From assembly GCA_963997925.1 (NCBI GenBank), contig CAXEOX010000005.1:1-56012 (forward strand): a DNA stretch of 56,012 nt. The letters are read 5' to 3'. The position numbers and the translations under genes were made by a program. This document shows positions 1-56,012 of this stretch, piece after piece. A model generated the notes under the pieces. It was not told the origin of the DNA, did not search any database, and was given only the letters and a program-made list of their open reading frames with translations. Position 1 is the stretch's first letter. The number at the start of each line of letters is the position of its first letter. Source of the stretch: an uncultured bacterium. Lineage in GTDB: Bacteria; Chloroflexota; Dehalococcoidia; Lucifugimonadales; UBA3495.

Positions 1-341
1 ACTCTTTCGCAGAGAATCTTGGCCAACCGGATCTGATGTTCGTTGGGGGCGTTATAAGCCACGCCGAGGTCCAACTGTTCCTTCACCGCCCCCATCACCG
101 GAGCCGGCGCGTGGCCCAGAATCATAGTGGTCATGGTGTTGATGAAGTCCACACGGTCTACGCCGTCGGCGTCAATCACGTGGCAGCCCGAGGCAGAGGT
201 TACGAAGATTGGATAAGGGTCCCAGAAGATCGAGTTGCGGCTGTCGCCGCCGGGAAGATATTCAGAGGCTTCTTGCCAACAGGCTTTAGACTTCGGGGTT
301 AGCTCCAGGTAACGCGCTAGTTCGCTATTGGTCGCTGCCAT
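1..341 (-). CDS. class-III PLP aminotransferase (glutamate-1-semialdehyde aminomutase-like), 5' part only, runs off window
   Basis: Not in the ORF track. Hand translation from ATG at 341-339 (GGGAG 9 nt upstream) gives MAATNSELARYLELTPKSKACWQEASEYLPGGDSRNSIFWDPYPIFVTSASGCHVIDADGVDRVDFINTMTTMILGHAPAPV..., a typical N-terminus of this family. Confidence 0.6.
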   Translation of the reverse strand, partial: MAATNSELARYLELTPKSKACWQEASEYLPGGDSRNSIFWDPYPIFVTSASGCHVIDADGVDRVDFINTMTTMILGHAPAPVMGAVKEQLDLGVAYNAPNEHQIRLAKILCER

Positions 342-396
342 GGGGGTTACTCCCAATTGGGCAAATAGGATCCAGGATGTGATTCGGTCGACAGGG

Positions 397-1665
397 TTAG
401 GTGACGATGGGGGTGGCGGCCAACTTGGGAAAGTATATTCGGCGCAAAACTAAGCTGCCAAGACTAAGTGTAATTACGATAAGAAACAGAATCCCACCTA
501 CCGCCATTACGGCTGAGGCGTTGAACATGTCCGCAAGGTAAGCGTTGATCAGGTTCGTCACGGCCATACTGCCACCCACGTGTACGGAATAAACGCCCGT
601 AACACGCCCGCGGACTTTATCGTCCGTTAGCGATTGGATGATAGCGTGACTTATTGTCATGAATCCGGCCTGGTTGGCACCCATGGCCACGGCCGCCAAT
701 ATGGACAATTCCCACTGGGTTGTCAAAGCAAGTAATATCGGCCCCATACCGCTGGTAAATCCGAAAACCAGGAACAAGACGCCCCGAGTTGTGGTGTTTC
801 GTACCCCGGCCAAGAAGATAGCTGTGATTAAGGCGCCGGCTCCAACCGCACCGATCAGGTAGGATACCCCCACCGAGCCTGCAGCCAGCTTCTCTGTGGA
901 GATGGATGGTAGAAGCGACTCGTAGGACATGGTCAGGGCGCAGTGGGCCAGCACTATCAGGACCATCGCGAGTATCTGAGGGTGTCCATAGACGTACACG
1001 AAGCCGGCTACCATGTTGCTCAAGAAGCCCTTTTCCCGGTCGATGACACCCGTGGAATGGATACGAATACGCATGGCTGTGATCAGCGCAAAGGCATAGA
1101 AACTACTGCATAGCCAGAAGGCCGCCATTATCCCGTTGTCATCCAGGATGGCCAACAAAGGTAATATACCGAGAGCACCCAACATTCGAGAACCCTGCTG
1201 AGTGGCCTGGTTCAGCGAGATACCATTGAGCAGGCGCTCTTTGGGGACCATATTTGGGATTAAAGCCGAGGTGGTGTTCATCCTAAACGAGGCCAGGGTG
1301 CCATTCAACAATGCCAGGAACAGTAAGATTAAGAGGCGTCCCTCAATCGCGTCTAGCATAACCATCAGGGCCAATGCTACGTTGTGCAGCATATTTAACG
1401 TTAAGCCGACGCGTAGAATGGTTACGCGGTCAAAACGATCGGCCATAAATCCTACTATTGGACTTGTAAACAAGCGGGGAATCATGGCAGCGAAGGTTAC
1501 GAGCCCAACCCAAAGCGCGGCCCCGGTGATTTCGTAGGCCAGCCAACCCCGGGCGATGATGAGGGCCCATTGTGCGGCCCCGGCGAAGGCATTGACCGTC
1601 CACAGCCTCCGGAAATCCTCGTATTGAAGGGCAAGAAGATACTGGTCACGGATCTTAGCTAACAT
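397..1665 (-). CDS. MFS transporter (12-TM, EntS/DUF894-like)
   Basis: 422 aa and hydrophobic throughout. N-terminal YEDFRRLWTVNAFAGAAQW and GFMADRFDR motifs are typical of this MFS subgroup. Paralogue of 29492..30799. Confidence 0.8.
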   Translation of the reverse strand: MLAKIRDQYLLALQYEDFRRLWTVNAFAGAAQWALIIARGWLAYEITGAALWVGLVTFAAMIPRLFTSPIVGFMADRFDRVTILRVGLTLNMLHNVALALMVMLDAIEGRLLILLFLALLNGTLASFRMNTTSALIPNMVPKERLLNGISLNQATQQGSRMLGALGILPLLAILDDNGIMAAFWLCSSFYAFALITAMRIRIHSTGVIDREKGFLSNMVAGFVYVYGHPQILAMVLIVLAHCALTMSYESLLPSISTEKLAAGSVGVSYLIGAVGAGALITAIFLAGVRNTTTRGVLFLVFGFTSGMGPILLALTTQWELSILAAVAMGANQAGFMTISHAIIQSLTDDKVRGRVTGVYSVHVGGSMAVTNLINAYLADMFNASAVMAVGGILFLIVITLSLGSLVLRRIYFPKLAATPIVT

Positions 1666-1864
1666 ATATATCCTGCGTTCAGATACTACTAAATTCCGAC
1701 TATTGTAACAGTGGCATTCAGAATGGAAAAGACAATCTTAGTCCAATTTCTTGACGCTTCTCGGGATGCGCCATAGAATTCCCTCGTCGGCTTAGACTTC
1801 CGTTCGCAGTAGGACTGTCCAACCTAGGACCGGCTTTAAATTCCCCCGGCCCAAAAGGAGGACC

Positions 1865-3100
1865 ATGCCTTCCCAAATACCTTATGGCGATAACTTAATC
1901 GCCCCATACCGGGTGTTGGATCTCACTGATGGCAAAGGGGTTTTCTGCACCAAGCTATTGGCCGACTACGGTGCCAACGTTGTCAGGATAGAGCCGCCAT
2001 CGGGTGATCCCGGCCGGGCCAAGGGACCGTTCCTAGGGGACGAACCCGGCGTCGAACGCAGCGCCTACTACCTTTTCTACAACACCAACAAGCGGTCCAT
2101 AACGCTCAACCTGGAATCCGATCTGGGACAATCCATATTCAAACAACTGGCCGCTAAAGCCGACGTCGTGGTGGAGAGTCTGCCCGTCGGGTATCTGAAA
2201 ACACTGGGCCTGGACTATGATGCCTTGCGGGAGTCCAATCCGGGCCTAGTCATGGCGTCCATCAGTCCATTTGGACAGACCGGTCCCTGGAAGGATTTTA
2301 AGTCTTCCGACCTGATTGCCATGGCCGCCAGCGGGTTCATGCAAATCACCGGAGAGCCGGACGAGCCGCCGGTGCGCCAGGGCAATGAGCAGTCCCACTT
2401 TGCCGGCGCACAATACGCTGCCGTTGCCGTGATGGGAGCCCTGTATTTCCGGGACATGTTGTCGGGAGAAGGCCAGTACATCGACGTTTCCCAGCAGGAG
2501 GCGCTGATTACTTACTACACTGACGCCCATCCCGCCCTGGCCTGGAAGCAGATGGAGCAAAACGTCACCCGGGTCGGCACCAACTCCACCCTGGTTATCC
2601 CGCTGGGGGCCTTCCCTTGCCAAGACGGTTGGATCTGCGCCGGGGTTATCACTCCCCGCGAGTGGGAAGCCCTGGCCGCATGGATCTACGAAGTCACCGG
2701 CAACGAGGAGATTCTCGACGAGAAATACAAAGGCGGCAACCAGGAAAGAGCGCCCCACATCGACATTATCACCGCCATGTTCTTGGAGTTCACCACCCGA
2801 TTCACGTCCGAAGAATTGTTCCATGAGGGGCAGAAGCGGAATCTGGTCTTCCTGCCGGTGACCGATGTCGCCGACCTGCTCCATGACGACCAACTGGAAG
2901 CCAGCCATCTATGGACCCAACTGGACCACCAAGAGGTGGGTGAACTTAAATATCCCCTGGGCATATTCGACAGCGAAGACTTCTCTCCGGCCCGATCCGC
3001 CGCCCCCGCATTGGGTCAGGATAACGGCGCTATCTATGGAGGGGAGTTGGGATTGACCTTCCAGGAAATGGCAGGGCTTCGGACTGCTAGGGTTATTTAA
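1865..3100 (+). CDS. family III CoA-transferase (CaiB/BaiF)
   Basis: AGGAGG SD. N-terminal YRVLDLTDGKGVFCTKLLADYGANVVRIEPPSGDPGR and KSSDLIAMAASGFMQITGEPDEPP (catalytic Asp context). Confidence 0.9.
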   Translation: MPSQIPYGDNLIAPYRVLDLTDGKGVFCTKLLADYGANVVRIEPPSGDPGRAKGPFLGDEPGVERSAYYLFYNTNKRSITLNLESDLGQSIFKQLAAKADVVVESLPVGYLKTLGLDYDALRESNPGLVMASISPFGQTGPWKDFKSSDLIAMAASGFMQITGEPDEPPVRQGNEQSHFAGAQYAAVAVMGALYFRDMLSGEGQYIDVSQQEALITYYTDAHPALAWKQMEQNVTRVGTNSTLVIPLGAFPCQDGWICAGVITPREWEALAAWIYEVTGNEEILDEKYKGGNQERAPHIDIITAMFLEFTTRFTSEELFHEGQKRNLVFLPVTDVADLLHDDQLEASHLWTQLDHQEVGELKYPLGIFDSEDFSPARSAAPALGQDNGAIYGGELGLTFQEMAGLRTARVI

Positions 3101-3123
3101 AGTGGACATGATGGATATCGCGA

Positions 3124-4347
3124 ATGGCTAAGAGAGCTTTAGAAGGGATAAGGGTTGTCGAGCTGGGACCCTACGTGGCCTTGCCGATGACCGGTCGTAT
3201 CCTGGCGTCCATGGGAGCCGAGGTCATAAAGGTAGAGACCAACAAGGTTCTGGACGAGATGGCCTTCATTCCGGCTTGGTCCAGGGGGGCCGGGCAACCG
3301 GATTATCAGCGGCATAAGAAGCGGATAACCCTGGATGTGCGGACAGATGAAGGTAGAGACCTGCTCCTGAAGTTGCTCAAGGTGAGCGACGTTTTCATGA
3401 CCAACTTCCGACGGAACATCCTGTCCCGATGGGGCGTCGACTTTCCAGAGGTTAGGGAGGCGAGGCCGGACATCGTCATCATGTGGCAGACCGGCTTGGG
3501 GGGCAACGGACCCTACTACACCTACAAATCCTACGGCATCCTGGTCCAGCACATGTCGGGTGTTTCAATGATGAGTGGGTCGCCCGGTGCCCCGCCGGTC
3601 GCCGTAAACACATCGTATTCTGACTACCATACCGGGGTGTTTCAGCCGATGGCTATCATCGCCGCCCTGATGCGTCGGGGTCAGGAGGGGAAACCCGCTA
3701 CCATGGAGTCGTCGATATTCCGGTCGGGTGCGGTTACCGCCGGTCCCGCCATATTGGATTACCAGCTCAATAATCGATTGCCGGAACGCCGCAACAACCG
3801 GGACGCGTTGGCAGCTCCCCACGGGGTTTACCTATGTCAGGGCGCGGACCGGTACTGCGCCATCGCCGTTGATGGCGATGAGCAGTGGGCCGCTTTATGC
3901 CAGGCTATGGGCAACCCTGATTGGACCCAGTACGCCCAGTTCGCCACCGCTTTCAGCCGCCTAGGCAACCAAGATGAACTGGATCGGTTGATGGGCGAGT
4001 GGACTATTGGATTCGCCGCCGAAGAGGTTATGGACAAGCTGCAGCAAGCTGGGGTACCGGCAAGCATCGTGTCCCAGGGCCAAGACTTGCACGATAGCGA
4101 GCATCTTAAATCTAAAGATTTCTACCGGGACACGAACTACTACGTGGCAGAGCGGGGTACGCATGCCTCCCAATGGGAAGAGGGATCAAGTATCGCCTGG
4201 TCGATGCCTTTCAGCATGTCGAAAACGCCGGTGGAGTTCGGCAAGTACACCAATATCGGCGAAGATAATTCCCACGTCTTCGGCGAGTTGCTAGGCCTGA
4301 GTGCTGCCGAGATTGCCCGGCTATCCGAGAAAGAAGTGATTTACTAG
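3124..4347 (+). CDS. family III CoA-transferase (CaiB/BaiF) paralogue, Gly at the catalytic Asp position
   Basis: LEGIRVVELGPYVALPMTGRILASMGAEVIKVE. By hand alignment KSYGILVQHMSG aligns with KSSDLIAMAASG of the upstream gene. Confidence 0.85.
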   Translation: MAKRALEGIRVVELGPYVALPMTGRILASMGAEVIKVETNKVLDEMAFIPAWSRGAGQPDYQRHKKRITLDVRTDEGRDLLLKLLKVSDVFMTNFRRNILSRWGVDFPEVREARPDIVIMWQTGLGGNGPYYTYKSYGILVQHMSGVSMMSGSPGAPPVAVNTSYSDYHTGVFQPMAIIAALMRRGQEGKPATMESSIFRSGAVTAGPAILDYQLNNRLPERRNNRDALAAPHGVYLCQGADRYCAIAVDGDEQWAALCQAMGNPDWTQYAQFATAFSRLGNQDELDRLMGEWTIGFAAEEVMDKLQQAGVPASIVSQGQDLHDSEHLKSKDFYRDTNYYVAERGTHASQWEEGSSIAWSMPFSMSKTPVEFGKYTNIGEDNSHVFGELLGLSAAEIARLSEKEVIY

Positions 4348-4350
4348 CTT

Positions 4351-4378
4351 TCAGCTATCAGCCGTCAGCATTCAGCCG
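4351..4378 (+). repeat. tandem heptad array TCAGCNN x4 (H1)
   Basis: TCAGCTA TCAGCCG TCAGCAT TCAGCCG directly after the stop codon (4345-4347, itself in a degenerate unit CTAGCTT). Same array type at 14773-14800 and 31275-31302. Confidence 0.8.
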
Positions 4379-4403
4379 ATGAACGCCAGAGTGAGGTGTA
4401 TCT

Positions 4404-5201
4404 GTGGACTACAGCCAATACCAGCATATCGTGATAGAGATTAATGATGGGGTGGCCTTGCTGACCATCAACCGGCCCGAGGTTATGAACGCCACCAACG
4501 CCAAGCTCCATAACGAGCTTAGCCGGGTCTGGTTGGACTTGGGTCAGGACCCGGAAGTGAGGGTGGCAGTGATTACCGGGGCGGGCAACGCCTTTTCCGC
4601 TGGGGGCGACTTCGAGTTGATCGAAAACACCATCGGAAATGCCGACTTGGTGGCAGCCACGATGCAGGAAGCCAGCGACATCGTTCACAACATGATTAAC
4701 CTGGACAAGCCGGTAATCTCGGCGATAAATGGCGTCGCGGTGGGTGCGGGACTCGCCGTGGCCATGCTGGCGGACATCTCCATCGCCGCCGAAGACGCCC
4801 GGATCACCGACGGTCACGTTCGCCTGGGAGTCGCGGCCGGGGACCATGCCAGCGTCATCTGGCCGCTGCTCTGTGGCATGGCCAAAGCCAAATATTACCT
4901 TCTGACCTGTGACTTCCTGGACGGCAAAGAAGCCGAGCGCATCGGCTTGGTAAGTCTGGCAGTCCCTTCCGATGAGTTGATGCCCAAGGCCATGGAGGTT
5001 GCTCAAAAACTGGCATCGGGACCCCAGTCAGCCATCAGATGGACCAAGCGGTCCCTTAACCAGTGGCTACGTATGGCGGCCCACACGTCCTTCGACTATT
5101 CCCTAGCGCTGGAGATGCTGGGATTCTTCGGCGACGACATCAAAGAAGGCCTGCAATCTCTCAAAGAGAGAAGGGCGCCCGATTTCCCTTCGGCCCGGTA
5201 G
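4404..5201 (+). CDS. enoyl-CoA hydratase/isomerase (crotonase superfamily)
   Basis: GTG start with GAGGTG SD. VALLTINRPEVMNATN...ITGAGNAFSAGGD...PVISAINGVAVGAG are classic crotonase motifs. Confidence 0.9.
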   Translation: MDYSQYQHIVIEINDGVALLTINRPEVMNATNAKLHNELSRVWLDLGQDPEVRVAVITGAGNAFSAGGDFELIENTIGNADLVAATMQEASDIVHNMINLDKPVISAINGVAVGAGLAVAMLADISIAAEDARITDGHVRLGVAAGDHASVIWPLLCGMAKAKYYLLTCDFLDGKEAERIGLVSLAVPSDELMPKAMEVAQKLASGPQSAIRWTKRSLNQWLRMAAHTSFDYSLALEMLGFFGDDIKEGLQSLKERRAPDFPSAR

Positions 5202-5239
5202 GGGGACAAAATCGCGATTCGACAACCTTCTTCCGGCGG

Positions 5240-5267
5240 GTAGGGGCGCACGGCCGTGCGCCCCTAC
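5240..5267. repeat. REP-like perfect 14+14 palindrome GTAGGGGCGCACGG/CCGTGCGCCCCTAC (REP-A1)
   Basis: Read directly. Lies just downstream of the RAYT gene; family members at 5521, 11300 and 34115. Confidence 0.85.
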
Positions 5268-5407
5268 GGACGGCTCCTTGAAACATTTGTCGGATTGTAT
5301 TTGTCGTCGGGCCATTTGGCCGGATTGTCGTGGATATATTGGCGAATGCGATTAATGTCGGTCTCACGTCTGATGATGTGTTCGTAGTAATTCCGTTGCC
5401 ATATGGG

Positions 5408-5830
5408 CTAGCCGGGGGTGTGACGGGATTGATTTATTCGTTTTGTTGCCGCCGATTTGAATCCCGCGATCAATGAGCCGAGGGATCTAGGCGGACGTTG
5501 GAAGATTGAGTTTCCACAGGGTAGGGGCCCACGGCCGTGCGCCCCTACCAAACCCTCGGGTTCACGTATCGTAATTATTCCGTGGATATGATTGGGCATG
5601 ATCACGAATTCATCTACTTGCACCTCAGGGCGGATGATTTCTGTATACGACCATTCCTCCTGAACTACCCTGCCCGCGAAATTCAACGCTACTTCTTCAT
5701 CAATCACGTTGCCAAATAAACATTCTCGACCTTTGGTACAGACCGTGACAAAGTAGGACCCAGGTTGGGAATAGTCATATCCTCGCAAGCGTATGGACCG
5801 GCGTTGATTAACTTCGGGATTGTGATTCAT
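5408..5830 (-). CDS. REP-associated tyrosine transposase (RAYT, IS200/Y1-like), truncated by an in-frame TAG
   Basis: RLRGYDYSQPGSYFVTVCT...VIMPNHIHGIITI (HUH). The frame continues after TAG 5408-5410 as PIWQRNYYEHIIRRETDINRIRQYIHDNPAKW... to TAG 5264-5266. Confidence 0.85.
   Translation of the reverse strand: MNHNPEVNQRRSIRLRGYDYSQPGSYFVTVCTKGRECLFGNVIDEEVALNFAGRVVQEEWSYTEIIRPEVQVDEFVIMPNHIHGIITIREPEGLVGAHGRGPLPCGNSIFQRPPRSLGSLIAGFKSAATKRINQSRHTPG
5521..5548. repeat. REP-A2 palindrome inside the RAYT coding sequence
   Basis: GTAGGGGCCCACGGCCGTGCGCCCCTAC (one mismatch). Encodes VGAHGRGPL of the RAYT on the minus strand. Confidence 0.8.
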
Positions 5831-5973
5831 ATTCGCTGATGCATCCGTTGGTCTGCTGGCCGATTTTTATGTAGATGGGTGTCTAGTAGAGTAGCCCCAA
5901 CCCGCTGGGCCTAATATAATATCAACGAACCTAGCCTCACGGAATAAAGCTTTGACAGTCGAAAGAGGATCAG

Positions 5974-6627
5974 ATGGATAGTTTTAGCGAACAGTTAAGG
6001 GCTGAAGCGGAGCCCATGTGGAAACAGATATTCGCCCAGCCTTTCTTACGAGAGATTAAAGACGGTACGCTGCCGTTGGAGAAGTTTCAGTATTACTTGG
6101 GACAGGACTATCTGTACCTGGAAGGGTTCGCCCGGACGGTGTGCATGGCCCTGGCCAAGGCCCCGGATTCACAGACATTGGAGGAGTTGGCCCACCGGGT
6201 AATGACCCCGGTGGAGCGCCCGTTGCATCACAAGTTGGTGGCCGAGGCCGGGCTGACCATGGAAGATGTTAAGAAGGTGAAGCGGTCGCCCACCAACACC
6301 GGTTATGTCAACCACATGATTACGACCGCGTCTCTTTACGGACTGGGACCGACGGCGGCGGCGCTGCTGCCTTGTCCCTGGTCTTATCATGAACTGAAGG
6401 ACGCTTTGGGCCAGTCGGAGCATCCCCTATACGGCCAGTGGACTCACTTCTACGTGGCGGGATTGCTACAGAACAGTGTGGATGCCTGGCGGGGGTTCGT
6501 GGACCAAGCGGCTCGAGAGGCAAGTTCACAGGAATTGGACGCGATGCGGGACGCCTTTATGATTAGCAGCCGCTACGAGTACATGTTCTGGGACATGGCC
6601 TATAACATGGAAGAGTGGCCTGTATAG
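5974..6627 (+). CDS. tenA: thiaminase II / aminopyrimidine aminohydrolase (TenA_C type)
   Basis: FLREIKDGTLPLEKFQYYLGQDYLYL, LLPCPWSY (catalytic Cys context) and YEYMFWDMAY. Confidence 0.85.
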   Translation: MDSFSEQLRAEAEPMWKQIFAQPFLREIKDGTLPLEKFQYYLGQDYLYLEGFARTVCMALAKAPDSQTLEELAHRVMTPVERPLHHKLVAEAGLTMEDVKKVKRSPTNTGYVNHMITTASLYGLGPTAAALLPCPWSYHELKDALGQSEHPLYGQWTHFYVAGLLQNSVDAWRGFVDQAAREASSQELDAMRDAFMISSRYEYMFWDMAYNMEEWPV

Positions 6628-6661
6628 GGCCACTCTAAGGTCTAATTGATGTTTTAGGGAT

Positions 6662-6689
6662 AAGCCGGCCTAGAAGCCTAGACCGGCTT
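6662..6689. terminator. hairpin between convergent tenA and a small ORF
   Basis: AAGCCGGCCTAG-AAGC-CTAGACCGGCTT, a 12-bp stem with one mismatch. No clean U-tract. Confidence 0.35.
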
Positions 6690-6697
6690 GCGTCGTC

Positions 6698-6916
6698 TTA
6701 AGTCTGGATGGGTGACGGCCTTTCCCGGTAAGTGTAGTACCGCACTCCGGCGCAGGGGACGAAGTAGAACCAGGGCGCTATTTCATTCTCGGTCAATTTT
6801 GCAGCGCTTTCCGCCTCCTTCACTATATCGGCCAGTTCGTCGATCAAGGATGGATCCAGTCCGGCCTCTGTGACTTCCACTTCATCTAGACGTTCCGTAA
6901 CTAACATCGGCCCCAT
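6698..6916 (-). CDS. small acidic hypothetical protein (72 aa)
   Basis: ATG at 6916 is preceded by AGGAGG (8-nt spacer). The longer 142-aa version of the ORF has an Arg/Ser/Cys-rich, non-protein-like N-terminus. No family recognised. Confidence 0.35.
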   Translation of the reverse strand: MGPMLVTERLDEVEVTEAGLDPSLIDELADIVKEAESAAKLTENEIAPWFYFVPCAGVRYYTYRERPSPIQT

Positions 6917-7267
6917 TGCAACACCTCCTGACGTACTCGAGTCAACGCCCATCACCACTGCTTGCCTTCTAGGGTCATTTTCGCCTGGGACAGACTTGTC
7001 AGTAAGGGCCGAAAGGCACGTTGTACACATCCATCCGGCCCTGAGCCTGATGATATCGGAATTCGACCTGAGTATTCGACCTCGTCTAGCGTAACCCGCC
7101 ATAGGGCATGACCAACTTGGCATCAACGGGCCGCTTTAAGGGTTCGGTCCGGGATATTTTGATATCTTTTTTCCCGGATCAGATGTGTCAGAATGCGTCC
7201 ATGCCACGTCCCCAGAGGTGCTGCTAGACGATATCAATGCAATCTGATCGGATATTCCCCAGTTAGA

Positions 7268-7618
7268 ATGTCTGACCTGATGCATGAATTGATTGGTACT
7301 ACCAAGATGCTTTCCATCTTGCCAGCGGTGGGGTTTACCGATGTCGCTCGTTGGATATGGTACGGGATCTCTGGATTGATTGTTGCGGGGATTGTCCTGC
7401 ATCTGTTGTTCACCCTGGTGAACGCAGCGTATAAAGATAGAAAACACAGCACCATGCTTATCGTCCATTTAGTCGTAGGGTCATCTAATCGGCGGCTTTA
7501 CTGTAGCGATCCTTCCTATACCAATAACCGGTCTGTGGGCTTTGTTTGCTTGTGGGGGTGGGATTGTCGGGATGATGATTGGGGAACTTCGCTGGGTTGC
7601 CCCAGAAGACGCCATTGA
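7268..7618 (+). CDS. hypothetical membrane protein fragment (possibly the 5' part of a frameshifted gene)
   Basis: One clear TM helix (WIWYGISGLIVAGIVLHLLFTLV), no SD, AT-rich. The sequence loses protein-like character after about 7480. Confidence 0.2.
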   Translation: MSDLMHELIGTTKMLSILPAVGFTDVARWIWYGISGLIVAGIVLHLLFTLVNAAYKDRKHSTMLIVHLVVGSSNRRLYCSDPSYTNNRSVGFVCLWGWDCRDDDWGTSLGCPRRRH

Positions 7619-8093
7619 AGACGAAGGTCTGAGCATGGATCAGGCCAGCACCCAGCAAACCCCATCGTCCCAACGTGAATGGGATAACCGTAGGGAAAAT
7701 GACTGTGACCTTGCAATTTCCCTATTAGGTCAAGGGGAATGCTGCGATGGTTGCCACCGGGAGTGGATGAAGGAACATTATGCCATGGTATTAGAGGGTG
7801 AAAAGTTGCTTGTCTGCCATATCCTGTCTGACTTAATCAAAGCTGATGGGGGAGCCTCGGATGACGACACTGCTCGGAGGCGTGCCAGGATAAGGGCCGG
7901 TGAGGGTGTTCGCCGAACACAAGCAGAATCTTATAGACGATTGAGCCACCCACCACACTGCTTCGAGCACCCGAATCTCTCACCTGAGGTAGACATGCAA
8001 CTGCATCGCGAGCTATTTGAGCTTGGTCCGCTGGAAGGTAAGGATCAGAATAAGCGGCGAAAAATAGAAGAGAAATACATCTCCGGGCGCTAG
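7542..8093 (+). CDS. hypothetical Cys/His-rich protein
   Basis: The frame is open from 7479 and begins with TM-like FTVAILPIPITGLWALFACGGGIVGMMIG, followed by a CCDGCHREW...VCH region. No family recognised. Confidence 0.3.
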   Translation: MFACGGGIVGMMIGELRWVAPEDAIEDEGLSMDQASTQQTPSSQREWDNRRENDCDLAISLLGQGECCDGCHREWMKEHYAMVLEGEKLLVCHILSDLIKADGGASDDDTARRRARIRAGEGVRRTQAESYRRLSHPPHCFEHPNLSPEVDMQLHRELFELGPLEGKDQNKRRKIEEKYISGR

Positions 8094-8233
8094 AAAACTC
8101 GTCACCTATTGTCTGTCACGTTGTGCCTAGCCATAAGGCCCTGAGCGGGACGACCTGAACCTTGGCCTGCGGGTCTGGACCTCGATGCAAGCGGTGGCCG
8201 TCGGATGGGGCGTACCCTATGCGAGGAGCAACT

Positions 8234-8644
8234 GTGCACCGGAGGCCCGTGTTACCGATGAATCATAAAACCAACGAAATGCTCCGAGCGTTCGCAGCAG
8301 AGGTGACTTCGACGCTGCTAGATGGCAATCGCCATCAGACTCCCGGACTAGGCACTTTTTCAACGTGTATTCGAAAAGCAAGCGCAAAGAGAGCTGCTTG
8401 CAAAATGGTTATGTTTCGGGCGAGCGCGGAGCTTAGAGCGTATGCCACTGGTGGATCGCTACCACTCGTGTCCGGACCACATGCCGAAGTCGTGAGCTTT
8501 ATCGTCGAGGCCATGCAAATGGAACAGGGTGTCGACGTGCCGCTTCTTGGCCGCATGGCAGTGGTGCCTGTAGTAGGAAAGAAACCGAAGCTAATTTTCC
8601 ACGGTGCCCAAGAGCTCAATGACGTCTTAGCCGGCTCATGTTGA
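8234..8644 (+). CDS. hypothetical, weak resemblance to tandem HU/IHF-like DNA-binding half-domains
   Basis: GTG at 8234 with GAGGAG SD. GLGTFSTCIRK...MVMFRASAELR and VDVPLLGRMAVVP...LIFHGAQELNDVL resemble HU beta-arm flanks. Pattern recognition only. Confidence 0.3.
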   Translation: MHRRPVLPMNHKTNEMLRAFAAEVTSTLLDGNRHQTPGLGTFSTCIRKASAKRAACKMVMFRASAELRAYATGGSLPLVSGPHAEVVSFIVEAMQMEQGVDVPLLGRMAVVPVVGKKPKLIFHGAQELNDVLAGSC

Positions 8645-8787
8645 ATGAGATTGGATCTGACGCAGTAGTCGAGTCAAAATTGAGCGAAAACCCTTCCCCG
8701 TTCCGTACTATCGCGGTCACTTATTGTGAGGCTCATTGTCTTCAGTTGTGTGGCCCTTCCAGTGTTGGTATGATTTCCGAATGAGGC

Positions 8788-9885
8788 TTAAGGCGCCATT
8801 CTCCCAGGGCCCCAATCGTGGGGGATGTTGACCAGATTGGGTTCCAGTTCCTGGATGTTGGTCTGGCCGCAATAGGACATCGCCCGGTCGACCTCTTCTC
8901 GGAGCAACTCCAGGACACCGTGCACCCCTTCCGCGCCGTTAACCGCCAGTCCCCAATAAAGCGGACGGCCGATGGCCACGGCCCTTGCGCCCAAAGCCAA
9001 CGCCTTGATAACGTCGCTGCCTCTACGCACGCCAGAGTCCACATAAACTTCGGCCTGGCCTTTGGCAGCCGCGACGACCTCGGGGACCATCTCGATGGCA
9101 CCCATGGTCATGTCCATCTGACGGCCTCCGTGGGTGGAGACCAGGATGCCGTTGACGCCGTTCTCCACGGCCACATGAGCATCCTCGGCGGTCCTGATAC
9201 CTTTTAGCACCAAGGGCAGAGAGGTTAATCCTCGCAGCCATTCTAGCTCTTTCCAAGTGATGGGCTGGACTCTGGAGACTTCCCAACCTGGTGTTTCGTC
9301 GGTGCCGCTAATCTCGCTTTGCGGGCGATCCACCGCACGGAAATTACCCAGTTCGAAGCCCCTGGTGTACTGGTTGCGAAGGTCCCGCTCTTTGGGGCTG
9401 GGGGACGGGGTATCCACGGTCAAACAAATCGCTTTGAAGCCCGCCTCCTCAGCACGGTGGACGAGCATCTCGGTTAGGTCGTATCCCCGATGGTACAGCT
9501 GAAACCACAAAGGACCGGTTGCCGCTTCGGCCACCTCCTCCATGCTGTAGTTGGATGACGTGCTCAGCATCATTAGTGTGTCCGACATTCCGGCGCCGCG
9601 GGCCGTAGCCCGTTCGCCGTCTTGGTGGGCGACCATGTGGCTGCCCGCCGGAGAGACCATCACCGGCATGCTGATTTTCTCGCCTAGCACCGTGGTGGAG
9701 ATGTCCCGATGTTCGACGTCCCGCAGGAAGCGGGGACGCAGGGTTAGGTCTTCAAAGGCAGACCGGTTGCGCCGGGTGGTAAATTCGTCCATAGCGCCGG
9801 CGTCAATGAAGTCCCAGGCGTCGTGGGACAGGGTTAACTTGGCCCTGGCCTCGTAGTCATAAAGATTGATGGGGTCCATGCTCAT
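8788..9885 (-). CDS. FMN-dependent alpha-hydroxy-acid oxidase/dehydrogenase (glycolate/L-lactate oxidase family), copy A
   Basis: LSTSSN, WFQLY, LTVDTP, LVLKG, VSTHGGRQ and DSGVRRGSDVIKALALGA motifs of the FMN_dh family. Confidence 0.9.
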   Translation of the reverse strand: MSMDPINLYDYEARAKLTLSHDAWDFIDAGAMDEFTTRRNRSAFEDLTLRPRFLRDVEHRDISTTVLGEKISMPVMVSPAGSHMVAHQDGERATARGAGMSDTLMMLSTSSNYSMEEVAEAATGPLWFQLYHRGYDLTEMLVHRAEEAGFKAICLTVDTPSPSPKERDLRNQYTRGFELGNFRAVDRPQSEISGTDETPGWEVSRVQPITWKELEWLRGLTSLPLVLKGIRTAEDAHVAVENGVNGILVSTHGGRQMDMTMGAIEMVPEVVAAAKGQAEVYVDSGVRRGSDVIKALALGARAVAIGRPLYWGLAVNGAEGVHGVLELLREEVDRAMSYCGQTNIQELEPNLVNIPHDWGPGRMAP

Positions 9886-9918
9886 ATGGCTCTCCTCGAT
9901 GCGGGGTATAGGTTTCGT

Positions 9919-11016
9919 CTAGAATGAAATAGGGCCCGGTCCCCAATCTGCCGGAATGTTAACAAGATTTGGCTCAAGGGCTTGAACTGAGTTCTGGCCG
10001 CAATAGGACATCGCCCGGTCTACTTCTTCCCGTAATAACTCCAACACACCGTGGACCCCTTCGGCCCCATTCACAGCCAGGCCCCAGAATAGAGGCCGGC
10101 CGATTCCCACGGCCTGTGCTCCCAAAGCCAGCGCTTTGACCACGTCGCTGCCCCGCCGGACTCCTGAGTCCAGGTAGACTTCGGCCTGGCCTTTGGCGGC
10201 TGCCACGACTTCAGGTAGCATTTCGATAGCGCCCATAGTCATGTCCATCTGACGTCCGCCGTGGGTAGAAACCAGGAGGCCGTTGACTCCGTTTTCCACC
10301 GCCATGTGGGCATCTTCGGCGGTCCTGACGCCCTTGAGCACTAGGGGCAATGATGTCAATCCACGCAGCCACTCCAGTTCCCTCCAGGTAAGAGGAGCGG
10401 TGCGGGAAACATCCCAGCCCGGGGTTTCGTCGGTGCCGCTGGTTTCGTTGCGCGGCCGGTCTGAGCCTCGGAAATTGCCCAAGTCGTGGCGCCGTTCGTA
10501 CTGGTTACGCAGATCCCGCTCTTTGGGACTGGGGGACGGGGTGTCCACGGTCAGACAAATCGCTTTGAAACCCGCTTCTTCCGCCCGGTGGACCAGCGTT
10601 TCGGTTAACTCGTAGCCTCGATGATACAACTGGAACCAGAGCGGGCCTCTGGCGGCGTCCGCCACTTCTTCCATGCTGCAATTGGAGCTTGTGCTAAGCA
10701 TCATCAAAGTGTCGGACATACCTGCGCCCCGCGCAGTTGCCTGTTCGCCTTCGGGATGAGCTTTCATGTGAGATCCCGCAGGGCATATGAAAACCGGCAT
10801 GCTGATTTTGTCCCCCAGCATGGTTGTGGAAATATCCCGATTTTCTATGTCCCGCAAGAAGCGAGGGCGCAGGGTCAAGGCTTCGAATGCCGACCTGTTG
10901 CGCCTGGTGGTGAACATGTCCATCGCGCCGGCGTCGATGGTATCCCAGTCGTTGTGGGACAGGGTGAGTTTAGCTCGGTCTTCGTAGTCGTAAAGATTGA
11001 TGGGGTCCATACTCAT
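9919..11016 (-). CDS. FMN-dependent alpha-hydroxy-acid oxidase/dehydrogenase, copy B (tandem paralogue)
   Basis: Same length (365 aa), about 85% identical to copy A by hand count, 33-nt spacer. Confidence 0.9.
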   Translation of the reverse strand: MSMDPINLYDYEDRAKLTLSHNDWDTIDAGAMDMFTTRRNRSAFEALTLRPRFLRDIENRDISTTMLGDKISMPVFICPAGSHMKAHPEGEQATARGAGMSDTLMMLSTSSNCSMEEVADAARGPLWFQLYHRGYELTETLVHRAEEAGFKAICLTVDTPSPSPKERDLRNQYERRHDLGNFRGSDRPRNETSGTDETPGWDVSRTAPLTWRELEWLRGLTSLPLVLKGVRTAEDAHMAVENGVNGLLVSTHGGRQMDMTMGAIEMLPEVVAAAKGQAEVYLDSGVRRGSDVVKALALGAQAVGIGRPLFWGLAVNGAEGVHGVLELLREEVDRAMSYCGQNSVQALEPNLVNIPADWGPGPISF

Positions 11017-11299
11017 GGTTGCCTCCTGTAGGTTGCTGTCTAGGCATCGGCCATAAGCTATCAGCGGTTGGAAAGTGGCTGATGCGGGTGTAATTGGGCG
11101 AAACCAACCCTACTCTAGCGGGTGGGCTCGGTGGTGGCAAGCTATTGATAGCGAATAGATTTTATCTGGATTACCTGCGGGAGATTGACGGGGCTACTGA
11201 CGGTTGTTCTGGCCGGAGCGGGTTGCGGCTGTAGTGGTTGAACGAACCGTTAATTTGCTCGATGTTCAAGTTCCGACGAGTTCCGAGATTCACAAAAAA

Positions 11300-11328
11300 G
11301 TAGGGGCGGGTTTTAAACCCGCCCCTAC
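11300..11328. terminator. REP-A4 palindrome, probable terminator after the OFOR beta gene
   Basis: GTAGGGGCGGGTTT-T-AAACCCGCCCCTAC, preceded by an A-run (a U-run on the minus transcript), 27 nt downstream of the stop at 11355. Confidence 0.55.
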
Positions 11329-11354
11329 TGGATCGCCTTGAGGATGCTTAATCC

Positions 11355-12344
11355 CTAGTCTTCTTTCATGGAAACCGGGATCACTCCGGGGAGCCACCAC
11401 TTTTCCCAGCTTTCGTCCACCTTGTCCTGGAAGAATTTGATGTCTTCCGGGGTGAAGTGGGCGAAGCGGCCCTGGCGCAGCAGGTAGTCCTCTACCGGCT
11501 TACGTTTCCGGACGCCACGGGCGATGGCGCGGGAAGGTCCGTTGAGAATCAACTCGCCGTCGATGATTTCGTACTGCACCCACAGTCCGGTCTCGACTAT
11601 CAGCATTCCCAGTTCATGGGAGAACTTGGGGTCGTAGTCCCAGCCCTTGGGGCAAGGGTCGATGCTGTGGATGAAGGTGGGTCCGCCGATGGTTAGTGCC
11701 CGGCGGATCTTGTTGTTGAAGTCCAACCCGTAGGAGCCGTCGGCGGATGCCACGTAGCGGACGTTGGGGTGTCCGACGGCCAGCATGGGCGCCGTGTTCT
11801 TCTTCCACCGCTTGTTCATGTTGCGGATCTCTTTTCCCACCGGGCTGAAGGTGGTGTTGGCGCCGTAGGGTGTGCTGCCCGATGCCTGGATGTCGGTGTT
11901 GGCGTAGGACTCGTTGTCGTACATCAGAATCAGCAGGTTGTATTCGTCATGCTGCAACGCCGCCGAGATAGCGGCCAGGCCCATGTCGGCGCCGCCGCCG
12001 TCTCCGCAGAAAGCGATGACGTTGATGGGCTCTTTGGTCATCTTGCCCTTGCGCATCATGGACGATAGGGCTGCGGCGGTGCCGGTGGCGGCAGAGCCGG
12101 CGGATCCCAACTGGGTATGCATCCACGGCACAACCCAAGGAGTGCTGTAGTAGGTGGTGTTGGCCACGTACATGCAGCCGGTGCTGCCTACCACGATGGT
12201 ACGCTGGCCTGCGGCTTTAATCATCAGCCGCATGACCAAGGCGGACTCGCAGCCTTGGCAGGTGCGGTGGCCGGAGGTGTAACCCTCGGCCAAGGGTATA
12301 TTTTTAACCCCTTGAATCTGGGGAAGGTCTTGTACGCTAGTCAT
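11355..12344 (-). CDS. 2-oxoacid:ferredoxin oxidoreductase, beta (ThDP/[4Fe-4S]) subunit
   Basis: CQGCES...GSTGCMY cysteines, GDGGGADMG ThDP motif, 329 aa. Confidence 0.9.
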   Translation of the reverse strand: MTSVQDLPQIQGVKNIPLAEGYTSGHRTCQGCESALVMRLMIKAAGQRTIVVGSTGCMYVANTTYYSTPWVVPWMHTQLGSAGSAATGTAAALSSMMRKGKMTKEPINVIAFCGDGGGADMGLAAISAALQHDEYNLLILMYDNESYANTDIQASGSTPYGANTTFSPVGKEIRNMNKRWKKNTAPMLAVGHPNVRYVASADGSYGLDFNNKIRRALTIGGPTFIHSIDPCPKGWDYDPKFSHELGMLIVETGLWVQYEIIDGELILNGPSRAIARGVRKRKPVEDYLLRQGRFAHFTPEDIKFFQDKVDESWEKWWLPGVIPVSMKED

Positions 12345-12348
12345 ATCG

Positions 12349-13572
12349 TTAATCCCTCACTCCTATCCAGGTGGTTTCTTTCTCAATCTTGCCGGTGTCG
12401 ATGGCCTTTTGGGTGATGTCGACCATTTCGTTCACGTCATTGACGTGGACTTCACGTCCGCCCAATCCTGCGATGAAGTTCAGCATATGGGGATGCTTCT
12501 CCATGGGATAAAGGGCTGAACGGAGTTCAGTGAATAACACCCCGCCGAAGGACGGAGCGCCGTAGGAGTAGTCTCGGTCGACGACGCAGACGGCTTTGCA
12601 CTTGGTCAGAATCTCCTGAAGTTCCTCGGTGGGGAAAGGACGGAAGAATTTGACTCTCAAGAAACCGACCTTCCTACCCTGTTCCTGGTACCGCCGAACG
12701 GCGACACGGACGGGCAATGCCAGGGTTCCCATACCGACGATGATTATCTCAGCGTCTTCTGTCATGTACTCTTCAACGAAGGGACTGGGATCTCCCCGAC
12801 CGAAGATTTCTTTGAATTCTTCGTAGGCTTGTTTGATTTTCGCAACGGACCGGTGCATGGCTTCGTCGGACTGCCGGCGCATCTCCATTAGCCAGTCCTC
12901 ATTAACCTGAGGGGCGATGGTTATGGGGTTGTCCGGGTGAAGCTGGAGCTTGCCCCGGTCGTAGGGCGGCAGGAATTTGTCGACCTGCTCTCTGGTGGGT
13001 ACGTTGACGATGGCTTGGGAGTGGGTCAGGAAGGACCCGTCGCAGCTCAGGGCCATGGGAAGGAAGACGTCGGGGTCTTCCGCCACTCGCCAGGCCAGCA
13101 GCGCTGTGTCCAATGCTTCCTGAGCCGTGGCGACCCAATAGAGCATCCAGCCCAAATCCCGAACGGCCAAAGCGTCGTTGTGTTCCACGCCGAAGGCGCC
13201 TGGATCGTCCAACGCCCGGTTGCCCACCATGGCTACCACGGGCAGCCGCAGACCGGCGGTTACCGTGATGGCTTCGAAGGCGTAGAACCAGCCCACGCCG
13301 CTGGAGCCGGTGAAGGTCCTAGCTCCAACTGAGGAAGCGTGCTTCACAATCTCGAATTGGGAGTGCTCGCTCTCGGCGACGATAAAGTCGAAGTCGAAAG
13401 AGCCGTCGGCCTTGAGCCGGGAGACGAACTGCATGACGGTGTCATAGGGCCGGATGGGATACGCGGTAATCACGTCCACATCGGCCAGAGCGCAGGCCAA
13501 AGCGATAGCCTCACTGCCGCTGATGAGCTCTTCTGTTTCGGTTTGGAAAAGTTCGATTGCTGTACTAGTCAT
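12349..13572 (-). CDS. 2-oxoacid:ferredoxin oxidoreductase, alpha subunit
   Basis: SGSEAIALACALADVDVITAYPIRP and AESEHSQ motifs. ATGA overlap with the upstream gene and a 4-nt gap to beta. Confidence 0.9.
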   Translation of the reverse strand: MTSTAIELFQTETEELISGSEAIALACALADVDVITAYPIRPYDTVMQFVSRLKADGSFDFDFIVAESEHSQFEIVKHASSVGARTFTGSSGVGWFYAFEAITVTAGLRLPVVAMVGNRALDDPGAFGVEHNDALAVRDLGWMLYWVATAQEALDTALLAWRVAEDPDVFLPMALSCDGSFLTHSQAIVNVPTREQVDKFLPPYDRGKLQLHPDNPITIAPQVNEDWLMEMRRQSDEAMHRSVAKIKQAYEEFKEIFGRGDPSPFVEEYMTEDAEIIIVGMGTLALPVRVAVRRYQEQGRKVGFLRVKFFRPFPTEELQEILTKCKAVCVVDRDYSYGAPSFGGVLFTELRSALYPMEKHPHMLNFIAGLGGREVHVNDVNEMVDITQKAIDTGKIEKETTWIGVRD

Positions 13573-14723
13573 TACGCATCCTCCGACGCGGCGATGTCTT
13601 CGGCGTACCCTCCGATGTGATGGAAGCCGTGGGTGCGAGATTCCGCTTTCTGCTTATCCACCAAGGCGGTCATCCATGTCTGGTAGGCAGGCTTGTCCTC
13701 CTGCCAGGCTTCATATTGGCTGCTGTTGTCGTTGAAGTCGGCCTCGCTGACCATGGTTACGCAGTCGGGAACCGGGCAGACTGCTTCGCATACGCCGCAG
13801 CCGCAACAGGATTCCATGTTGGCGTCGTACAGCCCGTCGGGCGTAACGTCGAAACAGGTGTCGGGACACTGCAGCCAGCAGAGTGTGCACTTGATGCAGG
13901 TCTCGAAGTTAATCACCGGCCGCATGGAGCGGGTGCTGAATTTCTTGAACACTTCGTTCCGGTCCGGCTGGAAGCCCTCATCGCCGCCGCGGAAGCCGCC
14001 ACCCTTACCTTGGGCCCGGATGACCAGACCTTCTTCCATGGCCTGCCAGCCTAGGAGGTCGAAAGTGAAGGGGACTTCGGAACTGCCCTCGCCCGGTTCC
14101 ACCTGCCGGGTGGTCGCGCCGTCATAGGCCCTGCGGGCAGAGGCAACCTTCGTCTCGTCGTTCCCCTGCTCTGCCATGGCCTGAGCCATTGAGTCAAAAC
14201 TGAATAGCTGGGGGCAGACGTTGCAGAGGGTGCCGAGGATCCGGGCGTCGGTGTGGTCGTCTTTGTACACCCACAGGCCGGAGAAGCTCACCGTGCTCTT
14301 GCTGATAGACAAGCCAAAGGCGGTGTCCTTCTGGTGGATGTCTTCAATCAGAGAATCGGCATCCTGGCGGGAGGTTACAATCAACGTCCCGTTGGCTTTG
14401 GTTAGCTGGTTGATGGGTTGTAGACCGTACCAGGCCCAGGACTCGATGCCTTTGCACATGGTGTCGTCTACGTTGATGGTTACGTCAACCTCAGTGGGTT
14501 CGTAACGGGCTAGAGTTTCCTCCAGTTCCTCGGCATTGTCGGCCACCACTGCGAACTGTTTGGCCGGGATTCCGTTGCGCTCCGGAGAGTCTCCGTACCG
14601 GCCAAAGGCGGTACCGATCTTGCCCTCCTTCCGCGCGGCGAACACGATGGACCGCACGATGTTGCGGGCCAGGGTTCTTTGGAATATACCGCGGTAAATC
14701 ACCTCCACGGCAACTGTGCTCAT
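13572..14723 (-). CDS. 2-oxoacid:ferredoxin oxidoreductase, fused gamma + delta (2x[4Fe-4S] ferredoxin) subunit
   Basis: N-terminal gamma-like domain. C-terminal CIKCTLCWLQCP and CCGCGVCEAVCP cluster motifs. Confidence 0.8.
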   Translation of the reverse strand: MSTVAVEVIYRGIFQRTLARNIVRSIVFAARKEGKIGTAFGRYGDSPERNGIPAKQFAVVADNAEELEETLARYEPTEVDVTINVDDTMCKGIESWAWYGLQPINQLTKANGTLIVTSRQDADSLIEDIHQKDTAFGLSISKSTVSFSGLWVYKDDHTDARILGTLCNVCPQLFSFDSMAQAMAEQGNDETKVASARRAYDGATTRQVEPGEGSSEVPFTFDLLGWQAMEEGLVIRAQGKGGGFRGGDEGFQPDRNEVFKKFSTRSMRPVINFETCIKCTLCWLQCPDTCFDVTPDGLYDANMESCCGCGVCEAVCPVPDCVTMVSEADFNDNSSQYEAWQEDKPAYQTWMTALVDKQKAESRTHGFHHIGGYAEDIAASEDA

Positions 14724-14772
14724 GACTGTTCCTCCATATTAGTGTGTTTTGTTTACTTCTGGTTTCGTGCTG

Positions 14773-14800
14773 TCAGCTATTAGCTTTCAGCGGTCAGCAA
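14773..14800 (+). repeat. tandem heptad array (H2)
   Basis: TCAGCTA TTAGCTT TCAGCGG TCAGCAA. The GntR stop codon (14787-14789) is the TCA of unit 3. Confidence 0.8.
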
Positions 14801-15593
14801 CTTTCGTCTTTCCCCGTAACACATCTGAGCGAGGTATTTCAGGGAGATTGGCGCTATCGGCCTCCTGAGAGTTGATCGCTGATGGCTCTTTATTTGTTGG
14901 CTCATCGCTCGTCAGGTTCTCCGGTTCCACCGTCGTGAGGTGGTATTCCATCGCCCGGCGCGCCCCGGCGGCGTCTCCGCTGTGAATCATGCCCAGAATC
15001 TCCCGATGGGAAGCTAATGAGCGCTGAGGGCGTCCCGGCTCTTGGAGCGACTGGTTACGGGAACGCCGTAGTATATCCTCCACTGCGCTGACTACTTTAA
15101 CCAGGGCCGAGTTGTGTGTGGCAGAGGCCATGGCGAAGTGAAACGCAGTGTCCGAGTCGACCCCGGTGCCTCCATCGGCAATCTCCTTGACCTGCTCCTC
15201 CAAGATACTCTCGAGTTCTGCCACTTCTTGCTTGTTGGCCCGCTGGGCCGCCAACGCAGCGATCTGTGGCTCTAACATGTGACGCATCTCAAATATGTGT
15301 TTGAGGGTGTCCGCTCCCGACGTAAGGGTCGATGCAAGCAGCGCCACCATTGACTCCAGGTTATCCGTGTTAATGAATGTTCCGGAACCTCGCTTGCTGA
15401 TGACCAGGCCTTGAAGTTCCAGTGACCGGAGGGCTTCGCGTACCGAACTGCGGCTTACCTGAAGCTGATCCGCCAACACCCGCTCGGACGGTAGGCGCTC
15501 ACCGGGTTTCAGCACTCCCTGCCTTATCAGAGAGCTGAATTCCTGTACGATATCTTCGTATAATCTGCGCCCTTTGGCCGCTTGATCTGTCAT
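14787..15593 (-). CDS. GntR-family transcriptional regulator, FadR subfamily (FCD domain; LldR/PdhR/GlcC-like)
   Basis: LPSERVLADQLQVSRSSVREALRSLELQGLV wHTH plus a helical FCD-type C-terminal domain. Confidence 0.9.
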   Translation of the reverse strand: MTDQAAKGRRLYEDIVQEFSSLIRQGVLKPGERLPSERVLADQLQVSRSSVREALRSLELQGLVISKRGSGTFINTDNLESMVALLASTLTSGADTLKHIFEMRHMLEPQIAALAAQRANKQEVAELESILEEQVKEIADGGTGVDSDTAFHFAMASATHNSALVKVVSAVEDILRRSRNQSLQEPGRPQRSLASHREILGMIHSGDAAGARRAMEYHLTTVEPENLTSDEPTNKEPSAINSQEADSANLPEIPRSDVLRGKTKVADR

Positions 15594-15608
15594 GCACTCC
15601 TGATTAAG

Positions 15609-15619
15609 TGGTCAGACCA
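15609..15619. promoter_or_regulatory. candidate GntR/FadR-type operator TGGTCAGACCA
   Basis: Perfect 5-1-5 palindrome 16 nt upstream of the GntR ATG, within AAGTGGTCAGACCAATT. Matches the TGGTnnnACCA core of FadR/PdhR/LldR boxes. Confidence 0.45.
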
Positions 15620-15822
15620 ATTTTAACAATGGGATTATACACCCACAGGCGTGAATGTCAAGAATCAAAGGGGGTCTGACTAGCACCGGCTGAGGATGAA
15701 TCGTCAGGCGGATATCAGCTGAGCTCTTATATGGAAGTTAGCCTGGATAACCCTGAACAGGAATAGTATAATCGGTCTGCTTCAGGTCCACGGAAGGGGA
15801 ATAAATCAGAGGGCTAGCCGAC

Positions 15823-17040
15823 TTGGATGATGTAATTGTGGTGGGAGCCGGACCGGCGGGCAATAACACCGCCTTGGGGCTGGCAAGTGAAGGCTACTCC
15901 GTAACCGTGATCGACTCTCGGTACGAGATTGGCGACAAGCTGTGCACCGGTCTTATCGGCCGGGAATGCGCCAACCGATTCCCGATAGACCCCTCGTTCA
16001 TCTACCGCGAACCCAACTCCGCCCGTTTGGTAGCCCCCGGGGCCGGGACACTCTTCTTTGAAACAGCAAAGCCCCAGGCCTGCGTCGTCGACCGGGTCGC
16101 TTACGTGGCGTCCTTCGCTCAGAGAGCTAGGGAAGCCGGGGCAACTTACCTCTTGGGGCAGCGGGTCGAAAAGATTATCTCTCAAGAACATGGTGTCACG
16201 GTGATTACCGGTGAGGGAAGTCACCAAGCCCGAGCCGTGGTCCTAGCCACTGGATTCGGATCTCCCTTGGTCAAAAAAGCCGGACTGGGAACGGTGAGCG
16301 ACTACGTTACCGGCGTTCAAGCGGTGGTTTCCACAGATGGAAAAGATGATGTTGAAGTCCATCTAGGAGGACACGTGGCGCCGGGTTTCTTCTCTTGGTT
16401 GGTTCCCACATCTCCGGGCCGGGCCTTGGTGGGTTTGCTATCCCGGAAGAAGGCCCAAACGCGGCTGACCGGGTTCATCCAGCAACTCCGGCAGGACGGG
16501 AAGATTAATGAGGTAGTTGATGAGACCGCCAAGTGGGGCATTCCTCTAAGGTCGTTGAAGCATACCTATCAAGACCGGATGTTGGTTGTCGGGGATGCGG
16601 CGGGTCAAGTTAAGCCAACCACCGGAGGCGGGATCTACTATTCCTTGCTGGCCAGCGAAGCTGCCTCCCAAGTATTGTCCGAGGCGTTGGCCGATGATGA
16701 CCTTTCGTCGGGGAATCTCAGCCGGTATCAGTCCCGCTGGCGGGAGCTTTTGGCCGACGAGATGGAGGTGGGCTATTCAGCCCGCCGTCTATACGAATTC
16801 CTGTCTGATCAGCAGATTGGTTCGCTGGTGAAGCGAGCCGGCGCCAATGGCTTCAATAGCGAGTTGGTCGACGCCTCGGAAGGAACTTTCGACTGGCATA
16901 GCAAGATGATTGGACAGATTATGGGCAATCCGGGACTGGGAGGCGCACTGCGCATGATAAACCCGCTCCTGGCCCGCTTCGCTCACCACCCAGAAAATGG
17001 CTCAGCGCAACCTGAAGTTTCCTCAGCCTATCGCGACTAA
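15823..17040 (+). CDS. FAD-dependent oxidoreductase, geranylgeranyl-reductase family
   Basis: TTG start. DVIVVGAGPAGNNTALGLASEGYSVTVIDSR dinucleotide fold and GDAAGQVKPTTGGGIYYS motif. Confidence 0.75.
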   Translation: MDDVIVVGAGPAGNNTALGLASEGYSVTVIDSRYEIGDKLCTGLIGRECANRFPIDPSFIYREPNSARLVAPGAGTLFFETAKPQACVVDRVAYVASFAQRAREAGATYLLGQRVEKIISQEHGVTVITGEGSHQARAVVLATGFGSPLVKKAGLGTVSDYVTGVQAVVSTDGKDDVEVHLGGHVAPGFFSWLVPTSPGRALVGLLSRKKAQTRLTGFIQQLRQDGKINEVVDETAKWGIPLRSLKHTYQDRMLVVGDAAGQVKPTTGGGIYYSLLASEAASQVLSEALADDDLSSGNLSRYQSRWRELLADEMEVGYSARRLYEFLSDQQIGSLVKRAGANGFNSELVDASEGTFDWHSKMIGQIMGNPGLGGALRMINPLLARFAHHPENGSAQPEVSSAYRD

Positions 17041-17189
17041 CCGGCTTTCGGTTCCCCTTTTCCTCCCCCCACTAGGTTTTCGGCCATTTTCGATACGGCC
17101 CCCGCACCGCTGCCGGTCTTTTATTGACATCCTGTTCCCATTGCTTGATTATGTTTTCGGGCGATGAATAATACACTGTATCGAGATTT

Positions 17190-18566
17190 ATGATGCTGTT
17201 GTATCTGAACAGACCGAACAATCCGCTTTCGATGTTCAGAAGGCGCATCTTCCTGGCTGTCTTCGCAGCCATGATGCTGATGGGCTTGTTCGGGCCGTTG
17301 TTGGCGCAGGCTCAGGCTCCCCACATCCTGCTTCTGGACGTCAACGGCATCATTAACCCGGTTAAGCACCGGTATATCTCCAGAGCCCTAGATCAAGCAG
17401 TGGAAGACCGTAGCGTCATGGTGGTGATTGAGTTAGACACGCCGGGCGGTCTGCTTTCTTCCACCCGGGATATAGTCCAATTGCTGCTGGATTCTCCGGT
17501 GCCGGTGGCGGTCTACGTTTCTCCACAGGGCGCTAGGGCCGGGTCGGCTGGTACCTTTATAACTGCCGCCGCTAACTTCGCCGTGATGGCCCCTGGGACA
17601 AACATCGGCGCTGCGACCCCTGTCTCGTCCACCGGCGGGGACCTGGAGGAAACCCTGGCCAGTAAGATCGAGAACGACGCCGCAGCCCTGATTCGCAGTA
17701 TCGCTCAAGAGCGAGGCCGTAATGAGGACAAACTGGAGGAGACGGTGCGGAAAGCGGCGTCTTTCACCGCCAAGGAAGCGGTGGAGTTCAACATGGTTGA
17801 TTTCATCGCCGAGGATCTTGACGACCTGCTGGCCCAGGTAGATGGGCTGGAGGTGGAAACCTCAGCTGGCACTAGGACGCTGGACACACTTGATATCGAG
17901 CCGCGGCGATTCGGCAAGAATATTCTGGAGTTGTTCCTGGAGGTAATCTCCGACCCCAACGTCTCATTCATCCTGCTGACTCTGGGCGGTCTGGGCCTGG
18001 TTATAGAGTTGTTCAACCCCGGCCTCATCGCACCGGGCGTAGTCGGGACCATCTGCCTGCTTCTGGCGTTCCTGGCAGCGGGAAACCTGCCGGTGAACTG
18101 GGCTGGAGTGGTCTTTGTCCTCTTGGCGGTGGTGTTGGCGATCATTGAAACCCAGGTCCTTGGTTTCGGGATACTTGGCGTCGGATCCATCATCAGCTTC
18201 GTGTTGGGCGGACTCCTACTCTTCAGCCAATTCGGCGATAAGTCGCCGACATTGCCCGAGGTTTCGGTGAACTTGTGGCTTCTCGGAGGGATGGCTGCCA
18301 TCCTTGGTCTGGTCCTGCTTTACGTCGTAAGAACCATCTACCGGTCCCGGATGGCAACGCCCGAATCAACAGGCCCGGCGTTGTTGGGCGCATCGGGCGT
18401 TGTGGCGATCGACTTGGCCCCGCGCGGCCGGGTGCGGTTCGGTGATGAAACATGGACAGCGGTAAGCCAAGATGGTACCGTTGTCCCCCAAGGCGAACCT
18501 GTCATGGTCACCAAGGTTGATGGCCTGATTCTGACAGTTTCAACGCCAGATGATACGAATAACTAA
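17190..18566 (+). CDS. NfeD-family membrane-bound ClpP-class serine protease
   Basis: Signal/TM, ClpP-like domain (TPGGLLSSTRDIV...SAGTFI), multi-TM block and a C-terminal NfeD OB-like tail. Followed by an SPFH gene. Confidence 0.85.
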   Translation: MMLLYLNRPNNPLSMFRRRIFLAVFAAMMLMGLFGPLLAQAQAPHILLLDVNGIINPVKHRYISRALDQAVEDRSVMVVIELDTPGGLLSSTRDIVQLLLDSPVPVAVYVSPQGARAGSAGTFITAAANFAVMAPGTNIGAATPVSSTGGDLEETLASKIENDAAALIRSIAQERGRNEDKLEETVRKAASFTAKEAVEFNMVDFIAEDLDDLLAQVDGLEVETSAGTRTLDTLDIEPRRFGKNILELFLEVISDPNVSFILLTLGGLGLVIELFNPGLIAPGVVGTICLLLAFLAAGNLPVNWAGVVFVLLAVVLAIIETQVLGFGILGVGSIISFVLGGLLLFSQFGDKSPTLPEVSVNLWLLGGMAAILGLVLLYVVRTIYRSRMATPESTGPALLGASGVVAIDLAPRGRVRFGDETWTAVSQDGTVVPQGEPVMVTKVDGLILTVSTPDDTNN

Positions 18567-18591
18567 AAGCTTCCCCATTTAGGAGGTAATC

Positions 18592-19461
18592 ATGGCCTCA
18601 GGAATAGTGGTTGTTAAACAGTATGAGCGACTGGTGATACTGAAGTGGGGCCGCCTGGAGTCGGTCGCCGAACCCGGGTTCAGGTTTCTGATTCCCGTCA
18701 TATATACCGGACGCTTGGTGGACACCAGAGAGCAAGTAGACCGGGTGCCCACGCAAAAATACATCACCAAGGACAACGTCGTCGTGGATATGGACTTCGT
18801 CCTCTATTTCAAAGTGGTTGAGGAAGAAGCGGAAAAATCCGTTCTAAACGTCGCCGACCACCGTGCCGCCGTACGGGCGTTGGCGGTTGCCGAACTGAGG
18901 TCGATCATCGGAAACATCACCCTGGCCGAGGCCCTGGCCGAAAGGGAACGGATACAGAACGAACTCCAGATATCTCTTGATGAGAATACTGGGCGCTGGG
19001 GAGTGAAAGTCCAAGGAGTAGCGGTCAACGAGATCGACCCTCCTCAGGGAGTGAAAGCGGCGATGGAGCGGGAGAAGTCTGCCGAGGCCATCAAAACCGC
19101 CGATATCACCGAGTCGGAAGGGCAACGTCAGTCTCAGATCAACCGGGCCGAGGGTGAGAGACAGGCGGCGATTCTGGAAGCTGAGGGTGAGCGCCAAGCG
19201 GTGATTCTCCGGGCGGAGGGCGAACAGCAAGCCCAGCTGTTGCGGGCCCAGGGCTTCAGCTCGGCTCTGGATAATATCAACCAGGTCGCTAATACCGTGG
19301 ACCCTAAAACCATGAGCCTGCAATACTTTGAAACCCTGAAGGGCCTGGGAGACAGCCCGTCAACAAAGTGGATCTTCCCCATGGAGTTCACCTCCATGCT
19401 GTCGGGATTCCTGGGTATGGGCAACTCGAATCAGCAAGACAATGGTGACGGAAACAGCTAA
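18592..19461 (+). CDS. SPFH/band-7 (stomatin-like) protein
   Basis: VVKQYERLVILKWGR...ITKDNVVVDMD... and C-terminal AEGERQA repeats. Classic NfeD-SPFH pair. Confidence 0.9.
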   Translation: MASGIVVVKQYERLVILKWGRLESVAEPGFRFLIPVIYTGRLVDTREQVDRVPTQKYITKDNVVVDMDFVLYFKVVEEEAEKSVLNVADHRAAVRALAVAELRSIIGNITLAEALAERERIQNELQISLDENTGRWGVKVQGVAVNEIDPPQGVKAAMEREKSAEAIKTADITESEGQRQSQINRAEGERQAAILEAEGERQAVILRAEGEQQAQLLRAQGFSSALDNINQVANTVDPKTMSLQYFETLKGLGDSPSTKWIFPMEFTSMLSGFLGMGNSNQQDNGDGNS

Positions 19462-19508
19462 ACCGGCTTATCCATCACCAGACTTGATTCTGCACTTCAG
19501 AGAAAGTC

Positions 19509-19560
19509 GAAGGCCGCACTATCCCATATGAAATGGGAGAAGCGCGGCCTTCTTGTTATT
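19509..19560 (+). terminator. rho-independent terminator after the SPFH gene
   Basis: GAAGGCCGC...GCGGCCTTC 9-bp stem (with an inner TCCCAT/ATGGGA hairpin) followed by TTGTTATT. Confidence 0.5.
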
Positions 19561-19576
19561 CGCCGCCGGGATCGGG

Positions 19577-19768
19577 TCAGTTGGATTCTGGCTGAATCAT
19601 TCCCAGGTCGCCGTCGTCCCGCTGGTAAAGCAGGCTGTACTCGTTGGACTCGGTGTTCAAAAACATGAAGAAGCGATGCCCCAGCAGTTGCATCTGAAAC
19701 GCTGCTTCATCCACTGTCATCGGGTTCATGTCGAATCTTTTGACCTTAACCAGTTTGCCGCCGCCTAC
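19577..19768 (-). pseudogene. hpf: C-terminal dimerisation domain of long HPF, in the -1 frame relative to the hpf ORF
   Basis: Hand translation gives VGGGKLVKVKRFDMNPMTVDEAAFQMQLLGHRFFMFLNTESNEYSLLYQRDDGDLGMIQPESN*, matching the long-HPF C-terminal domain pattern. Confidence 0.7.
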
Positions 19769-20145
19769 AACTTCCGTTCCTCCGGAATTGGGGAATCGTC
19801 CTCGGCCTGTTGGTCCACCAGCGGAGCGACCTGCTTGGCCCTTTCGCTACGATAGGTCCGGCTCTTGTACCGCTCGATCCTCCGGTCCAAGACCCCGGCC
19901 ACCAGATTGATCGCCTCTACAGCGTTGGCTGCCCGTTGTTCAGCCCGTAGCAGTGATTCGTCTACGTTCAACGTTACCTGGGCTACCATTCGGTCGCTTT
20001 GGGAGCGGGTGGCCTGGGAAGATAACTCCACGTTCACATTGGTTATGGCTGGGAGATGGCGGATGAGGTCGCCAAATTTACGTTCGATGTGTCCCCGGAG
20101 TTGTTGGTTTACGTCGACATTTTTTGCCTTTATGTTCAGTTCCAA
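19765..20145 (-). CDS. hpf: ribosome hibernation promoting factor, N-terminal (S30AE) domain
   Basis: MELNIKAKNVDVNQQLRGHIERKFGDLIRHL... is the sigma-54 modulation/S30AE fold signature. Confidence 0.85.
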   Translation of the reverse strand: MELNIKAKNVDVNQQLRGHIERKFGDLIRHLPAITNVNVELSSQATRSQSDRMVAQVTLNVDESLLRAEQRAANAVEAINLVAGVLDRRIERYKSRTYRSERAKQVAPLVDQQAEDDSPIPEERKL

Positions 20146-20341
20146 TACGCCGTACCTCCCGAACGGATTTGGGACAGATCACTGTCCCTTATTACCAGTG
20201 TAGGCACCGATTCGATACTAATACAAGGTGCCTAATTGGTACCCAAATGGGGGCCGATTGGCCTGTAAGCCAATGGGAACAATCGATGCCGAAGCATCAA
20301 TCGTGACTTGGCGAGGCGGAAGGAGCCAGATGCGTTGGAGA

Positions 20342-20378
20342 CAAAACCGCCCTCAGGCCAGGCCCAAGGGCGGTTTTG
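20342..20378 (-). terminator. rho-independent terminator after the DUF429 gene
   Basis: CAAAACCGCCC-loop-GGGCGGTTTTG, with a U-rich tail on the minus transcript. Confidence 0.6.
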
Positions 20379-20394
20379 CTTTAGTTGCGTGTGA

Positions 20395-21108
20395 CTAGCG
20401 AGGAAGGCGGGGGAGAACCAACCACCCCTCTTCATCGGTCCCCAGCATGTCGGTTTCCTGTTGGGAATGAAGCAAGGCGGTGTAGGCGTTGATGACTGCG
20501 TCGCAGGTGTTGCGGTCCAGTTCGTCCAGGTGCTTATCCAGGCCTTTCACCAGAGGTGTAAGGCTTTCCTTCATGAAGGGCAAACTAGTGGGGCTGCTCT
20601 TGGGAGGCACCTTGTCTCCGAAGAGAATGGTCTTGGTTGCGTGGGGGTAAACCTCAATCACCTTATGACCTTGTTCGGTCAATTTACGGCTGATGTCTAT
20701 GCCCCGGTAAATCAATGTACGGATGATTGAGCGCTTATTGGTGAAGAAGCAGCTTATACCCATGCGGGAAAGCTCCAACTCGGCCTGACGGCCCTTCTTT
20801 TGAAGGGTTTCCGTCTGGCAGGAACAGGTCGTTTCCAAACAGCATAGCCCGGTAGGCAAACTCAGCGGTGCACCGATGGCAATCAGGCTTGGCTGGTGGG
20901 TTTGACCCATCTCAAAAAGCTCGCTGTCGTCGCTAAAGTTGGTGAGGAAAGACAGTTTTGCTTCGTCGTCCAGCGCTACTACCGAGCTGGGACGTTTTGG
21001 CGAGGCTCTGAGATCAACGCCGAAAATCATATCAAAACTCCGAAGGTGAGACCTGTTAATCATCGCGGTTCCCCGCAAGGAAACAGTTAAATACCTCACC
21101 GGATTCAT
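20395..21108 (-). CDS. DUF429-family protein (predicted RNase H-like nuclease fold)
   Basis: IFGVDL...VVALD...IAIGAPLSLP...EVYPHATK...CDAVINAYTALLH pattern of DUF429. The true start may be an internal Met. Confidence 0.65.
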   Translation of the reverse strand: MNPVRYLTVSLRGTAMINRSHLRSFDMIFGVDLRASPKRPSSVVALDDEAKLSFLTNFSDDSELFEMGQTHQPSLIAIGAPLSLPTGLCCLETTCSCQTETLQKKGRQAELELSRMGISCFFTNKRSIIRTLIYRGIDISRKLTEQGHKVIEVYPHATKTILFGDKVPPKSSPTSLPFMKESLTPLVKGLDKHLDELDRNTCDAVINAYTALLHSQQETDMLGTDEEGWLVLPRLPR

Positions 21109-21130
21109 GGGGTGGCGGATGCTGGGAAAG

Positions 21131-22111
21131 CTACTCTTCTTTGCCGAAGAGAGAGCCTAGCAAACCGTCGGCCCCGTGGAATGACTCCAAAAAGTTGATG
21201 GCTGAAGAAAATGGCTCCGCGTCTTTAATGGCCACTTTCTCCAACGTAGCGATCAGGGTTGGGTTGCCCTCTACGAGGGCCTTTAACCTGCGTCCCACCT
21301 CCTCTTCCACCGCCTCCAAAAACTCCTGTTTCCGCCGCTGGGACCTTAGTTCTTCCAATTTCTTAGAGGATGCCAGATAATCTCGATGTTCTTGGACTTT
21401 AGCCCAAAGTTCTTCTATTCCTTCACCTGTGAGCGCCTGAGTCTGTAGTACCGGTGGATCCCAATCTCGATGGGAAGAATCCAACCCTAGATTTCCTCTT
21501 ATGGCGGCCGCCATCTGGTTGGCCCCATCACGGTCCGACTTGTTCACCACGTAGATGTCGGCAATCTCCATGATGCCGGCTTTCAGGGTTTGGATCGCGT
21601 CTCCGGATTCCGGCATCATAGTTACCAGAATCGTGTCGGCAACCTCCATGATACCCAACTCCGACTGCCCGACGCCCACTGTTTCGACCAATACCACGTC
21701 TATCCCACCAGCGTCCAACAGCCTCACCACACCCTTCACTATTCTGGGAACCCCACCGGAGGATCCCCGGGTTGCCACACTACGTATGAAAACTCCGTCA
21801 TCCAGGTAATGGCGCTGCATCCTGATGCGGTCCCCCAGAATAGCGCCGCCTGTGAACGGACTCGTCGGGTCCACCCCGATTATGCCGACCTTCAATCCTT
21901 CTTGCCGCAGCAATTGGGTGAGCCGATCGACCATCGTGCTCTTGCCAGCCCCCGGGGGACCGGTTATCCCCACCGTGTAGGCGCTGCCGGTGTGGGGGTC
22001 TATCGCCTTGAGCACTTGCGAGGCTTCCGGGTCGCCTCTTTCGAACTGGGAAATCACCCGGGACAATACCCGCCTGTCGCCGGCCAATAACCGCTCTGAG
22101 ATTTCCGTCAT
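21131..22111 (-). CDS. meaB: methylmalonyl-CoA mutase-associated G3E GTPase (MeaB/ArgK)
   Basis: GITGPPGAGKST P-loop, VETVGVGQSE and VVNKSDR motifs. No mutase gene in the window. Confidence 0.9.
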   Translation of the reverse strand: MTEISERLLAGDRRVLSRVISQFERGDPEASQVLKAIDPHTGSAYTVGITGPPGAGKSTMVDRLTQLLRQEGLKVGIIGVDPTSPFTGGAILGDRIRMQRHYLDDGVFIRSVATRGSSGGVPRIVKGVVRLLDAGGIDVVLVETVGVGQSELGIMEVADTILVTMMPESGDAIQTLKAGIMEIADIYVVNKSDRDGANQMAAAIRGNLGLDSSHRDWDPPVLQTQALTGEGIEELWAKVQEHRDYLASSKKLEELRSQRRKQEFLEAVEEEVGRRLKALVEGNPTLIATLEKVAIKDAEPFSSAINFLESFHGADGLLGSLFGKEE

Positions 22112-22174
22112 CGGCAGCGATCCCGGCGGAGTCGTTGATGTGGCCAGGAATCCGGGGTCTTGGGGTCTGGGTGG

Positions 22175-22203
22175 ACTCTAGCACCCTGCCCTAATGCCGT
22201 CAA
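22175..22203 (-). promoter_or_regulatory. candidate sigma70-type promoter for meaB
   Basis: Minus strand reads TTGACG-17 nt-TAGAGT, preceded by AT-rich TTTATATTTTCTA, about 60 nt upstream of the ATG. Confidence 0.35.
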
Positions 22204-22470
22204 TAGAAAATATAAAGCTGGATAAGTATCTAAAATGCGTGGATAACTCAATTTGGGAGCGGACATTCGCTGGGCCTTATAGCTGGATGATAGATGCATT
22301 CCGTAAAGTACTTGATAGCTGTAAGCGTAACCGGTTGGGCTGCGTCGAGATGATATTCAAAACTAGGCCGATGGGACTTGAAAACTATCTCGAATCAGAA
22401 TAATCCCGCAATGAAGGAGTTATTCCCTGGACCTGGGCTCGCTGGCCGAAAACTTCAGGAAACGAGAGGG

Positions 22471-24672
22471 TTAGTGACTATGGCCCTGGAAGCCAAACCC
22501 CTTCGCATCGGCAGCTATCAGTAACTCCGGCCGGTTACCCCATCTTCTAAGGAAGCGGCCGAAATTCTTTCGGCTTAGCTCGTCCCGCTGGTTATCGTCG
22601 AGTTCGGTCCACTGCCGGTGCTCGTGCCGGACAAATGGGAGGGAGCCATCCGAGACGATGCGGTAGCCCTTGTCCTTGAACTGGAAGCAGTAGTCGATGT
22701 CCAGGTTGCGGTAGAAGCGGAAGCACTCCCGCATCAGACCCACGGTGGATACGAGTTCCCGCCGGAAGGACATGCAGTAGGCCTGCATAGCGTCTGCTTC
22801 GCCTTCCTCTACTTCTTCATGGAAATGCTGTAGGTCGTCGGTGGACAGACCATAGGGACCGAAGATGCCGATGGTCTCTTCAGCCAATCGTTCACCAATG
22901 GGGCCCAGGATGTTGCCGACAATCTCCGTTGAGCCGTCCAGCATGATTATGTTTCGGCCTAAGCTTTGCTTGAGGGCAATGTTCTTCCCGGCGGCGTCGC
23001 CCACGTTATGATCGCAGTGAATCACTCTTAGGGTGTCGTGGGATGACTGGAACTCCTCCAACCATTCGGCGGTTCCGTCGGTGCAACCGTTGTCCACGAC
23101 GATTATCTCGTTGGAGAAGTCTCCCGAGTACTTGAGCATGCTGCCCACGCAGCGCTCAACGTCACCGGGATGGCCATATGCGTTCAGAACGAAGGTGAAG
23201 TCGTACTTGGCTGGCTGATCCAGCAGCGATTCTACTTCACGGGATGACGACACTGAAGCCCAACGCTCCCGCTGTTGCTCCAAGGCTGTTTTGGGACGGA
23301 TGCGGGCCTCTTCCAGGGTGTCTTCCAGCAGGAATCCCTGGGAAAGGATGTCGGCGCGCAGTGCATCGGCCGCCGAATAGTCGGCTTCCTGGCGCAGGCT
23401 GCCCCGCTGGCCAACAGAGGCGGCCACCGGTTCAGGCACCGCATATTCCACGGGCACTTCGTCCAGATCAAGACCGTAGATTTGGTCGTATTCCAACAGA
23501 AGGGCCAATTTGGCTTGTCCTGGTAGGTCGGAACGGACCATGTCCCAGGTCTGAGCCAACGCCGCTGGCATGTCCAAGTCGTTCTCCACCGCCGCCCAGA
23601 ATTTCTTGCGCCATTCGTCTACCTCGTCGGGAAGCTCGGCCAGCGGGGGCAATGACTTCCAGGTCCAGATGCGGTGGCGCAGGTTGGTCAGCGCCTTTTC
23701 CGCAGCTTTTAGCGAATTGAAAGTGAAGTTCATCCGGTGCCGGTATCTGATTGTCAGACAGAGGTACCGGAAGGACAGGGGGGCGAACCCCCGGGAGATT
23801 AACTCATCCAGAAGGAAAACGTTACCGGAAGACTTGGCCATCTTGGCGCCATCGGCGAGGAGGTGCTGGGCGTGGACCCAATATCGGACGTGTTGCTGGC
23901 CGAAAGCGGCCTCGCTCTGGGCAATCTCATCCTCGTGATGGGGGAAGATGTTGTCGACGCCACCGGTGTGGATGTCGAACTCTTTACCCAGATACTTCTC
24001 GGCCATGGCGGAGCATTCGATGTGCCAACCGGGAAATCCGTCGCCCCAAGGGCTGCCCCATTTAAGGTCACGGCCCGGTTCGGCGGCTTTCCAAAGAGTG
24101 AAGTCTCTGGGGTCTCGCTTCAGAGGGTCTGCCTCTGCCCGCACTCCCTCCAAGAGGTCCGCGCCGGTGTTGTTGGAGAGCTTGCCGTACTCCTCAAACT
24201 TGCCGACGTCATAATAGACGTTGCCGTTTCTTTCATAAGCGTAGCCGTTGGACATGAGTTTTTCGACGATGGAAACCATCTCGGTGATGTGCTCGGTTGC
24301 CCAAGGAAATACGTGAGCGTCCTTTATGTTTAGCCGGGCTTCGTCCCGGTGGAAGATGTCAGCGTAATACTTGGTGATGTCTTGAACCGTCCGGCCTTCA
24401 GCGATGGCGGCCAAAATCACTTTGTCGCCACCGGTTTCCACCAACTCCTGACGCATGTGTCCCACGTCGGTTATGTTCTTGACGTGATAGACCTCAAGGC
24501 CGTTAGCCTCAGCGATCCGGCGGATCCAGTCGGCCATCAAGTAGGTGCGTAGATTGCCGATATGGGCGTCCCGGTACACCGTGGGACCGCAGGTGTACAT
24601 GCTGAGGAAACCTGGCTTGATGGGTTGGACTTCTTCGATCCGTTTGGTAAGGGTATTGTAGACGCTTAACAA
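22471..24672 (-). CDS. cysS: cysteine--tRNA ligase fused to a C-terminal GT-A/family-2 glycosyltransferase-like domain
   Basis: TTG start. HIGN (HIGH), KMAKS (KMSKS), Zn ligand contexts CGPTVY/HIECS/PHHEDE and a full anticodon-binding region. Residues about 489-733 contain IIVVDNGCTDGT...MLDGS, a GT2 signature. Confidence 0.85.
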   Translation of the reverse strand: MLSVYNTLTKRIEEVQPIKPGFLSMYTCGPTVYRDAHIGNLRTYLMADWIRRIAEANGLEVYHVKNITDVGHMRQELVETGGDKVILAAIAEGRTVQDITKYYADIFHRDEARLNIKDAHVFPWATEHITEMVSIVEKLMSNGYAYERNGNVYYDVGKFEEYGKLSNNTGADLLEGVRAEADPLKRDPRDFTLWKAAEPGRDLKWGSPWGDGFPGWHIECSAMAEKYLGKEFDIHTGGVDNIFPHHEDEIAQSEAAFGQQHVRYWVHAQHLLADGAKMAKSSGNVFLLDELISRGFAPLSFRYLCLTIRYRHRMNFTFNSLKAAEKALTNLRHRIWTWKSLPPLAELPDEVDEWRKKFWAAVENDLDMPAALAQTWDMVRSDLPGQAKLALLLEYDQIYGLDLDEVPVEYAVPEPVAASVGQRGSLRQEADYSAADALRADILSQGFLLEDTLEEARIRPKTALEQQRERWASVSSSREVESLLDQPAKYDFTFVLNAYGHPGDVERCVGSMLKYSGDFSNEIIVVDNGCTDGTAEWLEEFQSSHDTLRVIHCDHNVGDAAGKNIALKQSLGRNIIMLDGSTEIVGNILGPIGERLAEETIGIFGPYGLSTDDLQHFHEEVEEGEADAMQAYCMSFRRELVSTVGLMRECFRFYRNLDIDYCFQFKDKGYRIVSDGSLPFVRHEHRQWTELDDNQRDELSRKNFGRFLRRWGNRPELLIAADAKGFGFQGHSH

Positions 24673-24791
24673 CCTGGACCCCCTTGGCGCTGGAACTATG
24701 GGCAGTTTACCACGTCACCGGGCTGGATTGCATCCGGGATTCATATCTGGAACGCTCTTCTTTAGGCACCGGCTTAACGCGAGGCACCCGC

Positions 24792-27140
24792 TTAACGTGG
24801 CGCAGTGGCAACCACTCCGGCCGACATCAAAGATTTAATCTCCGCTGCGCTATAGCCGGTCTCTTGGAGAATCTCCCTGGTGTCCGCTCCAAGCAAGGGT
24901 GCCGGAACTCCCAGCCTGACGGGCGTCTTGGACAGCCGGGGGGCTACGCCCACATGGTCCGCGCTGCCTCGGCCCGGATGGTCCCTGGTGACGACCAGTC
25001 CGGCTTCACGAACGTGGGAATCGTCCCGGAAGTCCGCAGGAGCGAGATTCTCGATGGCGCTCACATTCTTTGAGGCCAGCAGGTCGACCCACTCTTGAGT
25101 TGATTTGCTTGGAAAGATTCCGTTCAATCCGGCGGTCAATTCGGCATCGCTGTCCTTCCGGCCTTCGGCCGTGGCGAAACGAGAGTCGGACGCGAGGGAC
25201 GCGAATTCCCGCAACGCAGTTAGTCCGTTCCAACTCCGTTCGTCATTGCAATGCAGGTACATCCAGCCGCTGGATGTGGGGTATAAGCGGGACAATGCTG
25301 AGTGGCCACGTACATCGAAGCCTTCCGGTTCGTCTCGTTGGAATCCTTCGTAGTCCAGGAAGTATGGGGATTGGAGCAGACCTGCCGTCAGAGCCAGCCC
25401 CGAGTCCACCGATTGGCCTTGGCCGGTACGGTTCTTCTCGTGCAGCGCCAAAGCCACGGCGTATGCGCCCAGCAGACCGGTGCCGTAGTCGTTCAGGGCG
25501 TATGGGAGGAGGGTAGGAGTGCCGTCCCTTCCGCCACGCCGAACCTGGATGCCGCTGGTGGCCTGAGCCAATTGCTCCCAACCGGCCCGCTGGCTCCAGG
25601 GTCCGTCGTACCCGAAGGCGTTGAGGGACGCATAAACGATGTCCGGGCGACGCTTCTTCACGTCCTCGTATCCCAAGCCAAGTCGATCGAACGCGCCGTT
25701 GCGGTGGTTCTCCACCACCACGTCGGCGGTCTCCACCAACTTCCAGAACACTTCCCGGCCACGGTCGCTTTTCAGATCCAGAAGGATGCTGCGCTTGCCC
25801 CGGTTAACGTCCAGCGAGCCACTGATGTCATAGGGCCTGGCCGGGTCGTCGATCTTTATAACGTCGGCGCCGAAGTCCCCCAAAGTGCGGCCACAAGTCG
25901 GCCCTGCCAGGACGATACAAAGGTCCAATACCCGAACCCCTTGTAGCGCCGCCAGGATGTCCGGTTGGCCGTTGGCTGGCGGCGCCGGTGCTGGCTTAGT
26001 TGCGGTCCTGAGTTCCGCCATGACTTGGTCGGTGTGCTCTCCCAATGTGGGAGCCCTGCCTTGGATGGCTCCGGGGGTGCCCCGTAATCTGACCTGCACG
26101 CCGGGCTGTTTCATCAGGCCGAGCTTGGCGTCGTCGACCTCAACCACCATCTTCGCTTCCACTGCATGTTCGTGAACAAGCCACTCGTCCACGGTCTTGC
26201 ACACGGTGCAGGCGCCGCCTTCCGCGTTGATGGCGTCTTCCCACTCCTTGGCAGTTCGTTCCAAGAACAACTTTTTAAATCGCTCCAGCCACATCTGGCC
26301 GGTTTCCGGGTCGACGTGCCTGCCGTATTCGGCGACGACCTCTTCGATCCACTCGGGGTGTCCCGCCGCTTGCAGGAATTGGCTGACGAACCGGGCGTAC
26401 ATCCCGTGGTTCTGTACCCACCGGCCATCGCTGCATTGGTACTGGCGGGCCATAATCATCCGTGGCATCTCGAACAGGTCTTCGGTCTCCATGTCGTGAA
26501 GCTGCACCAAGCGGCCGCCGATGGCCGGGAACATGGCGCTATGGAGGGGCACTTCGATGTATTGTCCTACCCCCGTTTGGTGGCGCGCTATTAGGGCCAT
26601 GGCCACCGAGCCAGCGCCGAGAATGGCCGCAAAGGTGCTGGCCGCCGGTAAGGGTAAGAACAAAGGCTCGGTCGTGCCTTCTATCTGTTGATGGGCGCCG
26701 GTCACCGCACCGACTATCGGTTCCCATCCCTTGCGGTCCCGGTACGGGCTTTCCTCTCCGAATCCGGGTAAAGAGCAGTAGATCAAACCGGGGTTCGTCG
26801 CGGCCAATTGGCGGTATCCGATGCCCAATTTGCCTGCGGTTAATGGACGAAAGTTCTCTATCACTACGTCCGCTGTCTCAGCCAACGCCTGAGCCCGTCG
26901 GCGGCCCTGGGTGTTCTTTAGATCCAATACGATGGAGCGCTTTCCCCGGTTCCAGGTAGCGAAGGCGTCCCGGTCTCGAGCCGGATCACCCCCCGGTCGT
27001 TCAATCTTAATCACATCCGCTCCCTGGTCGGACAGCAACATGCCCAGCAAAGGACCGGGGATGTATTGCCCAAAATCCAGGACCCGGATTCCCCGGAGGG
27101 CGCCGGATGCTTCTTTGCCGGTGTCAGTTGTAGTGGTCAT
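24792..27140 (-). CDS. tandem-fused double family III CoA-transferase (two CaiB/BaiF modules in one 782-aa chain)
   Basis: LRGIRVLDFGQYIPGPLLGMLLSDQGADVIKIERPGGDP (module 1) and LQGVRVLDLCIVLAGPTCGRTLGDFGADVIKIDDP (module 2, from about residue 395). Confidence 0.85.
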   Translation of the reverse strand: MTTTTDTGKEASGALRGIRVLDFGQYIPGPLLGMLLSDQGADVIKIERPGGDPARDRDAFATWNRGKRSIVLDLKNTQGRRRAQALAETADVVIENFRPLTAGKLGIGYRQLAATNPGLIYCSLPGFGEESPYRDRKGWEPIVGAVTGAHQQIEGTTEPLFLPLPAASTFAAILGAGSVAMALIARHQTGVGQYIEVPLHSAMFPAIGGRLVQLHDMETEDLFEMPRMIMARQYQCSDGRWVQNHGMYARFVSQFLQAAGHPEWIEEVVAEYGRHVDPETGQMWLERFKKLFLERTAKEWEDAINAEGGACTVCKTVDEWLVHEHAVEAKMVVEVDDAKLGLMKQPGVQVRLRGTPGAIQGRAPTLGEHTDQVMAELRTATKPAPAPPANGQPDILAALQGVRVLDLCIVLAGPTCGRTLGDFGADVIKIDDPARPYDISGSLDVNRGKRSILLDLKSDRGREVFWKLVETADVVVENHRNGAFDRLGLGYEDVKKRRPDIVYASLNAFGYDGPWSQRAGWEQLAQATSGIQVRRGGRDGTPTLLPYALNDYGTGLLGAYAVALALHEKNRTGQGQSVDSGLALTAGLLQSPYFLDYEGFQRDEPEGFDVRGHSALSRLYPTSSGWMYLHCNDERSWNGLTALREFASLASDSRFATAEGRKDSDAELTAGLNGIFPSKSTQEWVDLLASKNVSAIENLAPADFRDDSHVREAGLVVTRDHPGRGSADHVGVAPRLSKTPVRLGVPAPLLGADTREILQETGYSAAEIKSLMSAGVVATAPR

Positions 27141-27185
27141 GGAGTTCTCCTGCTGTGTCGAAGATTCTGCAGATTGAAGCGTGTG

Positions 27186-27253
27186 CCCTCACCCCGTCCC
27201 GATTTCATCGGTCCACCCCCCTCCCTTAGGGAGAGGGGACGGGCGTGAGGGGG
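27186..27253 (+). repeat. nested GC-rich hairpin element (REP-B1)
   Basis: CCCTCACCCCGTCCC-spacer-CCCCCTCCC-TTA-GGGAGAGGGG-ACGGGCGTGAGGG. Confidence 0.75.
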
Positions 27254-27286
27254 TGTTTCGCTGGTTTAACTTGAGCATATCCGATA

Positions 27287-27661
27287 CTACGCCTCGGCGG
27301 CTTCTATCACCACCTGTTCCACGCTCGTCTGTTTCAATGCGGTGACGTCACCCTGCACTTTACCGATGATTGTCACCGCGGAGGCGGGGCGTATCTCGTC
27401 CCCCTGGCTGGCTGGGGTCAGGCCGTAGAAGATGCAAAAAGCACCGCCAGGAGGCCAATAACCCAGATCGCCCAAATCAACCACTTCCTGGCCGTTCTCC
27501 AGTTCCAGTGTGATGGGCATCGAGAAATAAATCTCATCGCCCCAAGTATTGGCCGCGGCGGTGATGGGGAGGATATTGCTGATTGCCTTGGCGGTGAAAG
27601 TGTCGTTCAACTCGGCTTCAAGTCGGATAGAACCTGCGGTGATGACGATGTTGGTAGGCAT
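27287..27661 (-). CDS. cyclophilin-like fold protein (DUF3830/Cyclophil_like2 type)
   Basis: ITAGSIRLEAELNDTFTAKAI...TWGDEIYF...GDLGYWPPGGAFCIFYG pattern. 2-nt gap to the upstream oxidoreductase gene. Confidence 0.65.
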   Translation of the reverse strand: MPTNIVITAGSIRLEAELNDTFTAKAISNILPITAAANTWGDEIYFSMPITLELENGQEVVDLGDLGYWPPGGAFCIFYGLTPASQGDEIRPASAVTIIGKVQGDVTALKQTSVEQVVIEAAEA

Positions 27662-27663
27662 GA

Positions 27664-28788
27664 TTAAATCTCGTTAGAGGCGAACCGGTTTGGGTTGAAA
27701 GCGCTGATGGACAGCTTGGTTTCGCCCTGCGTCATGATATCTGCCACTGATTTACCGATGCCGGGGCTTAAAAGGATGCCCTTCTTTCCGGCGCCGGTGG
27801 CCAGGTAGACGTTGTCCCAACCGGGAACCTGCCCGATTATGGGCAGCCAGTCGGGGGTGACGGGACGCAGGCAGGCGGTTTGCAGCGAGAGACGGGCTTC
27901 AGACATGTCCGGAATCAAGCGTATCGCGCCTTCCAATATGGACTGGCGGGACGAGGCTGTGGGCTCTTTGTCGAATCCCTTCCATTCCTCGGTGGAGCCG
28001 CACCATACCAACCCATCGGGCTTGGGAGTCACGGATCCGCCCCCACCGGAGATGTCGTAATACAGCGGGGGGCCAGGGAGTTCGGTCCGCAATATCTCGC
28101 CTTTCAGCGGGTCTACCGGGATGTAGGTATCCAACCAGGCTTCGGCCCTCCGGGACCAAGGACCCATGGCCAGCACGACTTGTCCGCAAGATATCGTGTC
28201 GTCGATCAGCCGGACCTCGGTCACCCGGTTGTTCACCTTTTCCAACCCGGCGACGGTTCCCGATCGGATGGAGGCCCCCAGCTTTTCAGCCGACTGAAGC
28301 AGAGCCAGGGTGTACTTGTAGCTGTCCAGCGCAGCGTTGCCCCTGGCTACCAAGCCCTGGATGACCTTGGGCGAGATGCGAGGCTCTAGTTCCAGCACCT
28401 CTTTGGTGTTCAGTCGACGGGCGTCGAAACCGTCCACGGGAGCGAAAACGTCTTCGGTGTCCTGAAGTTCCCCCAATCCGCTTTCGTCGAAAGCAACTTT
28501 GAGCAGGGATATGATGCGCCCTTCGTAGTCTATGCCGGTGTCTTCCAGCAGTTGACTAAACAGGTCCAGGTGCATCAGGTAAGATTCCATCGCCAAAGGA
28601 CCCAACGGGCCGGGAATCCCAGAGCCCTGCAGCGGGTTCAGTCCCCCAGCCGAGAACCCCGACGCCTGGGTGGCAACGCCTTGCCCTTCAACAATGATTG
28701 ATTTCACCCCGGCCAGGGCCAGGTGGTAGGCCACGGAGCAACCGGCGGCGCCACCGCCGACTATGACGACGTCACTGGATTCGGGCAT
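27664..28788 (-). CDS. FAD-dependent oxidoreductase (DAO family; glycine/D-amino-acid/sarcosine oxidase-like)
   Basis: DVVIVGGGAAGCSVAYHLALAG dinucleotide fold, 374 aa, DAO-type layout. Confidence 0.85.
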   Translation of the reverse strand: MPESSDVVIVGGGAAGCSVAYHLALAGVKSIIVEGQGVATQASGFSAGGLNPLQGSGIPGPLGPLAMESYLMHLDLFSQLLEDTGIDYEGRIISLLKVAFDESGLGELQDTEDVFAPVDGFDARRLNTKEVLELEPRISPKVIQGLVARGNAALDSYKYTLALLQSAEKLGASIRSGTVAGLEKVNNRVTEVRLIDDTISCGQVVLAMGPWSRRAEAWLDTYIPVDPLKGEILRTELPGPPLYYDISGGGGSVTPKPDGLVWCGSTEEWKGFDKEPTASSRQSILEGAIRLIPDMSEARLSLQTACLRPVTPDWLPIIGQVPGWDNVYLATGAGKKGILLSPGIGKSVADIMTQGETKLSISAFNPNRFASNEI

Positions 28789-28845
28789 GTTGTCACCTCG
28801 GTCAGGATTCCTGGGTATTCTAACGCTTAGAAGGCGAGTCAGGAA

Positions 28846-28912
28846 CCCTCACTCTACCCTAGACTTCGTCGGAACCGCCCCTCTCCCTCAGGGAGAGGGG
28901 TTGGGGTGAGGG
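28846..28912 (+). repeat. nested GC-rich hairpin element (REP-B2), same orientation as B1
   Basis: CCCTCACTCTACCC-spacer-CCCCTCTCCC-TCA-GGGAGAGGGG-TTGGGGTGAGGG. Extended by GCGAGTCA/TGACTCGC arms. Confidence 0.75.
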
Positions 28913-29016
28913 CGTTGACTCGCGTATTTCAGATGCCTGAACTAGAAGGGATCGCGACGGCCATAGCCGTCCGGCGGCAGTAGCGTTAGAATTGAGGGGA
29001 CATTCAGGAGGTTCTA

Positions 29017-29280
29017 ATGCCGATCTACGAGTATTATTGCGCCAAGTGCGACGCCGAATTTGAGTCGATGCGCCCCGTTTCCCGGATGGATGAACCGGTG
29101 CCTTGCGCTACCTGCGGCGAAGTTGGGCAGCGGCTTCTGTCCAACTTTTCCTTCAAGTCCAACTCGTTCACCGCACCCAAGCTAAAACCGGTTAAACGGA
29201 AGCCCTTTCGCTCTCATAACCAGGTCAGTTCGCCGGAGCCAACTCAAGACGCAAGCTCAGAACTGGATGTCAGCCGATAG
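29017..29280 (+). CDS. FmdB-family zinc-ribbon protein
   Basis: AGGAGG SD. MPIYEYYCAKCDAEFE...PCATCG is the CxxC...CxxC signature. Confidence 0.8.
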   Translation: MPIYEYYCAKCDAEFESMRPVSRMDEPVPCATCGEVGQRLLSNFSFKSNSFTAPKLKPVKRKPFRSHNQVSSPEPTQDASSELDVSR

Positions 29281-29491
29281 TGCCGGGGTCCGAATCCTCG
29301 GCCGGGGCCGCTATTTCCTTGACCGATGGGATAGTGTTGCTACACTTTCTAGGCTCTCATAGTTCATGCGGGTAGGAAATAAGATTCAGTGATGTCAGAT
29401 GGGAGGAGCCGCTGCCGATGGAGGCACGTTCCTGTGATGAATATATACGGCGGTGGTGTGAAGCCGGTCTTCTCATGAAAGAACCCGCATC

Positions 29492-30799
29492 GTGACATTT
29501 GCCGGCCTGCTCATTCTGGCCGCTGGCCTTTTCGTCATGGCGGTTGCCAGCTACCCATTGTTGGTGCGGCTTAAGGCGGGGAGACACCAGTTCCAGGTCT
29601 TTACAGCCCTTCGCTATAGAAATTTCCGCTGGTTCTGGATAAACGCCGCCACCCAGTCCATGGCCCAGGGTATGCAGTTTCTGGTTCTCGGATTGCTGGT
29701 GCTGGACGTCACCGGCTCTTCCGTCCAGCTTGGCCTAGTGGCCTTCATCTACGGTACTCCCAACCTGCTTTTTTCCATGTTGGGCGGCATTATAGCTGAC
29801 CGTTCGGACCGGCTAAGGCTGTTGATATCCACCCGTTTTGGGGTGTCGGTCCTGGTTCTCGTCCTTGCGATCATGAAGATTTTCGGCGTGCTGGAAATCT
29901 GGCACGTTTACGTCATCATGTTCCTATTAGGGACGGTTCAGGCATTGAATAATCCGGCCCGACAGGCCTTGGTGGCAGACTTGGTGGAGCGGAAGGATAT
30001 GATGAACGCCGTGGCACTGCATACCATGGTCAATCAGTCGGGGCAAATCGTCGGTCCGGCGTTGGCGGGAGGAATCATCGAGCTGGCCGGGACGGGTCCC
30101 GCGCTGTTGGTGAACGCAGGGATGTACCTGGCGGGAATTTTTTTTCTGTTCTTGATCAAGGACTTACCGCCGAGAGCGCCAGGCCCAAAGGCATCGTTGG
30201 TAGGCGATCTCCTGTCCGGGCTGCGGCACATACGTTCAACGCCCGTGTTGTACACAATCATAGGGATGGCGTTAGCTTTCACCTTTTTTGCCATGTCTTA
30301 CCGTCAGGTCTTGCCCGCATTCACCAGAGATATGCTGGATGTTGGAGCTGGCGGCACCGGCCTGCTTTGGTTGAGCGCGGGCTTGGGATCATTGTTGGGA
30401 AGTCTCATCGTGGCCTCACTGGGGGATTTCCGTCACAAAGCTCGGCTGATGGTGGGGTCCCTGCTTCTTCTCTTCGTGGTCCTGACGTTGTTCGCTTGGT
30501 CGCCCTGGTACTGGGCATCCTGGGTATTGTTCTTCTTTGTGGGAGTAACCAGCCTCGGGTTATTCTGGACGCTGGCGACCACACTGGTGCAGCTTAATGT
30601 TCCAAATGAGGTGCGGGGCCGGGTAATGAGTGTGTTGCAACTGGCTCCGGCGGTCCACTTCCTCAGTGGCCTGCTCCTAGCGGTGGGGGCTGAGGCGGTC
30701 GGTTGGCCCATCGCCATCACCGGTACCGTTGCCATGACTCTGATGGTTACCGTGTGGCTCGGAATCTGGCGGCCGGTCCTTCGCCGTCTGGAGGAGTGA
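29492..30799 (+). CDS. MFS transporter (paralogue of 397..1665)
   Basis: ALRYRNFRWFW and GGIIADRSDR motifs, 12 TM-like segments. Start codon uncertain. Confidence 0.8.
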   Translation: MTFAGLLILAAGLFVMAVASYPLLVRLKAGRHQFQVFTALRYRNFRWFWINAATQSMAQGMQFLVLGLLVLDVTGSSVQLGLVAFIYGTPNLLFSMLGGIIADRSDRLRLLISTRFGVSVLVLVLAIMKIFGVLEIWHVYVIMFLLGTVQALNNPARQALVADLVERKDMMNAVALHTMVNQSGQIVGPALAGGIIELAGTGPALLVNAGMYLAGIFFLFLIKDLPPRAPGPKASLVGDLLSGLRHIRSTPVLYTIIGMALAFTFFAMSYRQVLPAFTRDMLDVGAGGTGLLWLSAGLGSLLGSLIVASLGDFRHKARLMVGSLLLLFVVLTLFAWSPWYWASWVLFFFVGVTSLGLFWTLATTLVQLNVPNEVRGRVMSVLQLAPAVHFLSGLLLAVGAEAVGWPIAITGTVAMTLMVTVWLGIWRPVLRRLEE

Positions 30800-30921
30800 T
30801 AAGGCTGACTGGCCTTTGCGGAGAGTCAGTTAAGCTCCCACGTGAATCTGGGACATCCGGGGACCGTCAGGCACTGCGCCCGTCGGTCTTGCTGAAGTGG
30901 ACAGGCGCCAAAGAATCGTGT

Positions 30922-31266
30922 TTAGACCGGGGGGCCTCCGGCCTCAGACCGGGCGGCGTTGCACTGGAGACATGTGCAGATCGACCGCAAGTACCGGTAG
31001 GTGTAGAGACCGGTGTAGTGGGCGTCGGTCCACAGAAATTGGGCGGCGTAGTTACCCACCGGCATGTTGTCGATGGCCTTGACGTCTTGAGGCACCGTGT
31101 CGGGGTCTAGCCTGGGGTTACCCGTCATCTCGTCGACACAATTGGCGCAAGGGCAACGAAGCCTAAGGAAGCGATGGGGGTACGGACTCCGATGGCCGTC
31201 ATCCCACATTATGATGATGGCCCCGTCTTCCAGGGTGATTTCCTTGGGTAGGAGTGGTTGTTGCAT
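30922..31266 (-). CDS. DUF971 protein (gamma-butyrobetaine hydroxylase N-terminal-like, Zn/Cys motif)
   Basis: IIMWDDGHRSPYPHRFLRLRCPCANC...YAAQFLWTDAHYTGLYTYRYLR. Confidence 0.8.
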   Translation of the reverse strand: MQQPLLPKEITLEDGAIIIMWDDGHRSPYPHRFLRLRCPCANCVDEMTGNPRLDPDTVPQDVKAIDNMPVGNYAAQFLWTDAHYTGLYTYRYLRSICTCLQCNAARSEAGGPPV

Positions 31267-31274
31267 AAAAGTTT

Positions 31275-31302
31275 TCAGCTATCAGCAGTCAGCCATCAGC
31301 GA
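31275..31302 (+). repeat. tandem heptad array (H3)
   Basis: TCAGCTA TCAGCAG TCAGCCA TCAGCGA, 9 nt upstream of the DUF971 start codon (minus strand). The last units pair with CTGATGG at 31311-31317. Confidence 0.8.
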
Positions 31303-31349
31303 CGATAATCTCTGATGGTCGGCTACTTAGCATCTCTTCGTTAAGATTA

Positions 31350-33026
31350 TTATTTGGGAGCTTGGACGTCGGATAAACGGGCCGGACGGGGCATCTCATC
31401 GGGGTCGGTGGGAATCTCGATGATGCTGGGACCGTCGGTGTTCAGGGCTTCCAAGAACGCGTTGCCGATGTCTTCGGGGCGTTCCACGTAGAATCCGGTG
31501 CCTCCGAAGAGTTCAGCAAACTTGTCGTACCGGGGGTTGTTGGTGTCCGCGCCGACATACCGCTCGTCAAAGGCGTAGCGTTGGTAGGCTTTTTCCGAAC
31601 CCCAACAGTTGTTGTTCATGACCACCGTAATCACTTTCAACCCGTAGCGCACTGCCGTGGCGAACTCTTGGGCGTTGAACAGGAAGCCGCCGTCGCCGTT
31701 GAAGTTGACCACGGGCCGGTCCGGTGCGGCGAATTTTGCGCCTAGAGCCGCCGGGAAACTGAAGCCCAATCCGCCTAGGTCCAGGGATGTCATCAAGCTT
31801 CGAGGCTCGTAGTAGTTCAGGCGGTCCTGCCCGAAGTTGGGCGCCAATCCGGCGTCCAGGGCGATTATAGCGTCGCGGGGCATGACCCGGCGCAACTCGC
31901 CGTAGACCCGCTGGGGTTTCATTGGCATGGAATTGTCCGTTGCCTCGGCGTCCAATCGACGCTTGCGGCGGGCAGCCAAATCACCTATGTCGTCAACCCA
32001 TTTCTGGTTGGGACGGGGTTCGGCTTGTTGGACCTGCGCTATCAGACCCTCCATCACCGCCTTGGCGTCGCCTTCGATACCCACGGCTACCGGGTAGTTG
32101 CGGCCCAATTCCTCGGGGTCGATCTCTATCTGGATAATCTTGGCGTCGGCTGGGATATAGCGGTTGTCGTAGAAGGCGGTGGACTGGCCTAGCCGCGTGC
32201 CGATTGCCAGGATAACGTCGGCCTGGCGAGCAGATTCGATGGCCTCTTCCGAGCCCAACCGGCCCAGGTGCCCCAAGTACAAGGGATGGTCGTTGGGCAC
32301 GGCGTCGGCGCGCCCGTAGGAAGTCGTGATGGCTGCGCCAATCATGTCGGCCATGCGGACGACTTCATCGGCGGCGTTGCTCCATTGCACGCCGCCTCCG
32401 GCAACGATTACCGGGTTCTGGGCAGTTAGCAGCACGCTGGCCGCTTTGTCGATCAAGTTCTGGTCGCCCCGGTTTCGGGTCTGTCCGCTCCGGTACGACT
32501 CGGGAGGCAGCGCTTCCAGGTCGATCTCCGCTCCCGGTAGCAGGTCCCTGGGTATGTCAACCATGACCGGTCCCATCTTGCCCGAGGTGGCGACCCGGAA
32601 GGCGTGGCGCAAGGCGTCGGGTAGGCGTTCTATCTTATTAACCGGGAAGCAGGCTTTGGTTATCGGCTTGAACAGAGCTACCTGGTCGAACTCCTGCGTG
32701 GAGTCCCGCCACTGGTGCTCCCGGGATGCTGAGGGAGCCAGAATGATCATCGGCGAATGGGCCACGTAGGCCGAGCCGACACCGAAGGTGAGGTTCAACA
32801 CGCCGGGCCCATTGGTCACCAGGACTACGCCGGGCTTGCCCGATATCCGTCCGAAACCATCGGCCATCAGTGCCGCTCCCTGCTCGTGGCGAACGCCGAT
32901 GAACTCCAGGTCGGTACGATCGTAGAGAGGGTCGAGGATGTCCAAGAAGGACGAACCTACGATTCCAAAGATATGGGAGACTCCTTCCTGACGGAGGAGT
33001 TCAATTACGGCTTCGCCGGCTTTCAT
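31350..33026 (-). CDS. thiamine-diphosphate-dependent enzyme (acetolactate synthase/2-hydroxyacyl-CoA lyase-like), substrate unknown
   Basis: Start moved to ATG 33026 (AGGAAAG SD). GIVGSSFLDILD...RHEQGAALMADGFGR...NGPGVLN...GDGGFLFN ThDP motifs. Confidence 0.85.
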   Translation of the reverse strand: MKAGEAVIELLRQEGVSHIFGIVGSSFLDILDPLYDRTDLEFIGVRHEQGAALMADGFGRISGKPGVVLVTNGPGVLNLTFGVGSAYVAHSPMIILAPSASREHQWRDSTQEFDQVALFKPITKACFPVNKIERLPDALRHAFRVATSGKMGPVMVDIPRDLLPGAEIDLEALPPESYRSGQTRNRGDQNLIDKAASVLLTAQNPVIVAGGGVQWSNAADEVVRMADMIGAAITTSYGRADAVPNDHPLYLGHLGRLGSEEAIESARQADVILAIGTRLGQSTAFYDNRYIPADAKIIQIEIDPEELGRNYPVAVGIEGDAKAVMEGLIAQVQQAEPRPNQKWVDDIGDLAARRKRRLDAEATDNSMPMKPQRVYGELRRVMPRDAIIALDAGLAPNFGQDRLNYYEPRSLMTSLDLGGLGFSFPAALGAKFAAPDRPVVNFNGDGGFLFNAQEFATAVRYGLKVITVVMNNNCWGSEKAYQRYAFDERYVGADTNNPRYDKFAELFGGTGFYVERPEDIGNAFLEALNTDGPSIIEIPTDPDEMPRPARLSDVQAPK

Positions 33027-33307
33027 CTTTCCTGGCACTTGGGGGAACCTCCTGGGGTTGGTGTTAAGTTGGATTGCCGGGGTGAATCCCCCCAACCCCC
33101 CTTTACGAAAGTGGGGCTACTAGGGGACTTTGTCCCACGCCTCAAGCAGTGTAACACAGGGGTTTAGCCACCCGAAACGAGGCAAATTGACTACCCCTGC
33201 GCCAGACCATACAATTCTAAACGCATGGCGCTTGAAGCTGTCCAAGTGGACAGGATGTTAGGCGCCACGAAAAACGGCTTCTAATTAGCAGAAAAGTGGA
33301 GGGGCAG

Positions 33308-34078
33308 ATGCCTTACGAGCATATCTTGGTAGAGAACGAAGAAGGAGTGGCGATTATCACGTTGAATCGCCCGGAAGTCTTGAACGCCATGAACCGGAAG
33401 CTGGGCACGGAGTTGCACGAAGCCGTGATGGCGGCGAACGCCGATGATGAGATTGGCTGTCTGGTAGTCACCGGCTCCGGAGAGCGAGCCTTTTCCGCCG
33501 GCGGAGACATCCACGAGCAGCGGGAGACCGCCCGTAACCTGACCGAAGAGCAGATGGAAGCGCGAGACGCGGAGCGCGGCTACCGGTCCTACGAGATCTC
33601 GGCTTGTCCCAAACCAATCATCGGTATGATGAATGGTCTGGCCTACGGTGGGGCGGCGGTGCTCTCTTCGTCGCTAGACTTCCGCATCGGTTGTGAAAAT
33701 ACCAAGTTCCGGTTCTTGGCCGCAGCTTACGGACGAATCAACTGCAGCTGGACTTTGCCCAATCAGGTTGGTTGGCCAATGGCTAAGGAACTGCTGTTCA
33801 GCGGACGTGTGGTGGAGGCGGAAGAAGCCCTTCGCATCGGTCTGATTAACCACCTGGTTCCCAAAGAGGAACTCCGGGCCAAGACCATGGAGATTGCCAC
33901 TACCATCGCCGGCAACCGGCACGAGACGGTGATTGGCATGAAGAAACTTCTGCTTGATGGTCTGAGCACCAACCTACTAGAACAGTTCGAGAACGAGCGC
34001 CATTTCACCAGAGAAGTGGTCAAGGGCTACGGCGTAGAAGATGCCTTCCCGGAGTTCCTAGCCAGAAAGGGCAGGTAA
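33308..34078 (+). CDS. enoyl-CoA hydratase/isomerase (crotonase superfamily)
   Basis: ATG 33308 after GGAGG. VAIITLNRPEVLNAMN...TGSGERAFSAGGD...PIIGMMNGLAYGG. Confidence 0.9.
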   Translation: MPYEHILVENEEGVAIITLNRPEVLNAMNRKLGTELHEAVMAANADDEIGCLVVTGSGERAFSAGGDIHEQRETARNLTEEQMEARDAERGYRSYEISACPKPIIGMMNGLAYGGAAVLSSSLDFRIGCENTKFRFLAAAYGRINCSWTLPNQVGWPMAKELLFSGRVVEAEEALRIGLINHLVPKEELRAKTMEIATTIAGNRHETVIGMKKLLLDGLSTNLLEQFENERHFTREVVKGYGVEDAFPEFLARKGR

Positions 34079-34114
34079 CGACCCGGCGGTATAAGTTAAG
34101 ATGGTCCCAAATGG

Positions 34115-34142
34115 GTAGGGGCACGGCTAGCCGTGCCCCTAC
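34115..34142. terminator. REP-A3 perfect palindrome between convergent genes (likely bidirectional terminator)
   Basis: GTAGGGGCACGGCT/AGCCGTGCCCCTAC between the crotonase stop (34078) and the hisB stop (34182). Confidence 0.55.
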
Positions 34143-34181
34143 GTGCGTCTGAAGCCTAGTCCCCTGCAGGAATCTGAATCT

Positions 34182-34802
34182 CTACTCCGTAATCGTCCCC
34201 TTGGTGCTGGGGACTTGATGGCCGCCTCGGGGGTCTGGTTCCACGGCGTCGCGGAGGGCGCGGGCTAGGGCTTTGAAGAGGGCTTCGGCTTTGTGGTGGG
34301 GGCTAACTCCCGCAAGGATCTTGGCGTGCAGGTTGATCTGCCCCTCGATGGCGAAGGACTCTAGCAGGTGGCCGATGAGGTCGCCGGACAGGGTTTCCAC
34401 CATAACGTTGTCCAGTCCCGTTTCCACCTCTGCATAGGCCCGGCCGCTGCAATCGACAACGACCATGGCCAGGGTCTCGTCCAGAGGAACGATGGCGTGG
34501 CCCATGCGCCGGATGCCTCGAGCGTCGCCCAAGGCCTGTCTGAAACAGCGGCCTAACAGGATGCCGACATCTTCCACCAAGTGGTGCCATCCGGTGTGGG
34601 TGTCGCCTTTGGCGTGGAGCGTTATGTCAAACAGACCGTGCCGTGCTAGCTGGTTAATCATATGGTCCAGAAAGCCGTTGCCGGTATCGACGTCGTAGTC
34701 GCCTTTACCGTCCAGGTTAAAGGTGACCGATATCTCGGTCTCGCTGGTGTTGCGCTCTAATGTCCCGATCCGAGGCGCGGCGATCTGTTCTTCCGATGCC
34801 AC
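34182..34802 (-). CDS. hisB: imidazoleglycerol-phosphate dehydratase
   Basis: RNTSETEISV...GFLDHMI...HHLVEDVGI...HHKAEALFKA motifs. Monofunctional, 206 aa. Confidence 0.95.
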   Translation of the reverse strand: MASEEQIAAPRIGTLERNTSETEISVTFNLDGKGDYDVDTGNGFLDHMINQLARHGLFDITLHAKGDTHTGWHHLVEDVGILLGRCFRQALGDARGIRRMGHAIVPLDETLAMVVVDCSGRAYAEVETGLDNVMVETLSGDLIGHLLESFAIEGQINLHAKILAGVSPHHKAEALFKALARALRDAVEPDPRGGHQVPSTKGTITE

Positions 34803-34803
34803 T

Positions 34804-35907
34804 TTATGCTGCCCCCACCAGTTCGGTTAGGGCCGCTACCACGGCGTCGGTTTCGTGGGGGAATCCGACGCTGGATCTGATGTAGTCCTTGAGCACGGGG
34901 GTGTTGAAGTAGCGCAGGAATATCCCACGGCTGCACAGGCCCTCGAAGATGCGTTCTCCCTGTCCTTCGGGGAGGCTGAACAGGATGAAATTGGCTTGAG
35001 AAGGCCAGGCTTTGATGCCGGGAATCTTCTGCAGCAGTCCCATCATCCGTTCCCGCTCGGCCACGATGGACTTTACCCGTTCCAGCAGAACCGTCGTGTC
35101 TTCCAATGAAGCGGTCAAGGCGACCTCGGCGGCGGTGTTCACGTTGTAAGGCGGCTTCATGCTAATCATGGTCTGGGCCAGTTCTTCTTGCATCACACCC
35201 AGGCCGATGCGCAGACCGGCTAGTCCGGCCCACTTGCTGAAGGTACGCAGTATCACTAAGTTGGGATATTCCTCCATCAAGGGCATGACCGACTCGCCGC
35301 AGAACTCGTAGTAGGTCTCGTCTACGACTATCAAACGTCCCGTTTCCAGCAAGGCCCTGATCTGGCTTTCGGTGGCGATATTGCCGCTGGGGTTGTTGGG
35401 CGAAGCGAGGAAGACGGCTTTGGTCTTGGGCGTCATCGCCGTTACCATCGCTTCTACGTCAATCTCGAAGTTCTCGTCACTGGGTATGGACAGGGCTTCA
35501 CCGCCGCAGATGTCAGCGGTGAAGGAGTACATGCCGAAGGTGGGCGACGGGATGATGATGTTCTCGCCCGGCCCCAGAAACATGCGCAACAGCAGGTCGA
35601 TCAACTCGTCGCTGCCGTTGCCCGCGACGATTCGCTCCGCAGGCGCACCCAGATACTTGGAAAGGACGCTCCTTAGCTTGCGCTGCTCCGGGTCGGTGTA
35701 GTGATTGTAGAACTGGAAATTGCCCAGCGCCTCGTTCACTACAGGCGAAGGGCCGAAGGGATTCTCGTTGCCGTTGAGGCGAATCACTTGGTCCGCCGGG
35801 ATACCGGCCCGTTCCGCGATGACCTCCATGGGGTCAACCCCGTGGTAGGGCTTCAAGCGGCGGATGTGGGGCAACATCATTTCTTGGAGGTTTTCAATGT
35901 TGTTCAT
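34804..35907 (-). CDS. hisC: histidinol-phosphate aminotransferase
   Basis: LNGNENPFGPSP, SPNNPSGN and RTFSKWAGLAGLRIG (PLP Lys). ATGA overlap with hisD. Confidence 0.9.
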   Translation of the reverse strand: MNNIENLQEMMLPHIRRLKPYHGVDPMEVIAERAGIPADQVIRLNGNENPFGPSPVVNEALGNFQFYNHYTDPEQRKLRSVLSKYLGAPAERIVAGNGSDELIDLLLRMFLGPGENIIIPSPTFGMYSFTADICGGEALSIPSDENFEIDVEAMVTAMTPKTKAVFLASPNNPSGNIATESQIRALLETGRLIVVDETYYEFCGESVMPLMEEYPNLVILRTFSKWAGLAGLRIGLGVMQEELAQTMISMKPPYNVNTAAEVALTASLEDTTVLLERVKSIVAERERMMGLLQKIPGIKAWPSQANFILFSLPEGQGERIFEGLCSRGIFLRYFNTPVLKDYIRSSVGFPHETDAVVAALTELVGAA

Positions 35908-37253
35908 TTTGCAGCGGCCCCGCTTTCAATGTAGTCAAGCCTTACTTGGATGGCGCTGGCGTGTCCCGCTAAGCCCTCGGCATTGGCGATCTGTACCGCT
36001 GACGGCCCCAAACGCTGGAAGTCCGAGGGGCTAAGCCCGACCACCGGCATGCGGCGCAGAAACTGGTGCACGCTGAGGGCCGAGCTGTATCGGGCGGTGC
36101 CCCCGGTGGGCATCACGTGACTGGGACCGGCGATGTAGTCGCCCATCACTTCGGGAGAAAATTCGCCGAGGAACAGGCCGCCGGCGTGCCTAATCTTGTC
36201 CGTCCAGGTCCAAGGGTCGGAGACCATCAGGCAAAGATGCTCGGGGGCGATGTTGTTGACTAGGTCGGCGGCTTGGTCCAGGGAATCAACCAGGACGATT
36301 CTGCCCCGACGCTCCAATGCGCTGCGGGCCAGTTCCCCCCTGGGTGTAGCGGCCAACATGGTATCCAACTCCGATTGCACCTGATCTATCAGCGACTGGG
36401 AGTCGGTCACCAGGATGGCAGTGGCCATAGGGTCGTGTTCGGCTTGGCCAATCATGTCGGCGGCGCAGAATATGGGGCTGGCCGATCCGTCGGCGACGAC
36501 GATGGTCTCGGTGGGACCAAACACGCCGTCGATGCCCACTTGGCCTTGCACCAAGCTCTTGGCCAACCCAACGAACAGGTTGCCGGGTCCGCATATTTTG
36601 TCTACTTTGGCGATGGAATCGGTCCCGTAGGCCATGGCTCCGATGGCCGGAACGCCGCCTACCTGGTAGATGGCGTCCACCCCGGCAATCTCCGCCGCAA
36701 CCAGTACTGCCGGGTTCAAGGGTTCGTTCCCCCGGCGTGGTGTGGCAAGGATAATCTCTTTGACTCCGGCGACCCGGGCGGGGACCGCTGTCATCAGGAC
36801 AGTGGATGGATAGGCGGCGGTGCCGCCGGGGGCGTAAAGGCCAACCCGGTCTAAGGGACGCACAAGTTCGCCCAAGCCTTTGTTTTCATCCAGCCAATCC
36901 GAGGGCATGACGGCTTCATGAAACTCTCTCACCCGTTGAGCGGCCAACTCCAAGGACTTGCGAAGGTCATCGGAGACAGCGGCCCGCGCCTCGTCCATCT
37001 GGGCGGGACTGACCAGCATGTCCTGTAGGTCGATGTTGTCCAGCATCTTGGCGTAATGGCGCACCGCTGTGTCTCCGGTGGCGCGGACATCGCGCAGGAT
37101 GCGGATGACCGACTCCTCCGGCGAAACACCCTCGCCAAAGATACGGCGGGTCTGGGCCGAGACGGATTCGGGCAGGCCGCTAAAGTCGAGGGGGTCTAAA
37201 CGGGTAAGAACTGCCTCCGCGCCTTCAACCCCTTTAATCAGCTTAAGTTCCAC
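35904..37253 (-). CDS. hisD: histidinol dehydrogenase
   Basis: GTG start. YAPGGTAAYPSTVLM...GPGNLFV...QAEHD...APEHL motifs. Confidence 0.95.
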   Translation of the reverse strand: MELKLIKGVEGAEAVLTRLDPLDFSGLPESVSAQTRRIFGEGVSPEESVIRILRDVRATGDTAVRHYAKMLDNIDLQDMLVSPAQMDEARAAVSDDLRKSLELAAQRVREFHEAVMPSDWLDENKGLGELVRPLDRVGLYAPGGTAAYPSTVLMTAVPARVAGVKEIILATPRRGNEPLNPAVLVAAEIAGVDAIYQVGGVPAIGAMAYGTDSIAKVDKICGPGNLFVGLAKSLVQGQVGIDGVFGPTETIVVADGSASPIFCAADMIGQAEHDPMATAILVTDSQSLIDQVQSELDTMLAATPRGELARSALERRGRIVLVDSLDQAADLVNNIAPEHLCLMVSDPWTWTDKIRHAGGLFLGEFSPEVMGDYIAGPSHVMPTGGTARYSSALSVHQFLRRMPVVGLSPSDFQRLGPSAVQIANAEGLAGHASAIQVRLDYIESGAAAK

Positions 37254-37306
37254 GTTATCTTGTCCTTCTTGCTAACCGTGTTATAGACGAATTATAGGGA
37301 TTGCTA

Positions 37307-38308
37307 CTATGCCGACACCGCGTCTGAATCTATTACGTGGCTCCGATATTGTCGATATCGGTCGGCCATCGTGAGTGCTTCCTGTCCTCTCGCACTCAGA
37401 AATTCTTCGTTAGCAATGCTGGGCGCCACACGAACAACACCGACATCGGCATATTGCGGGCCTGGCCTAGGCGGATTTTCAGCTTCGTAGATGATGAACG
37501 CCTCTTTCGAGCGGTCAAGATCCGAATCTAGCCGTGAAATCGTTTGATAACCAGACGCCACTAGTTCCTCGACAAGATCTGAAATTCCGACTGAACTAGT
37601 ACTATCTCGCGTCGGATACTTTTTCTTCAGGTAAGCCGTAAGTGTATCGAGGTTTATTTCTTCGGTTCCTAGTGTATTGGCAATTTGTGCTTTTTGCTCG
37701 GCCTGTAGTCTGGCCTGTTGGCTGGAGCTAAAAAACAACTCGAAATGAGAGTCGGCAACATAGAACATTGCGCTCAAAGCATTAAAGTCCCGACGCAGAT
37801 TTGATGGTATCGCATTCGGTGACTTATAATCCAAATAGTGCGAAATTGTCGCCCAGGCGTGCATTGCGATAGTTCTAACCTGCACCTCGAATCGCAATCC
37901 CTTGATTCCGTCGTAGCGAGGGCCACTGAAACTATCAGGCAGCCTTGCTACATAGTGCACTGATAGGTAGCCGAATTCTTCGTGGGGCTTTGCGGTTATC
38001 TTGTCATCAGTACTTTCTAGGTCGAATGTTTCCTCGAGAAGCTTTCCAATCTCCTGGATATCGGACAGAAAAAGGCCAATAATCCTAATCCCGCAGATAT
38101 CTACTATTTCTTCAAATGGCGGCTCAGTTTCTTGCCGCTCCATTTTAGCAATTAGCGAGTCGACCGGTTTGATGCGTCCTTCCAGCATGTGAATGGCGAT
38201 ACCCCGTTGCGCTAACGCGCTTTCGAGAATGTAGATTATTTCGCCTTTCAGTTGCTCGTATTTTGGCCGTGCCGATTCATAGCCAGCCTGGACTTCATCT
38301 ATTTCCAT
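37307..38308 (-). CDS. RelA/SpoT-domain small alarmone synthetase with an unassigned ~130-aa C-terminal domain
   Basis: GRIKPVDSLIAKMERQ, DICGIRIIG, GYLSVHYVARL and FEVQVRTIAMHAWATISHYLDYK. No HD/TGS/ACT domains. Visibly AT-rich relative to its flanks. Confidence 0.85.
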   Translation of the reverse strand: MEIDEVQAGYESARPKYEQLKGEIIYILESALAQRGIAIHMLEGRIKPVDSLIAKMERQETEPPFEEIVDICGIRIIGLFLSDIQEIGKLLEETFDLESTDDKITAKPHEEFGYLSVHYVARLPDSFSGPRYDGIKGLRFEVQVRTIAMHAWATISHYLDYKSPNAIPSNLRRDFNALSAMFYVADSHFELFFSSSQQARLQAEQKAQIANTLGTEEINLDTLTAYLKKKYPTRDSTSSVGISDLVEELVASGYQTISRLDSDLDRSKEAFIIYEAENPPRPGPQYADVGVVRVAPSIANEEFLSARGQEALTMADRYRQYRSHVIDSDAVSA

Positions 38309-38326
38309 ATCGAAACCTTAGAACCC

Positions 38327-39085
38327 CTATACTCCACTCATATACTCGCGAGCATGGGAAACCGTTTGCGCCAAGACCTGTGCCTGGTAGGCGTCCAACC
38401 GCTCTTCGGGAATCTTCTCATATATGCGTTCTAAACTGTAGGGCATCCCCTGCAGGAACTTGTCCACGGTTTGCTGAACGTCGTCGTTGTCGCGGTACAT
38501 GCGGTTCATGGCCCGTTTCAATCTGTCCCAGCTGAAATCCCGAGTCATGAACCGGCCGACCCACTCCCTCCATTCTTGGAGAAGGTCGACTTCTAGGAAC
38601 CCAACATCCACGCTTTGATCGCCGCAGATTATGTCCTCAGCGGCTTGGTGTAAGCCGTCCATGGCGGCAAAGGTTTTGCGGTCCATCTCCAGTTGGAGCG
38701 TCCGGTCCCACATGTTGGCCTCGACGTCGTCGCAGGCAACATTGTTCTCGCCGTCGAAGTAGGTTCGGTACATGGTGGTGATCCAAACTTCGTCGGCCAC
38801 CAAGTGGCTGATGTATCCCAAGATAAAGGCCCGGGTAGCCGGCGTCTGGTTGCCGGGGTCGGCCAGGTTCGGGTAGCTTTCCAGCATGGTGCGGACCCCG
38901 GTGCCGACTGACTCCAGCGACAGAGTGGCAAAATGGGTCCGTTCTCTGGGCCAGCCGGTCATCGCCCGGATGTCCGGAGTTGTGGACCCCAGGAAGAAGC
39001 TTCCGACGTGGTCCTGGATGCTTCCCCAGTCCAGTTGCTCGGCGGCCTGGTTGGCCAGATATATGTGCATCGGCAGATTGGGCAT
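38327..39085 (-). CDS. zinc-dependent phospholipase C-fold family protein
   Basis: Start moved to ATG 39085 (4 nt after the hisG stop). MHIYLANQAAEQL...FFLGSTTPDI...GYISHLVADEVW are His/Asp metal-site contexts of the Zn_dep_PLPC family. Confidence 0.65.
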   Translation of the reverse strand: MPNLPMHIYLANQAAEQLDWGSIQDHVGSFFLGSTTPDIRAMTGWPRERTHFATLSLESVGTGVRTMLESYPNLADPGNQTPATRAFILGYISHLVADEVWITTMYRTYFDGENNVACDDVEANMWDRTLQLEMDRKTFAAMDGLHQAAEDIICGDQSVDVGFLEVDLLQEWREWVGRFMTRDFSWDRLKRAMNRMYRDNDDVQQTVDKFLQGMPYSLERIYEKIPEERLDAYQAQVLAQTVSHAREYMSGV

Positions 39086-39089
39086 GCCG

Positions 39090-40106
39090 TTAAGACTCTC
39101 CGTTCTCGAACAGTTGGTGGTACGCCGAAGAGAAGCCATCGAACAGGTAGGTTATTTGGGATGCGGCTATGTCTACCGCGCCGCAACTCCGCAGGTGGTC
39201 CACCGCTTCCAGAAGCTGGCCCTTCTTGATGAGCAAGCTAACGCTATACCAGTCCTCTTCCTCAATGTTGTAGACCCTGGCGATGGTGGGTCCTCGAAGT
39301 CCCGCAAGATCCGGCCGGGCCAGAACGGTGCCGCTGACTTCCTGAGCGGAGGCGCTTTGAACGTTGGCGGTGATGCGGTAGAAAGGCTCGGCTCGGAGAT
39401 GGGCTTCCATGACGTCCATTATCGAGCGGGCCAGTTTCAGACATTTCTTGGATTCTTTGAGCAGGTTGATGTTTCCGATCAAGCAGGCCTGGGAAACCAA
39501 TATCGTGCCCTCTTCCAGGGTTTTGAGTTGGTTCTCCCGCATGGTCGTGCCGGTGGCAGTGATGTCGGCGATCAGGTCGGCGTACCCGGCGGCGGGGGCA
39601 GCTTCCAGGGTGCCGCTTACCGGAACCAGAGTGAAGTGGTTGATTCCCCGGTCAAACAGGTAGTGGCGCAACAACCGAGCGTACTTGGTGGCGATGCGGA
39701 GTTGTTTACCCTGCTGACGAAACTCCAATGCCAGGTCTGCTAGGTCGGAAACCGATGTCACATCAAGCCATGAGTTTGGCACGGCGAGAACGAAGTCGGC
39801 TTGTCCATAGCGCAGATCGTCTATCAGAGTAGCCACGGTGTGATCGTCGTGACGGTATTCCAGCAACCGGTCCAAACCGGTAACGCCCAACTCGGCGCTG
39901 CCCTCCTCGACCTTTTCGGTGATGTCGGCGGTTCTTTGGAACAGCACCTCAACGCCGGAAATGGCGGGGATAGTGCCGGTATAGCGTCGACTGTTGGGAC
40001 GCAGAACCGACAGACCACAGGCGCTGAAAAAATTCAGAGTGGATTCATGCAGGGCGCCGTCGCTGGGCAGGACCAGTCGCAAAGCCGTTTCTTCCTTCAA
40101 TGACAT
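39090..40106 (-). CDS. hisG: ATP phosphoribosyltransferase, long form with C-terminal HisG_C regulatory domain
   Basis: LRLVLPSDGAL...GVTGLD...DITATGTTMRENQL, plus C-terminal ...GPTIARVYN...WYSVSLLIKKGQLLEAVDHLRSCGAVDI. Confidence 0.9.
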   Translation of the reverse strand: MSLKEETALRLVLPSDGALHESTLNFFSACGLSVLRPNSRRYTGTIPAISGVEVLFQRTADITEKVEEGSAELGVTGLDRLLEYRHDDHTVATLIDDLRYGQADFVLAVPNSWLDVTSVSDLADLALEFRQQGKQLRIATKYARLLRHYLFDRGINHFTLVPVSGTLEAAPAAGYADLIADITATGTTMRENQLKTLEEGTILVSQACLIGNINLLKESKKCLKLARSIMDVMEAHLRAEPFYRITANVQSASAQEVSGTVLARPDLAGLRGPTIARVYNIEEEDWYSVSLLIKKGQLLEAVDHLRSCGAVDIAASQITYLFDGFSSAYHQLFENGES

Positions 40107-40109
40107 GGG

Positions 40110-41549
40110 TTACCGCCGGTCCGGCTCGGCTGAGTGGGCCGTTCGCTGGCCGTCTACGCTGACTACGACAACCTGAGCCATACCCGACTTGCGAGCGTAG
40201 ACGAGGCCTTCACCCAGATCCCGTCCACGGACGTCTAATTCAGTTTGGATGCCCTGTTGCCTCAGGTCCGAAGCGGCTCGTAACGCTGCCCGGTAGCTTT
40301 TCGGGCTATCCGCTATGACCAGCGCGCCGGACGCTTCAGAAGCTCCATCATCCGCAGCGCCGGAGTGTTCGACGGCTTCAAGAAGGGCTTCCAGGGTGTA
40401 AGCGAAACCCAAAGCAGGCAGAGGTTCCGGGCTACCCAGGGCTTGGGCCAAGTCGTCGTAACGACCGCCCCCGGCCAATGGTGTTTCGCAACTGGGGTGG
40501 GTAACTTCAAATACAAGCCCGTTGTAATAAGCCAGGCCGCGAACCAACCCCAAGTCCACTACCAGATTTTCAGCGACTCCGGGCTCCGATTGAACGAGAT
40601 TCAGAAACTCCTCAAATCTCTCAACCGCAGCCATGTCAGCTCCGGCTTCGGTCACAACGTTGCGCAGGGCCGTCACCGATGCGGCGGGTTCTCCGCTGAT
40701 GCCTGCCAGGTCGCTGATAAGATTCAACGCTCGTTCCAAAACTGCTACGTCGTCGCCGCCTCTTAGCTTGCGCAATAAGCGGTCAACTACGTCATCGGGG
40801 TCCCGTTGTCCGAATTGGTCCGCCGCCGTCCAGTCAAGCAAACCATGCAGAACCTTGCGAGACTGGGCGTCGTCCAAACCGTCGATCGCTTGGCCCAGAG
40901 CATCGTCAGGAGTATCTTGAATCGCCAGATGTAGTTGCCGGGCCTGTTCAAGCACGTCCGGAACAGCCTGCCGTCCTTCCTTTAATCGGGGCACGCTGCT
41001 CATGATGAAAGTGCGGGCTCGATCGGAAACGCCCACTGCGTCCAAAACGCTGTGCACCACGTCCAGGTTGGCGACGCGTATCTGATAGCCTGTCAGGCCC
41101 AGTTGAGACGGGCCGTGGGCCGCCAGTCCTAGAAGCTCGACGTCGGCCATCACGCTGGATGAGCCTAGAAGCTCGGCGCCGACTTGGGTGAACTGACCCC
41201 TGCCTTGGCCGTCCTTGTCATAGCGAAACACCGGACCGGCGTATTGCCAGCGGGCCGGCAGGGCGACGTCTGGGGCTTGTTCCAAATAATGGCGGACTAT
41301 GGGTGAGGTGAATTCAGGGCGGAGGCTGACGTGGTTGCTACCGGCGTCGGTGAAGCTGTACATCCGGGAGGCCAGTTCTCCGCCGGCTTTGCGAAGAAAC
41401 AGTTCGGTGGATTCTAGGATGGGCGTCTCTAAATAACGGTAGCCGTAGCTACCAATCAACTCCACCAGCCGGTCCTGGAGGTTTCGTTTCCGTAACCAAA
41501 AATCCTGGGGAGTGTCGTACATTCCCAGGAGGCGCGTGACCGATTTCAT
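40110..41549 (-). CDS. hisZ: HisRS-like protein, probable HisZ (regulatory subunit), retaining an anticodon-binding-like C-terminal domain
   Basis: LRPEFTSPIVR, FRYDKDGQGRGQFTQVG (degenerate motif 2), LVRGLAYY and GGGRYDDL. The C-terminal region resembles the HisRS anticodon domain. Sits directly upstream of hisG. Confidence 0.55.
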   Translation of the reverse strand: MKSVTRLLGMYDTPQDFWLRKRNLQDRLVELIGSYGYRYLETPILESTELFLRKAGGELASRMYSFTDAGSNHVSLRPEFTSPIVRHYLEQAPDVALPARWQYAGPVFRYDKDGQGRGQFTQVGAELLGSSSVMADVELLGLAAHGPSQLGLTGYQIRVANLDVVHSVLDAVGVSDRARTFIMSSVPRLKEGRQAVPDVLEQARQLHLAIQDTPDDALGQAIDGLDDAQSRKVLHGLLDWTAADQFGQRDPDDVVDRLLRKLRGGDDVAVLERALNLISDLAGISGEPAASVTALRNVVTEAGADMAAVERFEEFLNLVQSEPGVAENLVVDLGLVRGLAYYNGLVFEVTHPSCETPLAGGGRYDDLAQALGSPEPLPALGFAYTLEALLEAVEHSGAADDGASEASGALVIADSPKSYRAALRAASDLRQQGIQTELDVRGRDLGEGLVYARKSGMAQVVVVSVDGQRTAHSAEPDRR

Positions 41550-41659
41550 CAGAAGAAAGACTCATCATTTCATCATGTTGAGGACTGGAGCCTATTGTAC
41601 AGCAGCCCCTGTGGTGGTTCAACTTGAACGAGGGCCGTGAATCGGTAGGAATTGGGGGG

Positions 41660-41720
41660 CCCTCACCCCCCGGCCCCTCTCCCGCGGGTAGAGGGGTGCC
41701 GACGATAAAATCGGGTGCGG
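41660..41720 (-). repeat. nested GC-rich hairpin element (REP-B3), inverted relative to B1/B2
   Basis: CCCTCACCCCCCGG-CCCCTCTCCC-GCGG-GTAGAGGGG-TGCCGACGATAAAATC-GGGTGCGG. The spacer resembles the reverse complement of the B1 spacer. Confidence 0.65.
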
Positions 41721-41781
41721 ACTCCTAGCGTATCTTCAGCGAAATGACACGGGACTATCTAGAAGTTGCCGGGTATCTGAG

Positions 41782-42546
41782 TTAAGGATGGGCGTTCAGT
41801 CCGCCGTCTACGTATACTGCTTGGCCGGTGGTGTAGTCGCAGGATTCGGAGCAGAGGTAGACCAGGAGGGGGGCGATGTCTCGGGGATGGCCTTTGCGGT
41901 GTAATGGGGTGTAACGCACCAGCAATTCTTCTTGCTGGACTTCCAGCGGTATATCTTCAGCGGTAGTCCAGCCCGTGCCCAAGGCGTTGACCCTGATGTT
42001 GTGGCGGCCCCACTCGACGGCCAATGAACGAGTTAATGATAATAGGCCCGCTTGGCTGGCGGAGAACGCCGAGGTGTTAATCATGCCCCGCTCCGCAAGT
42101 CCGGAGACCAGATTGACGATTCTGCCATATTGCTTGTCTACCATACGGCGGCCCACTGCTTGGGTGAGCAAGAATGTACTTTTCAGGTTTCGGGATTGGA
42201 CCTCGTCCCATTCTTCCAGCGTTATTTCATCGAAGGGTTTGGCGAACATGCTCTGGACATCGTTCACCAGGATGTCCACTGGACTGTCATGGTGGTCGAA
42301 GGCTTCCATCGCCAGAGAGGTTCCCTGTGTGGTGGCCAAATCAGCCACTACGCCACCGCGGTTGGCAAAGGAGCTTCCTTCCAAGGCTTGCAAGACAGCA
42401 GTTAAATGGGATTGGCGTCGTGCGATGGTGAACACCAACGCACCGGCTTCCGACAGAGCCAGAGCCAGATGGGGAGCTTGGTCACCACCTGTGGTCGCCA
42501 GAATGGCTACCTTGCCGGACAGGTCGTATTCGGGGAGAAGAGGCAT
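41782..42546 (-). CDS. SDR-fold protein with degenerate catalytic and cofactor motifs (pseudo-SDR)
   Basis: Has AFSASQAG where YxxxK is expected, ATTGGDQAP instead of TGxxxGxG, and NDVQ instead of NNAG. Confidence 0.8.
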   Translation of the reverse strand: MPLLPEYDLSGKVAILATTGGDQAPHLALALSEAGALVFTIARRQSHLTAVLQALEGSSFANRGGVVADLATTQGTSLAMEAFDHHDSPVDILVNDVQSMFAKPFDEITLEEWDEVQSRNLKSTFLLTQAVGRRMVDKQYGRIVNLVSGLAERGMINTSAFSASQAGLLSLTRSLAVEWGRHNIRVNALGTGWTTAEDIPLEVQQEELLVRYTPLHRKGHPRDIAPLLVYLCSESCDYTTGQAVYVDGGLNAHP

Positions 42547-42569
42547 CAGCTTTTCCTAAAGGAAAGTGT

Positions 42570-43379
42570 TTACGGTTCCAGAGCGACTAAGGGGGCGTGA
42601 CCGGTGGGGCCTAGTCCGGCTGCCAGACCGCCGCCGTCGGCGAAGAACATCTCTCCGGTCATGTAGTCCGAGGCTTCGGACGACAGAAAGACCGCGATGG
42701 GGCCTAGATCTTCGGGGGTTCCCAGTTTTCCGATGGGAAGGAAGTCTCCGGAACGGGGCAGCGTGCCCCGGATATCCGATTCGGTGGAGGATGTGGGAAT
42801 GAATCCAGGGACGATGGTGTTGGCGGTAACGCCGTACCGGGCCAGGTTGAAGGACAACACCCGGGTCAATTGAATCAGGCCGCCTTTGCTACAGCAGTAC
42901 ATGTAGATGTCCCGTCCGGCTCTCAATCCGAAGCCCGAGGCTACGTTGACAATCTTGCCGTGGCCTTGCTCCGACATCGGCTTTGAAACCGCTCTGGAGC
43001 AGTAGAACGGACCGGTCAGATTAACGTTCATGACCATGTGCCATTCGTCATCGGTGATGTCCCATAATGGCTTGCTGACGTTTTCCTGCACCGCCCCAGC
43101 ATTGTTGATCAAAACGTCTACCTGACCAAAATGGGTGATGGTTGTCGTTACCAGGCGCTCCACTTGGGTGGAGTCGGTCACGTCGGTGGAGATGGCGATG
43201 GCGTCTCTTCCCAATGCCACGACCTCCGCGGCTGCGTCGTCTATCGGACCTTGGCGGCGTCCGGCGATGGCAAGGTTAGCCCCCGCCCGCGCCAGCGCGC
43301 GGACCATGGCCAGACCCAAACCGGTGCCGCCACCGGTGATGATTACTGTTTTCCCGTCCAGGCTAAGTTTGTCCAGCAT
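42570..43379 (-). CDS. short-chain dehydrogenase/reductase (classical, FabG-like)
   Basis: ITGGGTGLGLA, NNAG and YMYCCSKGG (YxxxK) are intact. Confidence 0.9.
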   Translation of the reverse strand: MLDKLSLDGKTVIITGGGTGLGLAMVRALARAGANLAIAGRRQGPIDDAAAEVVALGRDAIAISTDVTDSTQVERLVTTTITHFGQVDVLINNAGAVQENVSKPLWDITDDEWHMVMNVNLTGPFYCSRAVSKPMSEQGHGKIVNVASGFGLRAGRDIYMYCCSKGGLIQLTRVLSFNLARYGVTANTIVPGFIPTSSTESDIRGTLPRSGDFLPIGKLGTPEDLGPIAVFLSSEASDYMTGEMFFADGGGLAAGLGPTGHAPLVALEP

Positions 43380-43426
43380 GGCGTTCCTGTCTGTTTGATT
43401 AATGCCAATTAAGTTGGATCCAGAGT

Positions 43427-43542
43427 GGTACGACCGCCATCCCTTCGGCTGAACTCAGGGCAGGCTCTAACCTTCCCCCATAAAGGGGGAAGGGACATAT
43501 TTCCTCCCCCTTGTGGGGGAGGATTAAGGTGGGGGTCGTACC
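43427..43542. repeat. composite structured element: two 9-bp GC hairpins inside a 9-bp outer stem
   Basis: GGTACGACC...[CCTTCCCCC-ATAAA-GGGGGAAGG]...[TCCTCCCCC-TTGT-GGGGGAGGA]...GGTCGTACC. Confidence 0.75.
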
Positions 43543-43562
43543 CTGCGCCAATACCGCCTGCC

Positions 43563-44348
43563 CTAGGCCTCTGGGCCGTGCAGCGATACATCACCGGCGG
43601 TCATTGTTACCAGGGTGCCGTCGTCCAGCCGGAGCAATAAGTTTCCCATCTCGTCAACTTGTTCCGCCTGCCCCACCCAGGTTTCGTCCCGCCACGTCAC
43701 CCTTACCCTTTTGCCCAGGGTATCCAGCAAGCCTACCCATTCGGGTTGGGGCGACTTTCCGGCGGTGACCTGTAGGTACAGTGAGTCCAAGTCGGTCAGA
43801 AGTTGGCGGAGCACTGCGGCTCTGGCGATAGGGCGTCCAGCGGCCTGTTCCAATCCGGTGGCCTGTCCATCCAGCGCTGCGGCATCGGCATCATCCATCG
43901 TTATGTTAATCCCGATGCCGACGACAGAATAGCATACCTCCGGACCCTCAGCCACGGTCTCCACCAGTATGCCGGCGGCCTTCTTGCCGGACACCAACAC
44001 GTCGTTGGGCCACTTGATGCTGGGGGGCAGTCCGGTGGTTTTGCGGATCGCGCGGGCCACGGCAACTCCGGCAACAACGTTCAACTGGGCCAACGCCACC
44101 GGTGTGGGGCGAAATATCACCGATAGGTACAGGTTACCCATCGCTGATACCCATGTCCGGCCAAAGCGTCCCCGCCCAGCGTGCTGAGTTTCAGCGATTA
44201 TCACGGTGCCCTCTTCCGCCCCGGCCTCGGCCTGACGGGCCGCCTCGTCCATGGTGGAAGAAAGTTCTTGGAAATAAAGGATGCGCTTGCCGACGGTTCT
44301 AGTGAACAGACCGCTGCGCAAAGCCGCAGATACCGGATTGGTTGACAT
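43563..44348 (-). CDS. birA: biotin--[acetyl-CoA-carboxylase] ligase (group I, no N-terminal HTH)
   Basis: AETQHAGRGRFGRTW, KWPNDVL and GILVE motifs, 261 aa. Confidence 0.85.
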   Translation of the reverse strand: MSTNPVSAALRSGLFTRTVGKRILYFQELSSTMDEAARQAEAGAEEGTVIIAETQHAGRGRFGRTWVSAMGNLYLSVIFRPTPVALAQLNVVAGVAVARAIRKTTGLPPSIKWPNDVLVSGKKAAGILVETVAEGPEVCYSVVGIGINITMDDADAAALDGQATGLEQAAGRPIARAAVLRQLLTDLDSLYLQVTAGKSPQPEWVGLLDTLGKRVRVTWRDETWVGQAEQVDEMGNLLLRLDDGTLVTMTAGDVSLHGPEA

Positions 44349-44631
44349 GGATCGGGGCCTTCCTCGCAGTTCGAATCAGGGAAGCATCACTCTTGAAGAC
44401 CGGTGCGATGATACCCAGCCTCAAGCGAGAGTGTCAACTCAGGGGCCGCCTACTATTCGATATGGGGGCGCCCCTAGCGGCTAGGGGTGCGGATACCCTG
44501 TCTGCCATGAGGGCGGTGACGCTACAGTTGAGTCGGAAGCCGGGTGACCGAAGCTGGAAATCCACCGTATTCCAGATGGCTGATCATGGCGGGGATCTGG
44601 ACCGCGCTTACCGGCTGAACCAGGAACATCC

Positions 44632-45528
44632 ATGGGCCACATCATGAGGGAGGATAAGAAATTGAAGAACCCGAAGAATAACACAGGGAACCAGAGCGAT
44701 ACGCCGCTGGCTTTGTCTTGGGACACATTGCCGGATCTGGCCAAGAACCGCTGGGAAGAGGCGGTTGCCTTTGACGTGACGGTTGAAAACCAGTTGGCGA
44801 AGGCCAAGGCCGACCGCACGCTGGCGGAAACCGAACGCCAGAGGATAGCCAAGGAAATCCTGGACGCCACCAAAGACGTTTGCAAAGAGATAATCACCGA
44901 TGGTCAGAGAGCGTTGAACCGGGCCACGAAGATGGAGGCCGAGGCGGCCAAGAACTACAGTCTCAGCCAATCCGAATTGGATCAATCTAGTGCCGTCAGA
45001 GCCGAGGCAGAAAGTTACAGGACCAGGGTATTGGCCGAAGTGGACAAGGAAGCCAAGGAGTATATCGACCTTGCCAAGTCGACCATCGATAAGGAGTGCT
45101 TGTCCCTTAGGACGCAAGCGGCCCAAGAAGCTCAACGTATCTTGGGACAGGTAGAGCTTATGAAGACGGCGGTTCAGGAAGAACTGGAAACACAGAAGAT
45201 CTACACCGACGCAGCTCGGATCAAAGTTAGCTCCGACGAATTGCTGTCGAAACTGCGGGCGATACAAAGCGACCCGGATTATCCGGATGGAAGCGAAGAG
45301 GACGGAGAGCCGTCCGGCACCGAAGTGAACAAGGATCAACTGGCGTTCACGCTAGAGCAGACGGCGCTGACGGAAAATGGCGTCACCGATGACGTCTTGT
45401 CCGAAGAGTACGGGCCGGAGTTGGAAGTCCCGGCATCGGATAGCCCGGAGCTGGATACCGCGGTTGTGGAACCTAAGGAAGGGCAAAATGGAAAGAAAAA
45501 TTCCCGCAAGGCCAGTGCGGCAAAGTAA
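44632..45528 (+). CDS. hypothetical coiled-coil protein, Lys/Glu-rich
   Basis: 298 aa with long heptad-like helical stretches and an acidic tail. No family recognised. Followed by a clean terminator. Confidence 0.5.
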   Translation: MGHIMREDKKLKNPKNNTGNQSDTPLALSWDTLPDLAKNRWEEAVAFDVTVENQLAKAKADRTLAETERQRIAKEILDATKDVCKEIITDGQRALNRATKMEAEAAKNYSLSQSELDQSSAVRAEAESYRTRVLAEVDKEAKEYIDLAKSTIDKECLSLRTQAAQEAQRILGQVELMKTAVQEELETQKIYTDAARIKVSSDELLSKLRAIQSDPDYPDGSEEDGEPSGTEVNKDQLAFTLEQTALTENGVTDDVLSEEYGPELEVPASDSPELDTAVVEPKEGQNGKKNSRKASAAK

Positions 45529-45581
45529 GCGCCTTTCCGCTTAAACATCGGCTACGTAGCGATCCTCGGATCGTTCCGATC

Positions 45582-45607
45582 AACCCTCCCCTTTCCGGGG
45601 GAGGGTT
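45582..45607. terminator. rho-independent terminator (between convergent genes)
   Basis: AACCCTCCCC-TTTCCG-GGGGAGGGTT followed by ATTATTTTCTT. Confidence 0.7.
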
Positions 45608-45608
45608 A

Positions 45609-45827
45609 TTATTTTCTTAAACCAGGCACCCAACTGGCACTGAATCGCGCAACGCCTATAGCGGCGAAGGCTCTAAGGGGAAACCAAGCTACGTGCAAAT
45701 CACCAAGATCGTTCGCATCTGAGACGGTTACACCAAGAAGACCCACGGCTTGATAGGCGGCCACGGCTGAACCCAAGCCGACCATGAGTCCGATCGCGCC
45801 ATACCCAAATCGCTTCAGATCAGACAT
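45609..45827 (-). CDS. small 2-TM membrane protein
   Basis: 72 aa with two hydrophobic helices. Starts 7 nt after the stop of the wHTH gene. Confidence 0.4.
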   Translation of the reverse strand: MSDLKRFGYGAIGLMVGLGSAVAAYQAVGLLGVTVSDANDLGDLHVAWFPLRAFAAIGVARFSASWVPGLRK

Positions 45828-45834
45828 GAGAATG

Positions 45835-46176
45835 CTAGGTTGCCGATGGACTATTTCGCGTTGGTGGAGGCCCGTCGCCGAAGAAGATGCCGTCTGGGTG
45901 GATTATCACCGGCCAACTGGAGTCAGGTCCCTCCAGGCGGTAACCCCGGCCCCGCTCTAGGATGATGCGCCTAGGGTTCTGGGGGTCGATTTCCAATTTC
46001 ATTCTCAACCTACCGATGTGTTTGTATAGGTTTCGTGTGCCTTGTTGGCCTTCCCGGTTCAATGATCTATCCATCAGTTGATGCGACTGTATCGCGGTTC
46101 CACCACAACCGATCAACACCTTCAACACCGCCCATTCCTTTCGGGACAATCTGACCAGATTGGTTTCTCTGTCCAA
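45835..46176 (-). CDS. stand-alone OmpR/PhoB-type winged-helix DNA-binding domain protein (no receiver domain)
   Basis: LSRKEWAVLKVL...LYKHIGRLRMKLE...RRIILERGRGYRL is the Trans_reg_C signature, only 113 aa. Confidence 0.7.
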   Translation of the reverse strand: MDRETNLVRLSRKEWAVLKVLIGCGGTAIQSHQLMDRSLNREGQQGTRNLYKHIGRLRMKLEIDPQNPRRIILERGRGYRLEGPDSSWPVIIHPDGIFFGDGPPPTRNSPSAT

Positions 46177-46387
46177 CGGCTCTCCTTTGGTTCTATGGCC
46201 GGGCTAAGAAGCAGTTGTTGTCCCTAACTTCAGGGCGTCGCATAACATGGCCGCCGTCAACCGCCAAAGGGGTCAACCAACGCTTCGTTCCTAGAACTGC
46301 CTCGATCCCAACCGGCCAGAGCTTCCGGAACTTTGGTGAGAAAGAACCCTTGGGTTCTATTTCTACAAATCGAATCTAATGGAAACG

Positions 46388-46406
46388 GGTCACCAACCGG
46401 TCACCA
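46388..46406 (+). promoter_or_regulatory. direct repeat GGTCACCA-ACC-GGTCACCA (11-nt period), candidate wHTH binding site
   Basis: Read directly, in the 366-nt non-coding gap between the wHTH gene and the hydrolase gene. Confidence 0.3.
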
Positions 46407-46548
46407 CTGTGGAGAAAAGTCCTGGCGTGTAGGCCTCTTGAGTCTTCTGATCCCGGCAGTTGTTCCCACCTAGACGCCGTTCCGGAGATTGTCACGCCGC
46501 ACGGTTATGGTTAATATGTCTCTCAATCGGATAGGCAGGTGATTGAGG

Positions 46549-47319
46549 ATGACCACGTTAGAGTGGCTGGACGATGGGAATAAAGAAGGCGGAGTCGCCG
46601 AGCGTCAATTTGTGATTAAAGGCGGCAGGGGACCGGTGCCGGGAATCATGTGGTCTCCCGAGCCAGCGGAGACCCCCGTGCCGCTGGTGTTATTCGGCCA
46701 CGGTGGCAGCGGCCACAAGCGTAACGATCGATGCTTGATGTTGGGGCGAAGGCTCGCCGGAGTTTCCCGGTTGGCCGTCGTGGCGATCGACGGTCCGACC
46801 CATGGGGACCGGGCAAATCCGCGATCGACATCGGAAGGTATTGATCCCATGGAAGTCCTCGCCGACATGGGTGTGGACAACGCTCTCGACGGCATGGTTG
46901 AGGACTGGTGCGATACTCTGGAGCACATCAGTGCGTTGGATCAGATCGACTCGGATCAGGTGGCCTACATGGGCTTCTCCATGGGGACTCGCTTCGGCCT
47001 CCCCTTCGTTGCCGCAGCCGGAGACCGGCTCCGTTGTGCGGTCCTGGGTAAGAACGCCCTGGAACCTTCGGACGAAGCCCGCATGGCCAACAGTCCGGGA
47101 CATCGCTTCAAGAAGGACGCGCCGAACATCCATGTTCCGGTGTTGTTTCACATGCAATGGGACGACGAGTTGTTCGCCAGGGATTCCCAATGCGCTTTGT
47201 TCGACATGATTGCCACAGAAGACAAGCGGCTCATCGCTTACCCCGGACCCCACGGACGGGCAGCGCCGGAAGCGGTCGATGTTTGGTGCCAGTTTCTGGA
47301 GAGTAATTTAAAGGGCTAA
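46549..47319 (+). CDS. alpha/beta hydrolase (dienelactone hydrolase-like)
   Basis: LVLFGHGGSGHK and the nucleophile elbow GFSMGT. Start taken at ATG 46549. Confidence 0.7.
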   Translation: MTTLEWLDDGNKEGGVAERQFVIKGGRGPVPGIMWSPEPAETPVPLVLFGHGGSGHKRNDRCLMLGRRLAGVSRLAVVAIDGPTHGDRANPRSTSEGIDPMEVLADMGVDNALDGMVEDWCDTLEHISALDQIDSDQVAYMGFSMGTRFGLPFVAAAGDRLRCAVLGKNALEPSDEARMANSPGHRFKKDAPNIHVPVLFHMQWDDELFARDSQCALFDMIATEDKRLIAYPGPHGRAAPEAVDVWCQFLESNLKG

Positions 47320-47431
47320 GATGTCACGATAGATAGTCTTTTACTCTTTGATTTGACGACCGGCTTCCTACTCAGGAAATTCTTGATCGACTCTGAATCC
47401 GCGCCCACCTCGGAGCCGCCAAGCGAGGTTT

Positions 47432-49486
47432 ATGGACACCTATTCCGTAGCTGTTGACGTCGGCGGTACTTTCACCGACGTTGTTCTTTGTAACTTGGAA
47501 ACCAACCAGCAAAGTGTTTTCAAGACTCCCTCAACTCCCGACGACCCTAGCGCCGGGTTCTTAACCGGTCTCCAGCAGATCCTGGAGGCCAATGGCGTGA
47601 AGCCCGCCCAGGTGAAACACGTCCTTCACGGGACCACCATAGCGACCAACGCAATCTTGGAGAACAAAGGCTCACGGGTTGGGGTGATGGTGCCGGAAGG
47701 TTTCAAATACGTTCTGGAGATCGGCCGCCACGGCACGCCGCGAATGGTCAATCCCAATTCATGGATCAAGCCGGAGCGTCCCGTACGTCCCCGGGATATA
47801 GAGGAAATCCCGGAGCGGGTGGGCTCCGGCGGAGAAATTCTGGTTCCGCTGGACGAAGCCGCAGTGCGGAAGGCGGCCCGGAGATTTCGGGATGACGGCA
47901 TCTCTTCCATCGCAGTATCGTTCCTGCATTCCTACGCCAATAATGGCCACGAGCGCCGCGCCTTGGAGCTTATCTTGGACGAGTTTTCCGACGCGCAAGT
48001 GTCCCTCTCTTCGGAAGTCCTGGCGGTTTTTCGGGAATATGAGCGGACCATTACAACGGTGTTGAACGCCTACGTCATGCCCCGGGTTAGCACCTACATA
48101 GGCAACCTGGAACAGGCGTTGAAGCGGTTGAAGGTTGACTCTACTCTTTCGATAATGAAGTCCAACGGCGGCATAGTCGGGTCCGGCGTGGCGGTGCACC
48201 AACCGGTTCACACCGCCCTGTCGGGTCCTGCGGCCGGTGTCATGGCTACCTTGCGGATCGGCGAGAGCACCGGCGTCGAGAACTGCATCTCCTTCGACAT
48301 GGGGGGCACCAGCACCGACGTTGCTCTGATAAGAGAGCGGCGTCCGGTAACCAATCTGTCGGGAAGTCTGGGCGACTGGCCGATCCAGTTGCCGATGCTG
48401 GATATAGTGACCATCGGATGTGGGGGAGGCAGCATCGCGGCAGTTTCCGGCTACGGCGTATTGTCAGTTGGGCCCGCCAGCGCCGGGTCGGTTCCCGGTC
48501 CGGTCTGCTACGGCAAAGGCGGAATGGCTCCCACCGTGACCGACGCCAACATAGTGCTGGGACGGATCAATACCGAGATTGCCGGCGGGATACTGTCTCT
48601 GGATGCCCAGGCCGCCGCCGAAGTTATACAGCGGGACATCGCGTCGCCGCTAGGCCTGGGCCTAGAAGCTGCCGCCAGCGGGATTCTCAAGATAGCCAAC
48701 AACACCATGGTCGGAGCTATCCGGAATATCAGCGTTGAAAGGGGTCACGACCCCAAAGAATTTGCCCTCGTCGCCTATGGCGGCGCCGGGCCGATGCACG
48801 CCATCGACGTGGCTAAGTTACTTGGAGTCAACCAAGTCGTTGTGCCTCCCAACCCCGGCATCGCTTCAGCCTTCGGTCTATTGGTCGCCGATTTCAAGAA
48901 CGACTACGCCAGGACTTTCTTGCAGGAGGCGCCGGATTATGACCTGGATGGTATCGAACGGGTCTACTCCGAACTAGAGGCGGAGGGACGGGCTTGGCTC
49001 GATGAGGAAGGTGTGCCTCAAGAGGCGCACATAGTCTCCCGCTCCGCCGATCTCAGGTACGCCCATCAGGGCTCTGAAGTGACGGTCTTGTTGGATGGTG
49101 TCGCGGCAACCAGCGAAACTCTGGACGCACTGATTCAGGAGTTTCACGCGCAGCACCAATTGCTTTATGGGTTCGCCTTGGACCAGCCGGTGGAGATTGT
49201 GACGCTACGGGTGACGGTGTCCGGCGACGTGGGTTCTGTCGCCTTGCCCAAGAAACCCGGTGGCACAGACTCTCCGGAGAAAGCTATCCTGGATCGCCGC
49301 CAGGTGTATTTCGACGAGTCCGATGGTTTCGTCCCATGCAATATCTATCGCCGGGACCAGTTGGCGCCGGGCGCGTCTATCTCGGGGCCGGCCATACTGG
49401 AAGGGATGGATTCCACGGTGTTGATTAACCCGGGATGGGCGGCGCTGGTGGACGATTATGGCAACTGCATAATACGCCCCGATTAA
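47432..49486 (+). CDS. hyuA: hydantoinase/oxoprolinase family, A (ATP-binding) subunit
   Basis: VAVDVGGTFTDVV...HGTTIATNAILE...FDMGGTSTDV motifs, 684 aa. Confidence 0.9.
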   Translation: MDTYSVAVDVGGTFTDVVLCNLETNQQSVFKTPSTPDDPSAGFLTGLQQILEANGVKPAQVKHVLHGTTIATNAILENKGSRVGVMVPEGFKYVLEIGRHGTPRMVNPNSWIKPERPVRPRDIEEIPERVGSGGEILVPLDEAAVRKAARRFRDDGISSIAVSFLHSYANNGHERRALELILDEFSDAQVSLSSEVLAVFREYERTITTVLNAYVMPRVSTYIGNLEQALKRLKVDSTLSIMKSNGGIVGSGVAVHQPVHTALSGPAAGVMATLRIGESTGVENCISFDMGGTSTDVALIRERRPVTNLSGSLGDWPIQLPMLDIVTIGCGGGSIAAVSGYGVLSVGPASAGSVPGPVCYGKGGMAPTVTDANIVLGRINTEIAGGILSLDAQAAAEVIQRDIASPLGLGLEAAASGILKIANNTMVGAIRNISVERGHDPKEFALVAYGGAGPMHAIDVAKLLGVNQVVVPPNPGIASAFGLLVADFKNDYARTFLQEAPDYDLDGIERVYSELEAEGRAWLDEEGVPQEAHIVSRSADLRYAHQGSEVTVLLDGVAATSETLDALIQEFHAQHQLLYGFALDQPVEIVTLRVTVSGDVGSVALPKKPGGTDSPEKAILDRRQVYFDESDGFVPCNIYRRDQLAPGASISGPAILEGMDSTVLINPGWAALVDDYGNCIIRPD

Positions 49487-49527
49487 CTCAGGACAGCTAA
49501 TCCTCGATTCCAAGAGGTGTACCCAGC

Positions 49528-51384
49528 ATGACTAGGGTTCGAAATGATGAGCAAACAACCGGCCAGACCAACAAGGATCTCGCCGTTGACCCCGTGACGC
49601 GCCAGTTGATACGAGGTTCTCTCCGGGCCGCAAGACTCGAATGCGAACTCATTATCGAACGCACTGCGATGTCGGCGTTCATCCGTGAGAAGAAAGATTA
49701 CACCGTCAGCTTCTTGGACGCTCGGGGTCATGAGATATACGGCGACACCATGGGCAGCGACATCATGGGTTGTGTCTGGCAATACTACCCTGAGAATTCC
49801 ATAAAGCAGGGGGACCTGTACTGGTACAACGACCCATACATCTCCCAGGGCAGCATCACTCACACCTCGGACATGGTGTTCATATCGCCGGTGTTTCATG
49901 AAGGAGCCATAGTGGCCTATTGCCATTCCTTCGCCCATTTTTGGGACTTGGGTGGCGCCAGGCCGGGTAGCATCGGACCGGCGAACACGGAGATATTCCA
50001 TGACGGCACACTGGTGCCCCCCATCAAGATTATCGACCGTGGTCAGATCAACGAAGAGGCCTATCGAATCATCCTGCGCAATTCCAGGTATCCGGACCTG
50101 TTGGAGGGAGATTCCAAGGCACTGATGGCGGCAGCCCAGCGAGCCCAAGAACGCCTGCTGGAGATGTTTGACCGGTTCGGCAACCAGACCATGCTGTCAG
50201 CCATCAGGCAAGACCAGCATGACACCGGCGCCATGGTTCGGGAAAAAGCGCTGGAGATTATCCCAGAGGGGGACTACAGCGTCAGAGACTATCTCGATCA
50301 CTCAGGAGTGGGAGACCATTGGTATTCCTTCCATATTCAGCTAAGCCGCCGGGGCGACCACATCGCCTTGGACTCCACCCGAAGCGATGGCCAAGCCGCT
50401 GGTTCTATAAACTTCGTCGCCAGCCCCGGTGCGCTGGGGGCCTACTTCGGCCAGCATTTCCACCAATACGACCCTTCCCTTTTGTCGAACCACGGGCTGC
50501 TGGAATCCATCGACGAAGTGCACCTTCGCTCCGGCAGCATCCTTCTGCCGGAATGGCCGGCGGCCTTGGGTTGCCGGGCCCACACATTTACCAAGCTCAA
50601 AGGCGCGGTTCGGGCGGTCTTAGCCCAAGCCACCGATGGCCAGGTTATGGCCGGGACCGCTGTCTACGTGATTGTTTACTGGAGGATGAAAGACGATGCC
50701 GGGCAATGGCAACTATGTACCGATGGGATAGCGGTGGGGCACGGCGCCAGACCCTTCGCCGATGGACTGGACGCCATCTACCAACGCCACAACGAGAACT
50801 ACCCCGGCGAGTTCATGGAGATGGAATATCCCCTGCGTATGGAACGCTACGCTATCGTCCCCGATTCGGGCGGGCCGGGTAAGTATCGGGGCGGCTGCGG
50901 AGTGATTAGAGACGTCAGGCTTCTGGCGGACACTGGCACCTTCGGTCTCCGGGTGGAAAACAGCATCTTTCCCACTTGGGGAGTAAACGGGGGAATGGGC
51001 GGCGGCACTTCCAGAGTCGTGATGAATCCGGGCACCAGTGCAGAGAAGGAAGTACAGGCGTTCTCCGACGACAACATCTGGTCTAAAGAAGACCTTGTTA
51101 GGATATACACCGCCGGTGGTGGCGGCTGGGGTGATCCGCTGGAGCGAGAACCTCACTTGGTGAACGACGACGTTAAGGACGGTTATGTCACCCTGGAAGC
51201 CGCCCTGCGTGACTACGGGGTGGTCATCGACCCGGTTACCCTGGCGACGGACGAACAAGGCACCGAGGCGAAGCGGGAAGAGATTGGATTATCCAGAGGA
51301 CCCACCAAGATGTTCCACCGGTTCAACTACTTCGACACGGCGGATGAAGAATACCAGTGGATCAATGAGCACTTTCCCAGGTGA
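49528..51384 (+). CDS. hyuB: hydantoinase/oxoprolinase family, B subunit
   Basis: DPVTRQLIRGSLRAA...ERTAMSAFIREKKDYT...NDPY...GGGGWGDPLER motifs, 618 aa. Confidence 0.9.
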   Translation: MTRVRNDEQTTGQTNKDLAVDPVTRQLIRGSLRAARLECELIIERTAMSAFIREKKDYTVSFLDARGHEIYGDTMGSDIMGCVWQYYPENSIKQGDLYWYNDPYISQGSITHTSDMVFISPVFHEGAIVAYCHSFAHFWDLGGARPGSIGPANTEIFHDGTLVPPIKIIDRGQINEEAYRIILRNSRYPDLLEGDSKALMAAAQRAQERLLEMFDRFGNQTMLSAIRQDQHDTGAMVREKALEIIPEGDYSVRDYLDHSGVGDHWYSFHIQLSRRGDHIALDSTRSDGQAAGSINFVASPGALGAYFGQHFHQYDPSLLSNHGLLESIDEVHLRSGSILLPEWPAALGCRAHTFTKLKGAVRAVLAQATDGQVMAGTAVYVIVYWRMKDDAGQWQLCTDGIAVGHGARPFADGLDAIYQRHNENYPGEFMEMEYPLRMERYAIVPDSGGPGKYRGGCGVIRDVRLLADTGTFGLRVENSIFPTWGVNGGMGGGTSRVVMNPGTSAEKEVQAFSDDNIWSKEDLVRIYTAGGGGWGDPLEREPHLVNDDVKDGYVTLEAALRDYGVVIDPVTLATDEQGTEAKREEIGLSRGPTKMFHRFNYFDTADEEYQWINEHFPR

Positions 51385-51408
51385 CCTTGAACCGCTCCAC
51401 GTTACCGC

Positions 51409-51903
51409 TTAGTCTGGCGCCGATCCGATAGGCAAGGTGAAGCTGAATACACTTCCCTCGCCCGTCTCGCTCTCGACCCAAATCTCGCCGTCGTGCAACT
51501 CTACCAGGGCTTTGGTTATGGCCAGGCCAAGACCGGTCCCCGCCGTTGTCCGGGTGGACGAGTTGTCTATCCTATAGAATTTCTGGAACAACTTGTCACT
51601 GTCTTCACTGGGGATTCCCGATCCGTGATTCCGCACGTTTATCCGCAAGAATTCCGAAGCCTCTTTGTAGGGATTAACATCGATCTCTATCGACGATTCC
51701 GCAGGACTGTACTTCACTGCGTTACTCAGCAGATTGGCTAGGATCTGGACCACCCTGGACCTGTCGCCTTGAACCAATAAATGAGCGTTACTGTCCGCCA
51801 ACGAAACATTCATCTTCTTGGTTTCTACATCTGACTTCATATCGCTTAGGACTTGAGTCACAACGTCCCCGAAATGGAAGACGGATTTGTCCAGGGCGAC
51901 CAT
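51409..51903 (-). pseudogene. histidine-kinase remnant: HATPase_c domain only, no HisKA/H-box or sensor
   Basis: N, G1 and G2 boxes (ILANLLSNAVKY; RNHGSGI; GTGLGLAI). The upstream in-frame sequence hits a stop 18 codons up and is not HisKA-like. Confidence 0.65.
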
Positions 51904-52359
51904 ACCCTGGCCTTCCCAAGAGTGGTTTGGACATTTCTTCTGCCCATGCTGTTTCTACTGGGCTATCCTCTTTCGCAGGTTGTCGCGGCCACCATCGCGA
52001 TGTATCTGTGCTACATGGTTGTGGACGCCATGATTATGGCGAACTGCTACTTGTTGGGGCATGACGAGGCCAGACGCCGGTTGCGGAAAAATTGGTGGCT
52101 ATTAGCTATTCTGCCCACCTATAGTTTCGTACTATTTTGGTTCCGGCTGGGTGGCTTCCTCGCTGTCCTAAACGACCCGCCCCAATGGCGCACGGCGCCT
52201 CCGTGGCAAGAAGCCGCCAAACATGGAAACCGTCTGATGACCCAGACATATGTCTTTCTATGCCAGGTGGGCGCCACCCTGACAACCCGTCCGGTAGCTA
52301 TCCTTGCCGGAGTCATTGGAGTTTTGGCGTTACTTGCCGGCGGGCTTGGCCCTAAGTGA
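51853..52359 (+). pseudogene. membrane-protein remnant resembling the C-terminal TM region of membrane GT2 synthases (tentative)
   Basis: Multi-TM sequence with LLAILPTYSFVLFWFRLGGFLAVL. Its 5' end overlaps the kinase remnant and there is no credible start or SD. Confidence 0.3.
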
Positions 52360-52479
52360 ACGATGGCGTGTTGCCATGGAGGATCAGTTGCCACCAACCC
52401 GTCCAGGCAACAGCGGCGTATTATGTAACAACGGCAATGCACCGGGACCTTCTTGATTCCGATCTGGCAAGTGAGAATC

Positions 52480-54141
52480 ATGAACCAAATACAACCTGCA
52501 TCCGGAGGACCAATCAGGTCCATCGGTGACTTGGGATTCATACCTGGTGGGTTAGCTGCCGGGTTGCTGACTCCGCCTCTCGTTGGTCTTATCTATCTCC
52601 TAGACCGACTTGCTGGACTTCCCTTCGCTCCCTTCGCATTCTTCGATTGGGTAGCTCGGGTCCTGCCGGGACCGGTCGTTACTTTCGGCATCGACCTGAT
52701 GATCGACGGCTTACGTTTGGTTGGAATGAGTGTCGCTGCCGCTGCTAAAACGGCCGAACAAGTTGGCGCAATATTGATGTTTTTCTCCATTGGAGTTGTC
52801 GTCAGCGCCATCTTCTTCACCGTATTGAAGTCCAGAAGAGTCGACCCGAAACCATTTTCCGGCCTGATTCTCGGAGCCATATTCGGACTTCCCATGGCAG
52901 TGATCGGACTTTCAACAGGCCAGAGTTCCCCCTTTGCGCTATGGGGAATATTATTTCCCTTCCTAGCGTGGGGAATCGTATGTGTCCCGGTCTACCACCG
53001 CTTGAGAATCAACGCCGATGGATTGATAACCGAGGGCGAAGTCCGTTGGGCGAAAGTCATCGGCAGACGCCAGTTCCTGATTCGTTTGGGGGCGGTCGCT
53101 GCGACAATCACCGTACTCAGCAGCGGTGTAGGCGGAGTGTTGGCTCAGCGGGACCGCCGCCATATCAACCAGGCTATCGCGGGGACAATGGATGACTCCA
53201 ACATGAGAGCCAGGGGGCCATTTCCGAATGCGGATGACCCGGTGGTACCGGCTCTCGGCACCCGCCCCGAGTTTACTCCGGTCAAGGACCACTACAAAGT
53301 TTTCCTAAACACGGAGCCAACGGTGATAGACATCGCTACCTGGTCCCTGCCTATCACGGGACTCGTAGACAACCCGCTCCTGCTGACTTTGGACGACATA
53401 CAAAGTAATTATCAGTCGCAAGACCAGTACGTCACCCTCTCTTGCATCTCCGGGCGGATCGGGACGGACCTGATTAGCACCACTTGGTGGACCGGGGTTA
53501 GCCTGCAAAAAATACTGGCCGATGTTCAACTGCGCCCGGATGCCCGCTACCTGATTATCACCTCGGGCGATGGATTCTACGAAACCGTTGACCTGGACCT
53601 GATTGCGTCGGACGAACGAATCATGCTGGCGTACGCATGGGATGGCCTGCCGATTCCCTTCGACCACGGCTTTCCCTTGCGCATATGGTTGCCCGATCAC
53701 TATGGCATGAAGCAACCCAAGTGGATAACGGGCATGGAGGTCGTATCCGAGTATCAGCCGGGGTATTGGGTGGAGAGGAGCTGGGATAAAGAAGCGCGGG
53801 TCAAAGCAACATCGGTGATCGATACCGTGGCGGTGAAGGACCTAGTCGAGATCGACGGCCAGTTCCTGATTCCGATCGGGGGCATCGCATTCGCTGGCGA
53901 CCGCGGTATATCGAAGGTTGAGGTCAGCGTGGATGACGGCCCATGGCAGGAAGCCCGGTTGAGAGCGCCCCTTTCAGAGACAACGTGGGTGATTTGGCGC
54001 TACGAATGGCCATTCGCCGAGGGACAACACACCTTTGAAGTCAGGTGCGCTGAAGCCGACGGCACACCTCAGATAGAAGAAGATCGCGGGAACCGTCCCA
54101 GCGGAGCAACCGGCATCCATCGCCGAAAAACGAAGATATGA
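52480..54141 (+). CDS. membrane-anchored molybdopterin oxidoreductase (sulfite-oxidase/YedY-MsrP superfamily)
   Basis: About 190-aa polytopic N-terminal domain, internal RRQFLIRLGAVAATITVL, then an Oxidored_molyb core (VTLSCISG Mo-Cys context; GFPLRIWLPDHYGMKQPKWI) and an Ig-like C-terminal domain. Confidence 0.8.
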   Translation: MNQIQPASGGPIRSIGDLGFIPGGLAAGLLTPPLVGLIYLLDRLAGLPFAPFAFFDWVARVLPGPVVTFGIDLMIDGLRLVGMSVAAAAKTAEQVGAILMFFSIGVVVSAIFFTVLKSRRVDPKPFSGLILGAIFGLPMAVIGLSTGQSSPFALWGILFPFLAWGIVCVPVYHRLRINADGLITEGEVRWAKVIGRRQFLIRLGAVAATITVLSSGVGGVLAQRDRRHINQAIAGTMDDSNMRARGPFPNADDPVVPALGTRPEFTPVKDHYKVFLNTEPTVIDIATWSLPITGLVDNPLLLTLDDIQSNYQSQDQYVTLSCISGRIGTDLISTTWWTGVSLQKILADVQLRPDARYLIITSGDGFYETVDLDLIASDERIMLAYAWDGLPIPFDHGFPLRIWLPDHYGMKQPKWITGMEVVSEYQPGYWVERSWDKEARVKATSVIDTVAVKDLVEIDGQFLIPIGGIAFAGDRGISKVEVSVDDGPWQEARLRAPLSETTWVIWRYEWPFAEGQHTFEVRCAEADGTPQIEEDRGNRPSGATGIHRRKTKI

Positions 54142-54209
54142 GGTCTCGTGTTGGGTTGATGCCCTGAGGCATGTTTGCCGGCCCATCTGGACTGGCGCCG
54201 TGTCCCCTT

Positions 54210-55343
54210 TTAGGAGATCCGCTCCATGTCGAAGCCGTATAACTTGGCGGTTGTGGCGCCGACTATCTTGTTTTTCTCTTCTTGAGGAACTCCTTCAAGG
54301 ATACGGTCCAGAATCTCCCGGGACTTGGGGAAGGTGGATTCGGAGTGGGGATAGTCTGACCCCCACATGAGGGAGTCGACGCCGATGACGTCCCGCAGCC
54401 TGATGCCGATGTCGTCTTCTTGGAAGCTCAGATAAACGTTGTTGTGAAAGAAGTCGCTGGGCAGGGCGTCGCTCTTGTATCGGTAGGTGGCTTCTTCATG
54501 TCTTTCCTGGTAGGTGTAATCCATGCTGCCGAGAAGGTGGGGCACCCAGGCGAGTTCGAATTCAACCACGGCCAGATTAAGCCTGGGATATCGCTCGAAG
54601 ACGCCGGAGAAAATCATGTCACACATCGACGTGGACGGCCAGAAGACCTTGTTGGCACGGCCACTGGCGTCGCGGATATTGGTGTTTCCCTCGCCCCGGC
54701 TCTTCCCTTCCCGGCGGGTGGCGGTATGCAGGCTTAGAGGCATGTTCAGGTCTTGAGCGGCGGCCCAGAAAGGTTCGTATTCCGCGCCGTCGTAGCGCCG
54801 GGCTTCCCAGGGGTATTCGGATATCATCGCCCCAACCAAGCCCATTCTTGCGCTGCGTTCCAGTTCCCGAACGCCGTCGCTGACATCGTCCAGATTAATC
54901 ATGGCGATGCCCTTGAGCCGGTCCGGGTCGTTGCTACAGAAATCGGACAGCCAGTCGTTGTAAGCCCGAAACACCGCCGACATCAGCTCCGAGTCGGCAA
55001 TCTTGTAGTAGAAAAGGCCCTGGGAAGGGTAAAGAACTTCTCCGGATACGCCATCGATCGCCATGTCCTTGATGTGCTGGTCCGGGTCGTATCCTCCGGT
55101 GTGAACATCGTCGAACCGGCCTTGGGCTGAGATGGTCTCCGGTGCTTCGAAGCGAGCCCCGGCGTTGGATATAAGACCGATGCCGGCAATCATCTGGTCG
55201 CCTTCCACCATCAACTGATCAACATCGCCCACTCGTTCCATGTGAGGGGCCCGGTCTCGGAACTCGGTATCGATTCTCTGAGTCCACAGATCAGGCGGCT
55301 CGAACACGTGGGAGTCCGACGAGATAACAATTTCTTTGGCCAT
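54210..55343 (-). CDS. amidohydrolase_2 family metal-dependent hydrolase/decarboxylase (ACMSD-like)
   Basis: VISSDSHVFEPPDLW...LHTATR...WGSDYPHSE motifs. Confidence 0.85.
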   Translation of the reverse strand: MAKEIVISSDSHVFEPPDLWTQRIDTEFRDRAPHMERVGDVDQLMVEGDQMIAGIGLISNAGARFEAPETISAQGRFDDVHTGGYDPDQHIKDMAIDGVSGEVLYPSQGLFYYKIADSELMSAVFRAYNDWLSDFCSNDPDRLKGIAMINLDDVSDGVRELERSARMGLVGAMISEYPWEARRYDGAEYEPFWAAAQDLNMPLSLHTATRREGKSRGEGNTNIRDASGRANKVFWPSTSMCDMIFSGVFERYPRLNLAVVEFELAWVPHLLGSMDYTYQERHEEATYRYKSDALPSDFFHNNVYLSFQEDDIGIRLRDVIGVDSLMWGSDYPHSESTFPKSREILDRILEGVPQEEKNKIVGATTAKLYGFDMERIS

Positions 55344-55412
55344 GGATTGCTTTTCTCCTGGGGGCGGCGGCTATCGTCTGAACGACGATATTCTACCATC
55401 CGGGAATGGGTG

Positions 55413-55658
55413 CTACTGAACCGTTACCGCTGCCAAGCTCTCTTGGCGATGTCTTTTCCAGAAACGCTGCAAGGCGACCAGTGCCCACAATGCCTCGATG
55501 GCGGTGATGGGATAGGCTTCGACCAGTCCGCTGTAGAAGGATGTGAGGGCTGAGCCTCCAGCGAATATCAGCACCATCCACTTGGAGCGAGGCTCCAGCC
55601 AGTAAGCTAGGAACATGATGGTTACGGCAATGATGCCGAACGTTGTCAGCATATCCAC
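55413..55658 (-). CDS. small 3-TM membrane protein
   Basis: 81 aa, hydrophobic, no family recognised. Confidence 0.4.
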   Translation of the reverse strand: MDMLTTFGIIAVTIMFLAYWLEPRSKWMVLIFAGGSALTSFYSGLVEAYPITAIEALWALVALQRFWKRHRQESLAAVTVQ

Positions 55659-55689
55659 CTCTTGGGGATTGGACTAAGACTTTTCGCGC

Positions 55690-55956
55690 TCAGAACGGGC
55701 GAGTTCCGAAAACATCAGCGAGTCGAAATGCCCAGATGGACCCGGCGAGAACGGTTGACGCTATCAGAATCTTGAAGGATCGGAGGCTCCAAGCGGAGCG
55801 TCGCCACTTTTTCCAACTAGCCCATTCGAGGTACCAACCCCGACTGAGCATGACTACTGTGATTGCTAGAAAGGGCCACGTCAGCACCTGCAAGGCAGGC
55901 GCTATGGCCAGCCCGGCTGGGGCGCCACCCAGCAGGCCGAGCAAGCTTGGAACCAC
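55690..55956 (-). CDS. small membrane protein (start uncertain, near window edge)
   Basis: 88 aa, GTG start, 2-3 TM-like segments. Confidence 0.3.
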   Translation of the reverse strand: MVPSLLGLLGGAPAGLAIAPALQVLTWPFLAITVVMLSRGWYLEWASWKKWRRSAWSLRSFKILIASTVLAGSIWAFRLADVFGTRPF

Positions 55957-56012
55957 TCATCACCAGGGTAAGGGCAGCAGTCCGCTCAACAGGGCTACGA
56001 AGGGTTTTTCAA

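Follow-up and report, generated by a model that had tools for sequence, protein, structure and literature searches.

A compositionally foreign alarmone synthetase gene inserted at the PLC/hisD junction of a Dehalococcoidia histidine operon

Among described alarmone synthetases (SAS), RelQ/RelP of the Firmicutes (SAS1/YjbM and SAS2/YwaC) are conserved chromosomal genes. CapRel(SJ46) is a fused toxSAS toxin-antitoxin antiphage protein with a C-terminal pseudo-ZFD formed by beta-sheet (PMC9712102), and FaRel, FaRel2, PhRel and PhRel2 are bicistronic toxSAS toxin-antitoxin (TA) modules (PMC7229694). In addition, PADLOC lists two computational candidates of relevance here, the RelA/SpoT-like single-gene candidate PDC-S33 and the TIR candidate PDC-S35. 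A literature search for a SAS embedded in a his operon found no precedent.

The DNA analyzed here (the window, 56,012 nucleotides) comes from an abundant marine, mesopelagic population of Dehalococcoidia (Chloroflexota) and carries a his operon on its minus strand. The gene order from the hisZ-like gene to hisB and the 18-nt and 53-nt gaps described in a first-pass annotation match the ORF list, as follows.

41549-40110, minus strand: hisZ-like gene
40106-39090, minus strand: hisG
38327..39085, minus strand: Zn-dependent-PLC-fold gene, a native his-operon gene and not part of the insert (Pfam PF00882, 1.1e-09; GC3 0.76)
38309..38326, minus strand: 18-nt spacer leading from the PLC stop codon to the SAS start codon and forming the insert's left border; a Shine-Dalgarno-like AAGG was read in its sequence
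37307..38308, minus strand: SAS ORF, the inserted gene, 333 aa (Pfam RelA_SpoT, 1.6e-23; GC3 0.48; AlphaFold mean pLDDT 89.4)
37254..37306, minus strand: 53-nt spacer leading from the SAS stop codon to the GTG start codon of hisD and forming the insert's right border; GAAGGA, a new ribosome-binding site serving hisD, was read in its sequence
37253-35904, minus strand: hisD with a GTG start, followed by hisC and then hisB

The hisB gene encodes IGPD only. A search between SAS and hisD revealed no terminator-like site, and a weak promoter-like match within the 3' end of SAS was at chance level for AT-rich DNA. An Rfam search of positions 35800-42000 gave no match at E<=1 (T-box, attenuator or antitoxin RNA). 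Based on the short gaps and the lack of a terminator, SAS is likely transcribed together with the his operon.

The SAS protein consists of two parts.

37685..38308, minus strand: RelQ/RelP-like pyrophosphokinase domain, residues 1-208, with an N-terminal helix, the synthetase (SYNTH) core and a long helix (169-208), assigned by Foldseek and PDB profile
37397..37660, minus strand: core of the helical C-terminal module, residues 217-304 (EEINLDTL...LVEEL...YE..PP...DVGVVR), modelled alone with pLDDT 90.8 and pTM 0.83

RelA_SpoT (PF04607) was the sole Pfam family identified, covering residues 44-164 (83.5 bits, gathering cut-off 27; E=1.6e-23). All four synthetase motifs quoted at the first pass are present in the translation, and Pfam agreed with the earlier statement that HD, TGS and ACT domains are absent; the model contains only SYNTH and the helical C-terminal domain. 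Foldseek searches with residues 1-208 retrieved RelQ/RelP with TM 0.75-0.80 over ~200 residues, the shared fold including the long C-terminal helix at 26-29% identity. A PDB profile search gave E~1e-26 to YjbM/YwaC, and CapRel (7ZTB) was matched over the SYNTH core at E=1.8e-5. The score for the NCBIfam YjbM equivalog NF053588 was 88 bits, far below its cut-off (320). The protein also matches phrog_9640 (5.5e-41), and the SYNTH region gives a partial match (E=8e-17) to PDC-S33, restricted to profile positions 67-237 (171/349). The catalytic and substrate residues R45, K47, K55, D70, Y114, E141, Q143 and R145 are family-invariant and intact here; they include ATP-binding Arg/Lys residues, Asp and Glu for Mg, and the Tyr of the G-loop. 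Judged by these residues, the SAS is catalytically competent. RelQ/RelP share these ATP-binding, Mg and G-loop residues, and the window SAS probably also shares their chemistry, in which ATP donates pyrophosphate to a purine nucleotide. The G-loop Tyr is shared with CapRel as well. The SYNTH domain is acidic (pI 4.9-6.0), a weak hint that argues against tRNA as a substrate.

The ~130-aa C-terminal region left unassigned at the first pass proved to be a genuine domain, conserved throughout the SAS family, and RelQ/RelP have no counterpart of this additional ~125-aa helical domain. It is all-helical in a confident model and more variable than the SYNTH core. No PDB fold matched the module (best E 0.72, with CapRel not among the matches), and neither Pfam nor PHROG contains a family for it. 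It does, however, share 40-43% identity with the C-terminal portions of two proteins that carry TIR domains; these are CAP12/Pycsar-type effectors and match PDC-S35; such fusions are rare (2/150). The module also occurs in tandem and possibly standalone. From these sequence comparisons it looks like a previously undescribed module that can be swapped between SAS and TIR effectors. Like members of this family, CapRel joins a SYNTH effector at its N-terminus to a C-terminal domain of greater variability in one polypeptide, and it too occurs on mobile DNA, including prophages. The "CapRel-like" label of the first-pass annotation is thus apt as an analogy, for a single-gene SAS with an extra C-terminal domain, but not as a statement of kinship: the SYNTH domain is far nearer to RelQ/RelP and its similarity to CapRel is weak, and the proposed comparison of the predicted C-terminal structure with that of CapRel gave no match between the helical bundle and the beta-containing pseudo-ZFD, which are not homologous.

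SAS has a GC content of 0.481 (0.445-0.50 in 200-nt windows inside the gene), compared with about 0.57-0.62 in the flanking genes. The contrast lies chiefly at third codon positions, where GC3 is 0.48 vs 0.63-0.78 in the other operon genes. None of 50 window ORFs has a lower GC3; their mean is 0.676 with an sd of 0.071, which places SAS about 2.8 sd beneath it. Sliding-window GC and GC3 thus bear out the low GC and the compositional step at the ORF borders noted earlier, at a resolution of roughly 100-200 nt. In three closer relatives (L086, L087 and L090; the host tree is (L003,(L090,(window,(L086,L087))))) the order is hisG-PLC-hisD without SAS, and the operons of L086, L087-89 and L090/91 lack the gene. 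At these empty sites PLC and hisD overlap by 11 nt or abut directly, so that hisD starts inside the PLC gene or directly after it. The junction sequence of the empty sites, (G/A)TGGAGCTTAA, is present in one copy only and forms the PLC/hisD overlap. Two copies flank the insert in the window.

38322..38337, minus strand: left copy of the 5' end of hisD, diverged in sequence, GTGGAG-TATAGGGGTT, kept at the PLC 3' end, as compared with hisD nt 1-27
37227..37253, minus strand: right copy of the duplicated junction sequence and functional hisD start, nt 1-27 being GTGGAACTTAAGCTGATTAAAGGGGTT

A further lineage with SAS, L172, retains ATGGAGCTTAAGCT at the same place as the left copy of the window. 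The synteny check of the hisG-hisD junction suggested at the first pass thus supports the claim of a ~1 kb foreign insertion: SAS is a ~1.07-kb foreign insertion placed exactly in a formerly overlapping, translationally coupled PLC/hisD junction. Reading frames on both sides were preserved, and the insert brought hisD its new ribosome-binding site. A search for transposon-type ends found only 10-13-nt repeats, at chance level, and no integrase or IS was observed nearby. The L086 operon holds an insertion of another lone gene, Uma2-family nuclease-like, which separates hisD from hisC.

The first-pass annotation had also considered the PLC-fold gene a possible partner of SAS. This is refuted, as the gene is native, has host-like GC3, lies between hisG and hisD with or without SAS (L003, L086, L087, L090 and L177) and was found near none of 150+ other loci of the SAS family. 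Its start at 39085 is right and that at 39139 wrong, based on the length of its homologs (252 aa). The Zn-PLC-fold protein is a conserved his-operon gene product and a possible candidate for the histidinol-phosphate phosphatase that has yet to be assigned in this clade.

We identified SAS at exactly the PLC/hisD junction in five lineages (the window group, L172, L003, L177 and L122), which fall into three SAS sub-clades. The gene is not a conserved member of the his operon across relatives. The SAS proteins of the window and L172 are 66% identical, and those of L177 and L122 are 53% identical with HisD at 76%. Pairwise identities among the his-linked proteins are 41-66%, yet all 31 family-invariant positions are kept in 5/5 lineages, showing that purifying selection on function has persisted. 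In other his-linked lineages the GC3 of SAS is 0.45, 0.51 and 0.56, with flanks at 0.71-0.88. A single ancient insertion giving monophyletic his-linked SASs was not recovered (0/200 NJ bootstraps), a result that is not firm given weak deep nodes; an earlier, sparser tree grouped the window with L003 at 60%. Within the window population SAS is fixed, being present in 9/9 sampled contigs with no empty site. Its pN of 0.0085 exceeds that of the flanks (0.0008-0.0028), and pN/pS is 0.48. Alleles include an in-frame deletion, changes at conserved positions (D174N, A148P and A151D) and a frameshift in L095, but are mostly intact (88 members in a 90% cluster).

Beyond the his operon, ~43 full-length members were identified among 185k species genomes, in more than 10 phyla including archaea. 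The family is rare, patchy, cross-phylum and AT-rich, and its members are single-gene accessory elements; in GC-rich hosts they are nearly always AT-richer than their surroundings, and members AT-poorer than the host are rare. No recurrent neighbour was found among about 40 full-length loci, and no his genes near >150 other family loci. The neighbour domain recurring most is Phage_integrase; DRT, TIR, MADS and restriction genes occur sporadically, and many loci lie amid plain housekeeping genes. Relatives are present on M. abscessus prophages, a Vibrio inovirus (filamentous phage) and a B. mycoides megaplasmid. The two M. abscessus prophage genes were the sole mycobacteriophage matches and have no co-directional partner, and the patterns used to search IMG/VR viral contigs retrieved no relatives. 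The earlier view of SAS as a mobile gene is thus supported at the level of the family. Short forms of about 200 aa from Planctomycetota end at residue ~195, without the C-terminal module, and are tightly coupled to an overlapping ~108-aa upstream gene in a TA-like bicistron. Only these short forms resemble the bicistronic toxSAS modules, whereas no conserved partner lies next to the window SAS or to any full-length member. The ~108-aa partner is beta-rich and weakly GrlR-like, which gives no support for homology to the helical C-terminal domain. In one Clostridium member, an HD_4 SAH-like gene lies downstream.

The reading we prefer, with a probability of about one half and by analogy to CapRel rather than homology, is that SAS is a fused effector-sensor switch for growth arrest or defence, transcribed with the his operon. 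In one polypeptide, the variable C-terminal module would hold the pyrophosphokinase domain in an inactive state until it senses a trigger, which would be a ligand or protein derived from phage or stress. The active SYNTH domain would then transfer pyrophosphate from ATP to a purine nucleotide, yielding (p)ppGpp or (pp)pApp (tRNA being a less likely acceptor), and growth would be arrested, with the his operon supplying transcription. This reading agrees with the foreign composition, the mobile family with its phage and plasmid relatives, the exchange of the module for a TA-like upstream gene in short forms, and its presence behind TIR effectors. It also agrees with a module more variable than SYNTH, catalytic positions conserved in the five his-linked alleles, and faster evolution of SAS than of its flanks. 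However, no validated toxSAS comes nearly as close to SYNTH as RelQ/RelP, which are housekeeping enzymes and not toxic. The lack of relatives in the IMG/VR search, the rarity of TIR fusions, the many loci among housekeeping genes and the fixation of SAS also count against this reading, and a defence gene with fast turnover would not usually persist at one his junction across deeply diverged members of a sub-clade. A true CapRel or PhRel toxSAS, a tRNA 3'-CCA pyrophosphokinase with a pseudo-ZFD and a phage-capsid trigger, is very improbable: a single-gene SAS with a C-terminal extension and the 7ZTB match over the SYNTH core point that way, but the C-terminal domain is all-helical, whole-chain superposition on 7ZTB gave an rmsd of 12-20 A, SYNTH is acidic and its E-value to RelQ/RelP is better by ~20 orders of magnitude, and mycobacteriophage matches were confined to the two partnerless M. 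abscessus prophage genes.

A domesticated, pathway-linked synthetase is possible but considerably less probable than the switch. Derepression of his under histidine limitation would raise SAS and thereby (p)ppGpp, with feedback on HisG, operon expression or growth, and the C-terminal module would sense a metabolite. ppGpp affects HisG and his expression in enteric bacteria, and the tight gaps without a terminator, the intact ORF and catalytic residues over deep divergence at this one junction, the fixation in the population and an acidic RelQ/RelP-like domain, as expected of a nucleotide-producing SAS, are consistent with such a role. These observations keep part of the his-linked signalling idea of the first-pass annotation, but closer relatives have the same operon with an uninterrupted hisG-hisD region, a finding named beforehand as speaking against it. 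The >150 family loci without his genes, the his-linked SASs that are never monophyletic, GC3 foreign in every lineage, the raised pN, and alleles with altered invariant residues or a frameshift argue in the same direction. An ordinary housekeeping RelQ/RelP orthologue within the his operon would explain the top sequence and fold matches, but the equivalog score far below its cut-off, the conserved extra domain, the foreign composition, the absence from sister lineages and the patchy taxonomy make it as improbable as a true CapRel. Improbable, though less so, is a slowly decaying selfish passenger of no benefit to the host, persisting between translationally coupled essential genes. The junction would ensure its expression and make imprecise deletion lethal for histidine prototrophy; the insertion exactly in a gene overlap with duplicated junction sequence, the nuclease-like gene in the his operon of L086, and the relaxed constraint with its altered and frameshifted alleles fit this explanation, but the invariant positions kept in all five lineages (31/31) and the mostly intact alleles do not.

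Taken together, SAS looks not like a normal part of the his pathway but like a single-gene stress or defence switch on an essential operon. More speculatively, and in our view unlikely as a whole, the PLC/hisD junction of Dehalococcoidia his operons might act as a docking site, used repeatedly or maintained over long times, for a mobile SAS cassette whose expression would be slaved to histidine-starvation-controlled transcription. Such a cassette would be a horizontally transferable "plug-in" coupling an amino-acid operon to growth control by a nucleotide second messenger, with the C-terminal module as a new effector-swappable (SAS or TIR) sensor and a foreign codon composition kept by selection, e.g. 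because it would throttle the translation of a toxic enzyme. As an uncharacterised SAS family with a module unrelated to that of CapRel and common to TIR effectors, these proteins are candidates for a single-gene immune or stress switch and for a new modular sensor domain. A lone accessory gene that sits exactly where two genes of an essential biosynthetic operon were translationally coupled, and that is fixed in its population and shared by several lineages yet compositionally foreign, is relevant to the persistence of selfish or defence genes away from defence islands. It is likewise relevant to the question of whether horizontal transfer can bring in alarmone signalling and tie it to a specific pathway.

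ORF calling, Pfam searches and GC computation confirmed the gene order, the RelA/SpoT-only ORF and the low GC inside the his operon described in the first-pass annotation. The genes are arranged as follows:

41549-40110, minus strand: hisZ-like gene (ORF and Pfam)
40106-39090, minus strand: hisG (ORF and Pfam)
39085-38327, minus strand: Zn_dep_PLPC-fold (PLC) gene (ORF and Pfam)
18-nt gap between PLC and SAS, minus strand
38308-37307, minus strand: small alarmone synthetase (SAS) gene, 333-aa ORF (Pfam RelA_SpoT, E=1.6e-23, residues 44-164)
53-nt gap between SAS and hisD, minus strand
37253-35904, minus strand: hisD (ORF and Pfam), followed by hisC and then a monofunctional hisB

RelA_SpoT was the sole Pfam match in SAS, with no HD, TGS or ACT domain. 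The GC content of the ORF is 48.1% compared to 57-62% in its neighbours, a contrast held by the third codon positions (GC3 of 0.48 vs. 0.63-0.78), and its GC3 is the lowest among the 50 ORFs of the window, ~2.8 sd under the mean. A second, modestly low GC3 patch (0.51-0.57) was observed at 5408-8644, where none of five small ORFs (140-183 aa), located on either strand, matched a Pfam family significantly; one had a sub-threshold Bac_DNA_binding match. At 39090-41549 (minus strand), a 479-aa HisZ-like protein (tRNA-synt_His, no anticodon-binding domain match) is encoded alongside a long-form HisG with the HisG_C regulatory domain, an unusual combination since HisZ is normally paired with short-form HisG.

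That SAS is a ~1-kb foreign insertion was confirmed in the closest relatives represented by long contigs (L086, L087-89, and L090/91; PLC identity of 76%, 75%, and 64%, respectively), where the operons lack SAS and have the order hisZ-hisG-PLC-hisD-...-hisC-hisB. In these relatives PLC and hisD share an 11-nt overlap, (G/A)TGGAGCTTAA, or abut directly. In the window, the PLC 3' end still carries hisD 5'-end sequence in a diverged copy (GTGGAG...TATAGGGGTT vs. GTGGAACTTAAGCTGATTAAAGGGGTT), and the 53-nt right spacer gives hisD a new ribosome-binding site, GAAGGA. L172, another contig with a his-linked SAS, has retained ATGGAGCTTAAGCT at this left junction. Together with the host tree from six operon proteins, (L003,(L090,(window,(L086,L087)))), these observations show that ~1.07 kb (37254-38326) was inserted into the translationally coupled PLC/hisD junction, with duplication of the overlap sequence. 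No terminator-like sites or Rfam elements were identified at the insert borders, and SAS is thus likely co-transcribed with the his operon. A promoter-like match, TCGACA-17-TAGATT, upstream of hisD and inside the 3' end of SAS (37327-37355, minus strand), and a 10-nt inverted repeat, TATAGGGGTT / AATCCCTATA, at both borders (37293-37302 / 38322-38331) are at chance level for an AT-rich stretch. L086 has a different lone gene between hisD and hisC (8227-9045, plus strand), a Uma2-family, putatively restriction-endonuclease-like gene (PF05685, E=4.7e-15) with host-like GC3 (0.70), and, upstream of its operon neighbourhood, a PemK-type toxin gene. In this clade the his operon can apparently accommodate inserts of single genes.

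The PLC-fold gene, proposed earlier as a possible partner of SAS, turned out to be a native, conserved his-operon member in Dehalococcoidia/Chloroflexota, where its product has hundreds of ~252-aa homologs. It lies between hisG and hisD in the window, L003, L086, L087, L090, and L177, with SAS or without it, and in SAS-free operons it runs into or directly up to the start of hisD. The window hisB encodes IGPD only, and the PLC-fold protein, judged from its operon context, may be the histidinol-phosphate phosphatase (HolPase) of the clade. Only three HolPase families are described, HAD, PHP, and the IMPase-like HisN, the last reported for class Chloroflexia (PMC5516325).

A survey of more than 150 family loci gave his-linked SASs in five lineages only, every one of them at the PLC/hisD junction. 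These lineages are the window population (L001, L092-95, L180-182), L172 (SAS 66% identical), L003/L012 (51%), L177 (52%), and L122 (48%). In every one the GC3 of SAS is foreign (0.45-0.56 vs. 0.71-0.88). In an NJ tree of 171 sequences the grouping of the window and L172 SASs is robust (193/200), L177 and L122 fall in one sub-clade, and L003 is placed elsewhere. The his-linked SASs as a union are monophyletic in 0/200, and sisters such as P0015, P0111, and L173 are not his-linked. Host and SAS relatedness match within sub-clades (HisD 76% and SAS 53% for L177-L122), in which SAS has long been retained vertically. Between sub-clades, where deep nodes are weak, the data are compatible with roughly three separate acquisitions at a single junction or with one ancient acquisition followed by losses and by transfer outward.

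In the window population, SAS was present in all nine sampled contigs and evolves faster than the flanking genes, with a nucleotide divergence of 0.3-2.4% (flanks 0-1%), a pN of 0.0085 (flanks 0.0008-0.0028), and a pN/pS of 0.48 compared to 0.12-0.39 in hisG, PLC, hisD, hisC, and hisB. Alleles change conserved positions (D174N, A148P, A151D). L093 and L095 are strains of this population whose flanking his genes are 99-100% identical. Their SAS alleles show, respectively, an in-frame 12-nt deletion at residues 197-201 in the linker helix, as in the common 329-aa alleles, and a 1-nt deletion at codon 261 that is a frameshift or possibly an assembly error.

The AlphaFold model of SAS is confident (mean pLDDT 89.4). 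Residues 1-208, the acidic pyrophosphokinase (SYNTH) domain (pI 4.9-6.0), superpose on the housekeeping RelQ/RelP with TM 0.75-0.80, and CapRel, a fused toxSAS toxin-antitoxin, aligns through the core only. ATP, Mg, and G-loop positions are all intact in 5/5 his-linked alleles. Modelled alone, the C-terminal domain forms a compact bundle of helices (pLDDT 90.8, pTM 0.83). Its fold has no significant counterpart in the PDB (best E 0.72), neither Pfam nor PHROG has a matching family, and across the SAS family the domain varies more than the SYNTH core (entropy of 2.24 vs. 1.43 bits). The suggested CapRel likeness holds for the architecture, a SYNTH effector and a C-terminal domain in one polypeptide, but not for the C-terminal domain itself. 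Homology there is unsupported because the SAS domain is predicted to be helical, while the pseudo-ZFD that defines CapRel is a beta-sheet domain (PMC9712102).

A C-terminal-domain profile searched against 1.84 billion representative proteins identified 566 proteins, and the best 150 were sorted by architecture. Among these 150, 85 are SAS fusions and ~60 are short proteins, possibly standalone modules or fragments. In two (P0414 and P0361) the module follows CAP12/Pycsar-type TIR effector domains; these proteins also match the defence candidate PDC-S35 and share residues 217-304 with SAS at 40-43% identity. A single protein (P0289) has TPR repeats behind two copies in tandem, and another (P0269) is a SAS whose module is duplicated. 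P0319 (486 aa) also contains the module, and no N-terminal domain was recognisable in it. A short-form SAS subgroup from Planctomycetota (~200 aa) stops exactly at the start of the C-terminal region, and its loci (L047, L048, L050, L052, and L054; 196-216 aa) carry in its place a conserved ~108-aa upstream gene, overlapping or abutting SAS and weakly GrlR-like (E=0.0027). The layout is that of a classic TA-like bicistron, and the two genes may be a toxSAS toxin-antitoxin pair that has not been described before. A MazF-like pair lies downstream of the short form in L047, and an ImmA-like/DUF4411-like pair upstream in L048. A conserved regulatory module on alternative toxic effectors, and an effector otherwise needing a tightly coupled partner, are design features of TA/abortive-infection systems, and by analogy the family may work on similar lines.

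Conservation among SAS homologs of ~325-340 aa spans the full length, C-terminal region included, and only ~43 full-length members were found in one genome for each of 185,579 species. Their hosts are bacteria (Clostridia, Bacilli, Chloroflexota, Planctomycetota, Verrucomicrobiota, Acidobacteriota, Actinomycetota, and Proteobacteria) and archaea (Methanotrichaceae and Bathyarchaeota). Where the host is GC-rich, the GC content of the gene is almost always well below that of the DNA around it (e.g., 0.43 vs. 0.66 and 0.40 vs. 0.68), and the full-length members showed no recurrent neighbour. Relatives with the C-terminal domain are lone accessory genes in M. abscessus prophages, in a filamentous Vibrio phage of 8.1 kb, and in B. 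mycoides megaplasmids, where they adjoin DUF4435, DUF3800, KAP-NTPase, and recombinase genes. The full-length member of Vibrio phage 10N.261.45.F7_PE002A (Tubulavirales; L175, 6571-7581; 336 aa, 30% identical) is terminal cargo adjoining a transcription regulator. At non-his loci, the domain that recurs most often among 148 neighbours is Phage_integrase (five); DRT reverse transcriptase, TIR effector, MADS components, and restriction-type genes are sporadic, and many neighbours are housekeeping genes. An integrase fragment adjoins L173, the closest non-his sister of the window SAS. For the window SAS itself, matches were obtained to the phage family phrog_9640 (5.5e-41) and to a portion of the PADLOC candidate profile PDC-S33 (8e-17). 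The sequence patterns used found no relatives in IMG/VR. A hydrolase-type antitoxin arrangement may exist in Clostridium aestuarii (L002, 6001-10564), where the gene after a family member encodes a 140-aa HD_4 (small-alarmone-hydrolase-like) protein; farther along come another RelA_SpoT gene, encoding a divergent protein of 334 aa, and a NA37 nucleoid-associated-protein gene on the opposite strand.

SAS is thus a foreign gene, catalytically intact as judged from its motifs, with a new modular C-terminal domain, inserted in the PLC/hisD junction. Most likely, though at no better than about even odds, it acts as an effector-sensor switch in one polypeptide, comparable to fused CapRel, in which a trigger would lead SAS to make a nucleotide alarmone and the his operon would supply expression. 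The main rival, compatible with such a switch, is domestication of the acquired gene as a source of alarmone linked to histidine limitation. Fixation of SAS in the population and long retention at the junction favour this, but closer relatives lack SAS, its composition is foreign and its constraint is relaxed, and we regard domestication as rather unlikely. A selfish passenger protected by its position in the his operon is improbable. Sequence profiles bring SAS nearer to RelQ/RelP (~1e-26) than to CapRel (1.8e-5), and it falls far short of the NCBIfam YjbM equivalog cut-off; a housekeeping RelQ/RelP orthologue is highly improbable, and so, given its C-terminal domain, is a true CapRel/PhRel member.

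We found no literature precedent for a SAS embedded in a his operon, and the family is absent from those validated in PMC7229694, which describes 30 SAS subfamilies. SAS represents a SAS/toxSAS-type effector with a putative new sensor module in an unusual genomic niche.
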